Source: Carcharhinus amblyrhynchos (Eukaryota). From it: a stretch of DNA of 64,000 bases. Every line of letters begins with the position of its first letter. Position 1 is the stretch's first letter. Shown piece by piece: positions 1 to 64,000 of the stretch. Position numbers and translations under genes: made by a program. The DNA lies in contig OZ336882.1 of the NCBI GenBank assembly GCA_965287045.1, positions 19,592,001-19,656,000 on the forward strand, read 5' to 3'. Under the pieces are notes generated by a model. It made no database searches, was not told where the DNA came from, and worked only from the letters and a program-made list of their open reading frames with translations.

Positions 1-132
1 AGGTAGATCCATAGAATTAGTTGCAGAAATAGGACAAGGGAACACAGGTTCGCAACCATTTTGAGATGATTTAGGACTCATATTGGACATGTCCTCTATA
101 CAGTTAATGATTTATATGTGAAATATATGGAG

Positions 133-3100
133 TTCATTCATTCACACAGTATGAGTGTCACTGGCTCAGCTATCGTTTATTGTCCATCACTAATTTCCCT
201 TGAGAAGGTGATGGTGCGCTGCCTTCTTGAACTGCCGCAGCCCATGTGGCATAGGTACACCCACAGGGAGCAATTCCAGGATTTTGACCCAATAAAAATG
301 AAAGAGCTGCAGTCTACTTTCAAGTCAGGATGCTAAGTAGCTTGGAGTGAAATTTGCAGATGGTGTGTTCCTATACATCTGCTGCCCTTGTCCTTCTAGG
401 TAGAGGGCACAGATTTAAAAGATGCTATTAAAAGAACCTTGGTTAGTTACTGCAGTGCATCTTATAGGTAATGCACAATGCTGCTACTATGCGTTGGTGG
501 TGGTGCAAGTGAATATATAGAATCATGGATGGGGTGCCAATCAAGCAGGTTCCTTTATCCTGGATGACTTTGAGCTTCTTGAATGTTGTTGGAGTTGTAT
601 TCATCCAGGCAAGTGGAGAGTATTCCTTGACACTCCTTAGTTGTGCCTTGTGTTTGGTAGACAGGCTTATGGTTTAGAGAGTTGGGGGTGAGTTATATGC
701 CACAAAACTCCCAGCTGCTGACTTGCTCTTGTAGCCGGAGTATTTATGTGGCTAGCTTCTAGTTAATGGTAACCTCAGCATATTGATACTGTAGGATTCA
801 GTGATAGTATTGCCATTGAAGAGGAGAGGGGCATGATGGTTAGATACATTCTTCTTGGAGTTGGTCATTGCCTGGCCCTTATCAGACACAAATGGTAGTT
901 GCCATTAATCAGCCCACACCTGAATGTTGTCTGGGTATTTCTGCACATGGACACAGGCTTCAGTAACTGAGGAGCTACGAATGGTTCTGAGCATTGTGCA
1001 ATTATCCGTGAGCTTCCCCAGTCTGGCTTTACGCTTGGACAAACGTCATTAATGAAGTAACTGAAGAGAACTGGGCCGAAGAGACTGCCGTTCGGAACTC
1101 TTGCATTGATGTTCTGGGACTGAGGTGATTGACCTCAACAAGTACAACAATCTTCATCAACTTGTTATGACTCCAAGTAGTGCAAATTTTTCTCCCTGAT
1201 CCCATTGACTTTAGTTTTGCTCTTTGGTGCGACAATTCAAAAAAAGCTGTCCTGATGACAAGGGCAGTCAGATTAATCTTACCTCTTGCGTTCAGCTCTT
1301 TCATCCATCTTTGGACCAAGACAGGAGCTGAGTCGCCCTGGTATAGCCCAAATTGAGCATTAATGATCAGGTCATTTCTGTATAAGTGCCGCTTGATTGC
1401 ACTGTCGACAACCTCTTCCATTGCTTTGATCGAGGGGAAACTAATAGGGCAGGAATTGGTCTGGATGGATTTGGCCTGCTGTTTGTGGGCAGGACTAAGC
1501 TGGGCAATTTTCCACATTGTTGGGTAGATGCTGGTGTTGTGACTGTATTGGAATTGCTTGGCTAGAGTTACGGCGAGTTCTGGAGCACAAGTCTTCAGTA
1601 GAATTGCTGAAATGTTGTCAGGGCTCGTTACATTTGCAGCATCCAGTGCCTTCAACTGTTTCTTGATATCACATGGAGTGTATCGAATTGGGTGAAGGCT
1701 GTTGTGCGACACTTTCACCGTGCTAAATGGAATAGATTTCAAACCAGTTCAGCAACTCAAAACTGGGCATCCATGGGGCATCTGTGATACTGCGGGCCTC
1801 AGGAGCAGACTGAAATAGATCATCCACCTGGCACTTCTGGTTGAAGATAGTCGCAAATGCTTCAGCCTTGTCTTTGACATTGACGTGCTGGGCTCCCCCA
1901 TCGTTCAGTATGGTGATATTTGTTGAGCCTCTTATTATCAGTTATTACAATGTGCACCACGTTCATGACTGCATATGGCAGGTCTGCAGAGCGTAGAGCA
2001 GATCCATCAATTGTGGGTTTGCTTATCTCTGTGTGCCATATGCTGGTTCCATAGTTTATCGTGTAGTAGTCCTGTGTTATAGCTCCATTAGGCTGACACC
2101 TCATTTTTAGTTATCCCTGGTGCTGCTCCTGGCATACACTTCTGCGCTCTTCATTGAACCAGGTTTGATCCCCTGGCTGGGTGGTAATGGTACAGTGGGG
2201 GATATGTCCTACCCATAAGGTTACAGATTGTGGTTGTGTACAGTTCTGCTGCTGTTATTAGCCCACTGTGCCTCATGGATGCCCAAGTTTGAATTGTTAG
2301 ATCTGTTTGAAATCTGTCCTATTTAGCACAGTGGTAGGTAGTGCCGCACAACATGATGAAGGTTATCTTGAGTGTGAGGATGGAACTTTACCTCCACAAG
2401 ATTTAGCGATCACTCCCATCAATACTGTCATGGAGAGATGCATCTGCAATAGGTAGATTATTGAGGATGGAGTCAAGAATGCTTTTCTCTCTTGTTGGTT
2501 TTCTCACCACTTGCTACAGACCCAGTTCATCTCCTTTAGGACACAGTCAGTAATGATGCAATCAAGCCATTCTTGGTGATGGCCATTTCAATCCTCCAAC
2601 CAGAGACCATTGAGCATTGTGAGCCCTTACCATCCTCGGAGCTTCATCCAAGTAGTGTTCAAAGTGGAGGAGCACTGATTCACCAGCTGAGTTGGGGGTG
2701 CGGGAGGAGATGATGGCTGTAAAATTGATTTATTTCTATGTGCCACTCCCATTGTGAAAGTCATCACTATTGGAATAGTGGATCACTCACTGTATTAGCT
2801 GCAGTTGGCTAACCTCTCTGAAAGAATATGCCATTGGATTCTGGACTCGCATGAAACAATTGTTCTTATTTTGTCTGTGGTCTTTGCTGCATATTTCTTT
2901 CTTTCTCTTATTATTCTTTCGTTGTGTCCATGTTTGATGTGATGCCATGAGATATTATGAGGTCCAGGCTTAGAACAATTCCCCCCGGCTGCATACCACT
3001 GTCCTGTTGGGTCTGTCCTGCCATTGGGACAGAATATACACAAGGGTGGTTATAAAGGAGTTTGGGACATTGAATGTAAGGTGTAACTTCTAAGTATGAC

Positions 3101-3580
3101 TTTGTCTGGTGGTTGCTTGACTATCCCTATTTTGATACAAGTTCCCAGGTGTTTGTAAGGAGGACTTTGCAGGATTGACAGAATTGAATTTTCAGAGTTG
3201 TCAGTTCCAATGCCTCGGTAAACGTCCATCAGGTTTCTTTCCTTTTTGTAGTCGTTTTTACTCTTAGACGTACGAGTGGCTTGCAAGACCATTTCAATGC
3301 ATTTAAAAGTCAACCATGTTGCTGTGGGTCTGGAGGCCATACCAGGTAATGACAGCACATTTCATTCCCTAAAGAACATGAGTGAACTAGGTGGGATACT
3401 ATAACAATTGACAACGGTTTGTTAGCCACCATTACTGAGACTAGACTTTAGTTATAGATCTTTTAAGAATTGAATTGAAATTCCATCAGCTACCATGGTT
3501 GGTTTTGAATATGTGTCTATGCAATATTGGCCTTCCCTTCCAGATTATTGGTCCAGTGACATATCACTTTGTCATTGCCT
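133..3580 (-). mobile_element. Decayed near-full-length non-LTR retrotransposon (CR1/L2-group, APE + RT) with a tRNA-like 5' head
   Basis: RT remnant in ORF 1029-1742 (LKTCAPELAVTLAKQFQYSHNTSIYPTMWKIAQ...PISF, AQFG). APE remnants IVKQPPDKVILRSY, GPHNISWHHIKHG and SAGESVLLHFEHYLDEA. Many stops and frameshifts. The 3' end (133-210) matches the tail of the SINE at 9528-9885 and the 5' end (3275-3580) matches that SINE's head. Confidence 0.8.
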
Positions 3581-3914
3581 TGCCATTTAGAAAACATTTT
3601 GATTTTGCTTGTGTCCCAGAACTAAGACCACAATGTACATGTTTATATACACAATATATATTTATGTATGTATCAGCTTGGGTAATTTATAAAATCTTTA
3701 CAAATTGGACAAAGGTTTCACAATGAATCCATTGCTGACTGTAACATGCACTCTCGGAAGTTCCTAGCATTCAGTGTTATACAGCTTTAACTTAAACACC
3801 TTCCAAGCAATCCAGTTTAATGAGACAAACAAGGACAGTAATTCAATTATTTCTTTATTTAATACTTCTAGTATCAACTCAAACATAAACAGTTGCAACT
3901 CACTCCCTCTTTAC

Positions 3915-4028
3915 TGAACATTAACTGAACATTCATTTCTCACTGAATTTTAACTCTTAAACTGCACTTCAACTTTAACTGAATGTCAACTTTAACTAAA
4001 TATCAGTTTTAACTATTTAACTGAAAAC
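3915..4028. repeat. Degenerate low-complexity (TTTAACT-like) tandem repeat
   Basis: Repeated TTAACT/TTTAACT units visible in the sequence. Confidence 0.5.
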
Positions 4029-4534
4029 AGATACTACTGAGTTTAGGGAAACCTTGGCCAAGAAATATCCTCGATGTAGAATCTATCTTCTTGTTTTCAG
4101 GGTACACTTCTTCTTGTGATGGTTGGTCTTTTCGAATTGTCACTGCCAAACGAAGAACTGCATTGTCTTTTATCCACAATTCTCCATTCATTTCCAGAAG
4201 ATTCACTGTCATCCAGTCAATTGTGTAACCAGAAACTGATCACATGTCTCCAACATCCAGTGAAATTACTTTTGAACGACGCCATAACACTTAGTTCATT
4301 TGACATGTACCGTACATAGCAGCCATATAAATCAAAGTCACATTGTTTAAGTTAATATAAACAACTTCCCTTATCTGGGAAGCTTCAGATCACAGCTCCC
4401 AGACAGGAGTCTCTTTACAACTTGCATCTGGTTTTAATCTATAAATTGACCAAAGATACCAGCATGCTTAGCTCTCAGCCAGAATAGCCATTTTAAAGCG
4501 ACTATTTCCCTGATTAAATTGTTTCATTTTTTGT

Positions 4535-4830
4535 TTTTATTTATTAGTTTGGCAAGTAGGCTTACATTAACACTGTAATGAAGTTACTGTGAAAAACCCC
4601 CCAATCACCACACTCTGGCACCTGTTCGGGTACACTGAGGGAGAATTTAGCATGGCCAATGCACCTAACCAACATGTCTTTTGGACTGTGGAAGGAAATT
4701 GGAGCGCCCGGAGGAAACCCACAGACATGGGAAAATATGCAGACTTCGCACAGTCAGTGACCCATGCCGGGAATCGAGCCCAAGTCCCTGGCACTGTGAG
4801 GCAGCAGTGCTAACCACTGTGCCACCATGC
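4535..4830 (-). mobile_element. HE1-like tRNA-derived V-SINE, tail type B
   Basis: Reverse strand reads GGTGGCACAGTGGTTAGCACTGCTGCCTCACAG head, V-like core GGGTTTCCTCCGGG..CTCC, and tail CAGTAACTTCATT.CAGTGTTAATGTAAGCCTACTTG. Confidence 0.85.
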
Positions 4831-5009
4831 TTCCTGTTCATAAGTTTGCTGTAAGGTTATTAATAGAGGATTGAATTACTCCAAAACAGAAGGACAACGG
4901 AAAATATGCCACCATATATAAAATGGAATTTTTAAAAAAAAAAGTCTCCTTCCCATTTACAGATGGGCAGTGAGGGGAGAAATCAGGGCTGTTTTAAATT
5001 AAAAGTAAA

Positions 5010-5290
5010 GTTAAAGTAAAGGTTATTTATTAGTCACAAGTAAGGCTTACATTAACACTGCAGTGAAGTTACTGTGAGATTCCCCTAGTTGTCACATTCT
5101 GATGCCTGTTCGGGTCAATGTATCTAACGACCACATCTTTCAGACTGAGAGAGGAAACCGGAGTACGCAGAGGAAACCCACGCAGACACGGGGAGAATGT
5201 GCAAACAGGCAGTGACCCAAGCCGGGAATCAAACCCGAGTCCCTGGTGCTGTGAAGCAGCAATGCTAACCACTGTGCCACCATGCTGCCC
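5010..5290 (-). mobile_element. HE1-like SINE, tail type B
   Basis: Same head, core and tail B as 4535-4830. Confidence 0.85.
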
Positions 5291-5424
5291 ATGATTAGCC
5301 AATCCTCTTCTCATCCGTCGCATACAGATGAAGTAAGATGAATCCAAGAGCTTTTCCCTTGGCTTTGTTTATTTTCAAACCTTAATAAGTTGAGCCCAGT
5401 GTAGTAATAGCTGCTATTTTCAGA

Positions 5425-5600
5425 GAATCATAGAATCCCTACAGTGCAAAAGGAGACAATTTGGCCCATCGAGCCTGCACTGACCACAATCCAACCCAGA
5501 CCCTGTCCCTATAATCCCACAAATTCACCCAGCTCATCTCCCTGACACTAGTGGGCAACTTACCATGGCCAATGCACCTAACCCACACATCTTTGGATTT
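5425..5600 (-). mobile_element. HE1-like SINE 3' fragment, tail type A
   Basis: AGAATCATAGAATCCCTACAGTGCA..GGCCCATCGAG tail on the reverse strand; head absent. Confidence 0.75.
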
Positions 5601-6726
5601 TAAACAATCATAAAGTTATTGTGACTCAGGTAGAAAGTGTAGCAGGGGCAACATATTTGTGAACAGTTGTACTGCTTGGTTCTTGGAGTCCTTACTGTAC
5701 CAGCTTAGTTAGCGCAACAGGAGTCAAATTGAGTTTTTATACACCAGTTCCTAATTGGCAGGAGTTCATGGCACAAAACTACCATCAGTTTGGCACAAAC
5801 AGCTCTTAAATTAGCTGTCTCACTCCCAGAAGCCACAATGATGTTTGATGTGCAAAATAAGGATTAACTGTGGGTACAAAAGGATGCTTTCTTTTGAGGT
5901 TGGGAATAAAGCATATCATTGAGCGGCTGCAAATGATGCAACTACTGCATCTGACTGCTTTCCTTTTCATTTGGATGCTGAAACCACATGCCAAAAATAC
6001 AAAAAAAAAAGATCCATTACTCCAACACTGACACCTTCTACCTTGATGCGCAAAGTATGAATAAATCACGTAAAAATGGAGAACAGAGTCTCTGAACTGT
6101 TAGGAGTGTGAAATTTCAGACTGCTTTTTTACTTGAGGATTTTGCATCAGTAAAGTGTGAAAGTGCATTTCACTGAACGGACCAAGGCAAATTTAAATAA
6201 AAGTGTGACATTGCTATTTTAAAAATAAAACTGCCAGTGTCCACAGTGAGCATTGTTTTAAAAGCGTGTTTCATTAATAATCATCCATAGGTGTGTAACA
6301 TGTTGTTGGAACACGTTTGATTCAGTCTGGAATGCTTACTTCCAGCAATTGTCATTCACTGCATAAATATTTAGCCTTTACTACTTCACGGTGTACACAG
6401 CAGCGTTCATTGCTGGCTGTGCATAATACACGCTCAGTCAGTTAAAATACTTTCTGTCCCGTAACACAAAACTGACAGGTGAATTGTTGGCTGCTCTCCT
6501 CTCCACACAATGTCAATCACGGTGCTCTCTGCCCAGTAACACGTTCTGTCAATTTAAATTATCTGCAGCATAAGCGTGGTGGAGAATTTCCCACCAGATG
6601 TGTCTCTGCAGGACACTCAATGTCAAATGGGAAGACAGGCGAATAAACTCCAACCCCCTCAAAAAGCCCAACAACCACTCCCTCCCCCTCCCAGCATCGC
6701 GTGGTTATGCAAGATCAAGTCCACTG

Positions 6727-6880
6727 GTAGATTTCTGATAGACAGGGGAATTAAGGATTATGGGGAGCAAGCGGGAAAGTGGAACTGATCCGCTTCAGAT
6801 CAGCCATGATCTTATTGAGTGGCGGGGCAGGCTCGAGGGGCTAGATGGCCTACTCCTGCTCCTATTCCTTTTCTTATGTT
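6727..6880 (+). mobile_element. CR1 LINE 3' end fragment
   Basis: RFLIDRGIKDYGEQAGKWN* followed by 3' UTR GATCAGCCATGATCTTATTGA..GGCCTACTCCTGCTCCTATT..CTTATG. Confidence 0.85.
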
Positions 6881-6884
6881 ATTA

Positions 6885-7355
6885 GTCTGCACACTGCACC
6901 TGCATGCCACATAATCAGGTTCTGGAGCAAACTCTCTTTTCATAACCGAAGGATAGCACCCAATCTCAAGGAGGGCAGATGAAACATTTTAAGAACATTC
7001 TAAAGGCCTCCTTGAAAAGGGGACAGTAAGAAATCTCATAACACCAGCTTAAAACACCAGGTTGAAAAGGGGACAACACTGGCCACACGCATTGCCATTT
7101 ATGGTGGCCCCTCATCTAACAAAACAGTCAGGAACTGACTTCATAAACTCTGCTGAAGGGAAGCGGTGCAAATGGATGGAGAGAGAACAGAACCCTGGCT
7201 AGAAAACCCCCCTTTCCTTGGAACAATTTCTTCCCCCTCTTCCCAAAGACCTGCAGCTCCAGGACTGGCCTGCTGAGTCACCAAAGGGTACACAAATCAT
7301 GAAGTCTGGAAGATGTCACCCTCATTTCGAAGGACTGACAATGAAAACAACAACT
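6885..7355 (+). mobile_element. RTE-clade LINE 3' remnant
   Basis: Translates to SQGGQMKHFKNILKASLK, matching the RTE C-terminal motif GGQxKRFKDxLKxSLK. RTE-like tail near 7310-7355. Confidence 0.65.
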
Positions 7356-8164
7356 GATCTAGTCATTTACCTAAAAATGCACAATCCATCAGTCATAGCA
7401 CTGCCTGTCTCTTAACAACCATTCCTTCAGTTACAGAGTTAAAACCTTGCCCAGATTCTGCGGTAGAAATAGCAGTGAGGCTATCTCTGGAGTCAAATGG
7501 AGAGCAATTTTTGGCATAAAGTGTCCTAGTTGTTGCCCAGAGAAGCACTCCTACCCCTCCTGGCCCACATGGAAACAGTAAAAAAATTTTAAATGACCTC
7601 ACTGGTCCTTGGATCTAGTTGTCACCAGATCTGCCCATTTTGGTCAGCACTACATGTGGCTCATTAGGGTCCAATTGATGTCATTACGACTTGGTTTTGA
7701 ACATTTCGTAATGCCATTGTTGACCTGTAACAAGTGTGTCACAAGCTTCTTAAACCTGTGAGTTACCGTAGTAGCCAACATCACTGCAGCACGAACGGAA
7801 TTGTAAGTACCCTGCCCCCTCTTTTAGGGCCCTGCATTCCCCATTCTCATTGGATGGATGCAGGGGAGTTATATTTAGAACTATTCTGACGTTCAAATCA
7901 CTGACTGTGTAAAATATGCTTCAATGTTAGCCTACTCCCTCACACTGCTGAATCTGTCAACTCCAGAAGTTAATAGTAGCCAGCAGTGTACCTTCCATTT
8001 TAGGGCAAAAAAGCAATCAAGAAAATACATTTGTTCACACCCAATGTCAGCAGTGTACATTAATGGTTTTAGTTTCTTGTCATCTCCTTGTACTTACTGC
8101 AAAATAGAGAAGTGTGCACACTTTAGGATATCCCAACATGTACACATATCCTCCTTCTAACTAG

Positions 8165-8460
8165 TCGGTGGCATGGTGCACAGTGGTTAGCACTGCTGCC
8201 TCACAGAGCCAGGGACCCAGGTGTGAATCCCAGCTTGGGTCACTGTCTGTGTGGAGTCTGCACGTTCTCCCCCTGTCTGTGTGGGTTTCCTCCCAGTTCT
8301 CCAATTTCCTCTCACAGTTGGAAAGATGTGCTGGTTCAGTGCATTGGCCATGCTAAATTCGCCCTCGGTGTACCCGAACAGCCGTAGCTGATTTTCACAG
8401 TAACTTCATTGCAGTGTTACTGTCAGCCTGCTGTGACAATAATAAATAAACTTTAAACTT
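8165..8460 (+). mobile_element. HE1-like SINE, tail type B
   Basis: Head GCACAGTGGTTAGCACTGCTGCCTCACAG; tail CACAGTAACTTCATTGCAGTG..TGTGACAATAATAAATAAAC. Confidence 0.85.
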
Positions 8461-9354
8461 TTTAGTAACACAAAGATCCTGGAGGATCATCATGACTTGA
8501 AATGTTCACTCTGTTTTTTATAGAATCATCTGTTCGGGGGTTTAGCTGGGTGAATGCGTGGGGTTACAGAGATTTGGCAAGGGGTGGGCCTTAAAAAGAT
8601 CTTCTACCAGAGAGTCAGTGCAGACTCAATGGACCAAATGGCCATCTTTTGCACTGTAGGCATTCAAAGCAAAAGGTAGAGGTGAGGAAACAATGATATG
8701 ACTTACATTGCTTCAGCTCTGTCTTATTGGTTCAAATCCAAATCCAATTCGCAATATATTAAAAATTGAAGTCTTATCCAAATGCTGTGAGGCAGCATGT
8801 CCAGCATGACCCAAGTACCCCTCACACATGTAACTTTATTTCAGAGCCAGGGTACATGCTGCAACAGCCCTGTGATATGAATGATGTTGATATAATCGTA
8901 AGTTATTTTGTTATCAACTTCCTCTACTTGCTACAGTCCTCTTATCTATATTTTCCCAGGTCTGAAAGCCTTTTTTTTAAATTAACTTCAGTAGTCGTCT
9001 GAACCAAATACCATAGTTTCAAGTTCTCAGGATGCATGTGTAATTTGCTGTTTCAGCAGATGGAGAATTGTTTCTGTTCAAATTTATGTTCTGTCTTTAC
9101 TTTTCATTTAACCTTTTTCGTTCATTTCTCTTAATAATCCCCTGCTTTGCTCACTTCAAAGCGTTTGAAGTCAACATTTAATTTGAAGCATTTGCCCAGT
9201 CTATTTTGACAGTCTATTTTGTGCGTTTTGGAGCCTGTTGTAATTCACCATTTCAAGCCAAATATATTTATTTTCTGTAAGGGTGAGATATCTGAAATTT
9301 GGAAATAAAGGTAATGTGCAGACTTCAGTACATAAAACCATTAGACGGAGAAGC

Positions 9355-9510
9355 AGAAGTGCGCCACTCGGCCCATTGAGTCTGCTTCACCATTCAATGA
9401 CTTCATGAATGATCTGATGGGATAATCCTCAACTCCACTTTCCCACCTAATCCCCCAACATCCTGATTCCCATCCTGATTAAAAATCTGTCAGTCTTAGC
9501 CTTGAACATT
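9355..9510 (-). mobile_element. CR1 LINE 3' end fragment
   Basis: Reverse-strand CR1 3' UTR (GGCCCATTGAGTCTGC..CCATTCAAT..CTCAACTCCACTTTCCC). Confidence 0.65.
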
Positions 9511-9527
9511 TAAATGGATAAGTTCAA

Positions 9528-9885
9528 GGGGAGGCGATGGCCTAGTGGTATTATTGCTACACTATTAATCCAGAAACTCAGCGAATGTTCTGGGGACCCA
9601 AATTCAAATCCCGCCATGGCAGATGGTTGAATTTGATTTCAATAAAAAATATCTGGAATTAAGAATGTACTGACGATCATCAAACGATTGTCGATTGTTG
9701 GAAAAACCTACATGGATAATGATTGACCTTTAAGGAAGGAAATCTGCCATCCTTAACTGGTCTGGACGACATGTGACTCCAGAGCCACAACAATATGATT
9801 GACTCTCAACTGCCCTTTAAACAGGGATAGGCAATAATTGTTGGCCAGTCAACAACACTCATATCCCATGAATGAATTAAAAACA
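9528..9885 (+). mobile_element. Second tRNA-derived SINE family (SINE-2 here), full length
   Basis: A box TGGCCTAGTGG at 9538-9548, degenerate B box near 9601-9612, core GGAAGGAAATCTGCC.TCCTT..TGTGACTCCAGAGCCACA, tail GGCAATAA..CCCATGAATGAAT. Several other copies in the window. Confidence 0.85.
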
Positions 9886-10147
9886 AACACTGTTAAATAA
9901 TAAAGAGAGATATGTGAAATGGTACCTGTCCTGGTGCTGGCACTTTGGAAACCCTGATCTGAAGGAATGTTGACTGCCCTGACTGTTAGGATGATACAAC
10001 ATGGACTTGCTGTACCTGTGCCAAAGACATGCAGGGTGGGTGAATCACAAAATGAAGTAACTTCTGACGTTGATTTAATGCATAATTTACTACTTTAGCC
10101 CACGCAGATCTGATTAAAGCCCTCTCTTAATCATTCCTCTTAAAGAC

Positions 10148-10410
10148 TCAAAAGTCTGAGGTCACGTACCAATCGACTCAGGAACAGCTTCTTCCCTGCT
10201 ACCGTTAGACTTTTGAATGGATCGACCATACATTGAGCTGATTTTTCTCCACACCCTAGCTATGACTACAATATTATCTGCACTCTCTCCTTTCCTCTTC
10301 CCTATGTACCCTATGAATGGTATGTGTTGTCTGTATAGCTGGCAAAGAACAATACTTTTCGCTGTATCCCATTGCATGTGACAATAATGAATCAAATCAA
10401 ATCACATCAA
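10148..10410 (+). mobile_element. Rex1/Babar-type LINE 3' end
   Basis: Same 3' region as 19520-20040 and 39145-39830, ending TGTGACAATAAT..ATCAAATCAAATC. Confidence 0.7.
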
Positions 10411-11038
10411 ATCCCAGCTCAATATGCATCCCATTCAGCTGCATGAGTGAGCTCTCACTCTTTACAGTGCTAATTGTCAAATTTCCAGAGGAGGTGCTTT
10501 TGCTGGTACAGGCTTACTTGTTAATTGTTTCAGGAGGGCTGTAGAAAGGGCTGCAAATTAATTAGGTCAAGATGATGGTTTGGATGAAGGAAGAATTAGA
10601 AATCCAAAAGAAAGTGTCAAGAACAGTGCAGCAATGTAGGTAAAGACAAGCAAAGTGGGGCAAGAAGGGACAAAGAGTTGGGCAGTAACAGTGCATCAGC
10701 GAGTAAGACCTTTCAGGGAATATTAACAAAAAAAGGCTCACTATCTGAATACACAATGGATCCACAATAAGATAGACAACATAGCAACACAAATAAAGAT
10801 AAATACTTCACGCATAATTCCCAGAAAAGTGACATGAGGCTGCATTTTAGACATGACTATCCATCATCTCCCCACGCATCCCAGAGGTCACCCCCATAAT
10901 ACAGGGACCTGGGAGGGCACTGAAATTGGCAGCCCACCTGCCACATTTAAACATGTAATCAAGGGACAATTTGACTTGTTATCAAACAATTGACCCTGAT
11001 AATATGCTGCCAATGCCATGAAATATGATGCCAATGCC

Positions 11039-11601
11039 AGCTGGAGTACTGTGTGTAGTTTTGGGCGCCGCACCTGCGCAAAGATATTTTGGCCTTGGAG
11101 GGAGTGCAGAGGAGGTTTACTAGGCTGATACCGGAGTTGAGGGGGTTGAGCTATGAGGAGAGGCTGAATAAACTAGGCTTGTACTCGTTGGAGTTTAGAA
11201 GAATGAGGGGAGATCTCATTGAGACGTATAAGATGATGAATGGGATGGATAGGATAGAGGTGGAGAGACCCTTCCCGCTCAAAAAAGACAGTAGGACTAG
11301 GGGGCACAGCCTCAAGATAAAGGGGGGGCGTTTTAGAACGGAGTTGAGGAGGAACTTCTTCACTCAAAGGGTGGTGAATCTCTGGAATTCTCTACCCGTT
11401 GAAGTGGTGGAGGCTGCCTCGCTAAATATTTTCAAGAAGCGGGTTGATGGGTTTTTGATAAGAGAGGAGATTAAGGGTTATGGGGAGAGGGCCAGAAAGT
11501 GGAACTGAGCCACGACAGATCAGCCATGATCTTATTGAATGGCGGGGCAGGCTCGAAGGGCCAGATGGCCTACTCCTGCTCCTATTTCTTATGTTCTTAT
11601 G
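11039..11601 (+). mobile_element. Young 5'-truncated CR1 LINE
   Basis: Uninterrupted ORF2 C-terminus (ALEGVQRRFTRLIPELRGLSYEERL...RRNFFTQRVVNLWNSLP...KWN*), 3' UTR and CTTATGTT tail. Nearly identical to 61781-62510 and 63057-63680. Confidence 0.95.
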
Positions 11602-12167
11602 AAACAGTTGGGCGGGAGTGGGCAGTTCAATTTTTTAAAAACATTCTTCACGGGGCAGGAAGGAAGGGGGATTCTCTATTTTGGGGGCTGCCCTTTGCCG
11701 ATCGGGAATGCCTCCCGCCCTAAGATTGAGCCCCAAATTCTTCTCACCAGCCTTCCCCAACCAAAACCCCAGACAATCTGTTTCCAGGGAGTCATTGCTC
11801 CTTCTTCTTGTACCTCATTGCAGTTCTGACAGTGCCCATCAATGTGTGCTTGGCACTGAGGTGAGGGGCAGAAGCTCCATTTAGCTCTTATTTAGCCCCC
11901 CACAATATGTTATGACTGTGGACGGTGGGTTCAGGCTGGCATGGAGTGGGTTGGATGTCCACCAACTTTGTTTATGGGAGAGGGGTTGGTGGAGCCATCC
12001 GCACTCACCCCCTGAGAAATTGATCACAAGGTATCAAGGTTCAGAAATAAATACACATTTCAAAAAAAAAAGGCAAAATGGCAAAGGAGAAGGGAGCCCC
12101 CCCCCCCACTGATAGCAAAGGATAACATAAGAATATTAGTGAAAAAGGATCTTGGCTTGGAAGATCT

Positions 12168-12500
12168 TGGCATGGTGGCACAGTGGTCAGCACTGCTGCC
12201 TCACAGCATCATTGATCCAGATTTGATTCCGACCTCAGGTGACTGTCTGTGTGGAGTTTGCATGTTCTCCCTGTATCTGCGTGGGTTTCCTCTGGATGCT
12301 CCGGTTTCCTCCCACAGTTCAAAGATGTGCAGATTAGGTGGATTGGCCAGGCTAAATCATCCCCTAGTCCCCTAACATTAGCATGATAAATATGTGGGGT
12401 TATGGGGATGAGTTATGGGTTGGGTTATGGGTGGGATTGTTGTAGGTTCAGGCTCAATGGACCAAATGGCCGCCTTCTGCACTGTAGTGATTCTATAATT
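12168..12500 (+). mobile_element. HE1-like SINE, tail type A, flanked by a GAAGATC target-site duplication
   Basis: HE1 head, core and tail A; GAAGATC on both sides. Confidence 0.85.
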
Positions 12501-13554
12501 CGAAGATCAAGAAATGTAATCAGTACGGATGCAGTTTAGAAATAAGAAGAATTAGAAAAATGCTGGGAGTAGGTTAAAGGTCCCCAAAATGTTATGCCAT
12601 TAGGCAGATCATTAAACAAGAAATTGTTGGAGCATGTAATAAAGGCAATGGGCAAATTATTACAGTTCCATTGCAGTCCATTAAATTCAATTGATTTTAG
12701 CGGGACTGGAACATCTCACTGCATGGAGGGGCCATAAAATTCTGCCCAATGTCATAAACGTGGGTCACTTTGATTGGTCCAATCTATAATTTAAAGTGAC
12801 AAAAGTGGTCTGGAAGGTGAGTTTGTAGAATGCTTTTGGGACATTTTCCGAGAGCAACACTCTGTGGAACCAACTCGGGATAAAGCTATTTTAAAACTTG
12901 CATTGTGCAATGAGGCAGAGTTAATTAGTAAACTCACAGTAAAATATCCACTGGGATTTGGTGATTGTAATACAATTGAGTCTCAAGGATCTCATCATCA
13001 CATCCACTGCGGCATCAAGAGTTTGAATGGCTCCTGCTTAGGTTGCACTGAAAGCTGAGATGTTGGCCTTCCGATAAGATATTGTGGAAGTGTCTGCTAA
13101 GTGCTATCAGAGAGCTGGGTACCATTTCCATGTCGGAAAGGATGGGCTGCAGGCTTTGCATGAATCTCTTTGCCAAGTTGAAGTTGGACTGCTCTTTGAT
13201 AGTAACAAGAAGCTGGTTCCAGAGGCCTGCCAATGTACCAAGCATCCCTATCAGCATTCTCCAGTAGTCCACCCCATCCAAGTCTTCATCTCAATCCTCT
13301 GCAACAAGGCACAAATTCCACTCTGTTGTCCTGTGAACTGGCACATGAACTATCCTTTCCCCCAGCCTGGCTGCAGCCCACTCATGCCCACTAATTCACC
13401 ACACACTGACACTGACTCTACACGAGTTTGCACAGTGCCAGCATTTGAGCTGATGCTGTGTTTGCCACATCAGGTGGGCATTTCTTCAACTCTCTTTTGA
13501 GCAGTACCTCAAAGTCAGGAGGACTCTTGCCACAGAGTACTGTGTACACACAGT

Positions 13555-14258
13555 CACACAAGGTAACTATCTAGGTGCAGCAGGCAGTAAAGAAGGCAAA
13601 TGGCATGTTGGCCTTCATTTGTGAGAGGTTTTGAGTACAGGAGTAGGGATGTGTTGTTGCAATAATACAGGGCCTTGGTGAGACCATACCTAGAATATTG
13701 TGGGCAGTTTTGGTCTCCTTTTCTGAGGAAGGATGTTCTTGCTCTCGAGGGAGTGCCGCCGAGCTTTGCCAGGCTGATTCTGGGGATGATGGGACTGATA
13801 TATGAAGAGAGGTTGACTAGGTTAGGGTTATTTTCGCTGGAGTTCAGACAAATGAGGGAGGATGTCATAGAGACTTATAAAATTCTAACAGGACTAGACA
13901 GGATAGATGCAGAGAGAATATTCCTGATGGTGGGGAAGTCCAGAACCAGAGATCACAGTCTGAGGATTCGGGGTAGACCATTTAGGACAGAAGTGAGGGG
14001 GCATTTCTTCACCCAATGAGTGGTAAGCCTGTGGAATTCATTACCACAGGAAATAGTTAATTCCAAAACATTGAATATATTCAAGAGGCGGCTGGATATA
14101 ACACTTGGGGCGAATGGGATCAAAGGTTATGGGGAGAAAGCAGTGTTAGGCTGTTATGTTGAATGATCAGCCAAGATCGTAATGAATGCCAGAGCAAGCT
14201 CGAAGGGCTGAATGGCTTCCTCTTGCTCTTATCTTCTATTTTTATATGTTTCTATGTA
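13555..14258 (+). mobile_element. CR1 LINE 3' portion
   Basis: ORF 13675-14019 VRPYLEYCGQFWSPFLRKDVLALEGV..EERLTRLGLFSLE, plus CR1 3' UTR. Confidence 0.9.
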
Positions 14259-14359
14259 CCACCCATGGAGCCTTTTAACATTGGGAGACGTTTGTGTTGC
14301 AGTTATCACACAGTTTTAGCTGGCCAGGAAACTCACCTGCTCTTCCTGCCTGCAATACT

Positions 14360-14490
14360 GAAAGAAATTTGAAGGTTGATAATCAAGCTGTTTGGCCGTG
14401 TTGTGAATGCACCTTTCACAGCCATCAAATCTTGACATGGGACTTCGACCTGCCTCGGTGGTAGGTACGCTACCACTGTGCCACAAGACC
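14360..14490 (-). mobile_element. tRNA-like SINE head fragment (similar copy at ~27825-27925)
   Basis: Reverse strand GGTCTTGTGGCACAGTGGTAGCGTACCTACC.. resembles a tRNA A box. Confidence 0.5.
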
Positions 14491-16479
14491 ACTTCGCACA
14501 TCTTCATCAGAGATCCAGTGTAGCAATCACCCTTCACTGTGAGGCTGCACTTGCTGGACAGGCAGTGACCCCTGGGTCTCTGAAAGCAGAAATGCATGGG
14601 AAGGTTGGGCTGAAACAAAGCGAATATGATTATACACCACTTTGCTCCCCAGAGAGAATGACGAATGTCAGTGAATGTATTGCAAAGTGTTTGAGTGAGG
14701 TGGTTGTCATTGGTGAATAGTTGGTCGTGTAGCAAAGCAAGTCGAGGTGGGCGGAATTGATATGTATAAGAGAGTGAAATGAATTATCTGGATGTTAGGC
14801 ATAACTCCTGAGTGCCAAAGATTAATGCTGGGGCGGTAAGTGATGGGAATGTGCTTCATTGATTAGTATGAGAGGCTGGTGGAGCATTGATGAGGAGGGG
14901 TCAATGAATTCACTGACTCATGTGATATTCTTAAATTTCTTATGGCACTGTTACCAGGCTCTCTCAGATTGTGGAAAGTCATCTCACTGACCATCTAATC
15001 CCATTTTCTTGAGGCCTCCGGCTCCCTGTAGAAACATAGGCCAGAGTTTTATCGTCCCACCCTCCCCACAGGAATTGGAGCGGGTGAGGGGAAAACCACG
15101 GAACTTGACCTCAGGCGGCATTTTATGGTTTTGGGATGAGTGAGGCCAGAAAATCCCACCCATAATGTTGCACCTACTCTGCCCCACACTACTGATGCCT
15201 CCGTATCAGCAAAGCTCTTGTTCCATTTGCTGTGCTTCTTCTTTCCAGCCAAGTCTTCCACAGACGGTCTGCAGCAGCTTCTGTTTCATACAGCCTCCCT
15301 TTAAGAGGGGCAAGCTGCCTCTAAAAGACTCCGGCTCACTACGCGAGATGCTTGCCATGCACAATGCTGGGCCCCCTGCTGACTGTGCAGCCAGTCAACA
15401 GAGTGTTCTGCGCTGGACTTCACACTGAAATCATTTAGATGAGCAGGCAAGCATGGCAAATTGCAGATCCTGTTCCAAGGGCTCACACTCAGCACACTGC
15501 AGCCTTAGAATGAAGCCATCCTGTCCAACATGATCACTTGCCAATTGCTTCAGTCTTTCTCAGCATGCCCATATGGCTAGAGTGAACATGTCAAGAATTC
15601 ATCTGCACCTCCTTCCAGACTTGCTCGCAATCATTACCAAGAGTAGATTTGAAACTATTTTGAACAGCCCATAAATGAAAATAAGTAATGTGTGAGCTTG
15701 AGGAACAAACTGAAGCTGAACTTTGTGCTCTTTCACATGTTTGTCAGCCTGCCCTCTTTATGGGGTTGGCCATTATATACTCACTGTGATTAATGTTTGT
15801 TTTATACCCACCATAAAATACTCTAGGGTTATAAAGCGTGCTCAACTACTTTGTATAAACCAACTGTAAACAGCTGGATTACAGAACATTACAGGACACC
15901 TTGCCCTGTACACCAATGATCTGTATCACACGTGACAACAGTTTTAAAAAAAAACAAATTTTGGAATTTCCACATAACTTGTTTAACTAAACCTGAACAC
16001 GGTATCTGCTCTACTATGGAAGTAATTCTGACCTGACCCATCCAGTTGGAATTTAATGGGATTGGGTCCACTGGCCCATTGCAGTCAGTGGGAAATAAAA
16101 CAGAGCAGTCAATTTGATCCCATTGGTTTCCCACTGGAATGATTGGGTTAAAATTACCCCTGCATTTCAATAGAAATTGTGATCAATTATACGTAAAAGT
16201 TATATCAATCATACTTAAAAGTTAACTTGCGGTAAAGTGAAAGTACGCTTCATCAATCATTCATGCCAGAGAACGTTCTCCTTATTTCAAAAAAGTGGTT
16301 GAAATTAACCTTGAAGAAACAAGCTTTTGGATAAACACCAGCTACCCCTACCAACGTCGCAGCTCAATTAGAGGCCAAACATAAAATGTTAATTTCTTCT
16401 TTGTTTCCCAAACTTTGTGCTTGTTTAAAGCCCCGTGACAGACTAACTTGTCTAACTTATTCCAAATACGATTACCATT

Positions 16480-16585
16480 CACTGACCTGAAATGTTAACT
16501 TTACCCACAGATGCTGGTTGTCCTGCTGAGTACCTCCAGCTTCTTTCTTCCTCATTTCAGAATTCCAACAAGCTCAGTATTTCAC
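16480..16585 (+). mobile_element. Penelope-like element terminal fragment
   Basis: GACCTGAAATGTTAACT..CACAGATGCTG..CCTGCTGAGTA..CCAGC, related to the reverse complement of 44997-45090. Confidence 0.5.
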
Positions 16586-16880
16586 TTTTGTTCTTGCATT
16601 GCTTATTTTGTTTAATGTTTAATTTATTAGTGTCACAAGTAGGCTTACACTAACACTGCGATGAAGTTACTGTGAAAATCCCTGAGTTGCTACACTCTGG
16701 CACCTATTTGGGAGTAAAAGTGAAAGTGATGCTGCAGGGAGAATGGAGTGTGATTTCTGAAGTCCTGGAGCGAAATTCTCCTATCTGAGGACTAAGTCGA
16801 AAGCAGGGATGGAAAGCGCTTCCCGCTGCAGAGACTGACGGGAAACCACACCATGGCTGAAATCTTCCACCCTCATTCTT

Positions 16881-16983
16881 AGCTGGGATTTTCTGGTGAC
16901 CCTAACAGTGAATGGAATTTTGGCTGGAGAGCCAAATTTTCCGTTCTCGCTTGCAACAGACGAGACTGAAGAATCCCGTCCCA
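16881..16983. mobile_element. Short MITE-like element (related copy at 27988-28110)
   Basis: Imperfect inverted ends (GCTGGGATTTT / GAATCCCGTCCC) and an internal hairpin GAATTTTGGCT..AGCCAAATTTTCC shared with the 28 kb copy. Confidence 0.5.
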
Positions 16984-17261
16984 TCTCTGGCATAATTAAT
17001 TATGCACCCAAGGATTTTCCATGGTGGGGTGGGCTTAAAGGCTTGTGTCCTGTTGTCAAACCCGAGTGCCCATATGGAAAGTATTGGCCCATCGTTGGAG
17101 ACTGAAGATGCATTTCTTAAAGAGAGAAGATGGATCTCCAGGAATGCTGTCAGTCTGGAAGGTGGACCTTCTCAAAGACACCAAAGTTGGATGATCCAGC
17201 TGCTTGACGTTCCCCTCCCCCCACCCACTGTTGTGGAGTTCCAGGTTCTGATGTCATTAAT

Positions 17262-17400
17262 ATTAGTTGCATTGGCCATGCTAAATTCTCCCTCGGTGTA
17301 CCCGAACAGGCGCCGGATTGTGACAACTAGAGGATTTTCACACTAATTTCATTGCAGTGTTAATGTAAGCCTACTTGTGACACCAATAAATAAACCGTAA
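17262..17400 (+). mobile_element. HE1-like SINE 3' fragment, tail type B
   Basis: GCATTGGCCATGCTAAATTCTCCCTCGGTGTACCCGAACAGGCGCCGG..GTAAGCCTACTTGTGAC. Confidence 0.8.
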
Positions 17401-19519
17401 AAAAAAAGCACTGGCAGCCCTCATCTCAGACTCTGAAGATAGTCCCAGGCCTTCTTCAGGTCAGTCCCCACCTCTCCATGCCATGTTGGTCAAGATGTGT
17501 GTCTAGAGCAGTATGTTTTCCTGCTGGTACGATGGAGAATTGGGAGGAAAATCCCTTCGGACCTTCATTAGCATCCCAATAGAAAATTAATTTCATGCTG
17601 GCCACCTTTGGGTTTCTCGATCCGCGGTGGCGGGTACCATTGGAAGATTCCACTCTAAATTCATGCTGCTACGAAATCGATTGTTATGCCTCCTGCCACA
17701 TTCCCACCCTGACCTGCTCCCCAATGATCCTACCATTGGGGGCATGGGGGAATTCTCCCCTTAAACAAAGGCACTGGTTTTGAGAAGGTTTTTGACTAGC
17801 TTCTGTTTTTGTTTTTGAATAGCTTGCAAGGTAGAGGGGGGGTTTAAGAATGTGCCTTAGGATATGAGGCTGATGTAAACATCCCTGTCATAACACTGGC
17901 AAATTCATAGGGAAATATGTAGAATGCTAAGATTGTAACAGTGGAAATAGGGCTGAAAGAGATTGCAGAGGTAAAAGGAGATGGAGGGATTTATAGTGGA
18001 GGACAAGGAATTTAAAGTCCTTGCATTGGCATTGGCGCAGGTTGTCAGAGATAAGGTTGATAGACTTGCAGGACCCGAGGGATGAGATACAAGATAGAAT
18101 TTTAATGAGTTATGATGGAGAAAATATGGCACCTTAGCAAGGTGGGCTTTAAAGTAATCATGAATGGAAATGACAAAGACATGGATAAATGTTTCTGCGA
18201 CAGTGAGATTGAGGCAGCATTGAAGATCAAGAGAGGTTTCAGAAGCGGAAATAAATGGTTTTCATGGTTTTAATGTCCAGTTTGAGAGATTCATTGTCCC
18301 AGTACATAGTCACTAAAAAATGTTAAATCATTACACCAGGTCTAACAACCCCTGAAAAGAGAGAACTCAGGGTAATATTGTGGGTAATAATTCTAAAGTC
18401 TAAATGTCCCAGTATGTTTGCTCAGGATTGTGTAATAAAGTGTTGCATTAACTTTATTTATGAATGTTACTAATTTAATATTTATGAAGAAAACCTGAAA
18501 GAAAATTGAGCTCACTTCTGATAAAAGCTTTTTTTCAAAGTGCTCAGAAGATGCATAGTGCTTGATTCTCCAAATGGCTTCAACCCTCACCCACTGTCAG
18601 TGCCACACCACACACCCCCAAACCCCACCCCAGTATGTCTGCAGTGACAACTGTCATCCCTGACAATGTTGACTCGCATTCACCCTTGCAGGATGGAGTG
18701 TAGCTGAATATCAACATGCTGTACTTAGACGTTACTAGTTTATAAACTGTAGATAAGTTGTACAAACCAGTGACCTAACCAACACCAAAACAATCAGGTA
18801 TTCCATTATGAGTCTAAAATCCTGCTTAATCAAAAATAAAAAAATATTAAAATCTACAGGGAGTTTTGGACTAATTATTTATAGACAAAAATCTGTTGTA
18901 GTTTAATTAGACTGATGAGCTAAAAGTGAAGTGTCTTGAGAAAAAAATTATAGAAATGTGGATTTTTTAATAGGTTTTAGAATATCTCAGGTATGCTATT
19001 TCCAGTCATGCAGTGAGTTATTTTATTTCTGATTTCCTTGGAGGCATTCTTCTCATTTAACAATCATTACGCAGCCAGTATTTTTAGCATGTTAGCTTCT
19101 CCCTAAGACAGCCTTTAGATAATGGGGCACTTCAGGAGTCCTGGCTAGTTGACAGCACAAGTCGATGGTAAATTAATCCCACCCTCGCGGCTTTCCTACA
19201 CAAGACACAACAGCCCAGCAGTGCAGAGTCTGCCTCAGACAGCAGGGAGTTCTGCTATGACCCAGTGGGCAGGCACAAGCAAAAGCTCTTCCTGTCCTTA
19301 GGCTACCCAGCAAGGTGTCAATGTGATGTAAATTGGTCTATGTACTCAGCAACCATCTGAGAATGACTTATTACTTATGTGGCAGCATGTTAACCTTGAC
19401 AATCACTAGCATCTTTTAGGCATTGTATAAATTTGATTCTCTTCAAAGCAGGAGGATTTCTATATCTTGTTTGTGTTCTGAGGCAGTTACCTCATCAGTG
19501 TGTTATGTGCTTTTCTGTG

Positions 19520-20040
19520 TAAACAGCCTGCATGTCCACGATGACTCTCAGCAATTTTTACAGATGCACCATAGAAAGCATCCTTTCTGGATATATCAAA
19601 AGTCGGTACGCTTCCTGCTCTGACCAAGAATGCAAGAAATTACAAAGGGTTGTGAATGTAGCCCCAGTTCATCACGCAAACCAGCCTCCCATCCTTGGAC
19701 TCTGTCTACACTTCCCGCTGCTTTGAAAAAGCAGCCAGCATAATCAAGGACCCCAGGCACCCCAGATATTCACTTTCAACTTCTTCCATCGAGAAAAGTC
19801 TCAGATCACAAACCAACCAACTCAAGAACATTTTCTTCCTTGCTGCAGTCAGATTTTTGAATGAACCTACCTTATACTAAGCTGATCTTGCTCTACACTC
19901 CAGCTCTGTCTGTAACACTACATTCTTACCCTCTCCTTTCCTTCTCCCTCTATGAATGGTATGTTTTGGCTGTGCAAGAAACAATATTTTTCACTGTATC
20001 TCAATACATGTGACAATAATAACTCGAACCAAATCAAAAT
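19520..20040 (+). mobile_element. Rex1/Babar-type LINE 3' fragment
   Basis: MSTMTLSNFYRCTIESILSG..KKLQRVV, AASIIKDPRHP, LKNIFF; (ATCAA)n-like tail. Confidence 0.85.
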
Positions 20041-20382
20041 GGGTGGCACGGTGGTACAGTGGTTAGCACTGCTGCTTCACAGCTCCAGGGTCCTGGGTTC
20101 AGTTCCCGGCTCAGGTCACTGTGTGTGTGGAGTTTGCACGTTCTCCTCGTGTCTGCGTGGGTTTCCTCTGGGTACTCCGGTTTCCTCCCACAGTCCAAAG
20201 ATGTGTGGGTTAGGTTGATTGGCCATGCTAAGAAATTGCCCCTTAGTGTCCAGGGATGCGTAGGTTAGAGGGATTAGTGGGTATAATATGTAGGGATATG
20301 GGGGTAGGACCTGGGTGGGATTGTGTTTGGTGCAGACTCGATGGGCCGAAGGGCCTCTTTCTGCACTGTAGGGATCTATGAT
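20041..20382 (+). mobile_element. HE1-like SINE, tail type A
   Basis: Full head, V-like core and tail GACTCGATGGGCCGAAGGGCCTCTTTCTGCACTGTAGGGAT. Confidence 0.9.
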
Positions 20383-20489
20383 CACAAAATGACAGGGGAT
20401 AGGTGGTTTAGTGAGAGTTTTCCACGTCTGCTTGAAAGACAACGTTAATGTTCTTTTGTAAAGGAGCTTCGTTGTGCAGCTACTCACAC

Positions 20490-20725
20490 TGAGGAAGATC
20501 CTCTCCCAGTGTTCAGGCAAAGATTTATCCCTTAACCAGTGTCTCTAACCCAGATAATCTGGTCATCAACATGTGGCAGTTTGTGGGACCTTGCTGTGTA
20601 CAAATCGGGTGACATGTTTTCTGACGTTACAAGAACATCGTCCTTCAAAAAATCTTCTGTGAAGTGCTTTGGGACGTTGTGAGATTGAGAAAAGGCTCTG
20701 TTATGAATGCAAGTCCTCTTTTTAT
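20490..20725 (+). mobile_element. Old DeuSINE-like remnant (Deu domain plus L2-type tail)
   Basis: TTTGTGGGACCTTGCTGTGTACAAAT..TGTGAAGTGCTTTGGGACGTTGTGAG..AAGGCTCTG..AATGCAAGTC resembles the recalled Deu-domain/AmnSINE1 3' consensus. Confidence 0.6.
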
Positions 20726-21161
20726 TTTGCGTGTAAGGCTTGTATGGGAGATGTACGATTCCAATAACTGCTGTGCCATCAAGTAATGGAGTATCAGCGC
20801 ACTCCATCACCGACAGAGCTTGTCATGCTGTCAAGTACGGACTCCTCTGCAGCTTACCCAGTTTACTCAGTATCTGTGCTGAAACTGGCACTGATGAATA
20901 CAACACCTTCAATATTACTCACTCACTGAAGCAGGGGTAATTGTCTGATGCTGAGACTCAAACACCCTTGAGAGATTGACCAATTCTATTTTATAAGCCC
21001 AAGTACCTGCAAGAAACGAGAAAAAAGCAACCAACCTAGGTCATAGCATCCTCAGCATGCTAAGCTGTTACATAATTTGAGTATTTAATGCGTTTAGCAA
21101 AATCACTGTCACTGATGCAACATTCGGAAAAGCTTTTCCAAATTGAGAAAACACCTAATTT

Positions 21162-21492
21162 AGAATCATAAAATGCCTTCAGTGCGGAAGGAAGTCATTT
21201 GGCCTATCGAGACTACATTGACAGAGCATTTACTCAGGACCACCCTCCCCCAACCCCTCTGCCCGAAACCCCACATATTTGCTCCACTAATCCCCGAACC
21301 GACACATCTTGGGACACTAAGGGGCGATTTATCATGGCCAATTCGCCTAACTTGCACAGCTTTGGACTGTGGGAGGAAAGCGGAGCACCCAGCGGAAGCT
21401 CACACGGACATGGGGAGAACGTGCAAACTCCATACTGACAGTCAGCCAAGGGTGGAATTGAACCAGGTTCCCTGGTGCTGTGAGGCAGCAGC
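21162..21492 (-). mobile_element. HE1-like SINE, tail type A
   Basis: Reverse-strand HE1 core and tail. Confidence 0.85.
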
Positions 21493-21879
21493 TCATATTC
21501 TGGTATATGGAGGTGCCATTCTGGTAAAAATAAAGCCCAAACCTCTAATTTTGCATATAATGTGCAGCTAGATTACTGATTTAAAGATCTACCAGCTCAG
21601 CTTGCACAAAGACAGTGCAGATAAAAAGCTAAAATCCATGCCACAGTATGGCAGTGCCCTGTTGTTAGCCAGTGCTGCTCTTATCTCTACAAGTTCAAGT
21701 GAGTTTACTTCCCGTCTGTCACTCACAATCTTCAGAGGGTTTTCTATGCTTCAATGAAATCACCAGCTAAACATTCCAGAACAACAGCTTAACGTAATAA
21801 TACAACCAAAGGTACTTGGGAGGGGTGGCAGGGCGATGGGATGGGGAGGGGCGGGATGCAGCATGATCAATGACAATTT

Positions 21880-22530
21880 GGCATGAAACTGTGTAAGGCA
21901 ATATTAGCATGGTTGACCAAGATAGATTTCGAGCAATGTCGTAGTAGAGGAGTGAATGATCCAGCAAGGAAATTCCAGAGCTTGAGGGCCGAGTACCTGA
22001 AGGCACAGCTCTCGGTGGTAGACTGAGAAAAACTGGAGATGTGCAAAAACAGGCGGCACTTTGGCACAGTGGTTAGCACTGCTGTCTCACAGCATCGACG
22101 ACCTGCATTCAATTCTGGTCATATATCTATTGAGTTTGTATATTCTCCCAACGTTTGTGTGAGTTTCCTCAGAGTGAGCTGGTTTTCTCCCACAGTCCAA
22201 AGTTGTGCAAGTTAGGTGGATTGGCCTTGGTAAATTGCCCTTTAATATCCCACGATGTCCAGGTCAGATGAATTAGGCATGGGAAATGTGTGGGGTCACG
22301 GTGATAAGATAGGGGGAAAGGGCCTGGGTGAGAGAGATACTCTGTCAGACTCAACTCAGACTTGACAGAACAAATGGCCTCTTCTGCACTGTAGGGAATG
22401 TATGATCCATGAAAATTCTAGAATTGGCAGAATACAGACATCCAGTTGTATGATGGGAAAAGGTTATAGAGCTAGGGAGGGGCAAGGCTGTGGCGAGATT
22501 TGAATCAAGGGTGAGAATTTTAAAATAAAA
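21880..22530 (-). mobile_element. Old L2 LINE remnant interrupted by an HE1 SINE
   Basis: Reverse-strand reading ..CAFRYSALKLWNFL.., an L2 C-terminal motif. Resumes after 22405. Confidence 0.55.
22052..22405 (+). mobile_element. HE1-like SINE, tail type A
   Basis: HE1 head, core and tail. Confidence 0.85.
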
Positions 22531-22539
22531 GTAAAACTT

Positions 22540-22830
22540 TTTTTTTAATTAGTGACACAAATAGGCTTACATTAACAATGCAAATGAAGTTACTGTGAAA
22601 ATCCCCTAGTCACCACATTGCAGTACCTGTGGGGGAATTTAGCATGGCCAATGCACCCAACCAGCATGTCTTTCGGGCTGTGGGAGGAAACTGGAGCAAC
22701 TGGAGGAAACCCATGCAGACACGGAAAGAATGTGCAGGCTCTGCACAAATAGTGACCTAAATCAGGAATCAAACCCAGGTCCTGCTGCTGTGAGGCAGCA
22801 GTGCTAACCACTATGCCACAATGCCGCCCC
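22540..22830 (-). mobile_element. HE1-like SINE, tail type B
   Basis: Reverse-strand head and tail B. Confidence 0.85.
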
Positions 22831-23494
22831 TTCAAAATCAAGCAGTTATATATCGAACTGTTTATTTGCAGTAAAATTCGGTCCTCTGACAACCTTTCTC
22901 ACTCACATCGGACAATATGCCACGTGATCTCGGACGATTCAGTGGCATAATGAGAAAGAGGACATTTGCCTCCAAGGTCTTGTTTGATCTAATGAAAAGA
23001 AGCCACACTATCCAGTCTAATGATAGACTGTACAGGCACGGCAGACAACCCTTGCAGTGAGGCACAGCCTGGGCTTTCTGAAGATTCCTCCTCAAAGTGA
23101 GGTGAGATGGGCCAATTAGGTGCAGCTGCTGAATGGCAAAAGCTTGTCATCTGTGTGACAGGCAGTATCTACCAGGCTGACAAAAAGTCCTCCACGGCAG
23201 CGTTAGAGGGACCCTTAAACAATGAGTGAGCAGACTCTGCGACAAAGATTCAACATTCCCAGGAAGTGTTAATTAAAGAGGAGTGGAAATCTTAAGTTTT
23301 GCAGAGCGGCTTTGTGCTTTTGTGTCACGCAGTTCATGATGACTTGGGGTCAACCCCAGCACTTTTACTTCCGTCGCTACAACACTGAGCAATATTAGAC
23401 AATTTGCATGCATTCCGCTGACAAAGTCTGTGACGTAGCCACAGTGCAAATTGAGTGGAGAGGCACATTTTTGGCTGGTGGTGATTTTTTTAAA

Positions 23495-23785
23495 GTAAAA
23501 AGTTCATTTATTAGCCAAAATTAGGCTTACATTAACACCGCAATGGAGGTTTTCTCTGAAAATGCCCTAGTTGCCACACTCTGGCATCTGTTTGGGCACA
23601 CTAACATGGCCAAGTCATCTAACGTGCACACCTTTTGGACTGTGGGAGGAGATTGGAGCACCTGGAGGAAACCCACGCAGACATGGGCAGAATGTGCAGA
23701 CTCCACACAGACAGTGACCCGAGCTGGGAATCGAGCCTGGGTCCCTGCGCCATGAGGCAGTAACCACTGTGCCACCATGCTGCCC
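23495..23785 (-). mobile_element. HE1-like SINE, tail type B
   Basis: Reverse-strand head and tail B. Confidence 0.85.
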
Positions 23786-24868
23786 CTCTATTTGGACGTG
23801 GTCATTACCACTTACAGTAAGGGTAGGCAGCGGCATGGTGTGAACTATCCCATAGCTGTCATGGTCCAGCTCAGTTCTACACAAAATCCCATGCCATTCA
23901 CCATGTCGGTTCGAAGTATGATGGACTGTCCCGGCAAACTTGAGACCAGTAATAACAGGGTTTGACAATGCCTGAGTAAAGCTCTGTCACTATTTGAAGT
24001 TCAGTCAATGCACAGTGGCAGATTGAGGATCCCAGGGAGGTTATTTTAACCTGTTAAATAAACAGGAACTCTGCACGATTAGCGTAGCACTTACCCCGTT
24101 GCTGAAAACAAAAACCCAGAAGGTTACACAGTGAGGAGCCCCCAGCCTGCTGGAGAAACATACGGTCACACTGTCACCCTTACCTTGACAAATCATAACC
24201 TCTTGCAGCACAGAAGGGGGCCATTTGGCCCATCACGTCTGTGTTGACTCTTTGAAAGACCAACCAATTAGCCCTTGTCTACCTACTCTTTTCCTATCGT
24301 CCTGCAAATCCTTCCTTGCTAAGTGTATATCCATCTCTTTATTGAAAGTTATGATTCAATTTGTTACCAGTCTTTCATGTGTGGGAGCCAGAGTTGGATT
24401 TAACCCAGGAACAAGATCTTTGTTATTAACTTTGGCAGAGGTGGGGGCAGAATTTCCCATGATTTCCCTGCATACTCCATCGCATACATCTTTTGACCTT
24501 GCCTGCCTGGAAATCAGCCTGATTGACAGGCTTTGCTTCCAGTGAGACAGGTAGCTTTCCAAAGGAAAGTGCAGGATCCTGAGGGAGGTGGGTGAGGGTG
24601 GAGGGGGAGGGGTGGGGTGGGGTAGTCCAATGTCAGGATGCTACTTCTGGTGGCCAGGGTATCCAAGTCTGAGGCAGTGGGATGGGCAGGGTTGGGGGAG
24701 AGGGGGTTAAATTGGGGTGGGGTTGGGGTGATTCTTGGAAGTGATCTGCTCCCTGCATCCACCACCTGCCCCCCCCCACCCCTGCCAGGGGTTTTTTATA
24801 TGCAGGGGAGCTTGGAGTTTGGGATGCAAGGGGAGGCATTCCTCATCCTGACCCACAGGCAGTGCTCT

Positions 24869-25187
24869 GAATCATAGAATCCCAACAGTGCAGAAGGAGG
24901 CCATTTGGTCCATTATGTCACCACCAACCACAATTCCACCTAGGCCCTATTCCCATAACCCCATGCATTTACCCTACTAGCCCCCTGACACAAAGGGGCA
25001 ATTTAGCATTGCCAGTGCACCGAACCTATGCATCTTTGGACTGTGGGAGGAGACAGGAGCACCCGGAGAAAACCCATGCAGACACGTAGAGAATGTGCAA
25101 ATTCCACACAGATAGTCACCCCGAGGTTGGAATTGAACCCGGGTCCCTGGTGTGGTGAGGCAGCAGTGCTAACCACTTTGCCACCAT
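24869..25187 (-). mobile_element. HE1-like SINE, tail type A
   Basis: Reverse-strand head and tail A. Confidence 0.85.
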
Positions 25188-26646
25188 TCTGCCGTATACC
25201 TGCTCCCTGAACTTGTCACCTCACCTGCTGGCTTTCCTAAGGCATGAGAAACCCTGTTAGTGACAGGGTTTGTAAAACCTACAAAGAGATTGACTCTGAA
25301 ACTAGCAGTCAAATTGATATGGACAAAGTGCCAACCCACTTCCTGGTAGCATGTTGCCTACCTGCGTCTTATTTCACCTCTGTAAGACTCAGGAGTGGGT
25401 GAGATGGGATGGAGATTTAGATTTCTGTAATCTTTACCCCCAATAGCTCCAAAAGTATCCATCTTTGTGTGTTAGAATTCCTCACAGTGAGATTAATTAT
25501 GATAGCCAGACTGTTGTTCAAATTGATTCAGTACAGGCCAGGTACAAAGCATTGAATTTTCCCGATCTGTATTGGCCAGTAGGATTCTTCCAGATTCCTG
25601 TACAACTAACAGCTGAAGTGAGCCAGCTAACAGCTTAATGCAACAGCAAAGAATTTATTTCAGAATCCAAACTTAACCATCTACCATGATGAGATTTGAA
25701 CCTTAGACCCCAGAGCATTTCCCTAGGTTTACCAGTTCAATGACCTAAACCTCCAGGTCACACAGTGAAGAGGAAACCTCGATTTTGGCAACCCATTCTC
25801 ACTTACACTGAATGGGCAAGCTGTGGAGTGCCAAATCAATTGGCCCCGACTATCTTTTCATGACTAGCAGAGTGGAAGTGGTTTCAAAAAACAGTTTCAA
25901 ATTTAACTTTACTGAGCCTCTATTACCTGGAGAGCTGATGAGAGACAGCACACGTGTTCAGTTCTCTTCTAACAATGGCAATCCATACACACAATATCAG
26001 TTTGAACGTTAAAACATGTCTACTGCCTGAAACAGGCTGACTTTTAGGCCACCCGGATGTAGGCCACATTCAAAATGGACTGAGACTGCACTGGAAGCAT
26101 TCTGCACTAAGTAGAGCCCCACAGCCTTCTCATTCCTGCATTTGTGCCAGCCATGACATTATTAAAGTCTGGCTTGGTGTCAGACTTTTGTCCTCTGACT
26201 TCTGAACCATTAGGGTGCCCATTTTGCTGGTGTCATGACCTCTGCAAAATGGATCTTTTTCTAAAATAAAATGTTTGAAATATCTAAAGTGTAGCTTCAG
26301 ACCACCTGGATTTTTCATGAATGATGTTTCATGTGCTTTTTCCAAGACGATTGTTTAAAAGAGACATGTTTAAAAAAGTCACTTCTCACACCGCTTTCAA
26401 TATTAGCTTGGCCTTCATCATTATGCATGTCCAAGGTCATGCTAAGCTGAAACCCTTTATCTTTTCCTTCAGTTCTTTGTCCCAAACAAGTTGACCCAAA
26501 GCACCATGTTCTTCACCACTGGTGAGGCAAGGAGATAGATCCCAAATCCAGCCCAGCTGAGGTAGTGTTCAAACTCAATGCTGTTGCCACCAATCTGATC
26601 CACACACATTTGTTCCTTCAGGAGTGCACGGCAACATGCACTTTTA

Positions 26647-26998
26647 CATGGTGACACAGTGATTAACGTTGCTGCCTCACAGCACTAGGGACTCAGGTTT
26701 GATTCCAGCTTTGGGTGACTACCTATGTGGAGTTTACACGTTCTTCCCGTGTCTGCATGGGTTTCTCTGGGGGCTCTGGTTTCTTCTCACAGTCCAAAGG
26801 TGTGAAGGTTAGATGGATTCGTCATGATAAATTGTCCTTTAGTGTCCAAAGACGTGTAGGGCTTGGGAGATTAGCAAAATAAATATGTGGGGTTACACGA
26901 ATATGGCCAAGTAAGATACTCTATCAGAGAGTTGGTGCAGACTTGATGGGTTGAATGGGCCGCTTCTAGGTTATAGGGATGCTATGATAATTCTATGC
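26647..26998 (+). mobile_element. HE1-like SINE, tail type A
   Basis: Diverged HE1 head, core and tail. Confidence 0.8.
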
Positions 26999-27114
26999 AT
27001 TCACGTTGTAATCTTAGAGCAATGATTATTGATGGTAGAGGATGCAATTTCCTTTCCATCACACAAACAACCAAGAACGTTCTTACAGTCTGCTATGTAC
27101 GTTGAAAGGACTTT

Positions 27115-27437
27115 GGGAGGCATGGTACTACAGTGGTGAGCACTGCTGCCTCACACCACCAGGGACCCTGGTTTGATTCCCGGCCGGAGTCACTGTCCGT
27201 GTGGAGTCTGCACATTCTCCCCGTGTCTGCGTGGGTTTCCTCCAGATGCTCCGGTTTCCTCCCACAATCCAAAGATGTGAGGGTGAGGTGGATTAGAAAT
27301 GCTAAATTGCCCCCGAGTGTCAGGGGGACTAGCTAGAGTAAATACTTGGGGTTATGGGGGTAGGGCCGCGGCGCAATAATGGCCAGTACAGACCCGATGG
27401 GTCGAACGGCCTCCTTCTGCACTGTAGGATTCTATGA
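27115..27437 (+). mobile_element. HE1-like SINE, tail type A
   Basis: Full HE1 structure. Confidence 0.88.
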
Positions 27438-27474
27438 CTTGCGGATTGTTACTCACCCTGTTGAGATTGCATTA

Positions 27475-27818
27475 AGAATCATAGAAATCATAGAGTACAG
27501 AAAGAGGCCATTTGGCCCATCAAGTCTGCACCAACCACAATCCCAACCAGGCCCTACCCCCCAAATCCCACTATTTTACCTACTAATCCCTCTAACCTAC
27601 ACATTTCAGGACACTAAGGGCAATTTTTAGCATGCCCAATCAACCGAACCCGCACATCTTTGGACTGTGGGAGGAAACCGGACCACCCGGAGGAAACGCA
27701 CACAGACACGAGGAGAATGTACAAATTCCACATAGACAGTGACCCAAGCCAGGAATTGAACCCAGGTCCCTGGAGCTGTGAAGCAGCAGTGCTAACCACT
27801 GTGCTACCGTGCCACCCC
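27475..27818 (-). mobile_element. HE1-like SINE, tail type A
   Basis: Full HE1 structure on the reverse strand, tail-to-tail with 27115-27437. Confidence 0.88.
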
Positions 27819-28255
27819 AAATGAATAGGAGAACGCACGTTCCTGTGGCCATCAAGTCCTGGAGTGGGACTTGAAACCGAAGCTTCTGTTTCAGAGGCAG
27901 GGATGCTACCGACTGTGCAATGAGCCTTGTTCCCCTTATCTCTTCTTCAGAGCGATTATGTTGCCTTTCTTTAATTTAAAATGCCTTCGCAGGAATTTTT
28001 CAGCCGTTCACGCCGGTGGGATTCTCTGGCCCTGCTGCAGTGAACGGAAAATTGGCTGAGCACCAAATTCTCCATTATTGCTTGCAGTGGCAATGGGGTG
28101 TGAACATTCCAGTCCTTATAGAACGTATACTTAAAATTGAGTCTAATTTGAGGTTTATTGAATTTCAAATGTAGAGTATTGACTATAACTCAGAATAATA
28201 CTTACGTAAATGAGAGAAAGAGCATCAGAAGTATTCTCATTCAAATAAATGGAAT

Positions 28256-28750
28256 AGAATCGTAGAAACCCTACAGTGCAGAAGGAGACCATTCGGCCCA
28301 CTCCCTACACCGACAACAATCTTGCCCAGGCCCACTCCCTTGAAACCCACAATCCCCTGAGACTAAGGGGCAATTTAGCCTGGCTAATCAACCTGACCCA
28401 CACATCTTTGGAGTGTGGACAGAAAGTGGAGCACCTGGATGAAACCCACACAGACATGGGGAGAACATGCAGACTCTGCAAGATGGTGATCCAAGGCCAG
28501 AATTGTCATAAGTCAGTTAGGATTGTATTCACTGGAGTTTAGAAGAGTGTGAGGGGATCTCATAGAAACTTATAAAATTCTAAAAGTGTTAGACAGTGTA
28601 GATTCAAAAAAAAAAGTTCCAATGGTAGGAGAGTCCAGAACCAGAGGTCATAGTTTGAAGATAAGGGGTAAAGCTTTTAAGACTGAGGTGAGGAGAAATT
28701 TCTAGCATTGTGAGACAGCAGCGCTAACCGCTATGCCACCGCACCGTCCC
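28256..28750 (-). mobile_element. HE1-like SINE containing an internal CR1 fragment (28506-28702, + strand)
   Basis: The SINE breaks at CCAAGGCCAGAATTG and resumes at TAGCATTGTGAGACAGC. The intervening DNA is CR1 ORF2 (LGLYSLEFRR..IETYKIL..KTEVRRNF). Confidence 0.8.
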
Positions 28751-29234
28751 TTTCGTTTACTTTTCCCCTCACAAATCATTTAACTCTTTATTTTCCTGCC
28801 ATTTTGTGTTGAATCACACTGGGAATGAGAAGGGAGGTCCCATATACTGAGCCTCAGGAAATCGTAGATGTTTGTTTGAAGTTTCTGAAGGAGTTAGTAC
28901 TAGTAATTATGGTACAGTCACCCCTTAGGTAACTTAACAAAAAACCGTACAGGTCAATCCTCGCTGCTCCACACAGTGAAAAATGTTACATTCTGTTTTA
29001 TTGTGATAGATTGGCATTTATTTCATCTTTTGTTTGAGTAAATTTTCTCCTTTGCCACTGACTTATTTAATCAGTGTGAAATTGAATATTATCCACATAG
29101 GGTTTTTATTTAATGCCTTTGAGGCTGTGCTGAGTAATTTAAGTCCTGACCACGATCTGGGCAGCCCATTCTTTATATTTTTTGTTCCTCAGTGCTTCTC
29201 TCTTTATTCTTAACTTAGCATACTTCCAGCTTTG

Positions 29235-31165
29235 AAACCTAGAAAGTAGAAGCAGGAGGAGACCACTCAGCCCTTTGAGCCTGCTCCGCCGTTCATTTTG
29301 ATCATGGCTGATCCTCGAATTTAATATCCTGATCCCCATTTCCCCAATAACCCTTGGTTCATTGAGCCTCTAGAGTTATATCTAATTTCTTCTTGAAATC
29401 AGGCAACGTTTTGGCCTCAACGACATTCACCACCCTCTAGGTGAAGAAATTTCTCCTCACCACAGTCCTAAAAGATTTACCCCTTGTCTTCAAATGATGG
29501 TCCCTACTTCTGGACTCTCCCACCATTGGGAACATTCTTTCTGAATCTACCTTGTGTAACCCTGTAAGGATTTTATAAGTTTCCATGAGTTCCCCCCTCA
29601 CTCTTCTAAACTCCAGTGAATATAATCCTAACTGTCTTAGTCATGCCTTGTATGACAGTCCCACCATCCAGGAATCAGCCTGGTAAACCTTTGCTGTACT
29701 CCCTCTGTAGCAAGAACATTCTTCCTCAGATAAGGACATCAAAACAACACACAATGCTCCAGGTGTGCCCTCACCAATGCCCCATATAATTGCAGCAAAA
29801 CACCTTATCTCTTTACTCAAATCCTCTCATAATAAAGGCCAACGTACCATTTGCCTTCTTTACTGCCTGTACCTGCATGCTTACTTTCAGCGACTGATGC
29901 ATGAGGACTTCAAGATCTCTCTAAGCATCCACCTCTCTCAATTTACACCCATTCAAGTAATAATCCCGTCCTATTATTGTTACCAAAGTCGATAATCTCA
30001 CATTTATCCACATTATACCACATCCGTCATGCAGATGCCCACACACTCAGCCAGTCCAAATCACACTGAAATATCTCTGCATCCTCCTCACAGCTCACCC
30101 TGCCACCCAACTTTGTACAATCTGTAAATTTGGAGAAAACATGTTCAGTTTCCTCTTCCAAATCATTAATATATAATGTGAATAGTTGGGGTCTGAGCAC
30201 AGATCTCTGCAGAACCCCACTAAGTCATTAACTGCCAATTAGAAAAAGACCCAAATATGCCAGCTCTTGGCCTTCTATCTCCAAACCAGCTTTCTACCCA
30301 TCTCAAGACATTACCTGCCATCCCATGTGCTTTAACTTTATATAGCAGTCTGTTATGTCAAAAGCCTTCTGAAAGTCTAAATCAACACCAACTATCAGTT
30401 CTCCTCAGTCAACTCTACTAGTTATATCCTCAAAGAATTCCAATAGATTCATCAAGCATGATTTCTCTTTTGTAAATGCATGCTGACTTTGTCTGATTAT
30501 AACTCTGTCTTCCAAATGCTGAGTTATGAAATCATTGATAATGGACTCTAGCAACTTTCCCAGTACTGACATTAGGCTCACTGGTCTGTAGTTCCTTATT
30601 TTCTCTCCATCTCCCTTTTCGAATAACGGGCTTACATTGGCTATCTTCCAATTTGTAGGAACCAGTCCAGAGTCCAAAGAATTTTGCAAAATAACCACCA
30701 ATGGATCTACTATTTCTGGGGCCGCTTCCTTAAGTACTCTGGGGTGAAGAATATCAGGACCTGGAGATTTATCCGCTTTTAATCCCATCTATTTTCCCAA
30801 AACCATTACTCTACTCATACTGATTTTCTTCAGCTCCTCACTAAAACATGTTTCTCCCAGAACTTCTGGTATATTATTCACGTCTTCTTTTGTGAAGACT
30901 GAAGCAAAGTACAAATTCAATTCCTTAGCCTTTTTCCCCCATTATAAATTCTCCCATTTTTGTGCGTAAGGGGCCTACATTTGTTCTTGTCAATCTTTTT
31001 CTTTTTACACACCTATAGAAACTTTTACAGTCCATTTTTATGGTCCCCATTTTTATACACACTTCCATAGAGTATTTTCATACTGTATTTTTCCCTTCTT
31101 AACCAATCCCTTGGTCCTCCTTTGCTGAATTTTAAACTGCTCCCAATCCTCAGGCCTATTGCTGG
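29235..31165 (-). mobile_element. CR1 LINE, ~1.9 kb, decayed and internally deleted
   Basis: ORF 30405-30788 KSPGPDILHPRVLKE..NYRPVSLMSVLGKLLE..SQHAF..SCLMNLLEFFE (RT); CR1 3' UTR at 29235-29340. Confidence 0.92.
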
Positions 31166-31536
31166 TCCTCCCTCATGTAATGCGTGGTGTGTGGAGAGTG
31201 TGAAACCAAAAACGCTGAGAAACATATCGCAGTCTGGCCCTATTAGAATCAACTCTTTTCACTCCTAACGCAATCTGACGTGCAATCCTTGAAATGTATA
31301 TATAACTTTCAGTTACTTACATTTCTTTCATCAGTAACTTGCAAAAACTGAGTTTGATGTTTAGGATTTTAACCAAAGGCCCCTAAGTTGTGGTCAGTCT
31401 TACCAGTTGATAACTTTTTATCTTCACCAGTTTTGACCCCACTCCTCAAAGGTAGCAACTTGTTTTGGGATCCAATTCTCTGGGCAGTGTGCACGGTGTA
31501 AGTCTCAGTGGAAAGTGTTCGGAGCTTGTTTAATGA

Positions 31537-31860
31537 TAGAATCATAGAAACCCTACAGTACAGAAAGAAGGGCATTTAGCCCATTGAGTCTGCACTGACC
31601 ACAATCCCACCTAGGCCCTACCCCCATCTCCTTACATATTTACCCACTAATCCCTCTAACCTACGCATCTCAGGACGTTAAGGGCAATTTTTAACATGGC
31701 CAATCAAGCTAACCCACACATCTTTGGACTGTGGGAGGAAACCCACGCAGACACGAGGAGAATGTGCAAACTCCACACAGTCAGTGACCCAAGCCGGGAA
31801 TCGAAGCCGGGTCCCTGGAGCTGTGAAGCAGCAGTGCGAATCACTGTGCTACCGTGCCGC
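31537..31860 (-). mobile_element. HE1-like SINE, tail type A
   Basis: Reverse-strand full structure. Confidence 0.88.
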
Positions 31861-31981
31861 ATCATAAATAACTTCCAACCAAGTCCATACAATTGCAGCA
31901 GGTATCATTGAGTAAAGCTCAATGGCAGCAACATTGCTCAAATATTTTTCTACCCCAAACTCAGGTGCCGGGGCAAATTGT

Positions 31982-32827
31982 AAATCTGGGCTGGGACCAG
32001 CTGAACTCAGCAAGACTGCAAGAATAAACCTGGGATATAAACTAGCCTCGTGCACCAGCCATTCATTGCTGAAACCAACTCGGTGTCAGTGAATGTCACT
32101 GATATCACTTTTGAGATAAATGCAGGAACAAACCAAGGCACATGTCAGCTAGTTAACATTACCAGAATAAATGAGCTCAACATTTCAGCACTGGTTTTAT
32201 TGCTATCCCTGAACGTCCCCATCTAGACTTCCACCACTCTCATTAGACACTATACAAAAACTGAACCAAACAATCTGGCAGCATAACTAAACCACAAAAA
32301 GTGGGATCCTGCCACTACTGGAACAAGATTATTGACCAGCTTTATCCTACAGAGGGTGGTCACAGTGAAGTTAAAGTGCCACGGCATTAATTACGAGAAG
32401 AATAAAAGGAGCAATATTGTAAACGTTAAATCTGTTATAATAAAGTCTCATTCTTTTCTGGTTCGAGTGATGCAGTTCACCTGGAGTGTATCTTTTCAAT
32501 TCTGAGATCTGGATCTGATGATCGTTTTAAGTCATTCGTGGGACATGGCCGTCTCTGGCTGGCTAGCACTTATTGCCCATCCCTAGTTGCCCAAGAGCAG
32601 TTGAGAGTCAACCACATGAGCTGAAATGTTGAGCTCTTTTTTTCTGGTAATGTTAACTAGCTGACATGTGCCTTGGTTTGTTCCTGCATTTATCTCAAAA
32701 GTGATATCAGTGACATTCACTGACACCGAGTTGGTTTCAGCAATGAATGGCTGGTGCACGAGGCTAGCTTATATCCCAGGTTTATTCTTGCAGTCTTGCT
32801 GAGTTCAGCTGGCCCCAGCCCAGATTT
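31982..32827. repeat. 208-bp inverted duplication (31982-32189 vs 32620-32827), 430-bp spacer
   Basis: The arms are reverse complements with about 4 mismatches by manual comparison. Confidence 0.95.
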
Positions 32828-33097
32828 GTGATGTGGCTGTGGCTCTGGAGTCACGTGTAGGCCAGGCCAGGTAAGGATGACAGATTTCCTTCCCTAAAGA
32901 ACATTAGTGAACCAGATGGGTTTTTTCCTGACAATTAACAATGGTTTTTGTGGTCATCAATAGACTTTTAATTCCAGACTTTTTTAAAATTGTATTCAAA
33001 ACTCCACCATCTGCCGTGGCGGAATGCAAAATCAGGTCCTCAAAACATTGGCTGAGTTTCTGGATGAATTATGATAATACTGCGAGGCCATCGCGTC
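32530..33097 (-). mobile_element. SINE-2 copy interrupted by the 208-bp inverted insert
   Basis: Core GAGAGTCAACCACAT | GGCTGTGGCTCTGGAGTCAC is split by the insert; remainder matches 9528-9885. Confidence 0.85.
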
Positions 33098-33538
33098 CTA
33101 AAGGCCAGAATTTTACCCTTTACTTTCGGATGTGCTTCCAACGTGGAAGCACTGGAAATCGCCTGATATTTCAGTCAGTGGGCACACATGGGAGTCCTAA
33201 GTGTGCCCGCCAACAATTAGTCACTTCGATAAGGCATTTAAAAGTGCAGGCGACTGGAATTTAACATTTTCCATGTAATTTATCGGTCGGCACCTGGGCA
33301 ACATGGGGAGGCGGCCATCCTGTTGTTTCACTTTTTTCACCCAAGGACAGCATAGAAAGGGGGCTGGAGCATTGGCTACGGGAGTTATTAGGAGTTGAGG
33401 CGAGTTTACTTTAGTCTTGAGATTTCAGACCTTTATCTCTATTATTCTGTTTTGTTCATCTTGTTCTGACGACTTTTGTTTCGTCAACTCAGTTTCTACC
33501 CTTCAGTGCATGGGGCAGTGCCATCTGCATTTCAGTAG

Positions 33539-35150
33539 ATGGGAATTGTGTACTCCGCTGGGGGCACCTCCTCTGAGGAGGAAGTGAGGTGCAGAAGGGC
33601 GAGATGGCCAGGTGTCCGAAGACAGGCATCACAGAGAGAGACCCATGGGAGGGGAGGTGCTGGCACAAGGGATGCAGAGCACCACAAAAAACTTTGCTGC
33701 CAGTGTACAGGCAGTGATCCAGCTACCTCAACATATCTGAGGTCCAGTGCCTCTGGGGGAACATTATGACACCATTGTGTCACGAGTAGGCCAGAGATTG
33801 CCTCCAACATGTCAGTGGGCACCAAATTCCAGTACCTCTGGAGGTCACAGTCAGTAACACTCAATTTTTATATACAGATTTTTCCAGGGGCCAGTGGGGG
33901 ATCTGTGTGGAGTGTCCCAATCAGCTGTCCATTGCTGTGTCAGCTGATGCTCTGTTCAGACCAGGTCTGCGCATCCATTACTGGATGCACCAAGCCATTG
34001 GGCTGAGCAAGGCAGAGATATTGCATCTATTGCTGGCTTCACCCCACATACATAGAAATATAGAAAAGAGGAGCAACAGTAGGCCTTTCAGCCCATCAAG
34101 CCTGCTGTGCCATTCAATACGATCATAGCAGATCTTCATCTCCACACAATACTCCCATACTCTTCCCATTACATGTGACATCTTTAGAGTCTAGAAATAT
34201 ATTGATTTCCTTCTTGACTATATTCAATGACTTGGCCTCCATGATCTTCTGTGGTAGATAGTTTCACAGATTCGCCAGCCCCCGAGTGAAAAGATTTCAC
34301 CTCATTTCACTCCTTAATGGTCTAAATGGTCCCATTCAGAACACTCATGCAGTCATCAAGGTTCCAGAGGGTCAGCCAGGCGTCTTTGTAAATAGGAAGG
34401 TTTATCACTCCATCAATGTCTAGATAGTATGTGACCACAGGACCCAGATTCTGTGGAAAGTCTGTGAAAACTTCCAAGGTAGCTCCCCTGATGCATGCAG
34501 TGTGTGACACTCCCAGGTGCCCAGGCTGTTCCTGGCTGCAGCTTAGATGGACGGTTGGTTGATGGGGGACAAAGTTATTTGTTGAAAAGCTGGATCATGG
34601 CATCACTCTGGCACCCGAGGACAGAGTCAGCAGTGTCATGGCTCCAGTGATTGAGAGGACAGTAAAGCTGGGGCATTGCCAAGGTGGCAGGCAGAGTGGT
34701 GCCAGCCTCTTCTATGGTTGAAAGCTACATCCAGGGTCGGCATGCTATTCCAGTATGAGAGGTTGAAGAAGATGCTCTATAAAAAAAGCTAGCCAATGTC
34801 TTCAGACAAACAGCAAGCTTATTTTAAAAAAAACTGCTTAGGAAAGAGGAAGAACTTCAGATTTAATTAACCATGGAGATGAGGTTCCATTCCCGAGGGA
34901 AGTCCTGCATCACCCTCCAGAGCTCTTGTCACTTATTGCTGTGGTTTGCTGAGCTCTGCACAACCTGGCACTGGTAAAGGGGAACCAGTCAAGGATGAGG
35001 ATATCAAGGCAATTCCACATGTCACAGAGGAAGATCATGGATCTGATGAGAAGACCGGGCAGGGTGAGAATGATAAGCCAGACTTAAGGAGACTTCAGAG
35101 ACACGGGCACCAGAGAGGCTGTGATTCAATTCTCCTTCAGCTGGGCTGCC
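33539..35150 (+). pseudogene. Harbinger (HARBI1-like, DDE_Tnp_4) transposase pseudogene
   Basis: Collinear motifs across frames: VYRQ*SSYLNISEVQC, TLNFY, FQGPVGDLCGVSQSAVH, IASIAGF, GPIQNTHAVIKVP, FVNRKVYHSINV*IVCD, GWLMGDK, VIERTVKL, EMRF, VVC*ALHNLAL. Stops, frameshifts and two insertions. Confidence 0.88.
34050..34321 (-). mobile_element. CR1 3' fragment inserted in the Harbinger transposase
   Basis: CATAGAAATATAGAAA..AGTAGGCCTTTCAGCCC CR1 tail; the transposase motifs resume after it. Confidence 0.8.
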
Positions 35151-36602
35151 AAGGCTTCCCTTCGATCTGAGTGCAAGGGCGCTTTCTCCACATTCATGGC
35201 TAATAAAGTGCCATGACCCCAATGCCCCCGCATAACCCCCGTGATAAAATTTGTTTCCCCTGCCATTTATCGTAAGACACTGAATGAGCGCTGCACCTAC
35301 GGAAAACATGAAGCGACCCTCAGGGCACTGAAACAAAATCTTGATCTATATTTTTCATGGCGATGCAAGCAAAACATAACATGGTTACCACAGTTACACA
35401 AAAATAATACATTGCAGTGACAAGATGAATGAACGTCACCCATTAAAGTCCCTTCCTGTGCTCACTGTGCCTTTTAACTTATGTTTGTGAGTGCTCTGTC
35501 TTAGTGCGCCCACCACCTCCCATCCCCCCATCATTGACTATGGCACTGGAGGCAGATTGCTGATTCTGCTGTCATGTCGGCCTTGGTGACCTGGGCGGTT
35601 GTCCCTGGTTGGCGGTTGTCCTCTAATTGATGGTGCCTGAGCAGACTCTACCTGAGAGGGTGTGCCTAGTGACATAGCTGGGCACTCCCTCGTTATTGAA
35701 TCCTCAAAAGATGGTATCAGGCAGAAAAACTGCCATCTTGTAAGTAGTGCTTTCCAGGTAAGATTCGATCACCTTTCAAAATCCCAATGGGGAACAAGCC
35801 ATCCAGCCCGGTTTCACAGAGATGAGAGCCATCTTTAAAGGCCCCTACCTGCACAATTTCAAAGCAAAATGACAAGCCCCCTCCCCACCCACCCACCCAC
35901 CCTTCCCCCAAAGAAATGGAAACATCCTGCAGGCCAATGGAGCACCCCCACATCTTCACTACTGAGGGGCAGTAAATGTACAGGTCACTCCCACCCCACA
36001 CAATACAGGTCTGAGGGTGGCCAAAACTAGCCCAATCAAAGGCATCACCCACACCAACACCCAGTCCACGAGAGAGACATTCCAATACGGAGCTGGCCCT
36101 TCCTCAGGTCCCCCACCCGCTCTCCCCCTTCAGTGCCCATCTGTTCAGGCATCACTCCTGAAGTGCTGGCCTGGTACTTCCTACTGCTACCCTGGGATTG
36201 CCACCCTGAGAGTGCCACCCTGAGAGTGCCACCCTGAGAGTGACAGTGTCATCGTGACACCATGGTACTCCAGTTTCACTGTCACTGCCAGGGTATCACT
36301 ACAAGGGTGTTGGTGCCAAGATGGCAGGGGCATTGCCAAGGTGGCAGGTGGCGTGGTGCCAGCCTCTTTTACAGCTTAAGCTACTTCTTGGGCAAGCATG
36401 CTATTCCAGCATGAGAGGTTGAAGAAGACCCGCTGTAGAAGTCAGCCAAAGTCTTTAGACAAAGAACAAGCCTTTTTTTAAAAAACTAAATGCAGTTAGA
36501 ACCAGCTGTTGACAAGAGGAGGCACTTGAGATCAAAGAGAAAGCCTGTTAGAAAGAACTTCTATTCAAAAAGAGGAAGTACTTCAGATTTAATCAACTAT
36601 GA
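34670..36602 (+). repeat. Diverged direct duplication (34670-34876 vs 36327-36602)
   Basis: Shared GGGGCATTGCCAAGGTGGCAGG..GTGGTGCCAGCCTCTT..GCATGCTATTCCAG.ATGAGAGGTTGAAGAAGA..AAAGAGGAAG.ACTTCAGATTTAAT. The second copy carries ~80 extra bp. Confidence 0.85.
36185..36242 (+). repeat. 14-bp tandem repeat (TGCCACCCTGAGAG), 3 exact copies plus 1 degenerate
   Basis: Directly visible. Confidence 0.9.
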
Positions 36603-36652
36603 AGGACAACAAAAACAAACAAAGCTGCTGCCTGCTCTGAAATGCTTTAGAC

Positions 36653-36956
36653 CTGTCAATCAGAAGGCTAGTGTAAAATTGTATGTAAATAAAGCATTTC
36701 AAAGCATTTAGCCTTCTCAGCATAGCCAGAGACTTGAAAATAAACTGGTGTGAAAAAAAAGAATGGGGCTCCACTCAACATCTGTGGTGAAGAGAGGAAG
36801 ATTTGAACCTTACTGGAGCGCCAACTGATTTTATCAACTATGAACTGTTCAATCAGCATTGTAGCTGTCAATCAAGGCAATGGTCAGACAGCATCTGTGG
36901 CTCATTCAGGCGACAAAGAGGAATCCCACTCGTGAATCCAAATCGCCTGTCAATCA
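36653..36956 (-). promoter_or_regulatory. Cluster of three PBX-MEIS/PREP decamer motifs (TGATTGACAG)
   Basis: CTGTCAATCA at 36653, 36865 and 36947. Function untested. Confidence 0.4.
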
Positions 36957-37139
36957 GAGTACTTCAATGGGATCTGGTCACACCTGGGGCTTCTAAGAAA
37001 AAGAAAGGGAATCACTCTCGTGAAATTCATTTGGGATATGCTGAGATCATTAAAGGCATTATGTAGATCTTGGTCTTTCTTTTCTTCTGTCAATACAAAA
37101 GGATCTTCACCATTCATTTTGTCTGTGTCATTCTGAGAT

Positions 37140-37700
37140 TGGAAATCGTGGAATCATTGAATGATTCTCCGAGAGAGCCAGGAGACCATTTGCCGCATCA
37201 AGTTTGTCAGCTCTTTGCAAGAGCAATCCAGGCGGACTTGCACCCTCATCCTTTTTCCAGAGCTGTGCGTTTTTTCCCCTTCGAGGACTCACCAAGCTAC
37301 CTTTTAAAAACCCTGATTTAACCTGGTTTCAAAAGCCCTCCCAAGTAGTGCATTACAGATCATAATGGCTTGCTGTGTAATTCATTTTTCCTCATGTTGC
37401 CTTTGCTTCTCTTGCCAATCACCTTACATTTGTGTTCTGGACACTAATGGGAACAGTTTTTCTCTGTCTGGACCTGTCATAACTTTAAAAATCCTCCATC
37501 TAATCACCTCTCAACTTCCTCTTCCCGAAGGAGAGCAGCCCAGCTTCTCCAATTTATCCTCATTACCGACATCCCTCACCTCTGGAACCGTTCCAGTAAA
37601 TCTTTTCAATAAAGCCACATCCTTTGTGAAGGGCGGTGCCTGGAATTGGACACAATAGCTGAACTGCTACTTTATGCAGATTCATTGTAATTTGCTCAAG
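37140..37700 (-). mobile_element. Old CR1 3' remnant
   Basis: Reverse-strand CVQFQAP..IYWNGSR..DKLEKLGCSPS and a CR1-type tail. Confidence 0.6.
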
Positions 37701-37820
37701 GCAAGTTCTGATGCTGTTTGGTGGGGGGGGGGTGGGTGCAAAAAGTTGTATCCCTCTCCGAGATCCCACCCACCCTGATCCAGATGCAATCGCTCATCGT
37801 GGGATAGGCTGAGACTCGAT

Positions 37821-37841
37821 GGGTGGTGGTGGTGGTGGTGG
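37821..37841 (+). repeat. (GGT)n microsatellite
   Basis: Directly visible. Confidence 0.9.
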
Positions 37842-37964
37842 ACCCATCCTTTCCCAAATTAAGATTCTAAAGTAGCTGACTGAATATCTGTTCCCATGCA
37901 GCCTCATTTTTTTAGGCTTGTGGGCGCAGGTCAGAGCAGGGTGGAAAACTGAAAAATCACGGGC

Positions 37965-38310
37965 ATAGAAACATTGACACTAGAAGGAGGAGTAGGCCAT
38001 TTGGCCCTTCAAGCCTGCTGTACCATTCATTTTGATCATGGCTGATCATTAAATTCAGTATCCTGATCCCCTCTTCCATATCTCTTGATCCCTAAGCTCT
38101 GTGTCTAATATCTTCTTGAGATCACATTTTGGCCTCAACTACCTTCTGTGGGAGTGAATTCCACAAATTCACCACTCTCTGGGTGAAGAAAATTCTCCTC
38201 GCCTCAGACCCCTAGTTCTGGATTCCCCCACCATCAGAAGCATTCATTCATTCTGAATCCACCCTACCTAATCCTGTTAGAATGTTATAAGGTTCAATGA
38301 CATCTCTGGG
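37965..38310 (-). mobile_element. CR1 3' fragment
   Basis: CATAGAAACAT..GGAGTAGGCCATTTGGCCCTTCAAGCCTG..GATCATGGCTGATC tail. Confidence 0.8.
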
Positions 38311-38874
38311 ATCTATAAAATAGCCCCCACCACCCCCTCCACTTCTGATTCCCCCGGGCTATCCCCGACACTCCCACCTTCAGGACTTACCTCAAGCGCA
38401 GTCCCAGGACGTAGGGTCAGGCACAGCAATGCAGTACTTCTTCTGGCCATTGTAGCACTGTGCCTGGAAAGGCTGGAGACCCATCGCTTGATCAGATTGG
38501 CCAACTTGGTGGGACTTCCTTCCAAAAGCAGATGGAAGCCCTGCCTACTGCCAATCAGTGCTCAACTGAATGTGAGAGGGGCCTGTCAGAGTCAGCAGGA
38601 ATGGCTTATTTTTCAATTCAGGATCATGTATGTTGTTTTAATTGTTTCTTCCTCGTGCCCAACCAACGTCAACAATTTGTGTGTACATAGCCTCAGGTCT
38701 CTCTGCTCCTGGATCCCCTTTAAATTGCACTCTGTATTCTGTGAGGCCTCGCCTCTTTCTTCCTACCAAAATTCATCACTGTGATCTTCTCTGCGTTATT
38801 TATCTGCAGTGTATCCGTCCATTCCAGCTGCCTGCCCAAGTTCTCTTTAAGCCCAGCACCACCACCCTCACTGA

Positions 38875-39008
38875 TATGATTTTGATTTATTATTGTCACG
38901 TGTACATAGTGAAAAATATTGTTTCTTGACGCGCTATACAGGCAAAGTATACCTTTCATTGAGAAAGAAAGGAGAGAGTGCAGAATGTAGTATTAGAGTC
39001 ATAGCTGT
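38875..39008 (-). mobile_element. Rex1/Babar-type 3' tail fragment
   Basis: GATTTTGATTTATTATTGTCAC.. is the reverse complement of the tails at ~10380 and ~20010. Confidence 0.65.
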
Positions 39009-39144
39009 TTACTACAGTGGGACAGGTGCTCAAGCTAGATTCAGAAACAAATGTGGGTCATTTGTCCCCAGTCCACAACAGCCATCCCTGTAGCCAGAAA
39101 TCAGAAGGAATATCAACAGAAATTCCACAACATGAAAGTATCAA

Positions 39145-39830
39145 GAACCCAGTCTACATCAACGGGGATGAATTGGAAATGGTTGAGAGCTTCAAGTTTT
39201 TAGGTGTCCAGATCACTAGCAACTTGTCCTGGTCCCTCCGTGTGGACGCTATAATTAAGAAAGTCGACCAACGCCTCTACTTTCTCAGATGGGTCAAGAA
39301 ATTCAGCATGTCCCGTACGACTCTCACCAATTTTTAAAGAAGCACAGCAGGAAGCATCCTGTCTGGATGTATCACAGCTTGGTATAGCTCCTGCTCTGAC
39401 CAAGACCGCAAGAAATTACAAACGGTCATGAACATCGCCCAGTTCATTACATAAATCAGCCTCCCACTCATTGATTCTGTCTATGCTTCCCACAGCCTCA
39501 AAAAAGCAGCCAGCATAATCAAGGATCCCACGTTCCCAGGACATACTGTCTTCCACATTTTCCTGTCGCAGTAAAGATACAAAGGTCTAAGATCACGCAC
39601 CAACCAACTCAAGAACAGTTTCTTCCCTGCTGCCATCAGACTTTTGAATGGACCTACCTTATATTAAGTTGATCTTTCTCCACACTCTAGCTATGACTGT
39701 AACACTACATCCTGCGCCTTCTCCTTTCCTTCTCTATGTACTGTAGGAACGATAAGCTTTGTATAACGTGCAAGGAATAATAATTTTCTCTATAAAACAA
39801 TAGATGTGTCAATAACAAATCAAGTCAAAG
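39145..39830 (+). mobile_element. Rex1/Babar-type LINE 3' portion
   Basis: PVYINGDELEMVESFKFLGVQITSNLSWS..QRLYFLR..TLTNF, plus 3' UTR. Confidence 0.88.
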
Positions 39831-41654
39831 ATAGAAGTCATGGCAAACAAAATTTAGGGTGGGGAGAATTGATATGTATCAGCTTCATCTACTTAATTCT
39901 TGCACCTAAGTGTGTAGCTTTTTGCATTAACATAGTCCTGTTAGCAGCAATTGGTGTTGAATTATAGGCAGCTCTGGGCTGTTCACACAAACCAAATGAC
40001 TTACCCAAACTCACATAGATTTGGATCTTCCCACCAAGCGGAGGAAGGCTGGATTTATATTTACCTTAGAACTAAACCACTCAGGTCTTGACTCCAACTG
40101 TATTCGATATTTGATGTCCTGAAGATTTTGGGAACCTGATGCCAATTAAAATCCTACCTTTTACATTGGAGCAAGGGACCGCATTAGAAATGCAGAATGT
40201 GCAATTCATTCCAGCTGGTTTGTGAATAATTCCTGAACACGGCTCTTTCCGTGGCTTTGGTGTCTAACCTGACTGTAGTGCAGTCTCCCTAATTTGACCT
40301 TTGTTTCAAGGGCACGCGTGCAAGATTAATAAATACCACAGTTCTGCTAGCAGTCACAGGGGTCTGGCAAAAAGGCTGTTGAAGCTGTCATTCCCACAGG
40401 GAGTCTTGGCTTCTACTCATTTTTAACGTAACCTTCTCTGCATTCTCGGGTGCCCTTGAGCACCCCGACTTGTATAATCTTTGACAGCTAGGAGCTCCTG
40501 TAATATTTTAGAGATCACAGCCTAGTGGGAAAATGTGACCGGCTGTTATAAAGCAATGAATTTTAAACCTGGATGGCGACAAATTCAGACTTTCAGTGAC
40601 AAATTGGAAGATTTTTTTTTTGACATCACGTATTCCATTATACGATCTTTCATTGATTTCTGGTTTATATTTTAATCAGTTTCTCTTAATGTGGAATTGT
40701 ATAAATGTTTTTTTTTAAATGTAGATCTCCACTTGCTTCCATAGTTTGAAGGGGGTTTAATAAGGTATGCCTTCCTTTTGCAAGCCTTGTTTGACTGAGC
40801 TGCAGCTCGAGTCAAAAGCAAATAGTGACTGAAGTGAATGATGGGGACTGACTGCCTCTGGCAGAATCTGCTAATCCATCAGTCCAGGATCTGTAACCTT
40901 TACGGCAGTCACAAGCCTGGATGTCAGTCATTGTTCTTTGCTTCAAGCTGTGAAACTGTTTGTCTTTCTCTGTTTTTTCTCTTGCGTGCAATTCACCACA
41001 CCCCCGCCTCCACCACCACCCCCCCCACCTCCTACCCCAAACAGCCACTGCCTTCCCACTCCCCCAACACACACACACACCTTCCGCATTTGTGATTGTC
41101 TCTCTACATTTTCGTCAGCCCTCCTGGTATCTGACCCAGAATCTCTTTTTTTTCTAACATATTTTGTTGGTGTCAAATTTTTATATAGAGGCATTTTCAA
41201 GTGACCCTACTTTAAAAAGGCAATAAGCAGTGCAATTATATCACTGCCAGAGTGATCAGGAAACAAAACTTCAGTGATAATTCATTCTTAGAACAGTAAA
41301 CGTAAATAAAACATGAGGTCCTCGTTTTACCTGGACCTGGTTCTGACATTGAGTATTCCACCAGGAATGAAGGTCCAGCGCTTGTAAAAGTGCCATCATG
41401 CCGGCACCGAGGACTCTCTACTTCTGTTCCTATCCGGAAGTCATTCATTAATTATAAGGGGTGTTCTGCTAAATGCACTTTCAAATGAAACAAATTCACT
41501 TTGTGATCCTTGTACAGTGGCAGGAGACAGCTTGGCGTATATTTAAGTGGAACAAGGAAAGACTTCCATTTGCTGTCGTAAATTGAAATTGACAATGATG
41601 TAAGAATGTTGACATCAGTCTGGAGTAAAGAACCTTTTTCGAATCAGATCTACT

Positions 41655-42152
41655 TTTCTTATTTATGGGGCATGGGCATCGCTGACTGGCCAGCATTTGT
41701 TGTCCATCCCTAGTTGCCCTTAGAGGGCAGTTGAGAGTCAACCACATTGCTGAGATTCTGGAGTCACATGCAGGCCAGATCAGGTAAGGACGGCAGATTT
41801 CCTCCCCTAAAGAGCATTCGTGAACCAGATGGGTTAAGTTGCCCATCAGTGTCAGGAGGATTAGCTAGGGTAAATGCATGGGGTTATGGGGATAGAGGCT
41901 GAGTGGGATTGTGGTCGGTGCTGACTCGATGGGCTGAACGGCCACTTTCTGCACTGTAGGATTCTATGATTCTATGATTTTCTACAATCGACAGTGGTTT
42001 CATGGTGATCAGTAGATTCTTAATTCCCAATTTTTAAAAATTGAATTCAAATTCTACCAGTTGCTATGGCGGGATTCGAATCCAAGCTCCCAGAACCTTG
42101 GCTGAGTTTCTGGATTAATAGTGTAGCAATAACACCGCTAGGCCAGTGCCTC
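41655..42152 (-). mobile_element. SINE-2 copy with an HE1 3' fragment (41836-41978, + strand) nested inside
   Basis: SINE-2 breaks at GAACCAGATGGGTT and resumes at TTTTCTACAATCG. The insert ends in ATTCTATGATTCTATGA. Confidence 0.85.
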
Positions 42153-43013
42153 CCCAATGCAGCCCCTGTTCCAGATCAACTCCAGTAGGAGGAGCGCCAA
42201 CAAATTTCTTCTCACCCAATTATCTCGTCTGCTCTCCCATCCATTTTTCCCCTTTGCAATATCATTTTCCAGGAGAGACGATTCTCCGGCCAGTCGTCTG
42301 TAAAGGGAGCTTCGCAAGTTGTGCAAGAATGCATTACCTTCTGATGGTTTCCCAGGGCAGCGAGCAGAGTAGCTTCCATGATGCAGAACCACCCCTTGCC
42401 CCATTGCCTGAAACAGAATGAGTTTTATAGGGGGAGGGTGGGGAGCAATTAGGGGAAATGCAGAACCCAGTTCTCACCTCGATCACATTCATTTTGTTTA
42501 GCGTTACCAATGAATGTGTACTTTATAAAATGCTGCTGTGAATTTACTGTACATACCTCTACCGGTCGCATTCATAATGTCTATTCCTCCACTGATCCAT
42601 TACGCACTGTTATCTTTGAGATGTTTCATGACCTGCTGTATGCCCAATGGGGAAATGTGTGCTCAGAGATCAGAAGACAGTCTATCTTTATTCAGCTGCT
42701 GTAATCCAACCGAGAAGCTCGGAAAATAATTCTGATCACCACCACAGCTCACCTTGCTCTCATGAATCAATTCCCTCTTACAGTGGGGACACTTACACAG
42801 CCTCTGACACCGGGATGGGGTGCCTAAGAGCAAAGAATGAGTTTTCAGCCGGTGTTAACCTATCAGCCACAGGTCCAAGATGTTTACTCCCAGACATAAC
42901 AGATTGTCTGCTTCTAGCCAATGTGCACTGTGTATAAATCATTTTCTATTTTTCTAGAATGGGGTATTGAGTTGGGTGTGTTGACTCAAGGCTATCGTTG
43001 TATTTTGTTACAG

Positions 43014-43090
43014 GCTACTGTGAATTGAAAACCTTCCAGCATACAAGAGTGTGGTTTGCTAACGGCTGATAGACGATTCCCTTGTGAAGT
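43014..43090 (+). other. TENM2: Probable 5' UTR part of the TENM2 first coding exon (candidate acceptor TTTTGTTACAG at 43013; alternative TTTTCTAG at 42957)
   Basis: Pyrimidine-rich tract plus AG upstream of the ATG; in-frame TGA at 43085-43087. The exon could instead extend further 5'. Confidence 0.4.
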
Positions 43091-43316
43091 ATGGATGTCA
43101 AAGACCGCAGGCACCGCTCCTTAACACGTGGCAGGTGTGTGAAAGAGTGTCGGTACACCAGCTCCTCACTGGACAGCGAAGAGTGCCGAGTGCCTACACA
43201 GAAATCCTATAGCTCGACTGAAACTCTGAAAGCGTATGATCATGATGCCAGACTACATTATGGCAGCCGTGTCACAGAGCTAGTCCACAGGGAATCAGAC
43301 GAGTTCTCCAGGCAAG
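43091..43316 (+). CDS. TENM2: Teneurin-2 first coding exon (N-terminal intracellular domain); 75 codons + 1 nt, phase-1 intron follows
   Basis: [75 protein letters not shown](G) closely matches the vertebrate TENM2 N-terminus. Strong Kozak AGTATGG; donor CAAG|GTAAAG. Confidence 0.96.
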
Positions 43317-43427
43317 GTAAAGGTGATTGAGTTTTTCATCTTATGCTGTAATCGAAGGAAAATTAAATATTAGAGAAATGTTCTCAAAAGTTCATCGCAC
43401 AACCTTGATCCTTTGTACACCGAGGCA

Positions 43428-44070
43428 TTTTTTTTCATTCGTATGGTTGGGGAAGCATTGGTAGTTCAATGCAGAGGTGAGGAATAAGTTCAGTGTCTTC
43501 AGCCGATGCAATAACATGAATGGCTGTGGTGTCGCTGGAAGTGGATCTTTCAGGGCGTGGGAAATGGGCTGACTTGACGGGCCACATTCCCAGTTTCAGC
43601 TGTCCTTTGTAGTCTGCTTGCAGAGCAAGTGTCCACATCTTCCTCGGTCCATGCGCAAGTAGTTGAGGGTTGTCCAGATTTTCTGCGGAAGATCGAAACC
43701 TGGGACTTCATCACTTTGGTCAGTTACCAGGTTCTGATCAGTGACATTTGCATTCATCCGGAGAATTCATTCAGAGAGGCAAGGGCTATGATCAGTTTGT
43801 GTGGTGTGTTCCAGTTGGGGCAACGGGGATTCAGACGCCGGCCTGAGTTGTTCTTGAGGTCCTGTGTCAATATGGCAGTTCCTTGCGGAGAATGCTTTAC
43901 CTGTGAATATGAGGAGGTTCAATGTGCGTGAGCACAGGAAGCCATTTGATGGGAATCTCAACATCCTAGAATCCTCTTGCCTTCCCAAAGATGTGTATCT
44001 GTAACATTTGTGGAACTGCCCCGGAAGCAGATGGAGCAGTAGGGCTTGGGCTGACAAGAGGGAATAAAGC
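43428..44070 (-). mobile_element. Vingi/Ingi-type LINE 3' remnant
   Basis: Reverse-strand motifs PIKWLPVLTHIEPPHIHR and VPGFDLPQKIWTTLNYLRMDRGRCGHLL..ECGPSSQPISH; 3' end CCATACGAATGAAAAAAA. Confidence 0.75.
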
Positions 44071-44399
44071 AGACTGAAATATAATGAGTATCTTATAACG
44101 ATAGAGAGCTGAAATATATAGTACACTATATCCTGAAACTGAATTTCAGGGGAAAGGATTCCTCAAATAACTGACAAAAATTTGCAGCAACATTTGTAAA
44201 TCAATCTATCATGAGAAATGTACGGTGTTTTCAAACCATTTCTGTACATCTGATGGAATTGTTGACTATCTGGAATGAGAATATAAAGACTGTGAACTTC
44301 TTCAATGAGTTTGCAGCCTCCAGATTACCCCAGTATTGACCAGTCCAGAGGGGAGATATATTCACATAAAGGGGAGCTTGTGCTCTATATTTTTTTCAA

Positions 44400-44697
44400 G
44401 ACAGAAGGAGGCCTTTTGGCCCATCAAGTCAGTACCGACTCTCTAACAGAGTACCTTACCCAGTTCCTCTCCCTGTAACTATACCCGTGGCTAATCCATC
44501 TAATTTACCTATCTTTGGGCACTAAGGGGTAATTTAGCATGGCCAGTCCACCCAACCTGTAATATCCTTGGACTGTGGGAGGAAACCCAGGCAGTCACAG
44601 GGAGAATGTGCAAACTCCCCACAGACAGTGACCCGAGGCTGGAATTGAACCTGGGTCCTTGGCGCTGTGAGGCAGCAGTGCTGACCACTGTGCCATT
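44400..44697 (-). mobile_element. HE1-like SINE, tail type A
   Basis: Reverse-strand head, core and tail. Confidence 0.85.
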
Positions 44698-44996
44698 CTA
44701 TGATGGTCATTGGGTGTCTGCCACATGGAAAACCAGCAGTTTCAAAGTAGTACCATGACACTGTGCCAGCAACCTATTTGGATTAGGAAATCAGCATTTA
44801 ACACAAATTACCTGCTCACCAAGTCAGCATGTCTTCACCCTGCAGGCATACTTTCCATGGGCTGCCAGTAAGTTGTAAGGGATTTTTTTTTGTTGTTTAG
44901 CTGGGAGTCTTGTTCTATCAGTTCCATAATTTGGACAAGAAGACAAACAAAAACTTCCACTATTAAATGAACTTTGAACCAGCAGATTGACAGCAG

Positions 44997-45460
44997 TAAC
45001 AAAACGCTGGAAAATCTCAGCAGGTCTGACAGCATCTGTGTGGAGGCAATAGAGCCAAAGTTTCAAGTCTGGATGACCTTTCGTCAGAACTGAGAGCAAA
45101 GAGAATCAGCAGAGATTTATATTGTGGGGGTGCGGTGGAGAATGTAAATGAGAGTGCAGAAGACTGAGAATGTGCTAAAAGTGTCCATAAAGTGATCAGA
45201 ATGTGTGAATGGCAAAGCAGAGATGCAGAGGTACAGATGGTTGAGGGACTACCTGGGGGTTTTGGCAGTTGCCTGAAAGAGGGTTGGGGGCTGGAGGGGA
45301 CACGGAGGAGAGCTGGAATGGAGAAGCGAGAAAGAAGGATGATGAGATTAAGTTAAATTTTTTTTAATGGAAATAGGGAGAAGGTGGAGGAGAGAGTTTG
45401 TGCTCTGAAGTTGTTGAACTCAATGATCACTCCAGAAGACTGTAAAGTGTCCAATCAGAC
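44997..45460 (-). mobile_element. Penelope-like element 3' remnant
   Basis: Reverse strand LDTLQSSGVIIEFNNFRA resembles the C-terminus after the GIY-YIG domain, followed by the terminal repeat ..CAGATGCTGTCAGACCTGCTGAG. Confidence 0.65.
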
Positions 45461-46194
45461 ATTGCTCCAGTTTTGTTAAGGTTTTTCGAATCCAGGTTTA
45501 CTTTTTTTTATTCATGGGAGACGGGGATTGGTTTTTAAAGTGGAGTCGGCAATAGGAGACCTGGATAAAATTGGGCTTCTGACTCCAAGCTATATCATAG
45601 AGACATATTGTTAAATGTCAATGCCCTAATTGGGCCAAGGATGGTTTCGGAACCCAGTTAGTGCTGTCGAACATTACCAGGAACTGGGGCCACCTGCACA
45701 GCATGAGTGGCAAAAGCAGATGGCATCCATGATGGGGGCTGCCACCGCCTAATAAAGGAGAAGTAGACCATGAGGGCCTGCAGTCTCATGGTGCACGTAA
45801 GCCACCAAAGGAGCCATTGAATGATGCTGCACCCAATCTGCTACAAAAATCCACAGTGCCAAAAGTTTATCTAATTAAAAAAAAATCACAGTTTGCTGCA
45901 TTCAGCCCAATAGCTGCACACCACAATGTTTGGATTTGCCAATTTATGATTTGAAAATCACCTTCTGGTCCACCCCAGTCCATTAACAAGCTCCTCAAGG
46001 AGCTTAATATGCCATTAATTAGAGGCGAGTGGGTTCCTAACTTGCTCACTCTGCCCCAGCCTTCGGTTTGAAAATTTCAGCACTTTCAAGAGACGCCAGG
46101 GCATTGATACATATCCAAGAGTATGCCCGCTTCAAAGCGCACCCACTCCTGTTCTGATCCCCAAAGGGTGTTTGAGAACCCTGTGGCCACTATG

Positions 46195-46515
46195 AGTCCA
46201 GAACTAAGGGGTCAAAATTTGTGGACAAGGGGTAAACCTTTTAGGACTGAGGTGAGGAGAAATTTCTTCCCCCAGAGAGTGTGAATCTGTGGAATTCACT
46301 ACCACAGAAAGTCGTTGAGGCCAAAACATTGTGTGATTTTAAGAGGAAATTAGATACAGCTCTTGGGACCAAATGGATCAAGGGATGTAGGGGGAAAAGG
46401 GGGGAAATCAGGAGATTGAATTTGATGATCAGCCATGATCAAAATGAAAGGTGACGGAGCAGGCTTGAAGGGCCGAATGGCCTACACCTACTTCTAGTTT
46501 CTATGCTTCTGTATA
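46195..46515 (+). mobile_element. CR1 3' fragment
   Basis: GAGTCCAGAACTAAGGGGTC..GACTGAGGTGAGGAGAAATTTC..GATCAGCCATGATC..GGCCTAC tail. Confidence 0.85.
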
Positions 46516-47074
46516 TTTTAATGTTCCTCTCAACTAGCTTCTCAACCTCACCGCACACAAAATACATTTCCTTTCTCTTCAGCACGGGAATCAGTTTTCC
46601 ATTATATAGTTTTCTCAATTTTTTTGAACACATTGACATGCGAAAGAGCTTTATTCCTAGATTTTAGCTTAATCATTGCAGTAGTATTAGACATTTTAAT
46701 GGTGTACCTAATGCTTCATTAAGAAGGAGCTCTCAAAGTGGTCTGGAAGCAATGTGAGAGCGGTTCAGAAATTGTTTGAGCAATTTGCTGTCATTTCCAT
46801 TAGACTCTATTGCCTCCCTAAGCAAAAATAAAAAATGAAGAAAGCCATTGGAAAGGGGAATTTGAAGCAAAGCATCAATTATTAAAATTCTATTAAAGTT
46901 AAGAAAGTAATGACAAGTGTGTGTTTGCAGTTCTTTTCCAGACACAACAGGTGAAGTTGCAGAAACGAGCCTTGTGATGGAGCAAATTAACTTTGTGTGG
47001 GGTTCTCCGTGTGAACTTTTCCCAAACAGTACAGATGCAATGAACAAAAATCATAAGATGCAACCCCCTTTCTC

Positions 47075-47378
47075 CTGGTGGCACAGTGGTTGGCATTGTT
47101 GCCTCACAGCACCAAGGACCCAGGTTCAATTCCTGCCTTGGGTGATTGTGTAGAGTTTGCACATTCTCCTTGTATTGGCATGGGTTTCCTCCAGTTTACT
47201 CCACCACTCCAATGATGTAAGGTTTGGTTGATTGCCCCTTAGATGTGTAGGGTAGATGGGTTAGCCATGGTAAATGCGTACAGAGTTACAGGGATAGGGT
47301 GAGGGAGGGGACCTGAGTAATTGGTGCAGATTTGATGGGTCAAATAGCCTCCTTCTGCACTGTGGGGATTCTATGGTA
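47075..47378 (+). mobile_element. HE1-like SINE, tail type A
   Basis: HE1 head, core and tail. Confidence 0.82.
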
Positions 47379-50300
47379 CTATAAATAGGAGAGCTATGCA
47401 CCAGCATTATTCGGACATCAAGTGATAACAAATGGGGAGATTCTGATAATTTCAGATCTTGTAAATCCGTAATAAAAATAGAAAGTGCCAGGAATCTGGC
47501 AACATCTATGGAGAGAGAAACAGAGTCCAGGACTTGGGTCCAAGCTCCATTGAGGGCAAAGCATTTTCCTCTCCAGAGGGATTGCTATCCAAAGGGATAG
47601 TGCACAATCCTGGACTCTTTAATTAAGCAGCCAGGAATTTCCCATGTTCTTCGCAGTGAGCTGGCAAGATGTTGATATCATATCCAGAGGTCATAAATAG
47701 ACTGCTCTTTCAGGTCTGATGTGGTTTCACTGCAATTGCAAATCATTAAAACTGTGACCCCCTCAACCCCACCCCTCCACCACCACCACTCCCCTCCCCC
47801 CTCCCCCCTCCCCCCTCCCCCCTCCCAACCACAATCTCCCACCTTCATGGGAACACCCTATGCTGGGTCTGTGTCCTCCAAAATTATGCATGTGCGGCGA
47901 GGCAAAGGTGTTTGCAAGCCTTTCAAAGTCATATGCAAGAAGCCTCCTGCACACCCTATATCTTTGCCCTCCTCTGTGACAGTAGATCTCCCCTTTCCCC
48001 ATTCTGCCAACACTTAGTTAATGACTCAGGAAACCCGACGGGAAAGGAACATAATTTATTACAGAAAGCAAGATAAAACCACTACAATGGTGTACTCACA
48101 CAAGTCTCTGCCTGGGACTATGGTTCACACTCAGTGAGCCCTAGAGGGCAATCAATTAGTGATTTCCCATGGTCCACATGGCTGTTATCCGACCACCACC
48201 CCCCACCCCTGGGATCTGAGGGCTCCTCAAGGAGCTTAACAGCTGTTAATAAGTTCCAGTTGCACAGGCTGCTGCCTATTACCAGGAGAACTCAAATACA
48301 ATGAGTGTAAAATTTTCACAGAATTATCACATCCAGAGTCCTCTTTTATTTCCAAATCCCCTGTAACAAGATTCAGTGCCCCTTTACTCATCATTGTCAA
48401 AATCTCACCCACCAACTCCCACCCTTTAGCCCTCACCATACCTTCCTATCAACAGTTCCCTCAGTACTCAAACCCTAGGAGTTATCTACTGACAGCACAG
48501 ATCCATTTCTGAACTCCTTCTCCTGACCCTTTCCCTGCGCACAGCACACTTAACAAATCCCCCTTATTGGCCATTCTCCAATACAACCCATCTCACCCTC
48601 CCCCTCCATAAATCACTTCATCCATTCCACGACCCCCATAGGCAGTCCACTCTTTTGCTTCACGCTCCCAACCTCCCCTTCACCCCTCAAAGCCTTTTCT
48701 CCAGTCCCTCTTCTCCATTGCTGTCCTCCCCATCTAATGCCTCGACCCAGTACAGACCATCACTGCCCTCATGCAGCCTTAGCTCGAGAATCCATGTCAT
48801 AGATGCTCCACCCATCTACTGCCGCACCAGATCCATCAGAGTCCAAGGTCGCTGGAGGCCTCCATCTCTTCCAGGCCTTTGTTTAGGTAAGTCCTGACGT
48901 ACTCACTCCGTGATGGTCTGGATGTTTTCTTGACCAACGTGAAATTGTGCTGGTGGGGGGAGTGGAGCAATGATTGGATGGTTGGGGAGGGGGGGGGGGG
49001 GGTTAAATTCCAGTCGGGACTTTATTTGCTTGCTGCCAAAGGGAGGTGAAAGAGTTTCCTGATGGCCTCTGGCAAAAGGACACTTGTGATTATTGTCCCC
49101 CTCCTGCCCTGACGCCTGCTAATGGCAGAAAGAAATCTCACAACGCCAAAGATTTCTTTCTGTTTTATCCCACTCCAGCGCTGGCATCTCCACCTCATGA
49201 CTGCCAAAGGCAGCAGCGGAGCAGGTAAAGGGACGGGTTGGGAGCGGATATTGATTCTTCGATAGGTATATTTTAAATGGCTCCGGCTGTCTGTGTCTCT
49301 GGGATGTCTGAATGATAATCTTCACCATGGAAAAGTTCTTACTTGGTGAGCATGTGACTAGCTGCAAGCAATTTGAAGCAGTTATCATATTTAGCAGGAA
49401 ATGTCCAGAAGGGATTTCTTTGTTCTTTCAATGCCCTTGTTCATTAAATCAATTAAGTCAAAAATTATTTGGTGACTAAGGCAGTTGATTTGAAATTTTA
49501 AGCTGTTCAGGTTGAGAGCCAGTGAGGCAGATAATTTTCCTATTTCTGATTGCTGAAATATTTAGGGAAATGTATGGAGAAAGTGGCAATATCCAACCAT
49601 TAAACATCTCGACGCACAAGATCTGTTAACTCTGTCTGTCAGTCTACTTCAAAGGAATGGCAATAACATAAAAGACATCTCAAGGCATAAATCAGAGCTC
49701 TAGCTGCTGTGCTTTGGTTGTGGATGAGATCTGAACTGCACGAATAAACTGGAGTTCAAATCCTCTACATGCATCTTTAAAGGCTCAGTAAGAAACTTAC
49801 TTGACTCTTTTCGCTTAAAAGTAGGATCCCATATCGCTATGCTGTTTAAAAGAAGGATGGACTGGTTTATTTTTTAAGTACTGCACTGTTTTAACGTCTT
49901 GCTGTTAAGTGCGACTTCAGTTCGGACAACTCTTGCTTAGAAAAGTGCCTTTTCGTTGTATGCACAAGACAGTAATGTTGGCTAAAACCCAAAGCAAGAT
50001 ATAAATTAACCCTCTTAGCTCCCACTGTTGGTGCCCAGCAGGGACTGAAAGCCAAGTAGGTTTTATTTATTTGGCCATGTTAGTGTGTAAGCACAGGTGA
50101 TCTGAGTTTTTACGATGAAGATCAGTGTCTAATTACCTGTTGCTGTTCACTTCTGACAAAATTGCTCTGGGTCTGGAAAGCAGCAGTATGGGAAAATCTC
50201 ATTACAACCTTTGGTGTTTGAGAGCCATCTTAAATAAAATATGAGGATATATCAAGTTCTAAAAGGTAAGTTGCAAGGTAGTTAGGAATAGTGAGTCAGT

Positions 50301-50680
50301 GAGATTTCCTGTAGCTTGCCTAATTGCCTTCGGGGGTTGCAGAGAAATTTCCCCAGGGTCGGGTCCTAAATTGGCCAATCCTTATTTTGCTTCTCCCTGG
50401 AGATCGTAGAACTAAGGTGTTGGTGGGAGTCAAATTGATGGTGAGCAGAGCTGCACTGTGTCTGGATGGGGAAGGGGTTAGTGAGCTGAACTAATTTGAG
50501 TCTGTTTAATAAATTGCTACCATGTGAGTAATTTTTGAAAGACTTTTGTCCGTGACAGGTTAATTTTCATTTTATTTCCTACTTTTTAATAATAAAGTAG
50601 ATACTCTCATTCCCCCGAGCTTTCATCCCCTCCTGACAGAGCCTAGTTTTTTGAAGAAAGCTTCGGCAGGTTTCTGGCTC

Positions 50681-52518
50681 TTGGGGATTCTGCAACCAGC
50701 CACTGGGAAGTAGAAGATCAAGTGTTAGGCTGAGTAATTCATTGCTATTTGGACCCCCTTCTTACCCATGAGGATACCGTGGCCAACACTGTGTGTTTTA
50801 GTCCTGTAACAAGGTTCAGATTGGGAACTCACCATGTGAGAGTGATGACTACATCTCGATGCTGTGTGGCAGCCTTCATTAAGAGCAAAATTTAAAATCT
50901 ACCCTTGGTACAGCATCATTAATTAGCATCAAGGAGTGTATTATCAATTGCATTTAACAATCTGATCTCTGTAAAACAATTTAGTTTCCATTTCTTAAAA
51001 ATGTTAAATGTTCAAACTATTCTGCTTTCCACTGGGGAAATCATCTCCAGTTCGGAGTTTGGTGGTTTAATTGGCAAACATCTTTCGATCCCAAGCCCCT
51101 GACCTTATCTAACATGCTTAAATTTTAATCTTTCCTTCATGTTGTGCATTCTTTATCTTCCTCTGTTTATTGCAATTTTTTTTCAAAAGCGATTTGCACA
51201 TTGAATTTCTCTGTGATTGCAGGGACATATTAAATTGAATTTTACCAGCTCTTTGGGATGGTTTAGGAGACAGAGTGGCATGTCCAACATCTTCCTTCTG
51301 CCATCTTGCCAGCCAACCTACCCAGAGCTAATTGATTCATGCTAATGGCTGTTAAAGGACACTTTCCACCTTCTCTATCTTTTTATCACTGGTGGGGGCG
51401 TGGGGGAAAGGTTGGGAGGGGTGGGGGGGAGTTGGTGGTGGTTCTGCTGTTGTTTGAGGAGACAGCGAGGTAAATGTGGTCAGTGGGCCTCCTTGTCAGG
51501 CAGTAATTGGTTCACAGAGTCCCCACAACCACCCCAGAGGCAGAGGCTGCGTCTGCAGCAACATCACTGTCAGCCCTCAGGGACCCACTCCTGCCCCTCA
51601 GTGGGGCCTGCCCAATTTGCCCAGCTCACCAACCCCTCCCCCAGCCACCCCATTCCCCCTTAGCTGACTTTGAGAGCAAATGGCCAGTGATGCACCCTCA
51701 GTCTTCAGATGCAGCCCCAGGATAGAGGTTTATAAGATGTTGAGTACCTGATAGAGGTTTATAAGATGTTGAGAGGTATAGATCAGGTGGATTCTCGGAG
51801 GCTATTTCCCAAGGCTGAAATGGTCGCTACGAGAAGACACAGATTTAAGGTGCTGGGGAGTAGGTACAGAGGAGATGTCAGGGGTAAGTTTTTCACTCAG
51901 AGGGTGGTGGGTGAGTGGAATCAGTTGCCGTCGGTGGTGGTGGAGGCGAACTAGTTGGGGTCTTTTAAGAGACTTCTGGATGAGTACATGGGATTTAATG
52001 GGATTGAGGGTTATAGGTAGGCCTAGTAGGTAGGGATATGATCAGCGCAACTTGTGGGCTGAAGGGCCTGTTTGTGCTGTGGTTTTCTATGTTCTATGTT
52101 CTAGAATTGACCATTATTGTTCCTTCATGGGGATGGCAGTCTTGCCAGTAACCGTTTAATTGGCTAATTAACTGGCGAAATGCAGCCCCGTGTCCATCTC
52201 TCTCTCTCATGCACATTCCACTAGCTGCCATTGCTGGAATGACCTGCACCCTCTTGACGTCACAAAACACAGCTGGCTGGTATGACTCCTCTTGCTGAAA
52301 TTTGCCGCTAATCCAGTCCACGAATTTGCAAGTCACTCAGCAAAAATCAGGTATTCAACTGGAAGTGGAATCCAGATGTTGTGTTACTTAAAGGGCCAGT
52401 CACCCAAATTATAGGTTGGGGATTCTGCGACCAGCCACTGGGAGCCACTAGAAGATCAAGTGCTAGGCTGAATAATTCATTGCTGTTTGGACCCCCTTCT
52501 TACCCATGAGGATACCGT
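50681..52518 (+). repeat. ~100-bp direct duplication (50681-50780 vs 52416-52518)
   Basis: TTGGGGATTCTGC.ACCAGCCACTGGGA..TAGAAGATCAAGTG.TAGGCTGA.TAATTCATTGCT.TTTGGACCCCCTTCTTACCCATGAGGATACCGT occurs twice. Confidence 0.93.
51721..52102 (+). mobile_element. CR1 3' fragment with a duplicated 24-bp 5' junction
   Basis: MLRGIDQVDSRRLFP..DVRGKFFTQRVVGEWN and a (TTCTATG)n tail. GATAGAGGTTTATAAGATGTTGAG occurs at 51721 and 51750. Confidence 0.88.
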
Positions 52519-55199
52519 ATCTGAGAACATTTGTGTTTGCAAAGTGTCTGTAAGTACTGTGTGCAGTGGCAAGTTCCTAATGTCTTATATGGAAAGCGGC
52601 CTGCCTACATAAAGAGCCTGATTATATGCTGAGGGTGAACTCCCCACATTCCACCGTAAATATCAACAACGGGGGCCCACTTTCACTTTGTCAGGTCTTT
52701 CTGCTTCAGTATTTTGGGTAACGGGCCTTTTAATTAGTATGAAGTGCCACTTCCATCTGCCCCCAAGAGGAAGTCCCACCTCACAAACTGCCAGCTATTC
52801 AGAGGCCAACAGCCTTCCATACCAGCATCACCTGCAGAAGCTGTGATAGTCAACGGTGGATCCGGACATTCAGCTACATCCAGGATCTCAGTGGGGCCAC
52901 ACTGATAGGCTCAGAGGAAACATGTTGGAAAGGGGATGACAGGAGGCCAGATGTTGCAAAACAGTGGACAAGGGCACCCCATGGGCACTGGGGAGCTGGC
53001 AGGTAGAAACCCCCACCCCCTTCAACTGGCCATCAACCTACAAGGTTAAGCCTATTAGGCTGCACATTGAACCCCAGCCTCTCCTGCCGCCTGTAAAATC
53101 AGAGCGCTGGCGGGATGAACCTCTTAGGCATTCATTGGCCTATGAGTGGGTGACCCTCCTGACACCTCCATCACTGCTCACAAAATCACAGTGGGAGAAG
53201 ACTAGCCGCTGATGGCACGGTGCCCTAACTTCTGCATCCACCCACCTTCTTTCCAGTAAAATTGAGCCCAAAAACTGGTATTGGCATAGAGACTACAATG
53301 GCAGGGCCTCTGGATTTGTGGGAAAGCAGGTAAGATGTGTCAGAGGCTGCAGAAAGGGAAAATTGTGTGTGATGCCCTCTGCCAACGTAGAGCCACACTC
53401 CTGCATGCAACGAGAGAATTGCAGGAGATTGTCTGGCATCTGGAAGTGAAATGTCATGTCGACCTGAAAAGTCCATTCCCTTTTTCTCGACAGATACTGC
53501 CTGACCTGTTAATCATCTTTCGTTTTTATTTATGGGATGTTTGGGTGTTTGTCATTGGAGCTGTAATCATTGTTGTAATTGTTGTTATTTAAGCTCTAAT
53601 GTGTCTTTATCCCTGTCTCAAGCCCTGTATAACTAGTACAGTCTAGGGTTTTCTGCATTGGCCATCAGTTGACGTGGCTGTTAGCAGGAAATGGATGTGA
53701 GTTTCATTCTGCTAAAACTCAGTCCACTTTCCTCATTGGGGCTGTTGTTTCTGTGTGGTGGGATCCATCTCTTTCAGATGAGAGTTACATTTAGATATGT
53801 ATTTGGGACGTGTTCCTCTTCCCATTCTTTGAGCATGCAAAGGACCAAGCCAAAAGGAGACCCATTCAAAATTCTTAACATCTGTTCTAAACATCTCTGT
53901 GTGTCTCCATTGTGAATGTCTTACTGTTTCTTCCAACTGAAATTCAATTATGTAGGATTGAAGGAATGTACCTGCTGATACCATTTTCCACCAACTTTGA
54001 GACCAGTGTTTGAGAAATACCAATAGGTTGGTTGTCAATCGGGTCCTTGCATTTTGAAGCCTTCCTTTGCTTATAACTCACTCAGCATGAGTTAATTGGC
54101 TGTGATAACATATCTGTTCTGGGGTGCGTTTAAAAGTTCTTTATTTTCATTTTGATTTCTGTTTTCCCTTCACATCTGCTCTCTACATATAACAGACCTG
54201 TCGATGTCCTTTTTGATTGTAATTTTTTTTTAAATGTGGTAAATTGCTTTTCGTAACTTTTCAAATGACCACTGGCTGTTTTTTTAAACTCTCTCTTTGT
54301 ATCCACCTGTGAATTTGAATTCTTGCTCCCACTCATCCCTGCAGGACAGGTGTTTGGCAGCCAGCCAGACAGTGCGGCAATGGTGGAAAAACAGGATAAT
54401 GGAGCAAACCACTTTAAACCACTTCAAGAGCCCAGGTTATTTATTTATTTTTAGGTTTCTTAAAAAGAAATGCTGGAAGAAGCTATGAGCTGTTTTAGAG
54501 GGTGGGTGGAGAGATGCATTAAAGCAAAACAGAAGTTGCAATACCTTTTTGTACTGACAAAATTCAACAGCACTTACACTTGAATTTCAATATAAAATGA
54601 AAAGGTTTGCTTTAATCCTCACATTAATGCTGGAAGTGTAAATTCAGTGTTAAATTCAGAGCTGGTGTTGAAATATAGCAGACTGATACTCCTTGTTATA
54701 TATTTAAGTAGTTGCATGATTGCTTTAAGAGCTGGCTGCATTATTAATAGTGATATCATTAGGGTGTTGCACAGGCTGCCGTTTTAATTTCAGTTTGTAC
54801 TCTGCACAGAGAACATCTCTTTAATAAACCTGTTGTTGTTCGCTGGAATCTATGTGTGCAAACCACATCTTTTTTTTGTTTAAAACCCACAAGCCCTAAC
54901 ATGGTTTTGATATTACACCCCTCCACTGAGGGGGATCCCATTCTGCTTCACACCGGCATTGGGTTCAAAGCTTGACTTCAGATTCAGGTCACATTTACTG
55001 TATAATTGCAAGCATTGATGTGAAGAGAAGACACTTTGCACCAACCTTACATCTGTAGTACAAATTTAGTTGAATATAGGAAGACCGACCTCAACTCACG
55101 AGCAGCATCTCAGAAGAGCACCATGTAGTACAAATTAATGTGTTTTGTTCCTGTTAGACAAGCAAACCAAAGGAATTTATTAAAACTGTCAGCCACAGT

Positions 55200-55540
55200 T
55201 TTTTTTAATTTGTTTGCGGGACAGGGGCGCTACTAGCCTCTATCTCTAGTTGCTCTTGAACCGAGTGGCTTCCTAGGCCATTTCAGAGGACAGTTGAGAG
55301 CCAACCACATTGCTGTGCCTCCGAATTCACATATAGATCAGACTGGGTTAGGACAGCAGATTTCCTTCCCTCAAGGGGTTTTTCGGACAATTGAGAATCG
55401 TTTCATGGTCTTCAGTTAATTGCTAATCTCAGATTTTTTTATTGAACTCCAATTCCACCAGCTGCCATTGTGGAATTTGAACCCAAGTCCCAAGAACATT
55501 AGCTGAGTTTCTAGTCTAGCCACTAGGCCATCACCTCCCC
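55200..55540 (-). mobile_element. SINE-2 copy
   Basis: Reverse-strand match to 9528-9885. Confidence 0.8.
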
Positions 55541-55564
55541 TTTTAGTTTAGTCTATTGGAGCCA

Positions 55565-56345
55565 GTCATAGACATAGAATCCCAGAGTTGTTACAGCACT
55601 GAAAGAGACCTTTTAGCCAGTCGGGTCCTGACTAGATCTCTATTGAGCAATCCAGGAAGTCCCAATCTCCACGGTACCCATGTAATCCTGCAAGTTGAGT
55701 TTTCTCAAGTGCCTATCCAATATCCTTTCATCATCACCCGATCTACCACGGCTGCACACAGTGTGTTTCTGGTCATTACCACTCACTCTTAGAAATGTTT
55801 ATCCTCATGGCCCCTTGCCCCCCTTAAAACTTGTCCAATACATTAAATCTCTGTGCCTAGTCCTTGTTCCTTCACCTGATGGGAAGAGCTTTTCTTTGTC
55901 TGCTTTTGCTAAACTGTCAAAATGTTGTACACCTCTAGTAAACCTTCCGTCAATATCTCTCATCCAAAGATATGCAGGTTGGGTGGACTGGCCATGCTAA
56001 ATTTTCCTTTAGTGTAGGGGGATTAGCAGGGTAAATATGTGGGGTTATGGGGTCGAGCTTGGGTGGGATTGTTGTTGGTGCAGGCTTGATGGGTTGAATG
56101 GCTTCTTTCTGCACTGTAGGGTTTCTATAATTCTATGAGCTTTCCCCTTTCAAAGATATAAATGCATGAATCTCTGATCCTTTTGTCCTGAACACTTTTT
56201 AGACAAGTACCATTTAGTTCTCATTGCCTCTCCCAATTCCTTCTGCCAAATTACATTGCCTAACACTTGCTTATATTTAAATTTCACCTGCCACTTGCCT
56301 GTCCAATCTGTGACTCTTTGTCCCATTGCAGTTGATAGATATCAA
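55565..56345 (-). mobile_element. Old CR1 remnant interrupted by an HE1 3' fragment (55962-56138, + strand)
   Basis: CR1-type tail at 55565-55620; HE1 core/tail A at 55962-56138. Confidence 0.55.
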
Positions 56346-56364
56346 CCACAGGTGCAGGGGAATT

Positions 56365-56700
56365 ATTGATATTGTAGTAATGTCACTGGAGAAGTAACCC
56401 AGAGCCCCAGCCCACTCCCTTGCGGGCATGAGTTCAAATCCCGCCATGGTAGTTGGTGGAATTTGACTTAAATTAATAAAAAAAATCTGCATCACAAAGC
56501 TTGTCTCAGTAATGGTGACCGTGACAACCATTATTAGTTGGTGAACTATCTTGTTCACTCATGCCCTTTGTTTAGGGAAGGAAATCTGCCATCCTTACTT
56601 GATTACATGTGACTCCAGCCCTGTAGAAATGTGGTTGACGATTAACTGCCCTCTGGAAATGATCTAACCAAGCCACTCCTTATTCAAGGAAGGGATAAAA
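56365..56700 (+). mobile_element. SINE-2 related copy
   Basis: GTAATGTCACTGGA..GAGTTCAAATCCCGCCATGG..GGGAAGGAAATCTGCCATCCTTAC..TGTGACTCCAG. Confidence 0.8.
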
Positions 56701-57027
56701 TAGCATCCTTAATGTCAGCCGCATCTCCAAATTTAGGATCGTTGGCAAATTTTGAAGTTTTATTCTTTGACTCACAATATCCATGTCATTTTTAGAATTC
56801 AAAGAAAACAATTGTCCCAGCAGTGACCCTTCAGAAGCACCATCATCTTCCCTCCTCCAGTCTGTAAAATGACTTGTTGTTTTCTGTCATTTCTTTTATT
56901 CAAGCTGATACTGATTCTCCCATCCCATGAGCCTCAGACTTGTTAACCAGCCTTTTATGTGGTGCATTATCAAAAGCTTTCTTCAAATTGACCAGGGCAA
57001 CATTTATTGCTTTTCCTTCTTCAACCC

Positions 57028-57250
57028 TCTCCGTTAGTTCAGTTGGCTGGGCGGTTTGTGATGCCAAGTGATGCCAACAGCTTTGATTCAATTCCTGTAC
57101 TGGGTGAGGTTATTTATGAAGACCCGCTTTCTCAACCTCGCCTGAGGTGTGATGATCCTCAGGATAAATCACCACCAGTCACCTCTCCTCCTCAAAGCGG
57201 AGAACAGCCAATTGTTATCTGGGACTGTGGTAACTTTGTCTTGACCTTTA
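57028..57250 (+). mobile_element. Third tRNA-like SINE, inserted next to a CR1 RT fragment (56900-57027, - strand)
   Basis: A-box-like TAGTTCAGTTGG and B-box-like GATTCAATTCC. The adjacent reverse-strand NLKKAFDNAPHKRLVNK is a CR1 RT motif. Confidence 0.55.
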
Positions 57251-57721
57251 CTTCATCAAAAGCTTCTGAATGAACTGATTACTGTTCCAGTCATTACTGA
57301 AGGCCTTAATGCTACTATGCTTCAGAGAGTTTACACTGTCAATCACAACACTTGTGTAACTGCTTGATTAATACCTGAGAAATGTTTAGTGGATTAGTGC
57401 AGGTCCATTGCATTACCTCTGACTCTGGTGCATTTTTACTTAACATGTCCATTTTACAATAACCTACGATTGCACAGTACGCTTAACATGAGAAAATGTC
57501 ACACGTAACTCCACAAGATCCAAAGTGGACAAAAATTGTCATCAAATCATTGAAGGAGATATTAGGACAAGAGACTGAAAGCTTGGGTAGAGAAGGAAGT
57601 TTTAGGGTTAAGCGGGGTAGTGATGCAGCAGGCTTCAGGGGATGCATTAGTGATTCAGGATCTTCGATGGCTGAAGGCATGCAGTCCTGATAGGGCAAAG
57701 GGAAGGGGAATAAACGAGACA

Positions 57722-58138
57722 TGGGGCGGCATGGTAGCACAGTGGTTGGTTAGCACTGCTACCTCACAGTGCCAGGGACCCAGGTTCAATTCCAGCCTCG
57801 AGTCATTGTCGATGCAGAGTTTGCACTTTCTCCCTGTGTCTGCGTGGATTTCCTCCGGGTTCTCTGGATTCCTCCCACAGTCCAAAGATGTGCAGGTTAG
57901 GTTGATTGGCCATACTAAATTGACCCTGGTGTCAAGGGGTATTTGGTAGTAAACCTGTCGGACTTTAACTTGGTGTTGTGAGACTTCTTACTGTGTTTAC
58001 CCCAGTCCAACGCCGGCATCTCCACATCAAGGGGATTAGCAGGGTACATGAGGGTTATGGGAATAGGGTGGGATTGTGGTCGATAGAAATTCGATGGACT
58101 GAATGGCCTCCTTCACTGCAGTAAGGATTCTATGATTC
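57722..58138 (+). mobile_element. HE1-like SINE, tail A, with an 87-bp insert (57940-58026)
   Basis: HE1 structure interrupted; insert flanked by the direct repeat TCAAGGGG. Confidence 0.85.
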
Positions 58139-61100
58139 CAAGATGCCAGGCTTAGAAGAACGCGGCTCTAAAAGAGTTGTAAGGCTGGAGGAAGTAACAC
58201 AAGTAGAGAGGTCTGAGGCCAGTCCAGCCCTCTTCCATCAACTAACATTTTAAAATTCAAGAGTTTGCTAATAAACATTGCCCCCCTCCACTCCCACATC
58301 CCATTCTGTGACACAGTAAAAATGATGATCTCAATGGTACAAGGCTATTACTTCATTGCATTTTAGTTTCATGACGCCTGGCATCCTTACTTTAACAAAT
58401 AACATAAGGGGCGGCATAGCAATATGACCTTCCAAGAAAAAGGGTAAGAAAATTTTAGGGAGACGCAAGATTTCGGGACTGAGTTTGCATGTAAAAGCTC
58501 AGTGACAACTCTTGAGGAAACTTTGTATCAAGTTGCCTGATTGAACTTACTAGTGATCACAGCAACCATGCGATAGATGATCTGGAATTTTTTGAAAGAA
58601 AATTACAGAGTGCAACATTAACTTTCTCTCCCCTTTAGCCTCTATTCAGAAAATACCTTAACTCTGTACTGCATAAACAGTCTGTGTGCTAACTCTATCT
58701 CATGGTGTTGTTTATATTAATTTACATTTTCAAATGTGCAAGAACAGTTCAGTGCTTGTTCTTCGTAGCCCTTCATACTAGATCTACCTCTAAAGGGGAC
58801 ATAGTGAATTTGTGTAACCAACATTCTGGCAGTGTAGAAAACAGATGCTTTTGAGTTTACATATGGGGAAGTATGGATAAATTGATGTGGTTTTATGTTT
58901 TGTCTTTTTAGATGAGGTTAAATGATGTTATGTTGCCCACTTCAGCGCTAAAGAATGCGCAGTGCTTGTATTTCTGCTTCAGCAGCTGCTGAAATTCTCA
59001 TTCACTGTCAATTGTCCGTGTGATTTTTATTGTTACATTCTGCAATGTCAATTTGCAGGACAAGTCTACAAATAAGAGCCTTTTTAAAACTTTGCTTGTT
59101 GTGGTGGGATCGGACTCACGATTTTCCATTTGTTCATCCAGTATCAGGATTGCTGTGGGCATAAAGCTCAAGTATCAGGATTTTGAACCTGCTTTTGCAG
59201 TTTCCCAACTAAAGGAAAGAGGTGCGAAGTTTAAAAACTGAATACCAAATGCCCATCTGGAAATGTTGTGGTAAGAAGACCACGACATAGGTTTAAAACC
59301 TGGGGCTGTCTTAACACTCGAATTCCAGGCATGCGTGCACATATCATCACCATGCCCAATCATATCATAGATGCCTGTTGTTCCACACTCCATAAAACAG
59401 TGCTAAACTTAACATTTTCTGTCAGCGCTGTGAGCTCCAGGATGTGAGTGGCACCTTCTCCTTTGTGAACCCAAGTTTATTAATACAGTGGGACTGTAAA
59501 CTATAACACTGCATTTGTATAGAGGTTTTCTGCTCACACAGGGAGGTCTGGTGCGATGATCTGCAGACAGATGCAGAATCGTACAAGAAAGATTCTGTGC
59601 GGGCACAGTTTATGTTTTGTAAAAATTTGAAGGATATATTAACAGTGCCTCCATGGCAGTGATTTTAGAAAAGAACCCTGAAAACAGTGGAAAAAGTCCC
59701 TACCTACAACACCAAATAAGGGGACAAAAATTAGAAAGAAACACATGAAAATAAGGGTAGGGGCAATACATCTGCAACAAAATAAATGGCAAGATAGAGG
59801 GAAGTGCTGTAAAGTTAGAAAATGAGAAAGGAAAAGGGGTTCGTGGAATCTGTAGTTCAGGAGTGATAAGCTGAAAACATGTTCAGTACGAGGCAGAGAA
59901 AATAAAACATAGAAGCATTCTTAGCATTTTGATCTAATTTTACAAATAGATACTGAATGTTAACAAATTCTGGAATATAGAATACATTTAGAATTTTGAT
60001 CCTTTTAGAATATTGCTGACATTTTAAGTAAGAATATTATCAGATAATTTCACAAGTCTAGTTTGTCAACAAAACATTGATATCATTGTGACTGCTTGCT
60101 GTTCTTCGTGAACTTTCTACAGACTCTGTCTGTATTGCAATCCAGTGGGACTGTTTTACAAGACTCAGTCAAATCCATTTTAATCATCTTCCAATTGCAG
60201 TAACAGCAGTCAACTATTTTTTGAGTGTCTGCTGCAGTTTTGCACTGTCGAGTGCTCCTCCGAATTTTGCAAAAAGCACAACAGTTGTCGTTGTCATCAA
60301 CGTATGAGCCAGAAAATTACTTTTGGTGTTGTCAGCAGATGAATGTTTAATGGTTCCATTTGGCATCCCCTCTGCTGCTATAAAGCGGGGGAGTCAGCCC
60401 GTTTTAAGTGACTGGCTGTGTTAAAAAAGCAGAGAGAATGGGCTGTGGATGTGCTGATCTTCTGCCCATTGATATTACTGGTAGTAATTTCTAAGCTCTG
60501 CTCTTAGAGCTTCATATTTTTTTTTTGATTCTGGGTCCTGAAGAGGAAGAAAACAAAAAAATGGTTACACTGAACTTTGATATTATCAAGCACATTTTCT
60601 GGCAAAAATTTGAAGAAATGCTTCTGCCAGAAAAGACGCTTGTCAGCCATACTAAACATTTCTAAACATTCGGTACTTTCATCCTGCCACTTCCAACTTT
60701 CCAGTATGTTTGTTGCACTTCTCTCATCCGGCAGTATTTGACATTCCTTATTTAAATCGTTATATTTATTCTTACATTTCCAATTTTACGTCACCATCTC
60801 TAATCATTCAGTGACTTTTCAACTCCAATTGTTGGATGTGTTTATCGCACCACGTCCGTAAAGTTTATCCTTCCTCTAATCCTTCACTCTATTTATTACT
60901 CCAATGCTTCATTTTGTTATCTCCCCTTCCTTGATCTTGAATGGTTGGATGCAAGAGTAATAAATGAACTCCAATCCCTCGCTGCACTTATTCTCCCCGC
61001 ATTCTATCCTTCAATTCATATCCCTGCATCTCAAATCTCTCAGTGTTTCTTTCTCTGCTTTTGTGTGACATCTGATTCTTTGTAATCCTTTTGCTACTGT

Positions 61101-61307
61101 TCCTGACCCTCTTTTATATTTACATCAACAGCAAATACATTTAATTCTTCTTGCAATACGGTTTATTTCTTCTTACTTATTAAAAACTAACAGTCAGCCT
61201 GGTAATCAAAATAATGATTTTGCTTTTAATGTCTTGAGATAATGTTTTCCTAAATCAAGTGGCTTCATACCCCCTCCTTCATCTCTCTGAACCCTCCTTC
61301 ATGTTTC

Positions 61308-61597
61308 AGGGCGGTATAGTGGCACAGTGGTTAGCACTGCTGCCTCACAGTGCCCGTGACCCGGATTCGATTCCCGGCTTGGGTCACAGTCTGTGGGGAG
61401 TTTGCATGTTCTCCCTGTGTCTGTGTGGGTTTCCTCCGGGTGCTCCGGTTTCCTCCCACAGTCTGAAAGATGTGCTGGTTCGGTGTATTGAGGTAAACAG
61501 GCACCGGACTCTGGCGATTAGGGGAATTTCACAGTAACTTCATTGCAGTGCTAATGTAAGCCTTACTTGTGACTAATAAATAAATCAACTAAACTTA
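61308..61597 (+). mobile_element. HE1-like SINE, tail type B
   Basis: Full head, core and tail B. Confidence 0.88.
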
Positions 61598-61780
61598 AAA
61601 GAAATAAACTGAATCAGGTACATCAACTGATCCAGTAGTGAGTATTTTGCCTCTTCAATTGTGCCTTACATTGTACGTAAAAGAGGCTCAGGCTGGAAGT
61701 GGACAGGAACTTATCCAAACCATCCACTCCACTTGCTTGTAGTGTTTCGATGGTTCGATGTATGAGATAATTGCAGAAGT

Positions 61781-62510
61781 TAAGAACATAAGAACATAAG
61801 AAATAGGAGCAGGAGTAGGCCATCTGGCCCTTCGAGCCTGCCCCGCCATTCAATAAGATCATGGCTGATCTGTCGTGGCTCAGTTCCACTTTCCCGCCCT
61901 CTCCCCATAACCCTTAATCCCCTCTCTTATCAAAAACCCATCAACCCGCTTCTTAAAAATATTTAGCGAGGCAGCCTCCACCACTTCAACGGGCAGAGAA
62001 TTCCAGAGATTCACCACCCTTTGAGTGAAGAAGTTCCTCCTCAACTCCGTTCTGAACCGCCCCCCCTTTATCTTGAGGCTGTGCCCCCTAGTCCTACTGT
62101 CTTTTTTGAGCGGGAAGAGTCTTTCCACCTCTATCCTATCCATCCCATTCATCATCTTATACGTCTCAATGAGATCTCCCCTCATTCTTCTAAACTCTAA
62201 CGAGTACAAGCCTAGTTTATTCAGCCTCTCCTCATAGCTCAACCCCCTCAACTCCGGTATCAGCCTAGTAAACCTCCTCTGCACTCCCTCCAAGGCCAAA
62301 ATATCCTTGCGCAGGTGCGGCGCCCAAAACTGCACACAGTACTCCAGCTGCGGCCTCACCAATGCCCTATACAGCTGCAGCAAGACCTCCCTACTTTTAT
62401 GTTCAATCCCCCTCGCTATGAAGGCCAGCATCCCATTCGCCTTCCTGACCACCTGCTGCACCTGCACGCTGGGTTTTTGCGACTCATGCACAAGGACCCC
62501 GAGGTCCCTC
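61781..62510 (-). mobile_element. Young 5'-truncated CR1 LINE
   Basis: Uninterrupted 210-aa ORF2 C-terminus (RDLGVLV..LYRALVRPQLEYCVQFWAP..KWN*) and (CTTATGTT)n tail. Confidence 0.96.
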
Positions 62511-63056
62511 AAACCATTAAAAATGAAGCTTTTGTACTTACCTTTCTTAGGACATACCTTTCAGTTGGTTCGTGATTGTGGCTGGTTGAATCACAACATC
62601 TCAAATGTTGGAAGCCATTCAAATGTTCTTCTGATTCAAACATTTGATAGATGGGAGGCTCAGTGTTATCCTTTAAATTGATCCACTGTTACATGTTCTG
62701 TCCTGGAATTCCAATGACCTGATCTCAGGCTTGTTAATACCTGAGTGACCACAACAAGTGGTTGAATTAGCAGGAACTAAATGGAGTTCATTCTTGGACT
62801 TTCACTCAAAGATGAAGAAAATTTACAAGGTGTAATTTAGATTGAGAATGTTCAACTTGATTTTGTTTTTAGCTGAATCAGCGATGTAGAAATTGTGTGC
62901 ATAACACACACCCAGTTCAATTAGCCAGTTAAAACACAATCATTTTATCTCTGGAAAATGAGCTTGAATCTGATGCGGTGAAGAGCTGCTTTTGGAGGAT
63001 GCTGGCAAGACACCATTTATTATTAATTCCTAAGTACCCTTAAGAACGAATAAGGT

Positions 63057-63680
63057 TAAGAACATAAGAAATAGGAGCAGGAGTAGGCCATCGAGCCCTT
63101 CGAGCCTGCCCCGCCATTCAATAAGATCATGGCTGATCTGTCGTGGCTCAGTTCCACTTTCCCGCCCTCTCCCCATAACCCTTAATCCCCTCTCTTATCA
63201 AGAACCCATCAACCCGCTTCTTAAAAATATTTAGCGAGGCAGCCTCCACCACTTCAACGGGCAGAGAATTCCAGAGATTCACCACCCTTTGAGTGAAGAA
63301 GTTCCTCCTCAACTCCGTTCTAAACCGCCTCCCCTTTATCTTGAGGCTGTGCCCCCTAGTCCTACTGTCTTTTTTGAGCGGGAAGAGTCTCTCCACCTCT
63401 ATCCTATCCATCCCATTCATCATCTTATACGTCTCAATGAGATCTCCCCTCATTCTTCTAAACTCTAACGAGTACAAGCCTAGTTTATTCAGCCTCTCCT
63501 CATAGCTCAATCCCCTCAACTCCGGTATCAGCCTAGTAAACCTCCTCTGCACTCCCTCCAGGGCCAAAATATCCTTGTGCAGGTGCGGCGCCCAAAACTG
63601 CACACAGTACTCCAGCTGCGGCCTCACCAATGCCCTATACAGCTGCAGCAAGACCTCCCTACTTTTATATTCAATCCCCC
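63057..63680 (-). mobile_element. Young 5'-truncated CR1 LINE
   Basis: 167-aa ORF nearly identical to the 61880-62512 ORF; same tail. Confidence 0.96.
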
Positions 63681-63950
63681 TACAATGAGGACCATAGACT
63701 GGTGGTGATACTGCTGCCCCAATTCTGCGTGGTAGATAATTCCGTGATCCAGTGCCAATGAAGGAGCGTCGGTGTTTAAATAAGAATGGTGTGTGACTTG
63801 AAGGAGTCTTTTACAAATGACTTTGTGTCCCAACAACATTTGCTGCTCTTGTCCTTCTTAGTACCAGCATTTACAGGGGAGTGAAGACTGTGATAGTCAC
63901 CTTGCTGAGTTGCTGCAATGCATTCTATTGCTAGCACATGCTGTTACTAC
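63681..63950 (-). mobile_element. Old 3' fragment of the same LINE family as 133-3580 (its tail lies at ~62995-63047, split off by the young CR1)
   Basis: TGCTGCTCTTGTCCTTCT..GAGTTGCTGCAATGCAT resembles 380-490. Confidence 0.55.
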
Positions 63951-64000
63951 AAGCAAACCCACCAGTCTAAGTGCTAGTCAATAATTGGCCACTTAAGGCC

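Follow-up and report, generated by a model that had tools for sequence, protein, structure and literature searches.

A decayed Zenon LINE with a tRNA-derived head in Carcharhinus amblyrhynchos: probable transcription by RNA polymerase III and short elements built of its two ends

Results

The 64,000-nt stretch of Carcharhinus amblyrhynchos DNA analyzed here (contig OZ336882.1, positions 19,592,001 to 19,656,000; the window) contains at 133..3584, on the minus strand, a whole decayed copy of a LINE that extends from a tRNA-derived head to an A-rich tail. By global alignment to the 3,291-nt majority sequence of its family, the copy is of the older type and 76.6% identical over 3,134 columns (overall range, 74-77%), with 28 frame-shifting indels in that single alignment and an eroded A-rich/poly-A end. 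It is old, broken and dead. Its 5′ end was placed near 3584, which refines an earlier limit of 3580. The head occupies 3490..3584 and retains remnants of an A box (~3574-3564) and a B box (~3510-3502), both degenerate; ARAGORN called no tRNA in the raw 64-kb window. The head is followed by a 5′ UTR body common to the LINE and the short elements (3272..3489), defined by similarity to the short copies and distinct from the Deu domain, and then by a LINE-only leader of ~100 nt (3172..3271) that leads from the shared head to the endonuclease and which, in the family, has an out-of-frame ATG and no in-frame ATG. With only these ~100 nt (3271-3172) between the shared part and the first endonuclease sequence, an ORF1 cannot be accommodated, as the first-pass annotation had noted. 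The APE endonuclease remnant (2405..3171, 3′ limit approximate) corresponds to a stretch of copy L106 that matches Pfam PF14529 and PF03372 above cut-off, and is broken by an insertion at ~2691..2924 (strand not assigned). Seen as a gap in the global alignment and absent from the family majority, this insertion is an unrelated interspersed repeat with at least 39 other matches at 68-84% (best 40 of 115 candidates scored), and two of the matching loci are without Zenon family sequence at the match. The inserted repeat is ~200 nt long. A 76-nt inverted duplicate of an internal piece (2269-2353) lies at 1702..1777 on the plus strand and is absent from the other aligned copies. The remainder of the copy, again on the minus strand, comprises the RT and C-terminal remnant up to the family stop codon (193..1701; RT core ~1530-808), for which homologous stretches of L051 and L091 match Pfam RVT_1 above cut-off and the window copy's own 148-aa RT piece has no Pfam match, and a 3′ tail common to the short elements (133..203), which starts within the last ORF codons and is A-rich at its end in most copies. 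The window copy also has an extra 9-nt stretch that is found in the dogfish Zenon consensuses.

Five short elements in the window match the head at 64-72% identity (E 1e-4 to 6e-21), and together with one fragment (25719-25653) they account for the at least five SINE copies reported at first reading. Two lie on the plus strand: a younger-type element at 9528..9885 (head-matching span, 9595-9813), with its head joined to the tail near family nt 290, and an older-type element at 56365..56700 (56380-56678), with a decayed tail. Three lie on the minus strand: one at 55180..55542 (55262-55375), with head joined to tail at family nt 317; one at 41654..42155 (41727-41836), interrupted at 41835-41978 by the 3′ portion of a different SINE; and one at 32525..33098 (32856-33019), split by a 208-nt insertion (32620-32827). 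All were recognized by head match. The five motifs that had been quoted as shared with the short copies all lie on the minus strand of the LINE, between 3565 and 3300. The SINE tail is absent directly after the head and appears only at ~203-133, at the LINE 3′ end, again as first described.

Other repeats in the window were recorded as well. The 208-nt sequence that interrupts the short element at 32525..33098 is one of two copies (31982-32189 and 32620-32827) that are 98% alike, in opposite orientation and 430 nt apart; the pair looks like a recent insertion or local inversion. Young CR1-like 3′ fragments at 11038-11601, 61787-62350 and 63057-63618 are 97-98% alike, and near-intact CR1 ORFs are present in several of the loci examined, indicating that CR1 was active far more recently than the Zenon family. 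A second and more abundant tRNA-headed SINE family, which we take to resemble shark HE1, occurs at 8160-8660, 12160-12510, 20036-20390 and elsewhere (families D1-D9, D12 and D15-D18).

A head that runs directly into an endonuclease could arise at a single locus if a SINE had inserted by chance next to a 5′-truncated LINE. Both types of repeat are abundant, and most family copies show the usual 5′ truncation (5,709 matches for a 3′ word vs. 336 for an endonuclease word). However, when the 2.9-Gb genome was searched with window positions 2900-3290, a query without head sequence, and the best 40 of 536 candidates were scored, 28 of the 39 other copies obtained in this way, picked by endonuclease sequence alone, continued into the same head on the same strand. 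Nine of the 39 reach within 20 nt of the family 5′ end. The other 11 end at family nt 323-459; their 700-nt upstream flanks share nothing, and no alternative 5′ end is common among the 39. An 18-nt junction word has 611 exact matches in the genome vs. 0 for its reversed control, and the junction recurs in seven published consensuses. Copy L037, used as a second query, overlaps the end of the head and hence does not provide an independent sample; it gave 6,363 candidates, the best 39 at 83-86% identity, and 27 of 38 copies (one of the best 39 was already in the first sample) reach the first 20 nt. The genome-wide check of the junction proposed in the first-pass annotation thus leaves a chance insertion, confined to this locus, with a negligible probability, and the head-to-endonuclease junction is the standard 5′ end of the family. 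The 39-copy sample and the flank comparison likewise dispose of a LINE with a different 5′ UTR or an ORF1, neither of which is present among the 39 copies. No convincing target-site duplication was seen in 13 near-full copies (at best 5-7 nt with one mismatch). An intact copy was not found either: the best DNA match between copies is 86%, and RT matches are 55-74% identical, nearly all with stops.

The majority-rule sequence, built from 20 near-full copies, is 3,291 nt long and begins with four Gs, with an A box at nt 11-21 and a B box at nt 75-83. It consists of the head, the body to nt 317, the leader, one long ORF ending at ~nt 3230 and the A-rich tail; a short A-rich stretch terminates most near-full copies. 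From nt 294, the ORF stays open over 678 codons and then has one apparent frameshift at ~nt 2200 and a short break at ~nt 2912-3000. Since intact relatives, which align from family nt 387-432 to 3220, do so across both interruptions, we took these for majority-rule artefacts. Pfam endonuclease and RT domains were found in single copies (L106, L051 and L091), giving one ORF with APE and RT. The endonuclease starts ~430 nt from the 5′ end, and no ORF of 60 codons lies wholly upstream of it. The majority has no in-frame ATG upstream of the endonuclease: the first occurs at nt 738, within it, and the ATG of the leader, at nt 349, lies in another frame, its spacing to the endonuclease varying among copies. 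ARAGORN, at its default threshold, called a tRNA in the majority sequence built from seven older LINE heads; for the younger head majority the call came at a 90% threshold, at which 0 of 300 shuffles scored. No tRNA was called in single heads by ARAGORN or by Rfam (two single heads for the latter); the tRNA origin is visible in majority heads only. In dead copies, the A box is no better kept than the rest (0.82 vs. 0.88-0.91). The ARAGORN majority calls, the 28 of 39 copies and the seven consensuses agree with the earlier description of a single-ORF LINE with a fixed tRNA-derived head joined to its endonuclease. Among distant relatives (80 metagenome loci) no significant head or 5′ UTR body was found (best profile E 0.41); the single BLAST match, of 44 nt at E 9e-4, falls inside an ORF, relaxed ARAGORN gave noise only, and Rfam returned nothing in the four relatives searched. 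Antisense to a head, L098:552-703 matches Rfam FTX_4, which covers a conserved part of the FTX lncRNA of mammals, with 30.4 bits (E 0.0077), far short of the gathering score of 80. This match is probably due to chance, and could be an old relic.

The LINE of the window is almost certainly an elasmobranch Zenon, of the CR1 group, with a single ORF and no ORF1. Table S2 of Stuart et al. (2026; PMC13343379) contains seven Zenon consensuses from five sharks and rays, and short family words were found in its rows. Over the first 400 nt, CarCar, RhiTyp, ScyCan and HypSab Zenon-1 and SquAca Zenon-1/2/3 have, by eye, the same head, junction and leader, and A-box-like and B-box words are visible there in the shark and ray consensuses. 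The published elasmobranch consensuses are 2,886-3,314 nt long (vs. 3,291 nt here) and also have a single ORF, no ORF1 and an A-rich tail; for the stingray family, Table S3 of the same paper gives 3 of 612 ORFs as intact. In contrast, the coelacanth and two hagfish Zenons in the same table are without this head and have T runs in their first 400 nt. All Zenons, according to that source, lack ORF1 and carry a poly-A tail. The missing ORF1 is therefore ordinary, and the head is the oddity; the absence of ORF1 noted at first reading is real, but it is not a consequence of head capture. The suspicion that the family might already be catalogued was also well founded. It is published as the Zenon-1 consensus of five sharks and rays, so the headed LINE is already present in published consensuses, yet unremarked: the words tRNA, promoter and polymerase III occur 0 times in the main text of PMC13343379, and the head, the loss of T runs and the short derivatives are undescribed there. 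A "CR1-Zenon like LINE" has also been named in a preprint (bioRxiv 10.1101/443036). Protein relatives of the family include one moth and one amphioxus protein, with which it groups in an RT tree (SH-aLRT 89; no labelled Zenon RT in the tree), outside the shark CR1 clade. It departs from a canonical CR1 in that its RT is separate from three shark CR1 ORFs in this tree and it has no ORF1 (esterase). An assignment to the L2 clade, by way of the L2-2_CM tail (PMC5499810), was rejected; the statement in that source concerns SacSINE1, not the LINE family of the window. In two metagenome relatives (L199:400-470; L200:180-210 and 380-420), 5′ UTR words resemble, by eye, the hagfish and coelacanth Zenon 5′ ends in the table of PMC13343379, and Rfam has no match. 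The resemblance suggests a conserved ancestral Zenon leader that would be absent from the shark family.

In split alignments, the short copies consist throughout of the 5′ and 3′ ends of one LINE, as in a short internally deleted element (SIDE). In common with SINE2 elements, they have a head that derives from a tRNA and carries A and B boxes, and a tail also found on the partner LINE. Across the loci examined, a query-biased sample, 208 head matches comprise 91 that continue into LINE, 97 into tail and 20 that do neither. The most common junctions are two, one near nt 290 and the other at nt 317, and each leads to ~nt 3219. Nine of the first 30 loci in genome order among the junction-word matches are short elements, no two of which have the same junction (the 5′ break falls at nt 320-332 and the 3′ break at nt 3157-3222), and several of these private-junction elements retain leader sequence specific to the LINE or coding sequence. 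Joints of the same types are seen in contigs from four public runs. In a tree built from 125 heads, whose bootstrap had not settled, a young clade of 91 rows (support 100/94) unites 46 LINE and 45 short-element heads, older LINE and older SINE heads fall outside it, and an old SINE clade of 18 rows (100/98) is without a LINE head in the sample. The nt-317 junction is carried by both old (18) and young (13) heads. Head and tail types are concordant in 55 of 63 short elements scored (34 ties; P 2e-8), which is weak evidence because several of the tail sites are CpG positions that track age. Six long copies (L063, L087, L092, L105, L070 and L080) have large internal deletions of varied size, which suggests that internal deletion is frequent in the Zenon family.

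Since the short elements share both LINE ends and have two common and many private junctions, repeated internal deletion of the current LINE fits best as their likely source, and that they derive from the LINE at all we regard as probable, if well short of certain. The first-pass annotation had seen the SINE as derived from the LINE by internal deletion. It is indeed built only of the LINE's two ends, but not by one event, given two common and many private junctions and an old SINE clade without a LINE head; a single deletion does not explain the latter, nor the presence of the nt-317 junction on heads of both ages. The same two observations lend some weight to the opposite order, in which a Zenon ORF received its head, and perhaps also its tail, from an existing tRNA-SINE, SINE and LINE ends were since exchanged by template switching, and the main SINE subfamilies did not arise by deletion. 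That SINEs exchange modules is well documented (PMC5499810; PMC5786205), the nt-317 junction leaves room for head exchange between SINE and LINE, and such an origin is compatible with Pol III transcription of the LINE. Yet deletion products do arise, as is evident from the many short elements that still contain, at private junctions, leader specific to the LINE or coding sequence; 134 of 145 tail matches follow the ORF or the head, with the other 11 indicating no second LINE. Nor does the old DeuSINE of chimaera and coelacanth support a SINE-first origin, as the short element is not SacSINE1: even with up to 5 mismatches allowed, the head contains neither of two Deu motifs taken from the PMC5786205 supplement. 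With this identity rejected, the argument that the SINE predates the LINE falls too, and we consider a SINE-first origin rather unlikely and derivation from the LINE the better reading. Deu-like motifs occur in separate repeats at five other loci (L047, L030, L121, L081 and L156), which are probably true SacSINE1 copies.

Four or more consecutive T residues terminate Pol III transcription. On its sense strand, the family majority is devoid of T4 runs, where 4.9 would be expected (P about 0.008), and its T3 runs number 5 vs. 23.5 expected (0 of 1000 shuffles as low). Runs of A, C and G are near expectation; the depletion is strand-specific and limited to T. When the ORF was recoded with the family's own codon usage, T3 runs numbered 3 vs. 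12.2 expected (0 of 1000) and T4 runs 0 vs. 2.0 (P 0.097), and a first-order Markov null gave 2.1 expected T4 runs vs. 0 (P 0.12); the absence of T4 runs alone is not significant under either of these two nulls. The Phe codons TTT and TTC stand at 2:16 vs. 58:98 for other NNY pairs (P 0.035). The sequence of the older class, built from 75 alignments below 80% identity and differing from the majority at 256 positions, also has no T4 run and has 10 T3 runs vs. 24 expected. T4 runs of individual copies are mostly private. T4 runs number 2.1-7.2 per kb in six shark CR1 stretches at the same loci and 8-56 in each of ten metagenome relatives, near or above shuffle expectation.

This loss of T runs likely marks read-through by Pol III, and on such sequence evidence we judge it somewhat more probable than its contrary that Pol III transcribed the LINE. 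The contigs of four public runs, two of them only guessed to be RNA, are uninformative for the start, strand and level of the transcript. Alternatively, the LINE may have been transcribed by Pol II, from an internal promoter in the body or by host read-through, with the tRNA head kept for another use, such as RNA processing or structure, and T runs avoided for reasons unrelated to termination (U-rich decay, cryptic splicing or polyadenylation). A capped RNA would make translation easier to account for, and under neither of the two strictest nulls does the absence of T4 runs reach significance. In the accepted view LINEs are transcribed by Pol II, and weak processivity has been ascribed to Pol III (PMC10886601). 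However, the shark CR1 LINEs of the same loci and the head-less Zenons have T runs, the depletion is limited to T and to the sense strand, and A-box-like and B-box words are visible in the shark and ray consensuses. Pol II transcription therefore seems to us improbable, even a little more so than a SINE-first origin, and the Pol III reading is retained below.

Discussion

In the current study, we characterized a dead, older-type copy of a 3.3-kb single-ORF Zenon of sharks and rays whose head derives from a tRNA and which was, on balance, probably transcribed end to end by Pol III. We envisage that a Zenon ancestor in early elasmobranchs would have acquired the tRNA head through template switching. 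Pol III would start at the first G and could traverse 3.3 kb since terminator-like T runs had been purged. The uncapped RNA would be translated from a non-AUG start, and the LINE protein would prime on the A-rich tail and then reverse-transcribe. Where reverse transcription jumped out of the terminal 60-130 nt into the first 290-330 nt, the product, retaining promoter and tail, would be an immediately working SINE; two such junctions would have been amplified widely. The need to translate an uncapped RNA without an in-frame AUG counts against Pol III. For the combined picture of an autonomous coding retrotransposon, with 3.3 kb transcribed by Pol III, translated without cap or AUG and maintained in both sharks and rays, and with simple internal deletions that would yield complete SINEs at once, without a separate tRNA fusion, the sequences point about equally in either direction.

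The textbook split assigns coding LINEs to Pol II and regards SINEs as short parasites, transcribed by Pol III, that have only the tail in common with LINEs; Pol III normally makes only short non-coding RNAs. A LINE with a Pol III head that has lost terminators across its ORF would, if true, break this split. It would also be a naturally occurring example of a long message made by Pol III and translated uncapped, and would reveal how SINEs can form in one step. For the annotation of shark repeats, Zenon 5′ ends and short elements are likely filed apart.

Several known systems resemble parts of this arrangement. The SacSINE1 and DeuSINEs of sharks (PMC5499810; PMC4824008) are also tRNA-headed and mobilized by a CR1-group LINE; the short elements described here are set apart from them by a body without the two Deu motifs at up to 5 mismatches. 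Persaeus, the short element that lepidopteran Zenon yields by internal deletion (PMC6740152), is likewise made of the 5′ and 3′ ends of its LINE, with repeated origin and variable breakpoints. It is described there as having no tRNA homology and no Pol III promoter, whereas the shark deletion product has a tRNA head with A and B boxes and is therefore a SINE by definition. Published SINEs with both 5′ and 3′ LINE parts are similar as well, and one LINE family is noted in that description with tRNA-like sequence; RTE-1_DAn is mentioned there merely as a source of matches to remove. In those SINEs, as described, the tRNA head was added to the deleted element, whereas in the shark Zenon the head is already on the coding LINE.
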